From Octopus vulgaris (Eukaryota): a stretch of DNA of 64,000 nucleotides. Under the pieces are notes generated by a model. That model did not search any database. It was not told where the DNA came from and saw only the letters and a program-made list of their open reading frames with translations. The translations under genes and the position numbers were made by a program. Positions 1 to 64,000 of the stretch are shown in pieces. The stretch is taken from positions 72,416,001 through 72,480,000 of the forward strand of contig OX597822.1 of assembly GCA_951406725.2 (NCBI GenBank), in the 5' to 3' direction. The first letter of the stretch is position 1; each line of letters starts with the position of its first letter.

Positions 1-299
1 CAAGAAACATATTTCGCATTATATATATTTGACGATTCTAGGTTTTATTACGTGTTAATCGTTTAGTTTTCAGCTTGCTGCATCATAAACCATAATGGCT
101 ATTGTTTCCGATGCAGCCTGGATAATTTCAATATCTTTGATAATTCAATGGCGGTGTTTTGATTAAACAGCTAAACATTCTCACGCTGCTGCTTATATTG
201 AAGCTAGCGACAGTAGCTTTCCTTTCTAAAAACAAGCCTCCGAGCTTAGAGAAAACAAATTGGAATTTTGTTGACACAATGGAAGCACTATATGGAATA

Positions 300-926
<627 letters not shown>

Positions 927-1605
927 AAACACATTCATAGACATGCATACACAGTCTTGCACATATACATAACTATATGCGGCCTCTCTTTTCTCTCTAT
1001 TCCTGAACTACCAATGTTGTATGAAGAAAAACAATGAAAAATTACCGCAAATTCCCTTCATACTGTAATTAATTTCATCTGTAATTTTATAATAAATGTT
1101 TATCTTCACATTGTATCTAATTAATTAGGTACAGTTTAAACCATACTGAAGATTTCTAAAAAGAATGACAATGTCTACACATAACTATATCTATCGACTA
1201 GAAATTGTTAGAACTTGGTATGTGAACACTATGTATCTTCTTCCGCGTATTCCTTAATTTCAAACTAAAATTTCTGTCCCCTCTTTGTGTTGTGCAGAGA
1301 TGGTTACCCACTTGTATTTTACAGTCATAACCAGAGGACATCACACACACACGCACACGCACACACACATACAGTAGCGCAGATCCTGATAGGGTAGAAA
1401 GCCAGTGTATTTCTAATGCAGCGCACATCCAAATATCCTGGCTATCTATACTCTCATAGCGGTTTTCGAAAAAAAAAAATATTGAAAGCCCACTGGTGTA
1501 AGTACTCCAGGTATTTCACTGAATAGAAACTCCAGGGATTTTGTTTTACACCGCATAGATGTACAAAGTGAGTACGAAAAAGTAATTCTTTCAGCAATCT
1601 GTGCT

Positions 1606-2106
1606 CTTTTACTCTTTTACTTGTTTCAGTCATTTGATTGTAGCCATGCTGGAGCACCGCCTTTTGTAAGCCTAGTACTTATTCTATCGGTTTCTTTTAC
1701 CGAACCGCTAAGTTACAGGGACGTAAACACACCAGCATCGGTTGTCAAGTGATGTTGGGGAGACAAGCACAGACACACAAACTTATACACACACATACAT
1801 ACATGCGTACACACATGCATACATACATACATACATACATACATACATACATACATACATACATACATACATACATACATACACACACATACACACACAC
1901 ACACTCACACATACACACACACATATATATATATATATACATATATACGACGGGCTTCTTTCAGTTTCCGTCTACCAAATCCACTCCCAAGGCTTTGGTC
2001 GGCCCGAGGCTATAGTAGAAGACACTTGCCCAAGGTGCCCAGTGACTGAACCCGGAACCATGTGGTTCGTAAGCAAGCTACTGACCACACATGCATTCCT
2101 ACACCT
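1606..2106 (-). mobile_element. tRNA-derived SINE family A (CORE-like start, internal microsatellite)
   Basis: Reverse complement of 2775-3239; internal (CATA)n/(CA)n/(TA)n; tail (AGTAAAAG)n. Confidence 0.9.
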
Positions 2107-2244
2107 ATAGGAGTGTGCTGGTTATTTATTTTAAAACAATACTTATTGCGATGAGAAATTGCGTTCATGACATGTAACAATGTAGAATTTAATGCGGTAC
2201 GAGCTGGGACATCGTTGGAGGAAATTGTAGAGTATGTATTTTCT

Positions 2245-2628
2245 GCATTTTACTTGTTACAGTCATTGAACTGCAGACATAATGGGCCGAACAAATCGAT
2301 TCAAGTATTTATTTTTAAAAGTAGCACTTATTCTTTCGGTCTGTTTCGCCGAACCGCTTCGTGAGTGATGCCTAAACAAGCCAATATCTGCTGTGGAGTG
2401 GTATGGAAAATGTGGGGCAGAAACATAGGCACAAAGACTTTTGTATGCACACCCGTGCACAAACATATGCACGACAGGCTTCCACACAACTTCCGTCTAG
2501 CAAATTATCTAACAAAGCATTGGTTTGAGGCTACAGTAGAAAGGACTTAACCAAGCAAGCATGTAACGGGAACCCAAAAGCACGAAGTGGTAAAAGCAAG
2601 CTTCTTAACAGACATTAATGACTGCGCC
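2245..2628 (-). mobile_element. Old, diverged SINE family A copy
   Basis: Degenerate matches: TTACTTGTTACAGTCATT, GCCGAACCGCT, TTCCGTCTA, GAGGCTACAGTAGAA. Confidence 0.7.
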
Positions 2629-2774
2629 TATATGTGATGCTATTTAAGCTCTGTTTAATCTAAAAATAGCCGATACAGTGAGCAATCGAAATGGTAATTA
2701 TATCAGTTATATCCAAAGTTTATGAATAGTACTCAGGCATATCATGCTAAATGATTATAATATTCAACAATGTA

Positions 2775-2935
2775 GGCGCAAGAGTGGCTGTGTAGTAAGT
2801 AGCTTGCTTGCCAACTACATGGTTCCGGGTTCAGTCCCACTGCGTAGCACCTTGGGCAAGTGTCTTCTACTATAGCCTCGAGCCGACCAAAGACTTGTGA
2901 GTGGATTTGGTAGACGGAAACTGAAAGAAGCCCGT

Positions 2936-3012
<77 letters not shown>

Positions 3013-3239
3013 ATGTGTGTGTATATGTTTGTGTGTCTGTGTTTGTTCACCCCCCCATCACTTGACAACCGATGCTGGTGTGTTTACGTCTCCGTAACTT
3101 AGCGGTTCGGCAAAAGCGACCGATAAAATAAGTTCTAGGCTTACAAAAAATAAGTCCTGGAGTCGATTTCCTCGACTGAAAGCGGTGCTCCAGCATGGCC
3201 GCAGTCAAATGACTGAAGCAATTAAAAGAGTAAAAGAGT
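2775..3239 (+). mobile_element. Full-length SINE family A
   Basis: A-box-like TGGCTGTGTAG, B-box-like GGTTCAGTCC, CACCTTGGGCAAGT (CORE-like), internal (TA)n, 3' AAAAGAGTAAAAGAG; more than 10 copies in the window. Confidence 0.92.
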
Positions 3240-3831
3240 GATGAATGAGAATCAACTGAAATGGTTAGGAGCTCAATCAGTCAGCAGCCCCCCCCCTCCT
3301 TCACCCCCCCCCCCCCAAATGGTACTCAACTATAAATGGCAGCTAGGTTACTTGGCTACGTGACAATTAGTCGCTAATTCGATGATAGTTACGTTTCTGT
3401 TGTGTGTAACATTGATTAATTGACCAATTAATAAATGAAAATTTTTTTATCTTATGTTCTTGTATCTTTAAACTTCTACATTAACTGCTTGTCCCAAGCA
3501 TTTATACGCACACAAAAACACAAGGTGCAAAGACACCCGCTGCATGCTCAATGTCGTTCAAGTAGAGAATTATTTTTATTCCTTTTCAGAAATATGGTAT
3601 AAAGAAATCGTTGTCGAAGTGGCATTCGATTTAAATGGATTCGATAGAGAAAGCAGAGGTAAAATATGAAAAGCACTAATGTTTCCATAGTCTATCAGAG
3701 AAAATTATCATCATTTAATACCGCCCGGGTAGCAGAAACGTATGATTTAAGAAGCCTCTAATTATTTCGTCGTTTTGTTTAGTCTTGTCATAACCATATA
3801 TATATATATATATGGTTATGACTATGGAAAC

Positions 3832-3882
<51 letters not shown>

Positions 3883-3954
3883 CAAACACATATATGACTA
3901 CGTGTGTATATATATATATATATATACATATACAAACACATATATGACTACGTG

Positions 3955-3994
<40 letters not shown>

Positions 3995-4140
3995 CTGATG
4001 CGTGCATACATACGTATACATACATACATATACACATACATATATATATACAAGTTATATATGCTTACATATATAACATATATGTTACACACACACACGC
4101 ACACACACACACATTCACTCACTCACTCATTCACACACTC

Positions 4141-4240
4141 ACACTCGCGCACACACACTCACACTCGCGCACACACACTCACACTCGCGCACACACACTC
4201 ACACTCGCGCACACACACTCACACTCGCGCACACACACTC
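4141..4240. repeat. 20-bp minisatellite (ACACTCGCGCACACACACTC)x5
   Basis: Five perfect tandem units inside a CA-rich tract. Confidence 0.95.
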
Positions 4241-4869
4241 ACGTAGTCAAACACATCACATGTATGCGAATATCAGACAGCTCTGTTTGCACATCAATAT
4301 GTATGTGCGTCTGTCAACAATTTCCCTCTGTCCATATCTGTCTCTCTTCCACTTTCTCTCCCTCTCTCTTTCTCTCTGTCTCCTTCCCACCCTCACTCTT
4401 TCTCTCTCTCTGAATTGCTTGTTCATCTGTGTCTTACCGCACGCGCGTGTGTGTGCAAGTATGAGAGTCATAACGAATTCGAGTTCCGACTTCTGTCCAC
4501 CATTGAATTATTGTTCACGCAAATGAGATGCGAGATCAGATATTGCTCGCAGGGTATTCCATTGGAAATCTTTATTCGATCCTCCCTTTAGAAAATGCAA
4601 ATAGCAAATATCTAGTTCTAATAACACATAAATGGATAAATAAATAATAATGGCAAAAACGTAAAGGGCATATATCAATAGCTTCATTCTTACAACAAAA
4701 TAGGACGGAAGTAACTTTCCAAAAGGACTCAGTAGTAAACCAACAACGATTTTTTTATTACTTTCCACCCATTGTAAAGGAATACATACAATATGAGAAT
4801 AATACAGTTACACAAAGAATTACAAAAAAAAAAGAAAATAACTACTACTACTACTACTACTACTACTAT

Positions 4870-4968
4870 TGAAGCATGACTAGTAAACAAGTGTCACCTC
4901 AGTGTGCTGGCTGTGTGGACAGCTGACGCTTTCCACATACCCAAGAAATAAGCTTTGAATTTTCTTAT
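4870..4968 (+). mobile_element. 3' UTR stub of R4/Dong-like LINE
   Basis: GTGGACAGCTGACGCTTTCCA...ATAAGCTTTGA followed by (AAT)n; matches the 3' UTR at 11310-11389. Confidence 0.75.
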
Positions 4969-4985
4969 GATAATAATAATAATAA

Positions 4986-5281
4986 TCACGTGATCACCGT
5001 GACCGACTAGGCTATCAGATGTTGCCACACATCATTGATCACAATGCACTTCGCATTGTTTTAGCCTTCAAGTGACGCCACCCCGCTGGCTAAGCGAGCA
5101 GGCCAACAGAAGAAAGAGTGAGAGAAAGTTGTGGCGAAAGAGTACAGCAGGGATCGCCACCACCAACCCCTACCGGAGCATCGTGGAACTTTAGGTGTTT
5201 TCGCTCAATAAACACTCACAATGCCCGGTCTGGGAATCGAAACAGCGATCCTACGACCGCGAGTCCGCTGCCCTAACCACT
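4986..5281 (-). mobile_element. tRNA-derived SINE family D, tail type 1
   Basis: Minus strand head AGTGGTTAGGGCAGCGGACTCGCGGTC...GTTTCGATTCCC; head and middle shared with 46874-47180. Confidence 0.85.
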
Positions 5282-5312
<31 letters not shown>

Positions 5313-5315
5313 TAA

Positions 5316-5781
5316 TAAAAGATGGGCTACAGCAAATATTCTGCTCAATACCAAAGATTTGCTTGTCTGTTGTTTGATCTTAACCAGTTGAGCATGTCCC
5401 TTAGTGGCTGACGATATGTGCATCTCTGATCACGAGCAGAAGTAGTGGGGGAGCATCATAGCCATGTGTTGAGAGGGATTCTTTGGGGTTTGAATAGTTC
5501 ACCTCTGGAAACATGGGTGGTTCTTTCAACATCCTTAAACAACCCTTATTCAGGGACCGTTTGAGCGGGATGGGCTACTCAACCTGAAGAAAATTCTAAC
5601 TGGGCCCCACCTGCAAGGTCATGTGCTGTTTATCTTGATATGAGATCACCATGTCGCGCACATATGGTTGTGATGCATGTACCTGGTGTACCTTTATCAG
5701 ACGGGTAGTCATGATGGGTATATTGGGCTTCGTATATTTTACCCCAGTGTCACTTTGATGGCATGAACTGCTCTCTCACTC
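5316..5781 (+). mobile_element. (AAT)n-embedded ~555-bp element family C, 5'-truncated
   Basis: Matches 6137-6691 from AAAGATGGG onward; ends CTCTCTCACTC(AAT)n. Confidence 0.9.
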
Positions 5782-5826
<45 letters not shown>

Positions 5827-5838
5827 TAATAATAATAA

Positions 5839-6046
5839 TTCTTTCTACTAAAGGCATAAAGCTTGAAATTTGTGGGCTAAGTCGATCAGATCGACCCCCA
5901 TGTTTTACAGGTACTTTAGTTATCAACCCCGAAAGGATGAAAGGCAGAGTCGACCTCGGAAGAATTTGAACGCAGATCGTAGCGACGAGCTAAATACCGC
6001 TAAGCATTTCGTCCGGCGAGCTAACGATTCTGCCAGCTCGCTGCCT
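5839..6046 (-). mobile_element. SINE family B (Meta-domain-like core)
   Basis: Reverse complement of GGCAGCGAGCTGGCAGAA...CCGAGGTCGACTCTGCCTTTCATCCTTTCGGGG. Confidence 0.85.
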
Positions 6047-6136
6047 TCATCAACAACAATAATTATAATACTGCAAAGTCAACCTCGGCGAGGCAAATCA
6101 TAATAATACTAATAATAATGATAATAATAATAATAA

Positions 6137-6691
6137 ATGTCCCGATGCAGTACCAGGCACTGGCTTTCATGGCTTCTGATCTTAACTGATTGGAAGTGTT
6201 ATCATGTACATTGTTTGGTGTTGATATAAAAGATGGGTTACTGCAAATATTCTGCTCAATACCACAGATTTGCCTGTCAGTTGTTTGGCCATAACCAGTT
6301 AGCATGTCCTTTTGTGGCTGACGATATCTGCATCTCTGATCACGAGTAGAAGTAGTGGGGAAGCATCATAGCCATGAGTTGAAAGGAATTCTTTGGCGTT
6401 TGAATAATTCACCTTTGGAAACATAGATGTTTCTTTCAACATGCTTAAACAACGCTTATCCAAGGACCATTTGATTGAGATGGGCTACTCGACTTGAAGA
6501 AAATTCTAACTGGGCCCCACCTGTAAGGTCATGTGCTGTTTATCTTGACATGAAATCACTATGTCGCGCACATATGGTTGTGATTCATGTGCCTAGTGTA
6601 TCCTTATCAGACGGGTCACCATGAGGAGTATACCGGGCTTGGTATATTTTATTCCAGTGTCACTTTGATGGCATGCACTGCTCTCTCACAC
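6137..6691 (+). mobile_element. Family C element, full length
   Basis: ATGTCCCGATGCAGTACCAGGC...CTCTCTCACAC, flanked on both sides by (AAT)n; six copies in the window. Confidence 0.9.
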
Positions 6692-6699
6692 AATAATAC

Positions 6700-6735
<36 letters not shown>

Positions 6736-6864
6736 TAATAACAATAATAATAATAATAATAATAATATTAATAATAATAATAATAATAATAATAATGATG
6801 ATGATGATGATGATGAATGATGATGAATGATGATGAATGATGATGATGAATGATGATGATGCAG

Positions 6865-7012
6865 CTTCAAGATAAAACACCTACAAAAATCATCATTGCT
6901 TGGAACTACAAGAGTTCTCAGTACAGGTCTTGAAGCGAGATCGTTAAACAAATGTCACCTTAGTTTGTGCAGAGCTGACACTTTCATCATACCCAGCTGA
7001 GAGTTTTCATCA
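6865..7012 (+). mobile_element. R4/Dong-like LINE 3' end fragment
   Basis: Encodes HLQKSSLLGTTRVL, then the same 3' UTR as 11310-11389; between (GAT)n/(AAT)n tracts. Confidence 0.75.
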
Positions 7013-7189
7013 AATGATGATGATAATAATGATAATAATTGTGGAACAGGATCAAAGCTTCCCCATCAGACACCGCCAAAATCACATAATGAAGAGAAAT
7101 ACAATGAATACCTGAACTATATATGGTGGTGTTGGTGGTGATAGTGGGAAGAAACAATAAGTTATATTACGAAGCGGGAACAACATTGC

Positions 7190-7800
7190 AATGAATTATT
7201 TTATCTCTGGCTATCAAGTCCTGCTATGAAGGGATATATCCACAAAAATGACAGAGTCGGGATTTATACACAATGGAAGCTGTGCTGGCACTACGGAATG
7301 ACAACTGAAAAAATCGTTTCAGTATGTCTCAGAAAATGACAAAGCAACCGTACTCTGAGGTATAAGCACAGATAGAGAGATCAAGGCTAATAAGCCAGAT
7401 ATTATCACTAGGGATGTCGAGAAAGAAAATGCCTTCTAATCGGCATATCAGTCACAACAAATGAAAATGTAACTCTAAAAGAAACAAAGAAATTGTTGTT
7501 ATACAAACATCGTGATAAAACGAATGTGGGGCCTGTAAACAGAAACAATCCTCATGATAATAAGTGCATTAGGTATGATTAAAAACCATACAGACAAATA
7601 CATAACCAAAACACCAGGACTTACAAATTTATGTAACATAGAGGAAATAGAACTGCTAGGCACTGTACACGTCCTACAAAAGCACTTTCAATACAATGAA
7701 ACTAATAAGACCCAAACAAACCACTGGACATACCCAAAGCAGTCACAGCTGCGTACGATAATGCAGTGAAAGTACGTGAAAAGAACACGACTACTGATTA
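7190..7800 (+). mobile_element. Degenerate R4/Dong-like non-LTR retrotransposon, RLE endonuclease region
   Basis: Frameshifted peptide ...HKNDRVG..QWKLC...TDREIKANKPDII...IISALGMIKNHTDKYI...LLGTVHVLQK; followed by (AAT)/(GAT)n. Confidence 0.85.
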
Positions 7801-7812
7801 GTAATAAGAATA

Positions 7813-7862
<50 letters not shown>

Positions 7863-9256
7863 AATAATAATAATAATAATAATCGTCCAGTTCCTTATCA
7901 TCCAAAGTTTTGGGCCAAGCAAGATCACGAACAATTTAACCAGCCCTGTGACGCTGATAACCGGCATGGCATGTCCCGTCAGGGGCTGAACTGCAGATTC
8001 GATGGCGTTTTACAATAATGTAAAGAAAATATGGAACACAAAGTTGGAACTAGCCACATTACAGAGAGAAATTTACATAAATAACAATAAATAAATAAAT
8101 AAATGCAAAACAATGGATAAACAGTTTTAGACTAAAAGCAGAAAAGAGGCTTTTATATTAGCTGTGCAGAACTAATATCTAGTCACAAAAAACTACAGAC
8201 ACATGGAGTAGGAAGCTAAATATACCGGGTAATATGTAGACACATGTGAGTGAGAAGGAATATATGGAGCAAACGTGTACTATACACTATATGACAAACA
8301 TGGTGATGTCATCGGTTTGTCCTTGTACCGCTTTGGTTACTTTCCGGTTATGTTATCCTTCTTATGAGACTCTTCCAGTTTGCCTTTATTGGTTCTCTTT
8401 GTTCTCTTCTTAATCATACAATAATAGAGCAATGCTGCTGAGAAGAGAAAAAGGCCATAATTTGCTTTCGTGAGTGATGGCGTATTGGGTCTCCAGTCCG
8501 TCTTGGTTCCGTCACAGACGTTGCTTTGGAGACTGACTCGCGTTCTAATTCGCCTCCTCTTCTTAACTTCAGCTTTTCAGAAATTCCTTAACGCGTTCCT
8601 TAACAACTAAGATTTTGTACTGTATCTTAAGTCTCATGCTCTTCGCTTCTTCACACTCACCTGTTTACAGTTTCCCAATGGCTTTGAATTATTCAAAGTT
8701 CATTAGAGCATTCCAACTACTATTATACACCCCTTCGTGTCACTTCTTCACTGATCATCCACCCAGACGGGAACAGACAATAACAACGAGCCAGGAATCA
8801 TTGTCTTGTCCCCGATGCTCTTCCCAGTCACCCTCTGTAACGCGAATATTTGATCATAAAAAGAAACAAAATGAGTAGATGTGTACCTGAACATTTCCGT
8901 GATCTTCCTCGGTGTTTTTTTCTTTTTGTACCGATTATAAAAACAACCCAGACGAGTTTTGTCGGTTTGAGTAGCGACTTCATTGACTACATCTTCCGCC
9001 ATCAGTTGTTTTGAGGACAACTGAACACTATTTTTTTATTATGCACACATACGTGGACAAACTTTTTAGACGAGAAACTGTCTCACCTCGAATAGTTTTA
9101 CTTGGATGCCACCTTTTGGTTGAGTTTTGCCATATCTGGCGTTTCTGTGATGTTGGGTACACGGGTGGAAGTGCCACTCCTAAAATCGTTGTGTTAACCA
9201 TTTCTCTTAGCATGTGTATGCGTGTGTGTATTTTTGTTTCTTCTTCTTCATGTATT

Positions 9257-9360
9257 TATGTATGTATGTATGTATGTATGTATGTATGTATGTATGTATG
9301 TATGTATGTATGTATGTATGTACGTATGTATGTATGTATTTATGTATGCATGTATGTATG
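9257..9360. repeat. (TATG)n microsatellite
   Basis: Direct reading. Confidence 0.95.
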
Positions 9361-10136
9361 TGTGTATCTGTATGTGTGTGTGTGAATGTTGTGATCATGA
9401 TTGTAGCTGAAAAATCGATAGTTTTGTTCGTGCCTTTGGCATTGTTTATAGAAATGTGAAAAATTTTCTTCATTCTCTATTTTCTTTTATAACGCCTGTC
9501 TTGCTGTAAATAAATTCTTATTCACTTTTTTTTTGGTTTGTATGGCAGTATTCATTTTCATATATTTTTTTCTTTCAAAGGCGTGGCTGCTATTTCTTTC
9601 TTCTAACCATTTTATCCATGTACATAAATAAAGAAAAAAAATTCTTTACCAAAAAAAATAAAATTTTATACGTCTGCAAGGCCAGACTATAAAATTCCAT
9701 AGTATCATTGTTTGCGAATAAATGAATAAATATATAAATAAATAAATAACATTCTATGCTGCCGAATGACTCGTCTTTTCACCAGAAGTCTAATTGCTGG
9801 TTTGTTTAATTTATATCTTACTGTCGTTTATGTCGCGTTATGCACTTCTCCATCAACAGTTTTATGTATTTTTAACAGTGTATGTTGTTGAGGGGTCTTG
9901 CTATGTACTTGGCTGTTGGTGTTGTTACATATCTTGTAGTCATTGTTATTGCAGTTGTTTGTTTTTTGTTGTTTTTCTTGGTGTTTTTATTAAGCTTGGT
10001 TTTCGTGTTTGCGTGAATTCCTGTTCAGTTAGTGCACTTTTGCGGATTTAGATGTTCAGATATCGGTGTTATCTTGCTTTTTTAGTAGATTTTGCTGCTG
10101 TTTCTTTCGTGTTTGCATGTTTAATACTTAAAGGAA

Positions 10137-10682
10137 TAGTGTGGTAAATAGCTTGCTTACGAACCACATGGTTCCGGGTTCAGTCCCACTGCGTGGCACC
10201 TTGGGCAAGTGTCTTTTACAATAGCCTCGGGCCGACCAAAGCCTTGTGAGTGGATTTGGTAGAAGGAAACTGAAAGAAGCCTGTCGTATATATGTGTATA
10301 TATAGGCGGCGAGCTGGCAGAAACGTTAGCATGCCGGGCGAAATGCTTAGAGGTATTTCGTCTGCCGCTACGTTCTGAGTTCAAATTCCGCCGAGGTCGA
10401 CTTTGCCTTTCATCCTTTCGGGGTCGATTAAATAAGTACCAGTTACGCACTGGGGTCGAATTAATCGACTTAATCCATTTGTCTGTCCTTGTTTGTCCTC
10501 TCTGTGTTTAGCTCCTCGTGGGTAGTAAAGAAATACGTATATATGTGTATATATATATGTATGTGTGTGTGTGTTTTTGTGTCTGTGTTTGTCTCCCCAA
10601 CATCACTTGACAACCGATGCTGGTGTGTTTACGTCCCCGTAACTTAGCGGTTCGGCAAAAGAGACCAAAAAGTACTAGGCTT
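10137..10682 (+). mobile_element. SINE family A interrupted by a family B SINE
   Basis: Family A 5' half 10137-10304 and 3' half 10536-10682. Confidence 0.9.
10305..10535 (+). mobile_element. Full-length SINE family B with 20-bp target-site duplication
   Basis: GGCGGCGAGCTGGCAGAA...AGTTCAAATTCC...GTAAAGAAATA; CGTATATATGTGTATATATA is duplicated at 10285-10304 and 10536-10555. Confidence 0.92.
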
Positions 10683-10685
10683 AAA

Positions 10686-11387
10686 TTGGTACGACCACAA
10701 ACTCTTAGGCATCATCGAAAATGATAATGCAAACATCATGTGGGATTCAGTGCGACCATAAGATAGAGTATAGGAAGCCTGATATAGTTTTAATTGGGAA
10801 AGAAAACAAACTATACTGGATCATAGATATAGCATGCTCAGCTGGCAATAATGATCCATTGGGAGGTCTGTAGAAATCGCGGCCTACACAGAGGAAAGAT
10901 GTGGTATAAGCTAACTCCTGAAGGAGTCATCGAAAATGAAAATTGCAAAATCCTGTGAGATGCAATTATCCAGTGCGATCACCCGACCAGACATCGGGGA
11001 CTGGACATTGTTGTAGTGAATTAAAAAGTAAGAGCATGTAAGATAATCGGCATAGCATGTCGCGGGAACAACAGGATCAATGTGAAAGAAGAACGAAAAA
11101 TAAACTACTGTGCCTATTTAAAGCGGGGAATATGAAGGTTGTGGTCAGTGAAGAGAGTAGACGTGATACCAATAGTAATTGGTGCACTTGGAAGTATCAG
11201 CATTCAACTACCAACATGGCTGAAAAAGATTGGTGCAAGTGTGAACGTATAACACCCACAAAAATCAGCATTGCTTGGAATCTGCAAGAATTCTTGCAGG
11301 GTTCTTGAAGCAAATGTTACCTTAGGCTTCTGGTTGTGGACAGCTGACACTTTCCATGATACCCAGCAAAATAAGCTTTGAGTTTTC

Positions 11388-11389
<2 letters not shown>
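10686..11389 (+). mobile_element. Two tandem R4/Dong-like LINE RLE-domain fragments plus 3' UTR
   Basis: WYDHK..IIEND..IMWD..RKPDIVLI..WIIDIAC, then WYKLTPEGVIENENCKIL..VIPIVIGALGSI..QKSALLG; ends in long (AAT)n. Confidence 0.88.
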
Positions 11390-11471
<82 letters not shown>

Positions 11472-11494
11472 CAGCAACAATAATGATAGTAATA

Positions 11495-12018
11495 ATGCCC
11501 TGATGCAGTTCAAGGCACTGGCTCTCATGGCTTTTGATCTTAACTGATTTTAAGTGTTATGTACATTGCTTTGTCTTGGTATAAAATATGGGCTACAGCA
11601 AATATTTTGCTCAATATCACAGATTTGCTTGTCACTTGTTTGACCTTAACCAGTTGAGCATGTCTCTTAATGGTTGACAATATGTCCATCTCTGATCACA
11701 AGTGGGGAAGCATCATAGCCATGTGCTGAGAGGAATTCTTTTTAGAATTTGAATAATGGACCTGAAGGCATGTATGTTTCGTTTAACATCCTTAAACAAC
11801 GCTTATTCAGGGACTTTTTGAACGGGATGGGCTACTCAACCTGGAGAATAAAATTCTAACAGGGCTCCACCTGCAAGTTCATGCACTGTTTATCTTGCTA
11901 TGAGATCACCATATCGCGCACATATGGTTGTGATGCATGAGCCTGGTGTACCCTTATCAGACGGGTAATCGTTATAGGTATACTGGGCTTCGTATATTTT
12001 ACCCCAGTGTCATTTTGA
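11495..12018 (+). mobile_element. Family C element (3' end lost)
   Basis: Collinear with 6137-6691; starts in the (AAT)n tail of the preceding LINE. Confidence 0.88.
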
Positions 12019-15000
12019 CTGTCTCGATGGAATTTTGGCTCAGAACATAAACACAGATGAAGTGATCCTACGCATTTTGTCGGTAGTGCTACCCATTTCG
12101 GCAGCTCAACGTAACGAAAGTAACAACAACTACAACAGCAGCAGCAGCAACAGCATTAATTTAGCTTTCAACTAGTCATAACAATGCCTCTGATAACCTT
12201 CATTGGATATGGTACCACCACTAATGATGATGATGATAATACTAATAATAACGTACGTTGATAATATCACCTTATCCGTTGTTTATGCATGCCTACGAAA
12301 ATATATTTATAGATCTTCAAATATTTGTGCTTCGTTTTACGGAAACGTGACAGTATGATTGAACAATAACATCAGAATGTACATCAATATAAAAGAAATA
12401 AAAATGGAAAAGAAAATTAAAAAGGAATTGAAAAGAAGAAAAAAAAGTTAGATAATAGAAACGAAATGGAAACAAAAGGGGACAACGCTAATGAAAGGAA
12501 GAATGGATGTTGGATAGATTGATATTGAACTTTCCTTCATTATTGAATACCGGATGTGTGGTGAACGAAATAGAGTAGATGGACACAAACAACGTGCTGA
12601 GTTTGAAATCTCTATGCCTGGAAGCCATTTTAATTTATTTTCTTACAATTATCTTCCTCTTCAATATTTTGAACAATTCATGAGTACCATAGATTTCACC
12701 ATTACTTTGATTAACGAAATTAATACTTCATTTTGTCATCACTTCATTTTTCAGTAAGCTAACAGAAACTTCGTTATTAAAAGCAAGAAAACAATGTATT
12801 TGATGTTATAAATGATCCCCTAACATATTAGACGCGCCCAAATTTCATCAGCACATCGGTGCATTAAAGTTTACTGGGAGTCCAAATTCTCATTTAGGAC
12901 CTGGTGGGAATTCACTGTGTTTCAGCCTGGCTGCTATGGTCTTCATTAACTACATTTGGACACCTTGTTTTCTAAAATACCAATAAAATATGTACTTTTA
13001 AATTCTTTTAATGTTTCTTTATTGTTTTAAGTGTTTGCATAATATGAAATCCTGAGGTTTATCACTAGTCGCTGAAATCAATTGACTTAATATGCTTTAA
13101 GTATAAAAATTATCCCCTGATCTGCTTGTGGTAATGAAATTGCATTTGGTGAGGTGAAAATAACGTCAGCGGTTATGTAATCTTGAATTATGGAGATTAT
13201 AAGTACAACCTTTAGTGATGAGTAAGTAAAAATGGATGTCTCTTCGACTAAAAATAATTCTTCTTCCCTGTAATATTTGACAGTTCGGTAAAAATGTTCA
13301 ACAACCGATTCAGTAAACAGTGAAGCATAAACGTTTTGTCTCGATTGCCAAAAACAGACCAGATTTGAAGAGACATTTCATTGACCTTAGGACATCAGAT
13401 TTCAATTCTAACACCAATGTGGTAAATATAAGTATAAACTTTTTGTCTTTCAAAACGTAGAACCTGGAAGCTTTTTATCTGATTATTTGCCTCTATCCCT
13501 TACGTTTCGATGACAACTCTACTGCGGCCTAGATGGCAGCACTTGTTGATTTAGCTGTTATCTGCCTGCTACAGATATTAGATAACTTTGAAATCAATAA
13601 CTATTAATGGAAAACAACAAACACTTAAGAGATTTGCTCAAGATCTTGTTTCTTTGATTAGATATAGATTTTTGCAGGATAATGGGTCAGAAAAGTTCTA
13701 ATGTTGTAGTTAGATAATCTAACCAAATCTGAATATTTGTCTATATTCACTGTGATTTTATTGTGTGTACGTGTTGGTTTAAATCTTAAAGTCTATTTGA
13801 ATTTTACATGGCGACTTTGATTTTCTGATATTCATTATTATCTATTTAAAAAATAAGTTAAGAAAATGCTAAAATGTCCGCAACATTTCTTTACTCCCAC
13901 CGACTACTATTTTTATATCGTTAGTTTGGTATCCAATGCTATTGCTTTACGCTGGAATGATATGATAGGATAACAAGTGTAGCTCTTTTATTAAAAAAAA
14001 AAACTGTATAAATTTGCTATCCAAGTTGTTCAAAGTTGTGCAAGCAAAAACATTCCAGAAAGCAAGCACAATGTGCCTGATACATAGCCTTCTTTTCTAC
14101 GGGCTAACGAAGTAATGAGATAGTTTCTTATATGATTCGCGAAGTTGTGGGGACGGTAAAACGACGAGAATTTATTTGTTACATGGTCGTTAAGATTTGT
14201 TATTACGAAATTCAATATTTCGTTTACAGTGCAAACTTAAAAGTGTCTCTCTCTCCCCACGAACACTCATATATGTACATATGTATGTGTACGTGTGTGT
14301 ATGTGTATGTGTATATGTATATGTGAGTGAGTGTAGTATGTGTCTGAGCGCGCACGCGCGTGCGTGTGTGTATGTATCCACGCATATGGGCATATACATA
14401 TACGTATGCACAGTATAAATATAGGCATTTAAAAGTTCAACATACCTTCATTTCATTAATTATAATTACAATGCTTAATGAGAAATATTTAATGAAAATA
14501 TTTTCCGAGTAAAGTGAAGAAGGCGAACTCGCACAATTACAATCTACCAAAATTAAAATTTAAACGGAGAGCAAAAGGAGAGAACTTTTGGCAGTCATGG
14601 TGACAACTCAGAGTATATTTCGGTACTATTAGTTCTCTTCAGCAAACTATAGTATCAAATGCGAATGTGTATGAAATATCAATGAATGATATAGATAGGA
14701 AATGCAAAAAAGAAAAAGAAAAAAGTTTTCAAAACAGTCAATATTTTTGTAGTTTTCAAAAATTGCGATATATGACACAAAATGTCCTCTTGAGTTAGCC
14801 AGAACTTAATAATGACAAACTTTAACTACTAAATTTTGTTAAATACACCTCTGCAGATGCAATGTACATAAGCAATTTACTTTAAATACAACAACAACCG
14901 GGAGTGAGACTGTTTTTAGCAGATTTCCAAATGGGGCTGATGGCAGGCAATGGGTTAATATCGATCTTTGTAACTCTGTCATGCAAAACTTCTTTTCCGA

Positions 15001-16314
15001 GCGTCATCCACATACATTCCAGGCGCCTCACGCCAAATCTACGCTGACCCTTCATGAACAAAGACCTTAAATGTTTCCAGTTTTGTCTCTTTCAATTGTA
15101 TAAAGACAATATCAACGCACTCCTAATAAGAAAACATATTCGTGCTCTATCGCAAGTTATACATACATATATAGAACACAACTAAAACACCCACAGTCAC
15201 TACAGCTCTTAATCGTCGCTATTTCTAATAACATCTGCAGGTAATCCCACATCTTTAATGTATCAAAGACAATATCACAAAGACAGGCATCCACTTGAAA
15301 GACAGATATTACACAAAACACCAAAGCTCCTAACTTAATTGAAATGCATCTGATATCCTCAATGGACTACTTCTTTCATATCAGAGGTGGTACTCTAAGT
15401 AAGTATACAACTACCCAAACTACAAACTACCCGACTAATTCGCATGGAGTTGTTCACCATATGACTCACATATATCTCTTTATTCTATATTTTCTGCAGC
15501 TTCAAACATTGTTCATGCTACTCGGAGAAGAGTAGTCACATGCTACCCAATATCAGGCTCCCAAAACTCTCTAAACCTCTCTTGTTTCATTACAAATATG
15601 GTTGCCGCAATCTCCGCAAAAAGCATTCTTTATAGTTATTCGTAGCACTGCCTCTCTCGAATTACTTCAAGGCATATTTCATGATAATGTGTTTAGACGA
15701 GTTCAAAGTTTAATTTCTGACGAAGAAAGTTATTATGAATCGTTAAAATTTCTTCTCGTAGCATCCAAACTTTTCCTGATTTATTTACTTTTAAAAGATT
15801 AAATATTTCGTAATCTCGTTCAATGGCTTCATTTTATATATTCCGATACTACAAATCTATACTGTATGTAAATAAACACTTGGTTTAGCTCTGAATGAAG
15901 ATCCCATAACGGATAACGTCATGCACGTATTGTTATGCTATATCCGTCAGCAACAAGACACAATTTTATAATAATTTCCGATGAAAAGATTTGAGACTGT
16001 AGTCGGAAACTGAGGTAGCTAAAGCATATACCATAATTGATTCTGGGACACTGAAATCTATTGAAAGCTACGAAGAATTATTGAACATATGTTAAGTTTC
16101 ACTTAAGTTTTGACGTCATTAAGGATTTGTTAGAACGTTATTGGTGTCGAAAAAAAATTAATGGTGAGGAAAAAGCATTAAAATTATTGGTAAAGAGAAC
16201 AATGAAATGTCTTAAAACACGTAAATGAGTCGTTCATTATGTTACCAGAAAACAAAAGTCGATTTTAGAAAATAAATAGATTAAATAAGTGAATATATTT
16301 TGCGAGGAACTTAC

Positions 16315-16437
16315 CTTTGGGTAAAATGAGATAAGTAAATAATGGTAAAATCCACATATAAATCTGCGTCATCCTGTTGGTGCAGCTGTAGTCTGAAGTA
16401 CTCAAAATATGTTGTAGTGTAATCTGTTACTGGTAGC
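16315..16437 (-). CDS. Candidate isolated internal exon of an unidentified host gene (123 bp, phase 2-2)
   Basis: Acceptor TTTTTTCTCTCCTTACACTAG and donor AAG|GTAAGT. Only one frame is open: LPVTDYTTTYFEYFRLQLHQQDDADLYVDFTIIYLSHFTQ. Lies in repeat-poor DNA; protein not recognised. Confidence 0.45.
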
Positions 16438-17915
16438 CTAGTGTAAGGAGAGAAAAAATATCGTCTGAGATATATAATACTCTTGAATGCACAGATTTAG
16501 CAAACGAACGGTAAAGTGTATTATAGAATTTGGAAAATATGTATTTTGATATACGTGTTCCTTGTAAGTTTACATGGTAATTACACGTTTTTCGTTTTTA
16601 ACATCCACAGCATTTACCGTCGTTCTTGAGAATTTGTTTTCGCCACTGTAAAGCATTAATCCACTGTTTATTTTCTAATCAGTTTGGTTTTCTTCTTTTC
16701 CTTACGAAATATTGACCAGGATCAATGGCTTCATCAGAGACGCACGCTTTAACAACTGCTCAGGATACTTGTGTTGAAAAGCCTACATCACATACAGTCA
16801 GCTATTGTAAATGTCCCCATGTATCATCAGAAGTTGATTATACTATCACAACATATGATTGATATCATTTAAAGTAGTTATTATTATTCACATCGCAGCA
16901 TATAAATATTGTTATCGGCAATTTACCTGAAGACACGAGAGGATATTTCTTTCATCAATCATTCAGAGTTTTCTTATAATTCAGACCACAGTCACTGTGT
17001 TCACATTCATATTCTCTTGTTACATCAGAGAGAAAATATTTTAAAACTGTACCGTTTTATCCATATAATATTTACCATAATATCATACCATTTTTCAACT
17101 TTAAGCCTTTTTCATCTGTTAAAAACGCTCTAATTCTTTTATAAAACGATTTACGTTTATCGTCATAAATACTACACTCTGAAATTGAATTTAGATATCG
17201 GATTAACACTGGCTCATATTACTTTGCTGTAAATAGTTGGATCATCGACCGAAGCTCTGAATTGAAATCGTACAACAGCCACAGAATTGACTACAACGAA
17301 CTCAGATAGGGTAATACATGCAGTCGCAATAAACTGGTGCACAGATAAATGTAAAGGAGTCTATGAGAGTTTTTGTAAAAGCGTCATAATCTGAATATTT
17401 ATGAAGGGTAAAGAATATAACGATGCAAACCTTGTTATTCGTCTGAAGGTGAGAGAAAGAGGGAGAAAAAAGAGAGAATTAGAGAGAGTGAGGGGGATAG
17501 GTGGATAATGAGTGGTGTAGAAAGAAAGGTGTAGTAAAAAAGAGAAAGAGAGAGAGAGAGAGATGGAGAGCGAAAAACAGAAGGGTGTAGAGAGAAAGAG
17601 AGACAAGTGTAGGTAGTTTACATGTAGGAAATTAAATATGAGAAAATATGAGAGGGACTTACATTCGAAGTACTTCAGGCAAATGAAATTCCCATTGATA
17701 CCCCAACAAAACGGTCGCAGTTTGTGAAGGCGTTTACTCATGATCATCAATATTTATATAAATTACCAAGCACTAAGCACCCGTTGAATTTCATACACGG
17801 ATCGGATGTACAATCCGATCACTTCCCCTAACGGGATACTGACTAAAGCCGTCGCATTTGCAAAACGATATTTTCAGGACTTATGAGAGAGCCAAACACA
17901 CACACAACATGTATA

Positions 17916-17992
<77 letters not shown>

Positions 17993-18921
17993 CATATATG
18001 TGTGTGTGTATGTATATTATATGTAGGAATGCATATACATAATGTTTAAATGATGATGTATGTGCGTTATATATATATGTATAGTATACTATGCATATAT
18101 ATATATATATATATAGTATACACACACACACACACTCATACTAATATATAAATATATATTATTATATATTCGTAGTTGCAGTAGAAGGATTTTACGAGAT
18201 AAGTTTTATTGTTGCCAATGCCTGTTGCGATATTTATTATAGATTATTATTCTAAGACAATGAAGGTTTACAACACTGTATTATATCCGAGTTAAATTAT
18301 GGATTCTTTAGTGATCGCGATAATTGAGAAATTCAATGGAAATGTGTGAAAAACATTGTTTAGCAAATGTCGCATAAACCGCTTATAATCGCCGAAGACA
18401 TACCACAGGTTGTTGTTGCTGATCTTTGTACGCTTTCCTGTCATAATTAATCTTTCACTTGTTATTGTTGTCTCCTTGCTGTTATGGTTGTTGTCGACGT
18501 AGTTGGTGTGAAATAAAGGTTTATATTTGGTTGGGACAAAAAGTGCTTTTGTTAGTTTTCATGGAAACGAAGCCGTGAAGGATTTTAGCTTAGATAAACG
18601 AGGATTGTTATTGTGGACTTGTTATTCTCAAACATAGAATATAAATTATATTGTGTATATTTTAAAGACGGAACGATATTTGCATTTTCTTGATCAGGTA
18701 AGAAAGCGTAACGATTACATGTACCTATATGTTAAGATAACTACTGCATTTGACGAAGAGGGAAGAGATAAAACACAATTTGTGATAAGAAGCAATAGAT
18801 TTATATACAACGATAAGTGCAAAATCTTATTCAGTCAATAGACAAAGAAATTTAGAGTTCCAGCATCAACAATTCATGAATAACTGCCAATAGACCCTGT
18901 TGACAAATCACACACAAACTA

Positions 18922-18952
<31 letters not shown>

Positions 18953-19049
18953 GCGCACACACACACGTGTGTATGTGAAAAGTACACAAACACATACCCG
19001 TCTTTTATCTAGTAGAGTACAGAGCACCAAAGAATACTTCATAACGACA

Positions 19050-19912
19050 GCTAACGGAGGTGAAAAAGACAGGAATGAAACAAAATACGAGCACATTAGA
19101 CAAACCGAAGAGAAACCTCTGCATGGCCAATTTTGGAGATCAATTGAAAATGTATGTGGGACAAAATCTTGGGCTCGGTTAAAAAAGGAGCAATTAAAGA
19201 AAAAAAGAAACAGATAACCTAACTGTAGTAGCCCGAAATCAAGCGATAAAAACAATCGACTTGAAAAAATATATATGGAGAGAATGTGTCAGAAAAATAT
19301 AGAGCCTGTGGAACTTGGCACGAGACAGTGGCACACATTGTGGAAGAATGTCCCAAGTTAGCACAGGAGAAATATAAGAAATGGATGCACGACCAGGTTG
19401 TAGAAGTTATACACAGGGAACTGTGCCAGAAATGGGGATTTCAAGCTGGAAACGCTTGGTACAGTTATCAAGTCGAAAGAGTATTGGAGTCTGAGAAATG
19501 TAAGATTTTGAGAAATTTTCCTATTCCAACGGACAAGACATAACAATTATAACTAAGGAAAACGAAGTTGCTTACTAATCGACCCATCATGCCAGTTTGA
19601 TTCCAGGATCGTGAAAAAAGAAGAAGAAAAAACAATACGATATCTTAAAATTTGAAATAGGAAGAATTTGGAGCATGCGAACAGTAAAAGTCGTGCCTAT
19701 AATAACTGGTGCGTTGAGAACAGTAAGCAAAGATATAGAGAAATGGCTGATTGAAATAGAACACTCGGTAAGCTCCAAGAGAAAGTTTGGGACAGCAAGG
19801 ATTATCAGGAGGGTTCTAAGCACTTAATAGTTTGCTGAAAACTTGTGGATACCTAAGGTTACAGGTAGTAACCTGCTACTCACATAAATCCTACCAGGAA
19901 CCTGAGTCAAAC
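19050..19912 (+). mobile_element. R4/Dong-like non-LTR retrotransposon 3' fragment (zinc knuckle + RLE)
   Basis: KPLHGQFWR...YRACGTWHETVAHIVEECPKLAQEKYKKWMHDQV..IHRELC..VLESEKCKIL..VVPIITGAL..GTARIIRRVL; ends in (AAT)n. Confidence 0.92.
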
Positions 19913-19949
19913 AATAATAATAATAATAATAATGATAATAATAATAATG

Positions 19950-19986
<37 letters not shown>

Positions 19987-19989
<3 letters not shown>

Positions 19990-20175
19990 AGTTCTATATT
20001 TAAGAGATGAGTAATTATTTACATTATTTTCATTATTGACATTCGACGGATATTTGTCCTCATCTTTGTTCTTAACACAACGTTTCAGCTGATAAACCCT
20101 CCAGCTTTCTTCAGGTGTCTTGGGGGAAATTTCGAATCTGGGTTCTCATTCCTAAGGTATTTTTCGATGTTGTTG

Positions 20176-20246
<71 letters not shown>

Positions 20247-20410
20247 GTTATTGTTCAGGTGACTGCTTGGAATCGAACTCGGAATCTTGGGGTTAGTAGC
20301 CACTACGCCATATGCCCATGGGCATATGGCGTAGTGGTTAAGAGTGCGGGCTACTAACCCCAAGATTCCCAGTTCGATTCCAGACAGTGACCTGAAAAAT
20401 AACAATAATA
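19987..20410 (-). mobile_element. tRNA-headed, hammerhead-containing short element with inverted duplicate head
   Basis: Minus unit: tRNA-like head (20253-20318), (AAT)n, hammerhead module, AT-rich tail. A mirror head lies on the plus strand (20319-20395) around the palindrome centre CCCAT|GGG. Confidence 0.7.
20074..20119 (-). ncRNA. Minimal type I hammerhead ribozyme motif
   Basis: gacac CTGAAGA a agctg-gagggtttat-cagct GAAAC GTT gtgtt: stem I, core, stem II and palindromic ACGT helix III. Confidence 0.75.
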
Positions 20411-20439
20411 ATGATAATAATAATAATAATGATGATGAT

Positions 20440-20900
20440 GATGCAGAACCAGGCAGTGGCTCTCATGGCATATGATCTTAACTGATCATGTACACTATTT
20501 TGTCTTGGTATAAAAAATGAGCTACAGCAAATATTCTGCTCAATACCACAGATTTGCTTGTTAGTTGCTTGACCGTAACCAGTTGAGCTTGTCCCTTAGT
20601 GGCTGACGATATGTGCCTCACAAGCAAAGTAGTCGGGGAGCATCATAACCATGCGTTGAGAGGAAGTCTTTGGGGTTTGGATGCTTCGTTCAACATCTTT
20701 AAACAACCCTTATTCAGGGAACCTTTGAACGGGATGGGCTACTCGACCTGAAGAAAATTCTAACTGGTCCCCACCTCCAAGATCAAGAGCCATTTATCTT
20801 GACATGAGATCACTATGTCGCGCACATATGGTTGTGATGCATGTGCCTGGTGTGCCCTTATCAGACGGGTAGTCATGATGGGTATACTGCTCTCTCACTC
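20440..20900 (+). mobile_element. Family C element with internal deletions
   Basis: Collinear with 6137-6691; (AAT)n/(GAT)n on both sides. Confidence 0.88.
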
Positions 20901-22347
20901 CATAATAATAATAAACATATTGTCTTTGAAAATCTCTGATCTCTGCTCCACAATTTAAAATTATCTTCCACCTACAGCACTCTAATTTATTCCCTTTGTA
21001 AACTGTATACACATCCCGTCTTCTTCAAACCCGTTGATTCTAGTGATTCGCATCAGATGAAACTTATATATATATATAACGGGAAAGCAGAATAATTTTT
21101 CTGCCTTGTAAATAAGTGCTATCCAAAAAGAGAGGCTGCTAAATCGACTTCCAACAGCCTTATTACCTACTTGACTTATTTGATGCAAGAAAACAAATCT
21201 GTTTACGCCAGTATTTAGCATGTGTGTATCTTTTAGCAGAGGTCCTTGTATTTAAGATATTTACGAACTTTCTTTAGCTTGTGGATAAATTCCATTCATT
21301 CTGCCATTAGTCTTGGAGGCTCTGAAAAATTCTATGTATTTGTGTTGAGTAATTAGGTAAGGGGTTCAAATACTGCCAGGTGTAGCTTTGATTTCCCTTC
21401 TGCTTTGCCTTTCACTCCTCACCGATCAACAAAATAAAATCTTTGTTCTTAACTTTCTTCAACTGATTAATGCATTAGTGAACAAAGAAAAAAATCTGTT
21501 TGTACAAATATTAAACTTGATTCCAAAATAAACCGTTCTTAATAAATCTGTGGCAGCAAATCTCAACAACTCTACCACAGTGACCTCTTTCACAGACATA
21601 TTCTTGTTTTTGTCTTAAAACGTATAACTCTCGTTTCATCAGAAATCTTGCTCTTCAACGTCACTTTGTTTCTTTCGTTTGGAACGGTCGCTTTCCTTGT
21701 TAATCTTTAGTAACAAAACAGTCAACTACACACGTCTCTTATTCTTGTATGAATTTTTCTGGAACATAACGCAGGGAACAGTGTTCTTCTCTTTTCTCGC
21801 CGATGAGAAGATTAAAGTGGCTAATCACACCGTTTCCCTACGCTAGCCCTCCGGACGTTGTCAAGTTAATATTAGTTCAAACTGTGGAAGAGACTAGCAA
21901 TAAATTCATTAAGTACTCTAGCAAAGAAAGAAAGAAAAATACGAAAATACAAAAAAATGCAACAAAACATTTTCAAATCAGATTAAAGGGAAGCTGCGTT
22001 GTAGCATAAATAACTTTCTTACATTAATGCTAAAACTATCTTAATAGAAGCAAACGCTTTTAGAGAAAGAACAGAGGACACCGCAGCACAACAGTGCTGG
22101 TCAAATAGCAGAAAACAATCTTATTCAACAATCATTGTAATGTGGATTTCAACCTTCATACTGCTAGAGTTATTATTTTGTGATGAAGAATACAAAACAA
22201 TGTGAGACCATTCATCAAAGACGATAAATATTGTTCAAATCAAAATGTATGTTGGAATATTTATTACGTGTCTATTAATAATAAAGTAACTAATGAATCT
22301 CTCAGTCTGTCTCCCTCCTTCCCTCACTACCTTTCCTCCACTTCCTC

Positions 22348-22348
<1 letters not shown>

Positions 22349-22424
<76 letters not shown>
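22349..22424. repeat. (TATC)n microsatellite
   Basis: Direct reading; others at 41519-41590 and 58376-58505. Confidence 0.95.
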
Positions 22425-22453
22425 AATATACGTATGCATATACGCGCGTTCAT

Positions 22454-22484
<31 letters not shown>

Positions 22485-22656
22485 TACACACACATACGCG
22501 CACATTGAACAGCAATTCTTCATTTCAAATAATTCGTACTTTAATATTTATGATGCCTAAATACTTACATTGTTACGCATGTACGTATTTGTGTGTGTGA
22601 GTGTATATATGTGTGTGCGTATGTGTGTATGCATGTGTGTGTGTCAATGTGAGTGA

Positions 22657-22707
<51 letters not shown>

Positions 22708-23999
22708 TATATATGTATGTATATATATGTGTGTATATGAGTGCATGTGTAGGTATATTTATATCTGTATGTATCTCACTCTATATATTTACATATATGT
22801 ATATATATATATACGTGTGTGTGTGTGTGTGTATAAGTATGTGCATAGGTGCGTAATTATGTATGTATGTGAGTGTATAGACAAATGTAAGCAATTAAGT
22901 GTCATAAATATTGTAACGTGAATTATTTGGAATAAACAATTACAGTAGAAAAGATAAGATAAAGCCAAAATACAAAAGAAGTAATAGAAAATAGAGACAT
23001 CAGTAAAAACGAAGGGAGCAAAGCTAACGACAACATTATAACGAATAACAACAAAAACGAATACCTTATGAATATGAAAGAGTGTTGAAGCAAACCTAGC
23101 TTGGAATTAGCGACGTACATAATAACACAATACTAGACAAAACGTTATAGAAATATGAAGGAAGATATGTATGTATACACACACACACACTTCCATTTAC
23201 ATATATCTTCCTTGTTTCAGTCACTGGTCTGTGGCCATGCTGGTGCACTGATTCGAAGCGTTTAATCGAACAACTCGGCCTCACTTCTCTCCTGCCGTAA
23301 ACTCAGATGAAGGTTTTTCAATTTCTTATTGAATAACCTGTAGAGGTGATTTGCTTATAACAATCAAATGTTTGGATTGTACATTAGCTCACTCTCCTAC
23401 ATCATTTAGATGCGCGACAGAATAGAGGCTACCTCACTGGCTCGTGAATATCATTTCCAATGGAGGGTGCCCTCACAATCACATCCAGCCACTCAAAATG
23501 TTCCAGAATGTCAGAAAGCAGCGCATATCCTACTGATTCCTACAATTAGCAAAGAGTATTTGTCTGTCTTACTCTTTTCTTCTTTTACTTGTTTTAGTCT
23601 CTTGACAGCGGCCATGCTGGAGCACCGACTTTAGTCGAGCAAATCGACCCCAGGACTTATTCTTAGTAAGCCTAGTACCTATTCTATCGGTTTCTTTTGC
23701 TGAACCGTTAAGTTACGGGGCCGTAAACACACCAGCATCGGTTGTCAAGCGATGTTGGGGGCATAAACACCGACACACAAACACGCACACACACATACAC
23801 ACACACATACATACATACATATATATGTATATATATATATATATATATACGGTTAAGTAATTGAGATTCTAGTGAATTCTAAAGAATTCACATGAATATG
23901 GTCCTTAACTAGGATGCACCGGATATCTATATGGTGTTAGCCATACGACAAGTGGGGTGATTATAAATAGGAAAAAAGCAACAAGAATGGATTAAAATC

Positions 24000-24083
24000 T
24001 CGGTACGATCGTTTCGTACGAGGACATCTTTAATAAGCTACAAAAAATGCAGTGAATACAGATGGCTCGTACTCGTCAGCCGA
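24000..24083 (-). ncRNA. Type I hammerhead ribozyme (left arm)
   Basis: Exact reverse complement of 24645-24728. Confidence 0.88.
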
Positions 24084-24644
24084 AAAAATATCAGAGAATT
24101 CCCAAACATCAAAAGGGGTAGATACAAAAGAGGTTGTAGGATTAACTGCATTGAAGAAAGTTCGATTCATGGAGATCTGATGAAAGGTTTTAAACCTATA
24201 GAATTTATGCATGTCTACATATAGCTCATATTGAATATTTGATCAAGTTGTATGAAGAAATTTTCGGATACAGTCATGCAAAATTTCTGAAAATCCGAGT
24301 AAGAGGCAAAGTGACTGCCACATCATGTAGAGGAAAGACTGAGTAAAAACATAGTGACTGTCATGTCGTGTAGAGGAACAGATTGTTATTGAAATTAACA
24401 AGAATCGCAGATAAGTTCGATTTTTTTGGAGATCTGATGAAAAAGTCTTGAACTTACAAAATTTGTGTATGTCCTTATAGTTCGTAATCCAGTTTTGTGG
24501 AGGGATTTAGGGTACAATCATGCGAAAATATCAGGGAGTCCGAATGAGAAGCAAAAATGACAGCCTTATATTGTAGTGGTTCAGGTAGTTAATGACAAAT
24601 TTGTATCTACCCCTTTTGATGTTTGGGAATTCTCTGATATTTTT

Positions 24645-24728
24645 TCGGCTGACGAGTACGAGCCATCTGTATTCACTGCATTTTTTGTAGCTTATTAAAG
24701 ATGTCCTCGTACGAAACGATCGTACCGA
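24645..24728 (+). ncRNA. Type I hammerhead ribozyme (right arm)
   Basis: tcgg CTGACGA gtacgag...ctcgtac GAAAC gatc GTA ccga: intact core, perfect 7-bp stem II, palindromic ACGATCGT helix III; predicted cleavage 3' of A24724. Confidence 0.88.
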
Positions 24729-24789
24729 GATTTTAATCCATTCTTGTTGCTTTTTTCCTATTTATATATATATATATATATAATTATAT

Positions 24790-24985
24790 AAATTAGAGAC
24801 AAAACCACTATTAGGCAAATCAAACAATGAAAGACTTAAGCCAATACATATGATTAATTTATATTATTTAAATATGTAACAAAATTATTAAAAAATATAA
24901 TTAATATATATAATTTACTATAAAATTGGATTCAATCCTAAATCTGATTTTTCCCTGTAAGTTTGGATTTATTCCCTAATATTTA
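24790..24985. mobile_element. AT-rich PLE-terminus-like repeat family F
   Basis: AATTAGAGACAAAACCACTATTAGGCAAATCA and TTGGATTCAATCCTAAATCTG blocks shared with 38630-38906 and 57446-57760. Confidence 0.7.
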
Positions 24986-25912
24986 TTATTATTATTATTA
25001 TTATATATATATATAATATATATACATACATATATACGACGGGCTTATTTAAGTTTCCGTCTACCAAATCCACTCAGAAGGCTTTGGTCGGCCCGAGGTT
25101 ATAGTAGAAGACACTTGCCCAAGGTGCCACGCAGTGGGGCTGAACCCGGAGCCATGTGGTTGGTATGCAAGCTACTTGCCACGCAGCCACTCCTACGCCT
25201 GTCTTCGTCATCATGATAGATATTCAATAACGGAAATAGAGTATCGAATATTCGTTAATTCTTAGCCGGGAAACCCTTACGTAGGCAAAAGTACTGTGAA
25301 AGACTCAAGACAAGATCTGCAGGAATTCCACCCAAATCAGTATTGTGACATTCTACTTTACCGCCTTGGCGACGGAACACTATGGGTGCAGTTTAACATC
25401 GTAACCAGGGGTTAGATTGAGAAATACTAATTACAATGGTATCAAATATAGAGAGTAACATATTTCGCTTGTTTTGTTAGACCTTGCAGTTCACGATAGC
25501 TCTGATGTATAAAGCTAGATTGTTGACACTTGCTCAAGGGTCGCCTCGAGTCTAGAAAAGAAATGGCAATTAAGTGACCATTTTGCTTGCTCATTTCGAA
25601 GAGTGTCCTACACCTTGTTCATAATCTGTGTCCTGCTAAATATATGGCTAGTTTTGTTGTAATTAATCTGCCTTCTCACGTATACTTACATCACTATTCT
25701 TCTCGCTTGTCTAGCTCAGATTTCAGTCTTTTGACTACAGAACACAGTTCAATACATTTCCGCCCTACTAATTTTAATTCAATTCACCATACTGTTTTGT
25801 AAGTAACATTAGTCTCATCTATTTTAAAATATTTTTGTTTCCACTGAAATACTTCTGTCTAAAACGCTAAATTTTCCTCTGACTCTGTCTGACAGCATAA
25901 TTATAAAAATTT

Positions 25913-26076
25913 TCTTCTTCTTCTTCTTCTTCTTCTTCTTCTTCTTCTTCTTCTTCTTCTTCTTCTTCTTCTTCTTCTTCTTCTTCTTCTTCTTCTTCTT
26001 CTTCTTCTTCTTCTTCTTCTTCTTCTTCTTCTTCTCATCCTCCTCCTCCTTCTTCTTCTTCTTTTTCTTCTTCTTC
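25913..26076. repeat. (CTT)n microsatellite
   Basis: About 40 perfect units plus a degenerate end. Confidence 0.97.
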
Positions 26077-27438
26077 TATCATATATCACTTCACATATAT
26101 GATAGTTTATAGAGTATTAAAACAACTTCAGTATATGAATGGTACTCTTGAAAGGACGACTGCTAAAATTGAACTCAGCAGGCTTTGAACAGAGAACTTA
26201 AATGTCCATAGCTAAATACAGCAATACGACAGTCCGTTTGTTATGATCGACGAGAGAGAATAACACAAAATATCTCATAACGATATCGGAGGTAAATACT
26301 TACAACAAGCTAATGAGTTATTATTATTTTGTCAAATAAAGCTTATTTATATTCCTTTTCTTCTGAAGAAGCAATCAAAAGGAAAACAATAAAAAATGCC
26401 ATCGTAGATTTGTAAAACACAGAGAAAAAAAATGAAAATTAACGATATTGATATGCGGAAAACCATAGGTTAGATGCCGACACTTGTCAATTTTAAACAA
26501 ATAAATCGCTACATTTCTCGCCAACTAAGTTTGATAAATAGGAATTGAAATAGTGTAAGATTATAAAAACAAACACTTGAATCTAATCAATCACCTTCAA
26601 AGATGTGTTAAAAGTTATCCAAGATGACTGTCATCAGAACATCAGAAAAATGCTTCTGAAAGCAAAATAATTGACATGAAATTCGGTCAAAACCAATCAG
26701 CTTCTAAAAAGAGATGAACGAAGTCTGTAAAAATCGGGGAACGACCTTTTCATGCAGATAATACAAACGAGTCTAGCATCACCTCTAATATGTTACAGGT
26801 ACAAGGGATGGATGAGAATATATTTTATGACAATGAAAAACATATGAAGTAGGACACGGACTGAAAACATATGGTACATGTGCTTGCATTGAATAAATGG
26901 CCCACAATTGTTTCGTGTGCCAGTGGTCTTAAAAACATTTAGGTCATTTGTTTGGAAGCCAAACGACAAGATTATTTATATTAGATATGAAAACCATTAA
27001 CAACCCACCACTAATAGATATTTCTACATCAATAGTGATATTGCCTGCCTCTACATAAAGCTACCAGATAGAGAATCAACAAAGACTGAGATAGCCTCCC
27101 AATGTCGATTCATATAACATCGACAACATCAACAAACCACCAAGAGTCGAAGTGCAGAGGAAAAGCTTAACCGTCACTGAGTACCTCCACAGCGACAGTG
27201 TAGCTTGTACGATCTAGGTTAATCGTATTGATAAAAGTAAGTTGTGCCGCAACAGCCTTTGAACGCGGTGTGGCACCACACAGGCGTACAGCTAATGGAA
27301 AGCGAAAGGAAAATATATGCGTTACACGTGTAATTTAAAGTAATAACATTTTGGGAGTAGAATTCTTATTATAAACTGATCATAAATTTACTTTCCATGA
27401 ATATTATAAAACTATAGAGTTAAAACGTAAGGAATATA

Positions 27439-27999
27439 TTGGGTTGTCCGGAAAGTTCGTACCGATTTTTAAAGGAAAGAAAAAGGTCAATAAATACCTG
27501 CCATTACATTTTTAATCAACCAAATATAAACCATTTTGTTGCACAATGCGTCTCCGTCTTTCCTTTAACTTGAAAATGCCCTCTTCCCAGAATGGAGGTG
27601 GTTTCATGGCAAAGAATTTATCAAGATATCTTTTTACGTCATCCAAGGAATTGAAATTTTTACCATTAAGACTATTCTGCAGAGACCTGAATAAGTGGAA
27701 ATCCGAAGGAACAATATCTGGTGAATATGGAGGGTGGGGTGACACATCCCAACCGAGCTGCAGCAATTTTTATCTGGTTCCCAAAGCATCAAGTGCCAAA
27801 AATGAACCTTATCTTCCATTTTAAAGGGTTACAGAATTAACACAGGTTATAGGAACATAAACCTTCTTCCACGAAAGGATAGTAAACTGTGCTCTAAATG
27901 GAGGTGTAGTCAAATACTATTTTATGGACTCAACCATTTTCTAAAATAAGTCGAAAGGTAAGCTACTATAAATCGGCACGAACTTTCCGGACAACCCAA
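27439..27999 (-). mobile_element. Internally deleted mariner (Tc1/mariner) transposon
   Basis: 30-bp TIRs TTGGGTTGTCCGGAAAGTTCGT(A/G)CCGATTT and TA duplication. N-terminus MEDKVHFWHLMLWE is joined to C-terminus LGWDVSPHPPYSPDIVPSDFHLFRSLQNSLNGKNF. Confidence 0.95.
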
Positions 28000-28522
28000 T
28001 AGAATTTATTATTGGAATGTGTGTATGTATAGAGACAGGACTAAAATCATACGAATATATAAAAGTACATGAGAACTCATGTTAAGGTTCAATGAGGAAA
28101 ATTGCAAAATGCTATGCTTGCTACTTCTTAGCATACATATTTAAACTATAATGAAGGTTTTGAGCCTTGTATCAAATAGTGTTTACGCTACGCAAAATAT
28201 ATTTTTATATATTTCACATCTCTAATATTACGATACACCGATATGTACATACCTCTCAGAACTGGTTTGCATTTATCGAATGTGAATTTAGAAACTGAAC
28301 AATAGGATTTACAAAACAATATTTCTATTATCTTTCACTTGTTACAGTCATTAGACTGCGGCCATGCTGGGGCACTGCTTCGAAGAATTTTTAGTCGCAT
28401 GAATGACCCCGCCCCAGTCTTTTTTTTATTTTTCTACTACATAAAATTTCCATTATAACTTCTCTCGTTTTCTTTTTTCCTTTTCATAACTGTAAACCTC
28501 TAAAATTAAAGCTAAAACAGCT

Positions 28523-28535
28523 GGTGGTGGTGGTG

Positions 28536-28616
<81 letters not shown>

Positions 28617-28692
28617 CTTCTTCTTCTTCTTCTTCTTCTTCTTCTTCTTCTTCTTCTTCTTCTTCTTCTTCTTCTGCTGCTGCTGCTGCTGC
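28523..28692. repeat. Compound trinucleotide microsatellite (GGT)(ACT)(TCT)(GCT)
   Basis: Direct reading. Confidence 0.95.
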
Positions 28693-29209
28693 CCCTACTA
28701 TTACTGTAATTTCCGACTTTGAACGGTTGCGGAAAAATTGTAAATTGAAACAGCATTTTTTTTTTCCTGATATAAAATCCAACACGTATATAAAAGTCCG
28801 TGGTAAGTCTATCCCGCAATCAAAAAAAAAAAAAAAAATCAAACCAAAACATTAAAACATATGGAAAAGCATGAAAAGACAAACAATATGTATGTATACC
28901 GATAACAAAATTGGTGCCAAGACTTCCGCTAGGACAGATTAAAAAAGTCCTTTCGTAAGCAGTGCCGCGTTGAGAATATTGAATTCGCCAATCCCAAAGG
29001 TGATATACATCACTGGCCGAGTCATAGTGATTCCCTCTCACCTCTCTCTATATCAGATTTAATAATGTATATTATATGTTCTATTGTGGTTTTAGGTGGT
29101 TATGATACTGTAAATTCTGTGATTGTTTTTACTCTTGTTTTTTTTCTCTATCATCTGCTATGCGTACATGTTGAATACACATATGATGCAACTTATACGT
29201 AATCATTAC

Positions 29210-29256
<47 letters not shown>

Positions 29257-30174
29257 GTGTCTGTATGTGTGTGTATGTATGTGGTGTGTTTGTATATGAA
29301 TCAGTAATTTTGTCACGTATACGTAAATCTGTCTACATACGTATAAAAATTAGGTGTGTTGTATTGAAAAGTATATTGTCTATCTATCTATCTACCTAGT
29401 TCTATCTTTCTACCCCTCTATTTCTCGCAGTTTATCACTCATACTCTCTCTTTCTATCATTCTATTTATCAATATTTACATATATAAACACACGCATTTC
29501 ACACGTACTTTTACATTTCTCATTTAATAACTCTAACTTCGCTAATTCATAACAGGTTTTCTTTGATAAAACATCAAATCTGTAAAATACTCTATTTGTT
29601 CTACTGTTATATTTAACCCATACATCCATATTCTATTAAAAAAATATCGATTATGTCACATTTATGCGGAAATATTACTCGTGTGATTAATAGTTGTTCA
29701 AAAATATCATTAAAGTACAATCCTCCAATGCGCTTTGACGTTATTACTAAAATCATATTCCTGTCTTCCGTAGGCAAAACAGAACAAGATTAAAGGTAGA
29801 GAATACTTCCTTTGCTGAATACATGCATACGTTTCAGCAAAAAGAATAGTGTTCATACATATCCATATTTCCACCATATTAGTTGAAACTGTAAAGTGAA
29901 AAATAATTGTGCCATTAGAATGTCTAGCTCCTTTATAGATGTAGATATTTCTTTCAAAATTTGCGTGGAAGAATATCTCCCGACAGTTACTTGGATCCCA
30001 CTCTTTGTCTGCCAACTTTATAAATTCCTTGCAAAAATGAATACTCATTGGTATCCTTCGATATGTTAATAAATATTCAAATCTCGAATAGCAGTAGTTT
30101 TCATGCAAAAATGTTCGCCAGGTAATATGCTTTACAAACACAATAAATGGCTGGAAAAGTAGATATAGGCAAAA

Positions 30175-30640
30175 CAATGGCGTAGTTCATAAGGGGAAGG
30201 AGGGCGACCGCTCCCACCGAGGACATTTTTCAAAATTGGAGCCTTTTCAACAATCTTTTAAAACTCTTTAGTTCACTTGAGTGATAAAAGTTGAATATCT
30301 CATCTTTTTCTTAAACGTTTGGCCTTAGAAACGAGTCATTTTTGTATTTGACCAACCTCCTGTGTTTTTGAACTGCTGATGTGTTAGCGGCCCTTGACAT
30401 TTGAAAAACCAAAACAAACTCTGACATCATAACTTCTCAATACTGGAAGATCCCGTAGAATTTAATCTTTTCCACATCACATTTATATCAGTAGTTATAA
30501 GTTTTATACCTAATGGCATTGTTACTGAAACAAGAAATGCTTCGCGTAATTTAAGAGAACTTAGTTAAAAATTGTTTGGTATGTGTCATGGCGCCATGTT
30601 TACGTGCTCGTTCCACTGACTTTAGAACCTGGCTACGCAT
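30175..30640. mobile_element. Possible degenerate hAT-like MITE
   Basis: Left end CAATGGCGTAG...GGGCGACCGCTCCC and right end CTGGCTACGCA resemble CAGTGGCGTAG/CTACGCCACTG-type TIRs; no TSD seen. Confidence 0.35.
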
Positions 30641-30894
30641 TTCAAAATAGCCCTCAAAATTACTGTGGACCAGGGCTAAAGTAGAAGACACTTGCTCAAG
30701 TTACTTTGCAGTGGGATTGAAAGCAAGATTACATATTTGGGAAGCTAGCTTCTAAATTACGCTTCCATGGACAACATATACAGTATTTAAAATTTTTCCG
30801 TTTATCTTTAAATTTTTGGCATATTGAGCTACAACGGAATCGTTGTTTTACTGGGCTGTTCCACTAATATTCGTTATTTTTAAAGATAGATATG

Positions 30895-30946
30895 TTTACA
30901 AAAGCCTTGCGACTGGTAGACAGAAACCGAAAGAATCCCATCGTAC

Positions 30947-30990
<44 letters not shown>

Positions 30991-31078
30991 ATATTTGTGT
31001 GCGTGTTGTGTATGTGTCTGAATTTGTCCCCCACCATCACTTGACAACCAATGTTGGTGTGTTTACATGCCCGTAACA
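30895..31078 (+). mobile_element. SINE family A internal fragment
   Basis: AAAGCCTTG..GGTAGACAGAAAC..(TA)n..CACTTGACAACCAATG. Confidence 0.8.
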
Positions 31079-31170
31079 TAGGTCGTATATGTATCGTATA
31101 AGCTTAAACTTATGGGATAAAAGTCTAACATATTTACATATAATTAATCTATCTATATAGTTATGCATCC

Positions 31171-31239
<69 letters not shown>

Positions 31240-34200
31240 CAAGTAATATACGGTTAGGTTTGAAATTTTGAAATTTCAATATATATATATGTATATACAT
31301 GTGTGTGTATGTATGTTTGCATGTATGTATGTATATATATACAAACCTGAGTGAGTGTTATTGACATTGTCAGTGTATGAAATTCTATGCGTGTTAAATG
31401 ATGAAATGTCAGCATTAATATTCATCAAACCAAACGCTCTTAAAAGAAATATTCATGCGCTAATGTGTATACCAACATTGATGTTACAAAAATATAAGCG
31501 AACAAATGATGAAAGAAAAATATTTAGGAACTAAATATAGTCTAAGATCCGCAAGGCTGGCTTTGGGATGGCGTGTGATTATCCACTGTAATCTTCTCAT
31601 GAAGCAAGGCAACACCGCCCTCTTGCATATGTTCCCGTTTTGATCACTGTAGAAAGAAGTTCACATCAATGAAAGAGTGAGACCTCTTCTTGCTCATTTG
31701 TGTTGCTGAAAGTTGGCTGAATATCAATCAAATCAAAGACTGTAGCCTTAAAAATGTTACGAATCTTTTGATTATGTGATCTTAGATACATGTGATCCTA
31801 GATGATAATGGCCAGAAAGTTTTCGTGTGTTGGATTTGTGTTTATCTGTCACGGAACCAAACAACAATATCTTTGTTAATGTTGTAACATTTAGTCTATT
31901 TCCTAAACGAGTTCCTGATGTACAGAAAGTGAAAATTGCATTGGATTTTGTTCAGCTTGAGAAAATCCGAAATAAATGTTTAAGATATATAACTGATTAT
32001 GATTGAGTGAGGGAATTAGTGCAAGTAAAGAATAAGCAGAGGGTGTAGATAGTTTCTCATGCTGAGATTTAACATCAATGAATGACTTGCCATTAACGAC
32101 ACATACCTCCGAACACTTTAATTATCCGCTTTGTTGAATTTGAAAAGGAGAGCCTTCTCCAAAATATTATTGGTTAAACCTATGTAATTTATTACAACTT
32201 ATTTTCCGTTGGTTTTCATTTAACGATATCTTATATATTTTACCCAAACTTCACTCGTATTGCTCAAATGTTTTTCCAACATTTATATGATTTTGACTAC
32301 TTTTACAAAAGCACTAGCTGTGACAGCTTCAAGCTAAGTAAATAAAAGACGTTCTCTATTTATTTATATAGGAATAATAATAAATGTAGAAATACATAGT
32401 TTATCCAACAGAGTCGGAAAGCCACTTTAAGACTTTCACCACAATGTTCTGATATAAATACGTGGACAGAAAACAATGCCAAGAAAATCTTCTTTCTAGA
32501 TCAAAGTTGCAGTTGATTTGTAAGCTTTTCTTCATATTTTCTTTAGTGTAAATGTTGAAACTATTTGAAACTATTCCACCAAGACAGCTGTGATATCGGA
32601 TCAATTATCTAAAAAAAAATATCACGCTTCAAGCAGTCATCTTTTGAAAATTATGGCTTAACTTGAAATTCATTGTTGCCAACACTATACTCTTGATAGT
32701 TCTACCTTGCATTACAAAATTGGCTGAATATCTAGTTACATAAATATTGCAAAGTTTAAAATCAATTGTTAAATATTAAAAAAAAATCATCTAAATCAAA
32801 AGTAAAGCATATGAAAAAGTATGTTCTTGTAAAAAAAAGTTAAGCAAAAACATACGGATATGTGTAGAACTTGTGAGCGAAACTGCTATTTAAAATTTGA
32901 GTTATGCATGGAAAAAAATTCTAAACGAAATTACCCAATCTTAACGTCACTGAACTGGTAAGTTACAGTGCTTTCTATTTCGATGTTGGAAATAAGATTC
33001 CCAATGCATATTCGTAATGTTCGAGCCCTGGCTATTTCTTGGTGTTGATAGTTTCAAGAAAATGTTTCGAGAAATTTTAAATTATATATATTTTAATAAT
33101 CTCCAAAGAAGAAAATTAATACTGCAAGTAACTTAATCTGGCTTTTCAATGTTTCAAACAGCTCATGATACCAAGTTAACGAATATAATATACTTATTGG
33201 AATGCAGTGAATTTTTGCCTAATAACGATTAATATACATGATATAGAGTATATCAGTAAAGAGGGAATTACAATTGTGAAGATTTTAATAAGAATTACTG
33301 TCATCATAAGGATAAGATGTATATATTATAGTGGGCCGATAATGAAATCGAAGTTTCTTTTATAGAAGATCTCAAATAATTCTTATTCCCATTTCTTTTA
33401 ATTTGAAACCAAGCTAATATTGAAATTTCCTAGCGGAACGAAAAAGTTTTGCTTGGCTGATTTTTACCTCATTAAGGAATTGTCAAGAGTCTTTGGTCCA
33501 TATCGCACGGTAAACTTTGCATCAAGCAGCATTAGATAAATACACAGAATAACAAAACACTCACAGAAATTGCTCTATAATGAAATCTAGAAACCAATAT
33601 TTATCGCAAAAGAAAAACAAATATAACCATACCACGACATATTTAACAACACATGTACTCTAAAGAATTCTCCTCTTTTCTGTATAAATGGTGAACATTT
33701 CGTTTTCGCTATAAATGTTTATTGTTATTTTCTATTTTAATTTCAATACTAATATTTTTATATTATTTTTCCTTTCATAAATTTAGTGATTGATATTGAA
33801 GTAAATTATCCTAATTTAATTCAAATCCAACAATCTCATTTGTTTATTGTAAATAAGTTATAGAGACGCTTTGGAATAATAATTTGAGTCGGAAGGAAAA
33901 CCGTCACCATATTAAGGCTGACACTGATTCATTTAACAAATATAAATCAAACACATTGCTTTAAAAATATAAAAAAATAAATTCTATGAAATACAGCAAA
34001 TGTGATGGAATAAATTAATAATGAATGCAATAATTTGAATATATTTTGATCCCAGCGAAATGAGCTGAATAAAGTAGTGTTTAGAAAAGGAAAAATATGA
34101 CAACATTTCATAAATAACTCAATATATTGTGTATTATGAATTAGTTACTGTTTTATAATTAGCGTTAGTCTTCATTCACCTACTCAAATTTTCCTTTAAG

Positions 34201-34591
34201 AGTTGGTCACATGCTTATTGAAAAAAAGTAATTATTACTCTGTACTTTTTTTAAAATTGGAGCGTTTTAGAAGCGGTTACAGTACAGATCAGCACCGATA
34301 ACAGGGTCAAACCATTGCGATTTCAATTGATAATCATCCACAATGCGAACTGAGCAAACTGTAATTTTGTTTAAATTTTGTTAAGTAATAATGTTAAGTA
34401 ATATTGTCGCTCATTTAATTCAGACTCATAAGCATCGAATATAATTTCATACTGAAAAATATATGTATACTTAAAATCTATAGACTAGAATAAATATCGA
34501 AGCGTATCTCTAACCGTCTAAATAGAGGAATCTAGTAGCCTATTTGATTGGTTCTTTATCTTTATTCAATTACTCTTTATCTATATCTTTT

Positions 34592-34938
34592 ATCAAAGGG
34601 GTTAAGTGGATGCTATAGAAGGATGCTTCGAATGACCCTAAATGTGAAATGGTAGCAACATATGACAAATAAATGCATTTATGGAGATCTGCTGAAAGTT
34701 AAGAAGATCAGGCAAAGATAGCTGCGATTATCTGGTCACCCTCTACTAGAAGCATCCAAATCAATCTTGTGGAACCCACTTCATGGTGATGTAAAGAGAG
34801 AAATATGCCGTCGCACTCACATCAACAACTTGATTGCAGACTCTGGTCTAGAATGTATCAAGGACATCAAGGTAGTAATGATTGACCGAAATGTGTGGCA
34901 GGTAGACTTTGCTGTGGCCTAGGTTCGAAACCAGTCAT
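34592..34938 (+). mobile_element. RTE-clade LINE 3' fragment
   Basis: LSGCYRRMLRMTLNVKW*QHMTNKCIYGDL..IRQR*LRLSGH..ASKSILWNPLHG..DSGL..MIDRNVW, a typical post-RT C-terminus of RTE elements. Confidence 0.85.
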
Positions 34939-34944
34939 AATAAT

Positions 34945-35195
34945 GATTTCAAATTTTTGGCACAAGGCCAACAATTTCAGGACGGAGGGGGGGGTGTAAA
35001 TGGGTTACATCGACTACAGTGATCAACTGGTATTTATTTTATCGACCCCAAAAGGATGAAAGGCAAAATCGACCTCGGCGATTTTGTATATGCATGTTTT
35101 TGTATATATATATATGTGTGTGTGTGTGTGGAGATGGACAAACACCGCAAAGCGATTCACCCAGGTGCTAACGATTCTGCCATCTCGCTGTCTTC
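34945..35195 (-). mobile_element. SINE family B, degenerate
   Basis: TTTATCGACCCCAAAAGGATGAAAGGCAAAATCGACCTCGGCG and GCTAACGATTCTGCCA. Confidence 0.8.
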
Positions 35196-35264
35196 GACCC
35201 TATATGGGGGTCTACAATTAGAATATATATTGGATGTCCACCTAGTGGTCGTTCATCTTATATG

Positions 35265-35334
<70 letters not shown>

Positions 35335-36955
35335 CACACTCACAAACTCATTAACGGTGTGTTAATTCGAAGCTTTCAAATTTTATTTAAACCACAGTCG
35401 AGCGGGTTAACTACATTATTCGTAAAGGGAATCCCAAAAGTGCATTACAAAATACCAGCTGCTCCCCTCGGGTGTAAGAATCTTTGTGTCAGGCACCAGT
35501 CATTTTTGTTATACAGTGTCATAGGATGATAGATGATGTTTTTTTTGCTTAAATCCACTCTGTTATAATCAATATCCAGTGTCGGCATTCTAGTTTATTT
35601 TCTTTTAAATTGGTATTCATTTTTATGCTACCAAACATCTGAGAACCTTTATTTACCGACTTTTGTGATTAATGAATTTCTCGGAAGAATTACATGCAAG
35701 TGTAAATTATCAACGAAGCTAAGCACTGATAGACTAAACATTAAAAAAAAAATTACGAACAACAATGATAATGCATATCTCTTTATAACGAATGACCCAG
35801 CAGAGATAACTATGGACTATAGAGAGCTAAAACGTATCAAAAATTGGATTTGTGGACAGTTTTCAAAATTATCTAAATTCACATTAAGGAACAAAGCCGT
35901 TTTGGTCAAGTGTGTGGGCAAAAGTAATCTCTTTGATACCGAATAGTATAGACGTTAAAACTAGACGCCATGCATTTTTATGTAAAACGAGCAGTTATTG
36001 CTTGAAAACAATTTCTCAGAATGCCTGAATTACTTTGTAATATCGTAGCGATAACTATACGAAAATGTTAACAGTCGATGCGTTGGAATTGGACATTTAG
36101 AAACTATCACAAAATGTAAGGTGAGCATTGATCTCACCTCATCCTATTTTATGGAAATGCTGTATAATGTATACGGTATATCTAAGCTTGGAACTATTGA
36201 GCGAAGATGATTAATACTGAAGCAGAAATGGAATCCTTGAACGAAATATTCTATTAGCAAAAATGTCTGCTATTAAGTGGAATCGCCATTAGCTCAAAGT
36301 GTGCGTCTAACTAACCGTCTGTATATCAGAGAATAAAAGGAAACATCATCCCTGTTATAAAAAAAGGAAAATTTCCTTTTTTCAAAAAGTTCTTAAATAA
36401 TTTTGGTTTTACATCTACAAGGAAAAAATACATTTGAAGCATAATGGAATATGGCTGACTATGCTGCAAGAAAATAATCATAAGTACTGAAGGTAAATCT
36501 ACATCAAATATGAGATCTGAGAGTTACTAAAGCCGCCGAGGAAAAGCTGCATCAGAACACAAAATGACAGGTAGAAATTAAAAAAAAAAGTTGGTGTTAT
36601 TACTTGATGGTTGATGTTTTTACAAGGTTATTCAACTGAATGTATAATGTTTTATAGATGTCTACAATGATACAGTTATTTGGCAACCAATATCACGGCC
36701 ACATACTGCTATGAATAACTATACTTACTTAAGAGTAATCTATACGTTGGCTGCTTCTTTGAACGTTCAAAGACTGACCTTCAGGGAAAGAAAAGTAAAA
36801 CTCATCTGCCATCAATTACTGACCCTGTATGAAACTCAGTTGAGATTGACTAGAGAATCTTAATTTCACATTTGACATGTTGCGCTTACTACAAATGCAT
36901 CTATTTATTCACTCACTTACATACACACACACACGCACACACACACACACACACT

Positions 36956-36991
<36 letters not shown>

Positions 36992-37583
36992 GACGAGCGT
37001 ACACCCTGATCGCATCGATTGTTTAACATAATGTCTTGCACGTTCCTTTTTAAGATTTTTTTTACTACAACGGCTTCTTTTCCTCGAAGATATTTGGTCA
37101 CTCATCCTTCCCCCGCCACTCAAGTATTTTGGATTCATTCGTCTCTACCATTCTAAATACCCGTATTGTGTCCAACTTGCCAGGGACCACACCTTTTAGC
37201 TCAAAATGTTGGCCAACTGGAACTCCATCCCCGGATATATCTTTCCTGCAACCGTCGAACCGTAAAAGTCTCAGCGCAACGCCAATGCGAACAATTCTGT
37301 TGATGTTGGAGAACATGCAACGATAATGCGAAGAACCCGTTGATTCAGACTAAACTAATATAAATTAAAGTCAACACTGATTAGAAATATCTTTAAACGA
37401 TAAAGTTGAGAAGAATGAGAGCAGACGTACGGAAGAAATTTCAACTAATAAACAGTTCATTGTCAAATGAAAGAGAAAACGCAAATATACATACGTATAC
37501 ACACACATGCGTCCGCACACACATACAGACAATCACACATACACATGCACATTGGCATACATATATGTATGCATATCCATCCC

Positions 37584-37628
<45 letters not shown>

Positions 37629-38515
37629 TATACATACATATATGCACATGTATATATATGTATGTATTTTTATATGGATGCATGTATATATATAATTTCT
37701 CCGCGGAGGTTACTTATGTTACTTATATTATGCGTAAAGTCTCTGTTATTATACTAATTTTGATATAACATTAAAAGTAATTAACTGAATAAATAGATGG
37801 ATAAATATTTTAAAGGACTGAATGACTATTGGGTTTATTAATTAAGTGACTCAACACTATTACATAGAGTCTTCCATTTGAGGCATTTTGTCGGATAAAA
37901 TAGATTTTAAACATAATTTTTGCGATAAATAGCAACAATTTAGTAATATGCAGGTATAAATATAAAAGAGGATATATAAAGATATATATTGTGTTGGTTC
38001 CTTAATTTAGTAACTAAGCACTGTTGCATGGAGAATTATAATTAATGCATTTTATCGAAGAATACATTTTAAGGATAATTTTAGCGATAAATAACAACTT
38101 AGTGAAACAACTCGTACGGTCACGTTTTGTCTTTTGTCCCTTATTTGAATTTGGTCCGAATAACTTACAACATATAATTTTAACCATATACTACTCGTAT
38201 GGTTCAGTAAAGATACAAATGATTCCCCTAATTAAACAGATATATGTATAATTATATACTGGTTTTTTAATAAATTTGTAATAACTTATCTTTCATATGC
38301 ATTATATCAAACAAACTCCCCCTTAGTAATATCACTTTAACCTAAAATGCTAATATATATATATATGAATTCATCCACATTTTTCTTATATATTGCGTAA
38401 TTTAACATAACTTAATTAAATACAATATAATAGAGTCAAGCCCCTATATTAATTTCTTTATTGACTTTTACTATCCTACCTAATAATAGTTAACCTTGGA
38501 TTATTTGTTTTGTTT

Positions 38516-38548
<33 letters not shown>

Positions 38549-38553
38549 ACACA

Positions 38554-38615
<62 letters not shown>

Positions 38616-38629
38616 AAAATATTAAGAAT

Positions 38630-38906
38630 AATCCAAACTTATGATTGCAATAGGGAAAAATATAATATAATATTTTACAGATTTAGGATTGAATCCCTAA
38701 TTTTATAGTAAATATATATATATTATATTAAATTAGAGATTTAAAATCCAATTTTATTAAAATATTATATTATATTAAATTAGAAAAAACCACTTGAAAT
38801 CATACAATGAAAACTCAATACATAAGATTAATTAATCTTATGTATTGGCTTGAGTTTTTCATTGTATGATTTGCCTAATAGTGGTGTTATCTCTAATTTA
38901 ATTTAA
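38630..38906. repeat. Fold-back, scrambled copy of family F
   Basis: Palindrome AATACATAAGATTAATTAATCTTATGTATT centred near 38831, with imperfect arms. Confidence 0.7.
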
Positions 38907-39356
38907 TATATATATATATATATATATATTTGCCCAATTTGTTGTTTGTGTTATCGGTTATCCATTAACCAACCATAACAAAGTCATGGTCTTTCAAAAC
39001 AATAGATGATCAACTAGATTACAGGACTGACCATAACCCCTTCCGCACTTCCCGCAGGATGTCAACTACTCGATAAACAAAAACTAACGGAACAATAATA
39101 AAGCATCTTGATTAATACCCGGAAATTTATTACTTTTAGTACCGACTAATATCACAGGCATTAATATAAGCTTTAACCCACTTATTGTGGACCGTTACCT
39201 CAAGCCCTCAATAGAAGATATATCGCAAGCTTATATGTATGTATAAATGCTTGTGTATAATTATTATAATCATATAAAAAGAAAAATACGAACTACTACA
39301 GTAATCCTTCCTTCTCAACACAGGAAATATGTACGTACCTATGGGTATGTTTGTGC

Positions 39357-39399
<43 letters not shown>

Positions 39400-39750
39400 A
39401 TGATGACGCCTGTACGAACAGTCATATATATATGTAAGTATGTATGTATTCCTCATTTATATACCTTTTCATTCCTACATAACTATAATAATATTAAGAT
39501 ATATTTATTATTTAAATTCCACTATTATTTCTCTTTTGATAATTTTCTCTTTCCTCTGTTTATACTTTATCTAATAAGATTAATATAATACGCCTAATGA
39601 TAATAATAATTGATGCATTTGTATGCATATTCCATACACATATAAATATATACATGTGTATATGTATATTTATGTATGTGTATGTAAATGTAAAAGTGTG
39701 GATAAATGTATGTATTTATATTTATAACTTAACCTTATGAACTTTCTTAA

Positions 39751-39874
39751 CTCTCTAACGAAGCCCAGAGGAACACCCAAGTACCTTAATCTTATCTATC
39801 AAATACTTCAGTTCACTGAAGGAATGGGAGTAAAATAGGGTGCTATGGCCGGTTGACTGAAACAGCTGTAAGAT
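39751..39874 (+). ncRNA. Degenerate hammerhead motif in probable PLE 3' remnant
   Basis: ctct CTAACGA agcc...gact GAAAC agct GTA agat; core G>A change, palindromic ACAGCTGT, ~90-nt stem II insert. Confidence 0.5.
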
Positions 39875-40078
39875 AATGCTATTCTACTTTCTATGCTCTA
39901 CGTTATATATATGAATAATTACTGGTATATTTATATTTTATATATTAAATATGTAAATCATAATATGTTATACAAATATGTAAGTTGTTATAAAGTTTTT
40001 TTAAATAAAAAAAATAGACATAATATAATGTCTAAAAGTTGATGATTATCACCGCTTGATCCCCTCCATTTTTTATTG

Positions 40079-40144
<66 letters not shown>

Positions 40145-40926
40145 TTTTATATTAAGGCGGTTAGGTGTCAGACTTGAAATCCCACCGATGTCGACTTTAC
40201 CTTTCATATCCATGATGTTAAAATAAGCACGAGTAGTGTACTGTGGTAAATTTCGAAATTTCAGGCCTTGTGACAGTCGTGGAGAGGATCATATGTTATA
40301 AATATATACACAGACTTCCTCCATCCGCTCACATATATATGTAATTATACATAGAGACAGATATATTTAACTGTATACCGGTATATGAAATCACATATCT
40401 TCTACATTCTGTCACAGAATACATCTGTCGTGATTCTGCTCTCTTACGTTCAATAATTCGTTTTAACCTTTCTATTGCTGTTGTTTATCACGATTATTTG
40501 TAAATATGTTCCAGCATTAGCAGTTGTAAGAGGGGTGATGCTATAAATTAGTTCGATATATAGGCCAAAGTTTTAAATATACAAATTATTAATTATAAAC
40601 AACCGTTGATCTCCGACTCGTAAAATACCGGGTTAACATTCCATACGACACGGAATAAATATTCTAGTAGACTTTTGAGCTTACAAATGAATGTATATTT
40701 ACATTACTACTTTACATAAAAGCAAACAGAAACACACACACATACATCCCACACACACACGAGCACTCATGCGAGCACATACACACACACGAACATACAA
40801 ACAAACACACACAGAAACACAGACACACAGTCATGCCCATAAATATGATTATTTTCGTAGCTAAGTATATACAAACATGTTTAAGAGTGTGTTTTTGCAT
40901 ACATGTACGTGTGTATATATATATAC

Positions 40927-40976
<50 letters not shown>

Positions 40977-41383
40977 TTGTGCATGTGTTTGTGTGCGTGT
41001 GTGTGTGTTTATGTATAAATATTTTTATGTGAAAATTTTTTAATATATGAAATGAATTTAACACTAAACAAAGATTATTCACAGTTTTTCACTCGGGTAC
41101 ATGGCATTAACAGCGAACAAGCCGAAACTTTGAAGTCTCTCTCTCAACGTTGTAAAAATTAACTCATATATATATATATGCGTGTGTGTGTGTGCATGAA
41201 GGAAAGTGTACATAATATATGCACATATATACTATATTACATATATCTGTACACACACACACACATATATATTATAGTATATATATATAGTGTATATATA
41301 TTATAGTGTGTATATATATTTTTAGTATATATATATATGATAGTATATAAACATATATTATAATATATATACCCATATTATAA

Positions 41384-41419
<36 letters not shown>

Positions 41420-41517
41420 AGGTGGTGCTATTAAGTTAGACATGGCCTGGGCCAATAATGGCCGAAACCTATCAAAGTATCAAAGTATATGCATATATTC
41501 ATTTCTCACACTATCGG

Positions 41518-41575
<58 letters not shown>

Positions 41576-41622
41576 CATCTATCTATCTATCAATCTAAAT
41601 ATCTATATATTTGAGTGTACGG

Positions 41623-41656
<34 letters not shown>

Positions 41657-42795
41657 GTGTGTGGACCCACAGATATTAGATTTGGATGCATGTATTGATA
41701 GACAAGAGTATGGTTGTTTTGTTAAGAATATACAAAAACAAACTTATACACGCACGCGTATACAGACCCCAAGCCGCTGCCCCTATATCCGTTAGACTTC
41801 TATTTTTTTCAGCGCATCGTACGAATAACTCTATTCGAAAAATGGCGGCTCGCGAGCTGAGATTCGAACGAAATAACTCGATGTCCTGCATAATAATCTA
41901 AGGTAAACATTCGACCTTTACTTTAAATGTTTTATTCCAGATTTCTTCGTTTGCTTCATTCACAAAGGCATAAATCCATAGCGCTGACTATCTTTTGTGT
42001 CGTTGTTTATATTCCGTGTTGAAACATGTTTTTCAGATTAACTAAAATTATCCTGTTTAGTTTCATATGTGTTTGTCTATTTTACAAACACGCATACCTA
42101 CACACATTCATATCATTCATATACTTGCTATATTAAAATAAAATGTATCTCGTATCTCGCATTCCATACTAATATCTTTTATCGCTTTTATATCGAATCC
42201 ACATTCGGAAATATTACTTCCGGTTTCTTAAGTAAAGATAAGGTGTCATTTCAAAAACATCGTATCAGAGTCAAATTAAAAGAAACACACTTACATTAAT
42301 CTATTGTCCGTGAATTTCATTATTTCTTGAATTAAAAAGAAGTCAATATTATTCATGAGAAGCGTAAATAAAGTTTTCTTTTATTCATGAAATACCTGTC
42401 TTAGAAAACAGTAATTATTCATGAGAAGAGTAATTAAAATTTTCCTTAATTCAGGAAAACAGAAGCTACAATTAACTGCATTCCGATTATGTAATGAAAG
42501 AATGTAAATTGCTTAGAAGTTTTTAACTGAAATATCTTTTTCATACCTGGAAGAGATATTGAACTTTAGGCTACTAAAAGCTTTGATATAAATTAATATT
42601 ACAATTGGTAAACAATTGATATTGTTGCTTACAGAATTCCAACAGGCTAATTACTGGTTCGTTACATTTCTGACAGTGAAAATTATACGGGAATGTATGT
42701 AATACGGGGTTTCTAATTATACTCTACTTTACTTTGAAATCAGAAGTTAGGCTGTTATTGCTACTAATGTTAACGTAGACGTGAGCGTCTGAATG

Positions 42796-42868
<73 letters not shown>

Positions 42869-43302
42869 GTTGATATTTTCAATAATAACGCTGAATTCTA
42901 TAACTCTGCCTTAATCAAAGCAGGTTATACAGAAAAAATTTTCTACATTCATTCTGCTGTCTGATTGTAAATTCAATAATGTAGATAAGATTTCTAGTCG
43001 TAAAAGAATTATTGATAACAAACATAACTTACGCACCGATACAAAGCGAATGAAGGCAGATAACCCTTATTTATTCCCCTATTATCGATCTAAAAGTAAA
43101 TATAACACCTTCTAAAGTAATTACGCTATGAATACTAGTAAAAATATTTGGTTAATAATTCCTTACGGGAGACAAATTAAATCTAATCTCCCACTGCTGT
43201 TTCGTCAAGCTATTGCTAGGAATTTTCCAAACAATTCTAGATATTACTCTATAATTAATTCACATAAGGCTAGGGTAGGTTTTTCAAACACAAAAAAATC
43301 TC

Positions 43303-43770
43303 TTGCAAATTATATCTTCTCATAATAACAAACTGTTAAATATTAATACATTTACTAATACTAACATTAATTTAGCTAATACCATCCAACCCTCTAGAAA
43401 TATTAATAACAAGGTTATTGTATCTGAAGTCAATTCCAATAGAATTAAATTTATGTCAAGTAACTCTAAGATTAAAAATTCTATATACCAGTGTATAATC
43501 AGTACTCGTAATAAAGTACGATTTTACATTGGAAGCACATCGTTAGAGTTATCTAAAAGAATTTCTATCCATTACTCAAAATTTAGGGATAGAAATAAAC
43601 GGAATAGTACCGGTCTCAGCAAACTGATTTGGGATTTAAAAGACCACAATGAACAATTTCATTTAGAATGGTTGATCCTCTCAATTTCGATACCATATGA
43701 CAAAGGCAAGAAATTCTGTCTTCTCTGCAATTCTGAGCTATTTTTCATTATTTTTTCTAAAATACTCTAG
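43303..43770 (+). pseudogene. GIY-YIG endonuclease domain of the PLE
   Basis: 155-aa ORF with IYQ...YIG, conserved Arg, and CxLCxxE. Confidence 0.88.
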
Positions 43771-44035
43771 TAAACACGGTTATAGAACGAGCATATAAGC
43801 ATTGGCAGAAACATACTTTTAGTGCATATAAGTAGTCTCTATCACTATATATAGTTTAAACTTTAATTTCCTTTATATTTAACATTCACTATTAATATCC
43901 CTACTCTTTCTGTTAGCTACTTATGACGTTATATCATATAACGTTTTTTTAAACAATATTAATAGCGTTCTGTCTATCGCTATACGAATCCATCATTTTT
44001 TGCTAAAATGTCGTATTGACGAGTTTCGTTTTTTC

Positions 44036-44121
44036 ACTTTCCCGAAGAGAAGATTGCATTGTTTATACCTTTTATTCTTTTGAATAGTATCAGTGGAATT
44101 TTCGAAACATATGTAGAAAGT
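44036..44121 (+). ncRNA. Hammerhead motif in the PLE 3' pseudo-LTR (one core mutation)
   Basis: actttc CCGAAGA gaagattgcattg...cagtggaattttc GAAAC atat GTA gaaagt: 6-bp stem I, 13-bp stem II with wobbles and one mismatch, palindromic ACATATGT. Confidence 0.75.
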
Positions 44122-44160
44122 AAAAATACTTGTTTAAACCTGCGTTAACTCCATTTTTTA

Positions 44161-44206
<46 letters not shown>

Positions 44207-44714
44207 TGTGTGTGTATAGCGGTCAGCTCTCGCCAGGTTGAAGAAAGCGTGTCTGCCTGTTTCCTTTATAGATGTTATGCGAAGCACTTCTGAAGTGGTT
44301 TTGTTGGTTTTACAGCGTTCTCTTTCACCATCTCGAATATTTCTGCTCTCGGGCATTATCGCTTGGTAGAAGTAGAGTCTATAATGTGTTTAACCGTTCT
44401 TTTGACAAGTTTGTTTTAAATACTTACATATATGCGTTCATCCATGCACGTACAGATGCATAGATGCATAGATACATACGTTTATACATACATACATGCG
44501 TACATCCATACATACGGTTATACATACATACCTGCATACATACAGCAGGCGTTAGAGCGTCGAATAGAATGTTTTACAATTAATTCTGGTTTCCTCACTC
44601 TCGGCGCAAATCAGATGAGGGATGCATGCATAAATATTGCATACATTTTTTTTTACTCACTGGCATTAGCCAATGAGGGTGGCTCTACGCCGTCCTTAGA
44701 TTTCCAATAGATAC

Positions 44715-45055
44715 TCTTTTACTCTTTTACTTGTTTCAGTCATTTGACTGCGACCATGCTGGTGCACTGCGTTTATTCGAGCAAATCGCCCCCAGGACTT
44801 ATTCTTTGTAAGCCTAGTACTTATTCTATCGGGCTCTTTTGCCAAACCGCTAAGTTACGGGGGCGTAAACACACCAACATCGGTTGTCATGCGATGCTGG
44901 GGGGACAAACACAGACACACTAACATTTACACACATACATACATATATATTTATATATATATATATAAATACATATATACGACGGTCTTCTTTCAGTTTC
45001 CGTCTACCTAATCCACTCAGAAGGCTTTGGTTGGCCCGAGGCTATAGTAGAAGAC
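44715..45055 (-). mobile_element. SINE family A (head missing)
   Basis: Collinear with the reverse complement of 2865-3239. Confidence 0.88.
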
Positions 45056-45385
45056 GGTTATTTTTATTTTCTTATATCTTTTAGTTTGGAGGGAAGAGAA
45101 TATGCATCGCTCTTTGAAGGAGCAATATGGCATGGATTCATTCCCCGTAGGCAGCGGAATGAATCCTCAAACCCGATGCATGGACTGATTGCTTTCAATA
45201 GATAGGACTTTACTGAAGATAAACGTGTTACAAAGTCTGAGAATGAAATCTACAACCCACAAAAATACTAGAGCGAGATTTAAATTTGGCGAAAGGAACA
45301 AATACACATGCCACAATGTTTCCGGTCCGGTAGTCTTGCAGTTCCACCAATAACAACGCCTTTGAATAATGTTTTTTATCTATAA

Positions 45386-45600
45386 GGCGGCGAGCTGGCA
45401 GAACCGTTAGTACGCCGGGCGAAATGCTTAGGGGTATTTCGTCTGTCTTTACGTTCTGAGTTCAAATTCCACCAAGGTCGACTTTACTTTTCATCCTTTC
45501 GGCGTCGATAAATTAAGTAACAGTTGCGTACTGGGGTCGATCTATATGACTGGGCTCCTCTCGCAAAATTTCAGACCTTGTGTGCCTCGAGCAGAAAAGA
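45386..45600 (+). mobile_element. SINE family B, tail type 2
   Basis: GGCGGCGAGCTGGCAGAA head and core, tail AAAATTTCAGACCTTGTG..AGAAAAGAAT. Confidence 0.88.
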
Positions 45601-45788
45601 ATATTTTTTATCGATCTGGAATTATTGAAAGGTAAAGTTCACCTCGGCAGGATGAGAAATTCCAGATCACTGACATTTGAGAGAAATGTCTGACATTCTA
45701 ACGACCCTTTTATGAAATTACATCCTATTTGCTTAAAAAGTGTGATCATTGGTTAGTGAGGTTCGCAGTGAATTTTGTGCAATTAGAA

Positions 45789-46062
45789 ATGGCTCAGTGG
45801 CTAGGGTTTTCGGCTTTCTGTTCTTGAGCAAAACAATTTATTTCTCATGACCCCAGTGCACGCAACTAACAACAATGAGAGGTACCTATTTTTCAGATGA
45901 CCAACCTTGTCACACTGCGTATCACGCATAATTTCCCTGAGAAGTTCATTACGGGTACGCATGTCTGTGGAGTGCTCAGCCACTTGCACATTTTTCATGA
46001 GGAGGCTACTCCGTTGATAGAATAAACTGGAACGCTCATCGTCGAAACTGACGAGTGCCAGT
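45789..46062 (+). mobile_element. tRNA-derived SINE family E (internally deleted)
   Basis: A-box TGGCTCAGTGG, CORE-like TGTTCTTGAGCAAAACA, 3' hairpin; single copy in the window. Confidence 0.55.
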
Positions 46063-46071
46063 TTAAGGTAC

Positions 46072-46121
<50 letters not shown>

Positions 46122-46215
46122 ATGTGTGTGTGTATGTGTTTACACATACATACATATAAACATATGTATGAGTGGTCGTGTGTGCACGTAGCCTCACATG
46201 CACACATACACACAC

Positions 46216-46287
<72 letters not shown>

Positions 46288-46810
46288 CTGCACACGGAAG
46301 TTAATTTCTGAATACTTGATACGGGGATAAAAACAGATCGAATATATGCATAACACACGTCTCCCAGAAACCAAGCCCACCTCAGACACCCACCCTAAAA
46401 TCTAGTTCATCGTGTTTTTCAGATAAAATAACACGTGACTTTGAACATAAATCATATTGCAACATAAATTACCTCATAATCATACATATGACACTATTTG
46501 AGAATCAGAGCGAGAGACACAGCTTAATGGCTTTGCATCGATTTGCTATTTAAAACATGATCCGATATGGATTTTAGAGAAAATATAACCTAAATGTTGA
46601 TAGGGCACCTGATTATTATCTTTTATTTCTAAAGTAAATACTAAGTGGCAGGTAATGTCTGTATAGCATTAGTATTTAGCTTTCCCATACATGTATGAAC
46701 ATACACCTCACACACATATATACAGAGATATACGTATACATATACACATATATATATATACGAACGCACACAAGCATATATATACACACACCTTATGCAT
46801 GTATATATAG

Positions 46811-46866
<56 letters not shown>

Positions 46867-46873
46867 ATATATA

Positions 46874-47178
46874 TTGTCGTTGTTTGCTCCTTCTCGAGCC
46901 AAGCCTGACTCATAGGGCCGGTTTCCCAGTTTCCTTGGCGTATAGGTTCCCCACATGGACGGGACGCCGGTCCGTCACAGGTGAGCTGCAAGATGCAGGA
47001 GATAAGAGTGAGAGAAAGTTGTAGCGAAAGAGTCATCAGAAGTTCGCCATTACCTTCTGCCAGAGCATCGTGGAGCTTAGGTGTTTCGCTCATAAACACA
47101 CACATCGCCCGGTCTGAGATTCGAACCCGCGATCCCACGACCGCGAGTCTACTGCACTAACCACTAGGTCATGTGTCT

Positions 47179-47180
<2 letters not shown>
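46874..47180 (-). mobile_element. tRNA-derived SINE family D, tail type 2
   Basis: Head TGACCTAGTGGTTAG..GACTCGCGGTC..GGTTCGAATC; shares head and middle with 4986-5281 but has a different tail ending in (AAC)n. Confidence 0.88.
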
Positions 47181-47252
<72 letters not shown>

Positions 47253-47699
47253 GTAAATAATTTGCCGGTAGGGACACAGTATTTTTTTATGCAACTGTAA
47301 TATACTACCAAGTGTATTAAAAGCATAATAAGAGAATAATGTGTCCTACTGTGTTAGCAGTGATATTAAATGACATTTTAAGGTTATCTGCACAGATCGT
47401 CTGTAGAAATTATCATATCCTGCACTGATTTGTTACGACGTTTCATATCCGAATACATGTAATGTAAACAACGTAGGAGAAGATGGAAAAAATAGGTAAT
47501 GTGTGTCTATGCTTATTTCAGGAGTTATTGCTCTTTCCTCTGTACTACATACAAGCCATTACCTATCAACGTACTCATTCCTTAAATAACGCCTAAATAT
47601 GGCGGTGTAACACTATTGGATGTACCGATTTAACATATTAATTAAATTCCTTGTAACCGGTATGCACATATTGCTGGTAGGGACACTGTATTTCGTTAT

Positions 47700-47752
<53 letters not shown>

Positions 47753-47912
47753 CGACGGGCTTCTTTCAGTTTCAGTCTACCAAATCCACTCACAAGGCTT
47801 TGGTTGGGCCGAGGCTATAGTAGAAGACACTTGCCCAAGGTGCCACACAATGGGACTGAACCCGGAACCATGTGGTTGGTAAGAAAGCTACATACCACGC
47901 AGCCACTCCTGC

Positions 47913-47913
<1 letters not shown>
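47700..47913 (-). mobile_element. SINE family A 5' half
   Basis: Head to internal microsatellite only. Confidence 0.88.
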
Positions 47914-47962
<49 letters not shown>

Positions 47963-48204
47963 ATATATATATATATATATATATAAGGAAAATAAGATAA
48001 GGTAGGAAGTGCAAAAATGATTTTATCATGAAATGCGTTTTGTGACCTAACTGTGGTATGAAAGTTTATATTTTTACGAGTTCTCTGATTGATGTATATA
48101 AACATGTCAGAATCAGATATGCGAAAATATTTGAAAAAGGAGAGAAATGGATAGAGATATGGAAAGAAATGGAGAAAAGTAGACAGAGAACTATTAGTTT
48201 CAAG

Positions 48205-48407
48205 TTATGGCGAAAGGCCAGTAATTTCGGGGAAGGGTTACATCAATTACATCGACCTCAGTACTCAACTGGTACTTTTTTTACAAACCCCGAACAGATG
48301 AAAGGCAAAGTTAGCTTCGGCGGAATTTGTACTCAGAACGTTTTGTCAGAATAGATAGCGCTAAGCATGTTTACCGGCGACTTAGCTATCATACCAGCTC
48401 ACCGCTT
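48205..48407 (-). mobile_element. SINE family B, degenerate
   Basis: GATGAAAGGCAAAGTTAGCTTCGGCGGAATTTGTACTCAGAACG. Confidence 0.8.
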
Positions 48408-49077
48408 TAGATAGAAATTCAATACGATTTGGAAGAAAAGGGTGAATTTAATAACGTTGAACTTTACCGTCTGCAAAAAGAAATCAAATTGCCTTGTGGG
48501 TAGTCAGGGAATTTTGATTAGAATACAGTAATCAAGAACATATATTTGAACGAAATATTGCTATGCGATATATTCAGTAAAATTTCAGTAATATAGCAGA
48601 GAAAAACACCCAAGAATATGTTGCTCAGATCAGTAATTGTTAACCTTATCAATACTGCCCCTGCATCATTCTATTAGGATTATTCTTACGGTTCAGTGTT
48701 TCAGCAGGTTAAAGGAAGATTATATTAGCTAAAGTGCTGTTGAAAACAGCTGAAAACTCTGTCTTCCGGAAGTTAATTTAGAATAAACGATGTGATACTG
48801 ACAATTCATCTCTTAACCTCATGATTAAGATTATAATCCTGTGTGAAGACATCCGAAACACTAATTCATCACACAATTGCCATGCTACTTATTCATCACT
48901 TGCAGAACCTATTCTATTTCAAACATTCAAGCCAGGTCCCATAATGCTTTCGTTCTTTCTACAAGTGTCTGATGTCTCGATCCCTGTCAATAGCATTTAC
49001 CATTTTTCTTTGACTAAACGATAACAAATAAAAGATTACAGCAGCAGAATTTACTCAATGGGAATATTTATTGTGAA

Positions 49078-49300
49078 CAGTGAGTGAAATGAAACGAACC
49101 ATATCGCATTTCGATTGCATATATTAAGTGGATCATGAATGCTCTATAATAGTGTCCCGTATTCCATAATAGGTCACTGGATCACAACCAGTGAGTGAAA
49201 TGAAACGAACCATATCGCATTTCGATTGCATATATTAAGTGGATCATGAATGCTCTATATCAGTGTTCCGTATTCCATGATAGGTCACTGGATCACAACC
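49078..49300. repeat. 111-bp direct tandem duplication (2 copies)
   Basis: CAGTGAGTGAAATGAAACGAACC...GGATCACAAC repeated with about 4 substitutions. Confidence 0.95.
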
Positions 49301-50289
49301 GACGTCTTCATTTTTATTTACAGAAATGAATTCAGGTATTGGATGTACCGATTTTACATATTAAGTACATTCCTTGTAACCGGTATGTACATAATGCTGG
49401 TAGGGACATTGTATTTCGTTATGCAACTACAATATACTACTAAATATATTAAAGGCTTTATAAGCGTTTGTCCAGTGGAAGCGTCATATGATAGGGCGAG
49501 AGTTATGATATTGATCTGGTAATACATGAAGTGAAACGAAACGGTTCAAGCCTCTAACACAAGATTCTGAATTTGATGCAACCGGTGTGGGAGCGTAACG
49601 ATATTTTACGGAAATTGTATTTACAATGCAATATATTGCTTTCTGAACTACAGAACTAATACAAATAATGAAAGGGTGAAGTTCATACGAAACTATGCAA
49701 CAACGCCTCCAGTCATCTATTGAGACTACACCATCCACACATGCTCTAGTACCAGCAACGAGGGAAATATAATAATGGAGTGGTTGTTACACTTCCGCAC
49801 GGAACTGTCTCTTGTGAAAGCAACTCCGGGGTATTGGAAAAAATATATGTTTTCACTATTTCATATAATCGGAAACCGGGTGATAGATTAAGGATATAAA
49901 TTCTATACAAATCAGAAATATAAACCAGAGGCTGTACTTTATTACTCATATTTGTATACATTATTTACGACATGTGTGAGAGTGGGTGTGCTATAAATAT
50001 TTCCTTGGCGTTATATCAGCTGGCACAAACCGTTGTTTCTGCTTCTTTGTTTCTCTGACAGCAATCATAACGGCTAATTCCACGCCAGTCTCCAGTACAG
50101 TGCGTGTTAACTAGATTGTTATAACGAATGAGCAGGAGCGTATGTGTGCTACGTTTTTCGCATGAGATACATGAGTTTGTGCGCGGGTGGTGTTGATGGG
50201 CTCCTATAAGTTCACACACATGCACATGTGTATATGCTTGATTGTTTTAAGTATATTTATAATTATAATGCACATATCGGTATGTTTAT

Positions 50290-50327
50290 ATATACATACA
50301 TACACATATACATACATACATACATAT

Positions 50328-50361
<34 letters not shown>

Positions 50362-50514
50362 TTACATACATATGCACAAATATATATATATATTTATGTA
50401 TGTACATATAAATATATAAATATGTAATGTAATGCGCATATATATACATATGCGTAAAATATATATATATATATGTATATAAATTTATGTATGTATATAT
50501 AAATATGTAATGTA

Positions 50515-50551
<37 letters not shown>

Positions 50552-50554
50552 ATG

Positions 50555-50631
<77 letters not shown>

Positions 50632-50734
50632 AATATATATAGACAGATATACATTGATAAATAGATAGATTGAAAGATAGATATAGATATAAACACACAT
50701 AAACATATATATATTTTTATAAGCATATATATAC

Positions 50735-50767
<33 letters not shown>

Positions 50768-50840
50768 CATATATATATACATTTACACACACATGTCCTT
50801 GCTTCTGCTTATTTGTGTGTGTATGTATATTTATATACAT
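50290..50840. repeat. Degenerate TA/CATA-rich microsatellite field
   Basis: Direct reading. Confidence 0.9.
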
Positions 50841-51164
50841 CCATGCATAAATGCGGCATATACATAATGACCATAATAAATTATGAAAAGATAATTTTAT
50901 GTCATATTTAAAAAGCCATCAACGTTAATTGCATCTGGAATTTTTTAAAAATGATGCATGGAAGATTTAAAAATATAACGAGCAAATAAGAGAAAGATAT
51001 TTCCGCCATTAAAAATATGAATAAAACTGACCCAAAATAATATTTTTTGTCTTCTTTCTTTCTTTCCTTTTTTTTTTTGCTTCATTCGTTATTTAATTTG
51101 ATATTATAATAATATAAACAACTACAATACATTTTGAAATTCTATGAAAAAGAAGCTGCGTAGG

Positions 51165-51215
51165 AATAATGGTATTATCATTATTACTGCTGTTGTTGTT
51201 GTTATTGTTATTATC

Positions 51216-51250
<35 letters not shown>

Positions 51251-51498
51251 TATTATTATTATTAGTAGTAGTAGTAATAGTAGTAGTAGTAATAATAATG
51301 ACTGTTGTAATTGTTGTAGTTGTTGTCATTGTTGTAGTAGTTGTAGTTGTTGTCATTGTTGTAGTAGTTGTAGCGAAAGCAGCAAGGAGGAGCAGGAGGA
51401 GGAGGGGAAGAAGAAGAAGAAGAAGAAGAAGAAGAAGAAGAAGAAGAAGAAGAAGAAGAAGAAGAAGAAGAAGAAGAAGAAGAAGAAGAAGAAGAAGA
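51165..51498. repeat. Compound trinucleotide microsatellite ending in (AAG)n
   Basis: (ATT),(GTT),(AAT),(AGT),(GAG),(AAG) blocks. Confidence 0.95.
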
Positions 51499-52007
51499 AT
51501 ATTTGAGCGCAAAAAAAATGCGAGAAGGAAAATGAAACTGGTTGACAACGTGTTGCAAGCTACTGATAATGTAGCTTGCTATCAGCCCATACAGATGGTA
51601 ATACATCGCCAAAAAAAGGGAGAAATTATCTGAATATAAACCTCTACATATAAACCCGAATATTAAGCCTGAAAATAGAAACAATCTCGGTAATAAAAGA
51701 TGCTTTAGGAATGACGAAAAACAAAAACATGCAGAAATATATGTATAAGTAGAATAGCAGGAGTTATCTTTCGTGAATTACGAATTCTGAAATACATAGA
51801 TGTAAAAGGATATGATTTCATTTTGTATGAACGGTTGCCACTTGCACTGCCATTTCTGTCACACATTTTCATTCAATAATCATTTCATAGCTAAGCTCAT
51901 TCTTGTTACAGTTTTTTTCTTCTTCCGGATAAAATGCTAAGTGACATTTCCTCCGTTTGTTCGTTCTGAGTTCTAATTCCGTCGAGGTCAATTTTGCCTT
52001 TCATCCT

Positions 52008-52439
52008 CTTTACTCTTTACTCTTTACTCTTTTACTCTTTTACTTGTTTCAGTCATTTGACTGCGGCCATGCTGGAGCACCACTTTTAGTCGAGCAAATC
52101 GACCCCAGGACTTATTCTTTGTAAGCCTAGTACTTATTCTATCGGTCTCTTTTGCCGAACCGCTAAGTTACGGGGACGTAAACACACAAGCATCAGTTGT
52201 CAAGCGATGTTGGTGGTGGGGCACAAACACAGACACACAAACATATACACACACTCATGTACATATACATATATACGACGGGCTTCTTTCAGTTTCCGTC
52301 TCCCAAATCCACTCACAAGGCTTTACTCGGCCCGAGGCTGTAGTAGAAGACACTTGCCCAAGGTGCAACGCAGTGGAACTGAACCCGGAAGCATGTGGTT
52401 GGTAAGCAAGCTACTTACCACACAGCCACTCCTACGCCT
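52008..52439 (-). mobile_element. Full-length SINE family A nested within family B pieces
   Basis: Complete reverse-complement copy. Family B fragments at 51930-52007 (+), 52441-52535 (-) and 52538-52640 (+). Confidence 0.9.
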
Positions 52440-52868
52440 ATGGATGAAAGGCAAATTCGACCTCGGCGGAACTCAAAATGTAAGGACAGCTAAGCATTTC
52501 GCCCGGCGAGCTAACGTTTCTGCCAGCTCGCCGCCTATCGATGTTGATAAAATAAGCACCATTCAAGTATCAGGCTGGATGTAAATGACTTGCGCTTCGC
52601 TTCAAAAATTACTGGCCTGGCGCCAAAATTTGAGACTATTATAAAAAACCTGGCAGAATAGTTAGAAAAGCGGATGAAGTGCTTTGCAACTTTTCCTCTG
52701 CTCTGAGAACAAATTCCACCGATGAGATTTTTGCCTTGCTGATTCTCTGCCAATATTTAAACCATTATTATTATTATTATTATTATTATTAGTAGTAGTA
52801 GTAGTAGTAGTAGTAGCAGCAGTAGTAGTAGTAGTAATAGTAGTAGTAGTAGTAGTAGTAGTAGCAGC

Positions 52869-52920
<52 letters not shown>

Positions 52921-53455
52921 TGTGAGAGAGCAGTTCATGCCATCTAAGTGACACTGAGATATAAATATACGAAGCCCAGTATACCCATCATGACTACCCA
53001 TCTGATAAGTTTACACCAGGCACATGCATCACGACCATATGTGCGTGACATATTAATCTCATATCAAGATAAACAGCGCGTAACCTTGCAGGTGGAGCCC
53101 TGTTAGAATTTTCTGCAACCCACCCTGCTCAAAAGGTCTCTGAATAAAGGTTGTTGAAGGATGATGAATGAAACACCAATGTTTGCAAGAGTGAATTATT
53201 CAAACCTCAAAAATTCCCTCACAACACATGGCTATGATGCTCCCCCACTACTTCTGCTCATGATCAGAGATGCACATATCGTCAGTTACTAAGAGACATA
53301 CGCAACTGGTTAAGGTCAAACAACTGACAAGCAAATCTTTGGTATTGAGCAGAATATTTGCCGTAAGCCCATCTTTTATACCAAGACAAAACAATGTACA
53401 TGATAACACTTCCAATCAGTTAAGATTAGAAGGCATGAGAACAACTGCCTGGTAG
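52921..53455 (-). mobile_element. Family C element
   Basis: Reverse complement of 6137-6691; between (AGT)n and (TAT)n tracts. Confidence 0.9.
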
Positions 53456-53471
53456 TGTATTATTATTATTA

Positions 53472-53526
<55 letters not shown>

Positions 53527-53544
53527 GCAATAATAATAAGAAAA

Positions 53545-54037
53545 ACGAGGAGCAGCACATGCAATCAGTATACCAGCGATGAATACCCGTCTGACAACTG
53601 TACACCAGTTACATGCATCTCAACCATATGTGACGTCATATGAAGATAAACAGCGCATAATTTTGCAAGTGGGGCTCAAAATTATGTTCATGTCGAGTAT
53701 CCCATTTCGCTCAAAGAGCGGGATGGGATACTCGAGTTGTTGAAGGAGGACGAATGAAACCATATGATTCCAGGGCTGAATTATTCAAACCCTTAAGAAT
53801 TCCCCTTAAACTCATGCTGTGATGCTCCCACGACTCCTGGTTTTAATGAGAAATGCTCATATCATCACCCACTAAGGGACATGCTCAACTGGAGGTCAAG
53901 TAATTGACGAGCAGATTTGTGGTATAGAGAAAAATATTTGATGTTGCCTGTCTTTTACTCTAAGGCAAAACGTACATGTTAACACTTCCAATCAGTTAGG
54001 ATTAGAAGCCATGAGAGTCAGTGCCTGGTACTGCATT
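53545..54037 (-). mobile_element. Family C element, older copy
   Basis: Diverged reverse complement; 5' end TGCAGTACCAGGCAC adjacent to ATT repeats. Confidence 0.8.
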
Positions 54038-54493
54038 ATTATGATAATTCTTATGAATACGACATATATTAGTTTGATGACAAATTTTCACAAATCTCAA
54101 GAATCTTTCTAAGGATTCTTGTAGAATATAAGATAGCATTTTTCGAGATTGCGAGTCACAGTTTCACTATCCTTCAGCTGTTGAGGTAGCTGTTAAAATA
54201 TTGCGCCAAATGCAACAATTACAACAGAAACAATTGTCGCATTTGTCTTCTACAATCTCTTCATCTCTCTGGCTGGGTTCTGATATTTCTCGACTTTTTA
54301 TTTTCAATTTCTTTGGTGTCTAATCTAATTCTCAAAGTTTTGCAAACGTAACAGAAGAAACTGAAAATTGGGATTTTCAATATTATTCAAAATAAAGTAT
54401 ATTAGTGAATAATCGAAATGTCTCGCACGGTGAACGTAGTCTAGACAAACGAGCTTGTTGTTATGATATATTTCTACGCTTATTGTTCCAGTT

Positions 54494-54815
<322 letters not shown>

Positions 54816-55105
54816 ACGAAAACTGGCCTTAACAAAAAAAACGAGAAACTACATTCAACAGAGCAAAACAGTCACCTAACAACAAATAGAATTTAAAATA
54901 TTAATGATTTGATGATCAAATAAAGAAATGAATTGCCGAAGATGAATGGAATAATAATTCTTAAAGGCAATCTTATCATAACGGAAAACGTATTCGACAT
55001 CAGGAAGAAGCTGGGAAGTAGCAGTGGGAGGAAAGAGAGAAAGAGGGGAGAAGGTAGGAAACGAGGTGGAAAATGATATGTCAAATGAGGCATGGAAATT
55101 GTAGG

Positions 55106-55144
<39 letters not shown>

Positions 55145-55746
55145 GAGAGATCTATTCAGTTTTCGATAATTTACTTTTCAATATCGTTTATTGTTTTGGC
55201 TCACCTGATCAATTACCATTTTTTATTCTTCTCACTCATATCATTTATCACTCCTTCCTCGTATTATATATTGCTTTATACTTAACAATATCTTCGTCGA
55301 GTTGCGTTTATTGACACCTGTCAAACGTACAATATTATCGCTGTTTAACACTTGCACTCATTCGCATAAATGCATACAGCTATCCATTAAAGCACAATGC
55401 TTATTTGTGAATACATATCCAAGAAAACTGTATAAATATTTTGCTGACATATAAAATTTTTCTTTCTTGTATATGATCAAAACAAACATACATGTAAACA
55501 TGCACATACATACATACATACATACATACATACATACATACATACATACATACATACATACATTCAAACATACATACATACATACAGGTGTATGTGTGCA
55601 TGTATATATATATTGTTGCTATTATGTTAAACTGTCATATGCCCAAACTTGGCCAAATGCGTTTTTTCAATATATTTAATTTTGCTTGCAATAGCCTGTT
55701 CTTTTGGTAAAACTATTTTATCTTCAGTTGCTTCAGAAACATAAAC

Positions 55747-55781
<35 letters not shown>

Positions 55782-55799
55782 ATTAAGTTTTAATGTTCT

Positions 55800-56568
55800 A
55801 ACTCACTTTCGCTGTGCTTGGAAGGAAGGTGTGTAGCGTGTGATCGTCGCATTGAACATGACAGAGAATGTCGAGCACAGAATCTGCATGAAATTTTGCC
55901 AAAAGCTTGGCGATACTTGTTGAGAGGCCTATGCAAAGTTTTTTTAAACGTTTTCATCGTTCTCGACGCAATCAAGATCTTGGGCAACTGAAACCCGAGT
56001 ATATTTTTGATCAGTTGAAAGCAGCTTTAGCATAAACCGGCGGATACGCGTCTCATACTCAAATCCTCATTGATAATGGACTGAACTGAACCGTAACTAA
56101 TCAGCACATCCTCTGATAACTAACGGATGGTGATTCGACGATTTCCCCTCACAACTGATCGCACATATGAGATGTCTTCCTGCGTTCTGCTGGCTGCGGG
56201 ACTCCCAGATCGTTCGTCAATGTCGACATTTTTTCGGCCATCTTAAAAACGTCTGAACCGTTCGTACACTTGTGTGCGACTCATACACACTCCTCCATAC
56301 TCTTACTGCAACTTTGCAACTGTATCTGCAACTTTTTGCATTTTCTGGAACGCCATGACAACTTTCTCTGTCATAGTCAATGCGACGATCACACGCTACA
56401 CACTTTCCTTCCAAGCATTGCTGTAAACAGCGGTGGTAAGCTGCAACGTTAAAACCTAGGGCGCATGCACAGCAGAGTTCAAGGTCAATCTTTGCCAAGC
56501 GGCTTTACTTTGCGTGCTTTAGCTTCGCTTCTATGGTAACACTCCGGATACTTATTGATCAGACCTAG
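55800..56568 (-). mobile_element. Mariner 5' fragment with an inverted duplicate of its start region
   Basis: Minus strand: TA + TIR CTAGGTCTGATCAATAAGTATCCGGA, then MSRTQVYERFRRF*DGR..DERSG.P..NRRITIR..SYGSVQSII..L.MRRVSA. Plus strand 55800-55945: MTENVEHRICMKFCQKLG. Confidence 0.88.
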
Positions 56569-56620
56569 TATGTGTGTTTGTTGTATATATATATATATAT
56601 AAGAGGCATACACAAACACT

Positions 56621-56665
<45 letters not shown>

Positions 56666-56667
56666 GC

Positions 56668-57110
56668 CTCTTTTCTCTTTTACCTTTTCCTTGTTTCAAT
56701 CATTTGATTGACTGTGGCCATACTGGGGCACTGCCTTGAAATTTTAGTTGAATGTATCGATCCCAATAGTTACTTTTAAGGCCTGGTACTTACGTATAAG
56801 ATTCTTTTTCCGAACCGCTAATTTAAAGGGACATAAACACACCAGCACCGGTTGGCAAGCAGTGGTTGGAGGACAAACACAGACACAAAAACACGCACAC
56901 ATGTGCATACATGCCCACACACGCTCACACACAAACACGCACATGCACTCGCGTAGAGACACACCCACTCATATATGAATATCTATATATGTCTGGCGGA
57001 TTTCTTTCTGTTTCCGTCCGCCAAATCTACTATAGTAAAAGACACTTGCCCAAGGTGCCACGCATGTGTTTAGGAAGGAAACTTCTTACCACACAGCCAC
57101 CCTTGCGTCT
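56668..57110 (-). mobile_element. SINE family A, diverged
   Basis: TTGTTTCAATCATTTGA..CCGAACCGCTAA..GACACTTGCCCAAGGTGCCACGCA. Confidence 0.8.
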
Positions 57111-57142
57111 ATATATATTCTATATATATATAGAATATACAT

Positions 57143-57175
<33 letters not shown>

Positions 57176-57179
57176 CGTC

Positions 57180-57235
<56 letters not shown>

Positions 57236-57413
57236 TATATGTTGTTATAATTATTAAGGAATATTACTTGAAACACGTGTAGTCTTAGAAATGGAAAATA
57301 CGGGATTCGGAATACATATAGTATAAGATTTAATATTTAACATTTTATGGAGTGGGCGGGTAGAAAATCTTTTACTGTTCATTGAGTTGAAGGTGGTTCT
57401 GTCTCTTAAAATA

Positions 57414-57445
<32 letters not shown>

Positions 57446-57453
<8 letters not shown>

Positions 57454-57760
57454 TAAATTAGAGATAAAACCACTATTAGGCAAATCATACAATGAAAAAC
57501 TTAAGCCAATACATAAGATTAATTAATTTATATTATTTTAAATATATATCAAAATTATTAAAAAAAGATAATTAGTATAACACTACGATCGTTTCATGGC
57601 TGTCCAATTCGTAAAAATTCGAGTTACAGTCATTCTTCAGGTGATTTGCCTAATAGTGGTTTTATCTCTAATTTAATATAATATAATATTTTACTATAAA
57701 ATTGGATTCAATCCTAAATCTGATTTTTCCCTGTACGTTTGGATTTATTCCCTAATATTT
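57446..57760 (-). mobile_element. Family F PLE-terminus-like repeat with ~42-bp inverted repeats and hammerhead
   Basis: Inverted repeat 57446-57487 / 57642-57683; (TA)n flanks. Confidence 0.75.
57581..57643 (-). ncRNA. Minimal type I hammerhead ribozyme motif
   Basis: cac CTGAAGA atgactgt...acagccat GAAAC gatc GTA gtg; palindromic ACGATCGT helix III. Confidence 0.8.
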
Positions 57761-57866
<106 letters not shown>

Positions 57867-58374
57867 AATGTACTGAATATAAAGTAGATTTTATTTAATC
57901 GTGTTGTATTTCGACCCTTAGCGAGCGTAGTCACAGCTAGAAACAAGTGTCCTGCAAGCTAGAACTCAACATCTTTATTCCTGGAGGGAAAAATGATGCT
58001 GGATTTTCGCTACGATTGTCATTTTGTCGCAGACCAAACCACAGCGTACATTTATTTACATGACCTGATCTATGCGTAGTTACATCTAATACTTCAGTTT
58101 TAACCTACAATGACATCAGAAGTATATAATCTGAGAAATATAAAGCGTAATTATTATTAAAAGACCTGTTTTCATCATATTATGGCTACGTTCATACTGA
58201 AATCATCTGGGATGAGATCAAATTGAACAGTACTGAAAATAGCTTTATCTGTAACCTGATGCAGTAATGCACGAATATTCCCAATGACCGAATACTTACA
58301 TTTATTTTACCAACCACACGGACATGCCTACGTCTACATGCTAAACTTAACTATATAAACTAACTTGTAAATAC

Positions 58375-58490
<116 letters not shown>

Positions 58491-58564
58491 TTATCTATCT
58501 ATCTATATTTGCCTGACTCATTCTTTACACGTCTAGATTTATAAATATGTACACGTAAGCATAT

Positions 58565-58620
<56 letters not shown>

Positions 58621-58909
58621 TACATATATACATATATACATATATATATATATTTACACACAGATACACACCTGTACCTCACACGCACTCTGACAAACAC
58701 ATGCACACATACACACACACGTGTTTGGGTATGTATTTTGATAAATAAGCACAATTTACTGATATATTCTGTAGTACATTACAGGTTAAGAGGTTACGTC
58801 TTAACGATCACTGTTAACGCATTAGTAATTTATTAAATCAAACTCATGTCAAGAATGAGTTATCTAGGCAAAAAAACGTTTATTTGATGAAGCCATTAGT
58901 CATACAGTG

Positions 58910-58984
<75 letters not shown>

Positions 58985-59149
58985 AGAGAGAGAGAGAGAA
59001 ATAGAGGGAGGGAGGAGATAGGTAAATATTAACTGGTAGAAGTTCGTGTTAATAAAAGAATGAATTACGATAAAGTGACTGTGCCTATGTTCGTGTGTAT
59101 GTCTGTGTGTATATATGTAGGTATATGTCAGGTCTATTTTTTAATCATT

Positions 59150-59470
59150 ATAAATCTTCCACTGAGGAGGGAGGGAGCAGGTTTCCAACAAAGATAAAAG
59201 TTTTCCTCTTTGGGATGTAGTTAACACAGACAAATTCACATTTGTAACTTGAGAAATATCTTGCATACTTTTACTGTTCCATTTACAGACTGCACTTTTA
59301 ATGTACGAATAATCCAGTCGATTTTTCTTTCTGAAAATGCCAGGTTATCCAGATTCTCCTTTAAGCATTTACTAACAAAACTTCGTGTTCCAATTATCAT
59401 TGGTCTGAATTTGAATTCATAGTCTGGATATAGAAGCTGGAGGTTTTGAAGCAGTTGTCCAAAGATACCC
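59150..59470 (-). mobile_element. RLE-type non-LTR retrotransposon extreme C-terminus and 3' UTR (second family)
   Basis: FGQLLQNLQLLYPDYEFKFRPMIIGTRSFVSKCLKENL...VQSVNGTVKVCKIFLK*. Confidence 0.75.
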
Positions 59471-59561
59471 ACTTTGAAGATCGAAGAGATATTCCTAGCA
59501 CTCCTGCCTGATCCCCGTTTTCCGGCATTCGCCATGATTAATCTCTAGCCACTAAACCTAT

Positions 59562-60013
59562 TACTCTTTACTCTCTCTTTTACTCTTTTACTTGTTTCAG
59601 TCATTTGACTGCGGCCATGCAGGAACACCGCCTTTAATCGAGCAACTTATTCTTTTGTAAGCCCAGGGACTTATTCTTTTGTAAGCCCAGGGACTTATTC
59701 TTTTGTAAGCCTAGTACTTATTCTATCGGTCTCTTTTGCCGAACCGCTAGGTAACGGGGACATAAACACACCAGCATCGGTTGTCAAGCAATGCTAGGGG
59801 GACAAACACAGACACACAAACACACATACGCATATATATATACATATATACGACGGGCTTCTTTCAGTTTCCGTCTACCAAATCCACTCACAAGGCTTTG
59901 TTCGGCCCGAGGCTATAGTAGAAGACACTTGCCCAAAGTGCTACGCAGTGGGATTGAACTCGGAACCATGTGGTTGGTAAACAAGCTACTTACCACACAG
60001 CCACTCCTGCGCC
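59562..60013 (-). mobile_element. SINE family A with internal 24-bp triplication
   Basis: Full copy; (ACTTATTCTTTTGTAAGCCCAGGG) about 3 times at 59645-59716. Confidence 0.9.
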
Positions 60014-60064
60014 TTTATTATCCTTTAATTTATTCTTTAATTTTCTCTATTTATTTCTGTGTTC

Positions 60065-60100
60065 CTTTCACTTGAAGAGCGTAAGCTCGAAACGTAAAAG
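60065..60100 (+). ncRNA. Degenerate minimal hammerhead motif in a short PLE-like tail (60015-60200)
   Basis: cttt CACTTGA a gagc-gtaa-gctc GAAAC GTA aaag; stems intact, 5' core altered. Confidence 0.5.
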
Positions 60101-60403
60101 ACTTTCTAACTTCCAGAGCGTCAAACTAATACACCTGTTTGTTGTTTACACACCCGTCCTCGTCCTTTGTTTTGTTTTTGTTTTGTAAATTCCAACTATA
60201 TTATATATATGTATGTATATATGTGTATATAAATGTGTATCTGTGTGTGACTGTGTGTGCCTGTGTGTGCTATAAGCTGCTAATCAGCTTTGACTACACC
60301 ATTCAAGAGTAAATGTTATCTATAAATACCTGGTCATTAAAAGCTAGAAGAATACCCTCGAACATCTACGTTACGAGAGAAAAAATTGATTGGGTTAGAT
60401 TAC

Positions 60404-60710
60404 TTAATCATCAATATCCCCTCCGATTAAAAAAGAAAACGTAGTTTTGTTAAGGTTATTTACATGGCTTTCCATGAGAACGATTACCTCGATATTTACG
60501 ATAAAGTTAAGCAAGAATAGGAATGTTCCCCAAACTCGAAGGGTGTTGTTATTGAAGTACCAGCAAGGATGTTCACTGCTCTCCTTACTCAGATGTGCAT
60601 TGAGGTCACCCACAACATGTTATGAGCTGGTGCAGTGTAAACATTTCTACACACTTCTCCGTGGAACTCTTCTGCGCTCACATCACTGCCCTCCTCGGTT
60701 TTGGTTATGT
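60404..60710 (-). mobile_element. RTE-like LINE apurinic endonuclease fragment
   Basis: Frameshifted SAEEFHGEV...PAHNML/VGDLNAHLSKE..WYFNNNT (GDxN motif). Confidence 0.75.
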
Positions 60711-62009
60711 ACGTAATTTACATATGTATATATAATAGCATATAATTGCGTGTATATGTATGTTTACATATATCAGTCTCTTTTCTAACTGCATTTTTTT
60801 TTGTTCCAGTGTAGTTAATGACTGTTGAATTCTGCACTTTGTGTGTTAGTTAAGATAATTTTGGTTCACATCACTTCATGACAATCTTCATCTATACAAA
60901 TAGTATTTGTTTGTATGTATGTGACTATAGACAAATATATATATAGAAGTTTGTATGTATGTTGTTATTTGTTGTATATAGTATACTAGCTGAATGACCT
61001 GGCGTTGACCGGTTCTTGCTGTTCTTTATCAGATTAGTAAACAATAAATATTAAGATATATTCTCATGATTATTTCAAAATATCTATTTAATAAGCAATC
61101 TGATACAAGCATAATAGACGTGCTAGTGTTTTATGTGATCGGTAACAGTAACAATGCATTGTTATGGAGATCAGCCATCCACCTGATATAAATATTTTTA
61201 CGTAATGAGAGTACCTCTGGTGAAGTAGGATGTATTTTATCAACTCTTTACGGGTAAGCTGTAATTGTAAAACAGCTGCGACTTAAACTCAGTATACACA
61301 GGGACGGCGCTATATACCCTGCCACTTTAATATTTATTCGGAGTTTCGGTTTCTCCATTACTCCAACTGCATATGATATCATTAACAGAAACCTCGTTCT
61401 AAAAATCATAAAAAAGCGTTCTTAAAGTATTTCAGTTAAAAAAATGCCGAAATACTAAATATACTGAAAATGTAAATGGCTTAAAATCTATTTGACATCG
61501 AAGCTAGACATCTAAACTCTGAGATGATTCTAAAAATACAAACGAAAACATTACGAAGATACTTTTCTTTTTCATAGGAACACTTTCCAGCATGTTGTCA
61601 AGAAAATACATATCTCTACTTCATGTAACGATTACTTACAAGAAAAAATGAAATATCCACTCTATAATCATGTACAAAACAACAACGACGGCGAAGAAAA
61701 TATAGATACTTAATCGTATTGTAGCTGTGATATTGCATTAAACTTGCTGAACTTCGGAAAGTATATCACATGTAATTTAGTAAAAAAAAGTATGCATCAA
61801 TTTACGCTTCTTATTCAGTATCGGGGGAAAAAAATATAAAAGTATGCAAATGATCTACCGCTGGACACCGAAAATAGGAAGTCTCATAGATAAGATAAAA
61901 TTTTTCAATATATCCAAACGCAAACACACTCACTCACTACAAGGGCATGAATGATTCACAAGCACACATACACGGGTATATCAGTATGAAAAAATATGTA
62001 TATAAACAT

Positions 62010-62041
<32 letters not shown>

Positions 62042-62082
62042 GTGTGTGTGTGTGTGAGTGTTTATAAATAGGTCGTAAATAT

Positions 62083-63322
62083 TCTTTTCTACTTTAGGCA
62101 CGAGGCATGACATTTTGGGAGAATGGACCAGTCGATTAGATCGACTCTAGTACACAACTGGTACTTAATTTATCGCTCTCGAAAGGATGAAAGGCAAAGT
62201 CGACCTCGGCGGAATTTGAACTCAGAACGTAAGTACAGATGAAATATCGCTATGCATTTCGCCCGGCGTGCTAAAGTTACTTATTTCTTTACTGCCCACA
62301 AGGGGTTACACACAGAGGGGACAAACAAGGACAGACAATCGACTAATCCCCTCTCCCAAAATTTCAGATGTTGTGTCTATAGTAGAAAACATTATTTTAA
62401 GGCAGCGAGTTGGCTAAAACGTTATCACGCTAGACGATATGCTTAGCGGTATTTCGTCTGCCGCTACTTTCTAAGTTCTAATTTCGCCGAGGTCGACTTT
62501 GCCTTTCATCCTTTCGGGGTCGATTAAATAAGTACCAGTTACGCACTGGAGTCGATATAATCGACTTTATCCGTTTGTCTGTCCTTGTTTGTCCGCTCTG
62601 TGCTTAGCCCCTTGTGGGTAGTAAAGAAATAGATATTTCGTCTGTCAAAAGGCGGCGAGCTGGCAGAAACATTAGCCCGCCGGGCGAAATGCGTAGCCGT
62701 ATTTCGTCTGCCGTAACGTTCTGAGTTCAAATTCTGCCGAGCTCGACTTTGCCTTTCATCCTTTCGGGGTCGATAAATTAAGTACCAGTTACGCATTGGG
62801 GTCGATGTAATCGACTTAATCCGTTTGTCTGTCCTTGTTCGTCCCCTCTGTGTTTAGCCCCTTGTTGGTAGTAAAGAAATAGATATTTCGTCTGCCGTTC
62901 AAATACCGCCGAGGTCGACTTTGTCTTTCATCCTTTCGGGGTAGAGAAATTAAGTACCGGTTGCCTACTGGGTCAATGTAATCGACTGGCCCCCTTCCCA
63001 CAAAATTTCGGGTTTTGTGCCTAGAGTAGAAAATATACTCATCATATTCTCAGATTCTCACAACTTTGAAATAGTTGACGTAAAAGAGGGAACACATTTA
63101 TAAGAATCGTTTCTATTCTAGGCACAAAGCCCGAATTTTTTTAGGGAGCGGGGGGTAGTTGATTACATCGGCTCCAGTACGCAACTGGTACTTAATTTAT
63201 TGAGGCGACAGGATGAAAGGTAAAGTCGACCTCGGCGGGATTTGAACTCGGAACGTAAAGATAGATGAAATAACGCTAAGCATTTCGCCCAGCGTTCTAA
63301 CGTTCCTACCAACTTGCCATCT
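62083..63322. mobile_element. Cluster of about 6 SINE family B units (tandem and inverted)
   Basis: Minus 62083-62275; minus tail 62280-62340; plus 62401-62632, 62651-62882 and 62883-63033; minus 63110-63322. Confidence 0.9.
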
Positions 63323-63446
63323 TTAACACACTTGTAAGAATGCTAGAGAAAAATAATACTTTCTGGTGGTACCCCTTTACAAATTTACTTTCTTCCCGAA
63401 GACTCATAGCATACCCTGTTTCAACAGCTCTAATAGCCACTGTACT

Positions 63447-63990
63447 TCTACTTGTTTCCATCATTTGATTGCGGCCATGCTGGAGTATCGCTATAAAGTG
63501 TTTTATAGTGGAACAAATCGATCCCAGAATATTCTTTGTAAGCCTAATACTTCCTCTATCGCTTGTTTTGCCGAACCGCTAAGTTACGGATACGTATATA
63601 CACCAACGTCTATTGTCAAGCGATAATGGGGTGGGCGACAAACAGCCATAAAGACACACACATACACACACACACACACATACGATGAACTTCTTTCAGT
63701 TTCCGTCTAAATCCACTGTCCAGAGTGCCACCCAGTGGGACTGAACTCGGAATCATGTGGTTGGGAAGCAAGCTTCTTACTGTGGCCATGCTGGCACACT
63801 GTCTCGAGAAGTGCTTAAAGTTGAACAGACCGACCTCACTACTTATTGAATTCTTATATTGTAGGTATGTCTAGTGCCCATTGTAACGGTTTCTTTGGAG
63901 AAAGATCAAGTTACGAGTACGTAAACAAACCGATACCGGCTGTGAAGCGGTGGAAGAAACAAACACAGGCACAAGGACACACAACAAACG
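63447..63990 (-). mobile_element. Two diverged SINE family A copies
   Basis: GCGGCCATGCTGGAG..GCCGAACCGCTAAGTTACG..TTTCAGTTTCCGTCTA..GGGACTGAACTCGG; a second tail begins at ~63781. Confidence 0.78.
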
Positions 63991-64000
63991 TCGATATATA

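Follow-up and report, generated by a model that had tools for sequence, protein, structure and literature searches.

Penelope-like elements (PLEs) form the sister group of telomerase, and Craig et al. 2021 (PMC8557442) count the way in which they produce tandem and inverted insertions as an open problem. The Hydra clade described there, which includes Hydra-1_Obim and Penelope-13_HM, has RWx and DKT motifs, a CxCX5C linker, CxxC and CxH motifs, no CCHH, a canonical hammerhead near the 3' end and (TA)n targets. Its elements are generally <3 kb, the hammerheads listed have a loop II of 3-10 nt, Penelope-13_HM carries an attached inverted 5'-truncated copy, and the supplement lists one octopus family, 2.5 kb in length and of a different sequence from the one reported here. 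For PAc, a Poseidon PLE of Anolis (Frangieh et al. 2024, PMC11167929), two internal reverse transcriptase (RT) starts bound the tail; in vitro, both target strands are cut and extended, with unprocessed RNA serving as substrate. Minimal type I hammerheads of metazoan PLEs (Cervera and De la Pena 2014, PMC4209133) occur as opposite-strand pairs 100-700 bp apart. In the Penelope families of Adineta vaga (PMC3846280), inverted pseudo-LTRs have a one-sided tail of 31 bp, junctions are palindromic and ORFs contain Asn-rich inserts; a self-priming, antisense-template model was proposed for them, and their low copy number allows no pairing statistics.

We analyzed an insertion in a 64,000-nt stretch of the Octopus vulgaris genome (contig OX597822.1, positions 72,416,001 to 72,480,000), hereafter the window. 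An earlier sequence-only reading had described identical inverted arms that each hold a complete hammerhead, a tail of ~110 bp on the left arm and (TA)n flanks. All four descriptions hold: the arms are 167 nt each, 100% complementary and spaced by 471 nt, every part of the motif is present on both strands, the tail measures 112 bp, and (TA)n stands at either end of the unit (Table 1). Positions in the element are counted from the predicted hammerhead cut, and its two fixed 3' ends are termed long (L) and short (S). The tail belongs to the first part of the 5' UTR in full-length copies and stops 54 nt short of the ATG. The duplication within the spacer retains 69% identity over ~180 nt, and the 4-nt junction filler forms a small palindrome.

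Table 1. Features of the inverted insertion, in window positions
Feature	Position	Strand	Remark
Main (L) arm, 5'-truncated PLE copy	23850..24595	-	About -596 to +154 relative to predicted hammerhead cut
112-bp tail	23850..23961	-	Sequence between short (+42) and long (+154) 3' ends
Left inverted-repeat arm, pseudo-LTR part with hammerhead	23962..24128	-	
Type I hammerhead motif, copy 1	24000..24083	-	Predicted cut after 24004 (GUA); motif and covariation
Spacer, element 3' UTR	24129..24595	-	Contains old ~250-bp internal duplication
Junction filler CAAA, 4 nt	24596..24599	.	Reverse complement of right arm's first 4 nt
Inverted (S) arm	24600..24766	+	-124 to +42; terminus on TA-like patch TATTTATA (24759-24766)
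Type I hammerhead motif, copy 2	24645..24728	+	Predicted cut after A24724
(TA)n-rich target tract, L end	23821..23849	.	Sequence
(TA)n target tract, S end	24763..24782	.	Sequence

Other repeats lie nearby. A separate TA-targeted repeat at 24784-24985, assigned to family E, adjoins the S arm within the same TA tract and looks like a 202-bp back-to-back mini-pair of another PLE-like family; family E has 980 candidate places genome-wide. A longer family E copy at 57439-57790, with a 49-bp inverted repeat and (TA)n flanks, carries its own hammerhead on the minus strand (57640-57584; loop III GATC, extended stem II). The window also contains a Hydra-type GIY-YIG coding remnant at 43146-43767 (37% identity to protein P0002, E 4e-13) and two more short inverted repeats, at 44164-46259 (54 bp at 98%) and 55815-56417 (57 bp at 93%).

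Judged by its sequence, the unit arose by head-to-head insertion of a young Hydra-clade PLE and is 5'-truncated. Its minus strand matches the best 40 of 1,863 candidate places at 96-100% over 690-750 nt, and among these 40 the whole 911-nt arrangement occurs in the window only. The 29 other copies examined have a common fixed 3' end ahead of TA-rich repeats and variable 5' ends; a 33-nt piece of the ribozyme 3' half has 339 exact copies in the genome, compared with 0 for the reversed control. The PLE origin proposed in the sequence-only reading is confirmed by ORFs for RT and a GIY-YIG endonuclease (EN) upstream of the same 3' end, of 875 aa in the 5'-truncated copy L032 and intact and ATG-started in L074 (1,071 aa) and L076, each behind a partial pseudo-LTR. 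These ORFs have no in-frame stop and so give no reason for a selenoprotein reading. Protein P0002 (1,071 aa, with a YRDD motif) combines RT and a C-terminal EN in a single ORF and could be aligned across both with 19 homologues, and a homologue labelled Octopus sinensis has 67% identity. The GIY-YIG Pfam match on P0001 (E = 0.0024) is below the curated cut-off, a PDB sequence search found no relative of the protein, and a homodimer prediction for residues 1-485, made without an alignment, scored 0.00, which speaks neither for nor against a dimer. A search for the autonomous parent, also proposed earlier, succeeded in part: L074 and L076 are intact full-length relatives, and the search yielded no exact full-length donor for the subfamily in the window, L076 differing at 28/632 sites and the closer L032 being 5'-truncated.

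The family shows the traits of EN+ PLEs, namely partial tandem pseudo-LTRs, inverted 5'-truncated copies and a tail (L074, L076, L082-L084; 43 pairs); the earlier reading of an inverted pseudo-LTR and tail as PLE traits agrees with the literature, in which inverted arms, tails and opposite-strand hammerheads are all published. Its motifs match the Hydra definition as given in PMC8557442. The N-terminal motif is RIRWRT (RIRWKT in sister family B), PADKTG provides DKT in place of DKG, and the linker CNCRIKSKC conforms to CxCX5C. CQLC...E...LNSR...CIH supplies CxxC and CxH around the conserved E and N, and with no Cys pair between IIY and YVG, CCHH is absent from EN. The canonical hammerhead near the 3' end and the inverted 5'-truncated copies, the latter as in Penelope-13_HM, are likewise shared, and (TA)3 or longer adjoins 83/85 L ends and 72/72 S ends.

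In contrast to the Hydra elements described in that source, the octopus unit is ~4.7 kb from cut to cut (L076), hammerhead loop II has 43 nt, and the tail has 112 nt. The ORF reaches ~1,070 aa, versus ~700 in homologues, through two Asn-rich inserts that appear in none of the 19 aligned homologues, and the N-terminal sequence differs from that of Hydra-1_Obim as given in the supplement. Other clades were rejected: Naiad (whose EN is N-terminal) and Neptune by domain order and the absent CCHH, and Nematis and Penelope-Poseidon because the endonuclease has no CCHH motif. The genome contains at least four coexisting young families of Hydra type, whose long open ORFs measure about 840, 960, 980 and 1,090 aa.

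The hammerhead of each arm reads TCGG-CTGACGA-GTACGAG-(43 nt)-CTCGTAC-GAAAC-GATC-GTA-CCGA. It comprises helix I (TCGG/CCGA), the core CTGACGA, helix II (GTACGAG/CTCGTAC) bearing a 43-nt structured insert, GAAA, a 2-bp helix III with the palindromic loop GATC, and the cut triplet GTA; CUGAnGA, GAAA and NUH stand at a three-helix junction, as in type I. The motif resembles the minimal hammerheads of PMC4209133 in its 4-bp helix I, 7-bp helix II, 2-bp helix III and palindromic loop suited to dimers, and differs from them by the long structured helix II extension, which is present in five related octopus families (A, B, C, D, E). The pairings CATCT/AGATG and CTGCA/TGTAG, from which the sequence-only reading had deduced an extended stem II, appear in the minimum free energy (MFE) fold. 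The Rfam search that it had proposed was negative, with no match at the gathering score or at E <= 10, likely because of the 43-nt insert.

Folding predictions point to a ribozyme of the dimer-dependent type of PMC4209133. The 96-nt hammerhead region has z = -3.64, with 0/200 shuffles equally stable, and the MFE fold of a single motif differs from the active fold. Two motifs cofold at -53.4 kcal/mol compared with 2 x -23.7 kcal/mol for monomers, a preference of 6 kcal/mol for a dimer that contains helices I and II plus an 8-bp intermolecular helix III. Double changes occur in 2/4 pairs of helix I, helix II is 100% paired over 10 sequences, and loop III is self-complementary in every related family seen (GATC, GATT, AATT, ATAT, AGCT). 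At the window locus, a fold of the whole unit buries both motifs entirely in the 167-bp duplex on either strand, which gives in silico support to the competition between hairpin and ribozyme suggested earlier. Read-through would indeed yield a ribozyme together with its antisense, and whichever strand is transcribed, the antisense arm precedes the ribozyme. For both reasons, hammerhead cleavage at this inverted locus is predicted to be blocked.

Further features of the ribozyme region may be recorded. ATTAAA, a hexamer resembling a poly(A) signal, lies on the plus strand of the window (24694-24699) within the stem II extension, some 25-30 nt upstream of the predicted cut, and is followed by a U/GU-rich run; such a combination may arise by chance in AT-rich DNA. 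The homologous site reads AATAAA in families B and C and is absent in D. In family D, the two core halves of the hammerhead are about 85 nt apart.

The inverted arm cannot be regarded as a passive copy, because its terminus is one of the two fixed 3' ends of the family. Among 165 distinct copies, 85 terminate at L (+151 to +154) and 72 at S (+37 to +43), 5 continue into the ORF and 3 stop elsewhere. The 43 back-to-back pairs comprise 40 L+S, one L+L (L019/L022) and 2 others. Because some loci had been chosen with a tail-containing query, the count was redone on 98 of the first 100 listed pattern matches, which are independent of the tail. This end-unbiased sample gave L+S in 34/35 pairs, one of them at a duplicated locus; the 39 singles comprise 17 L, 21 S and 1 other. 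From the frequencies of the singles a fraction of 0.49 is expected, and 33/33 L+S pairs were observed (p = 8e-11). L127 and L131 are two more L+S pairs that were counted as singles owing to split alignments, and L076 is an S+S composite left uncounted by the 400-bp pairing rule.

Related families share the pattern. Samples of the sister families are small. Both ends recur in sister family B (75% protein identity), where 4/5 loci with a main as well as an inverted arm are L+S; long and short ends are also present in families C and D (about 49%), and each of these two provided one L+S example. The spacing between the S and L ends is 112 nt in family A, that of the window, about 185 in D and about 90 in C. 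The near-constant pairing of L with S suggests copying of RNA from two fixed start points, likely one for each cut strand of the TA-repeat target.

Each of the two ends falls on a TA-like patch of the template, TATTTATA at S and AATATAT at L, and a C-rich run comes after either patch. The junction word at the S end is CCTATATATA in most of the 72 copies and CCTATTTATA in at least 14; at the L end it is CCGTATA in over half of the 85 and CCGAATATA in 14. Both ends vary by 1-7 nt in a manner that tracks TA complementarity, and these variants fit those expected if a (TA)n primer annealed with or without mismatch. In the S copy L073, the 3' end abuts (CTAT)n instead of pure (TA)n, and the CCTAT of the element keeps the register of that repeat; this junction fits priming by homology to a pre-existing target.

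The region from the cut to the start codon adopts a closed multibranch fold in families A and B (z = -8.8 and -7.2 versus 200 shuffles). The predicted closing helix of this fold (13 bp) joins +11 to +24 to the AUG region, and similar pairing is predicted in family D. In 5/5 sequences, the prediction leaves the S and L patches unpaired (0.58-0.93) and pairs the AUG (0.0). A further patch at +72, just as TA-like, falls within a predicted helix and is never an end. Across 13 related sequences, the named structure is 96.4% paired and outperforms all slid controls; double changes were found in 6 pairs, of which 3 belong to the UTR, 2 to hammerhead helix I and 1 to the stem II extension, most UTR pairs being invariant in this sample of 13 kin.

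We assign a probability of roughly 0.7 to the reading that the window unit is a young, 5'-truncated, head-to-head Hydra-clade insertion made by twin priming at two fixed RNA start sites. The template would be a tandem transcript that continues past its hammerhead, left uncut (or re-ligated), and on into the folded 5' UTR. The GIY-YIG nuclease would nick both strands of the self-complementary (TA)n, whereupon one 3'-OH would anneal at S, on the unpaired patch UAUUUAUA, and the other at L, on the patch AAUAUAU. The two cDNAs, usually from one RNA or donor locus, would then be joined at their 3' ends via short overlaps or fillers, and abort of one primer would leave a solo L or solo S copy. The hammerheads would be passengers of the pseudo-LTR, predicted to depend on dimers and to be silenced by the 167-bp duplex in the inverted scar.

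The structure of the pairs bears on several of these steps. In a symmetry test that kept 33/39 pairs, six with split alignments being dropped, the S arm extends further 5' than L in 9/33 and the L arm further in 15/33, the window among them; arms ending <=15 nt apart were found in 9/33, compared with 1.2 expected. L148 and L150 have L stubs of 21-28 nt that do not overlap the S arm. Given the S-longer pairs and these non-overlapping stubs, both arms are derived from RNA in many cases. The 33 junctions comprise 12 overlaps of 1-6 nt, 2 blunt joints and 19 scored as filler, filler lengths at several loci being inflated where they differ from the reference copy. Paired arms differ by 0.65% overall and have 86 shared non-majority sites versus 61 private ones, so the two arms mostly stem from one RNA or one donor. 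A single RNA cannot account for every pair, since the arms of L087 are 3.75% apart and have different nearest relatives. In a nearest-neighbour test on 21 pairs, the partner ranked first in 6, shared first place in 5 and came behind another copy in 10; where overlaps exceed 400 nt, it ranked first in 5/7.

An arm can extend across the cut site only if its template is uncut or re-ligated. Only 2/156 5' ends fall within -5 to +7 of the predicted cut; 5' ends show no heaping there among the 156 tested, which agrees with unprocessed RNA as the substrate in vitro (PMC11167929). The octopus family resembles PAc in having two internal RT starts that bound the tail, extension of both target strands, A/C-rich sequence at the starts and an uncut RNA template. 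PAc starts lie inside the ORF with a tail of the 30-40-bp kind and are neither target-homologous nor strand-specific. In the octopus family, the ends are in the 5' UTR on TA-like patches separated by 112 nt, and L is strictly paired with S. Counterpoints to twin priming are the L+L pair L019/L022, the S+S composite L076, the near-symmetric arms, L087, the outcome of the nearest-neighbour test, the PAc starts that are alike on both strands and not target-homologous, and the thin covariation of the UTR. The near-symmetric pairs could reflect fold-back self-priming, or two copies that stopped at one broken RNA end.

The alternative that fares best, and which we consider unlikely, is single priming with fold-back or template switch. 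RT would start at L only, turn back on its own cDNA at the truncation point, copy to +42 and join the other target end via the TA patch, in a manner related to the self-priming proposed in PMC3846280, whose families share the inverted pseudo-LTRs, one-sided tails, palindromic junctions and Asn-rich inserts of the octopus elements. The near-symmetric pairs, the greater 5' extent of L in 15/33 pairs with the window included, the small palindrome at the window junction and the variants usually common to both arms are all as fold-back would have them, and it possibly operated in the 15 L-longer and 9 near-symmetric pairs. It is excluded as the only route by the 9/33 pairs in which S is longer, and solo S copies as common as solo L (21 vs 17), the non-overlapping L stubs and the different donors of the L087 arms argue against it as well.

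Still less probable is that nuclease resolution of a longer integration intermediate, by a staggered cut 112 nt apart, sets the ends in place of two RT starts. This is how the tail is read in PMC8557442, and it would yield one tailed and one tail-less end per insertion, as seen. Against it, the 1-7-nt heterogeneity tracks TA complementarity at both ends, the end spacing varies among families A, D and C, and tail ends were mapped to RT start sites in vitro in PMC11167929. A perfect inverted repeat with TA flanks would also be explained by a fold-back artefact of the assembly or by a MITE-like DNA transposon whose 167-bp arms are terminal inverted repeats; both can practically be dismissed. The full 911-nt arrangement is found in 0 of the other 39 best-scoring places, which refutes a transposon bounded by such repeats among the 40 scored; the arms form the 3' end of an element that encodes RT; dozens of other pairs share these ends and have their own junctions; and the arms are asymmetric, with differing flanks. 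Among the public contigs listed, none bridges the junction 24595/24600 and those at this place continue into ordinary family sequence, which is evidence for neither artefact nor polymorphism; no RNA record with the sequence was listed.

The main arm differs from copy L002 at 1 of 746 sites, in support of the very young insertion that the sequence-only reading had supposed. The identity of the arms alone is weak evidence of youth, because the same 167 nt are 100% identical at 12 other places among the 40 scored. If the scale implied by PMC13282606 (JC 0.09 = 25 My) applies, the insertion is roughly 0.2 My old. Identical insertions with shared flanks recur at L012-L014, L017, L018 and L026 (contigs C35, C36) and at L140/L141; these sit in large segmental or tandem duplications and are thus not independent events.

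The pattern of an inverted repeat with hammerheads is in itself known. Inverted arms, a one-sided tail, Asn-rich inserts and palindromic junctions are already published in PMC3846280 and PMC8557442, as are two start sites bounding a tail for the Poseidon element of PMC11167929. In the open-access literature searched, we found no description of the octopus family, no count of the L+S rule, no target-like patches at both starts and no fold that buries the AUG; the genomic end maps of PMC11167929 may bear on the pairing.

With its intact ORFs, simple (TA)n target, two sharply mapped ends, near-absolute pairing of long with short and a predicted RNA fold that places both ends, the octopus family is a clean test case. 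A tentative extension, which we regard as rather doubtful, is that the 5' UTR acts as a telomerase-like structured RNA domain: its closed fold would bury the AUG and present two single-stranded UA alignment patches, so that a ribonucleoprotein with two active sites primes both (TA)n strands in a fixed and asymmetric way. If this were true, each insertion would be two-armed in principle and the fold would serve as a switch between translation and template use. Many perfect hairpins have been left genome-wide, with 35 pairs among the first 98 ribozyme matches examined, and wherever transcribed they would be double-stranded RNA substrates.
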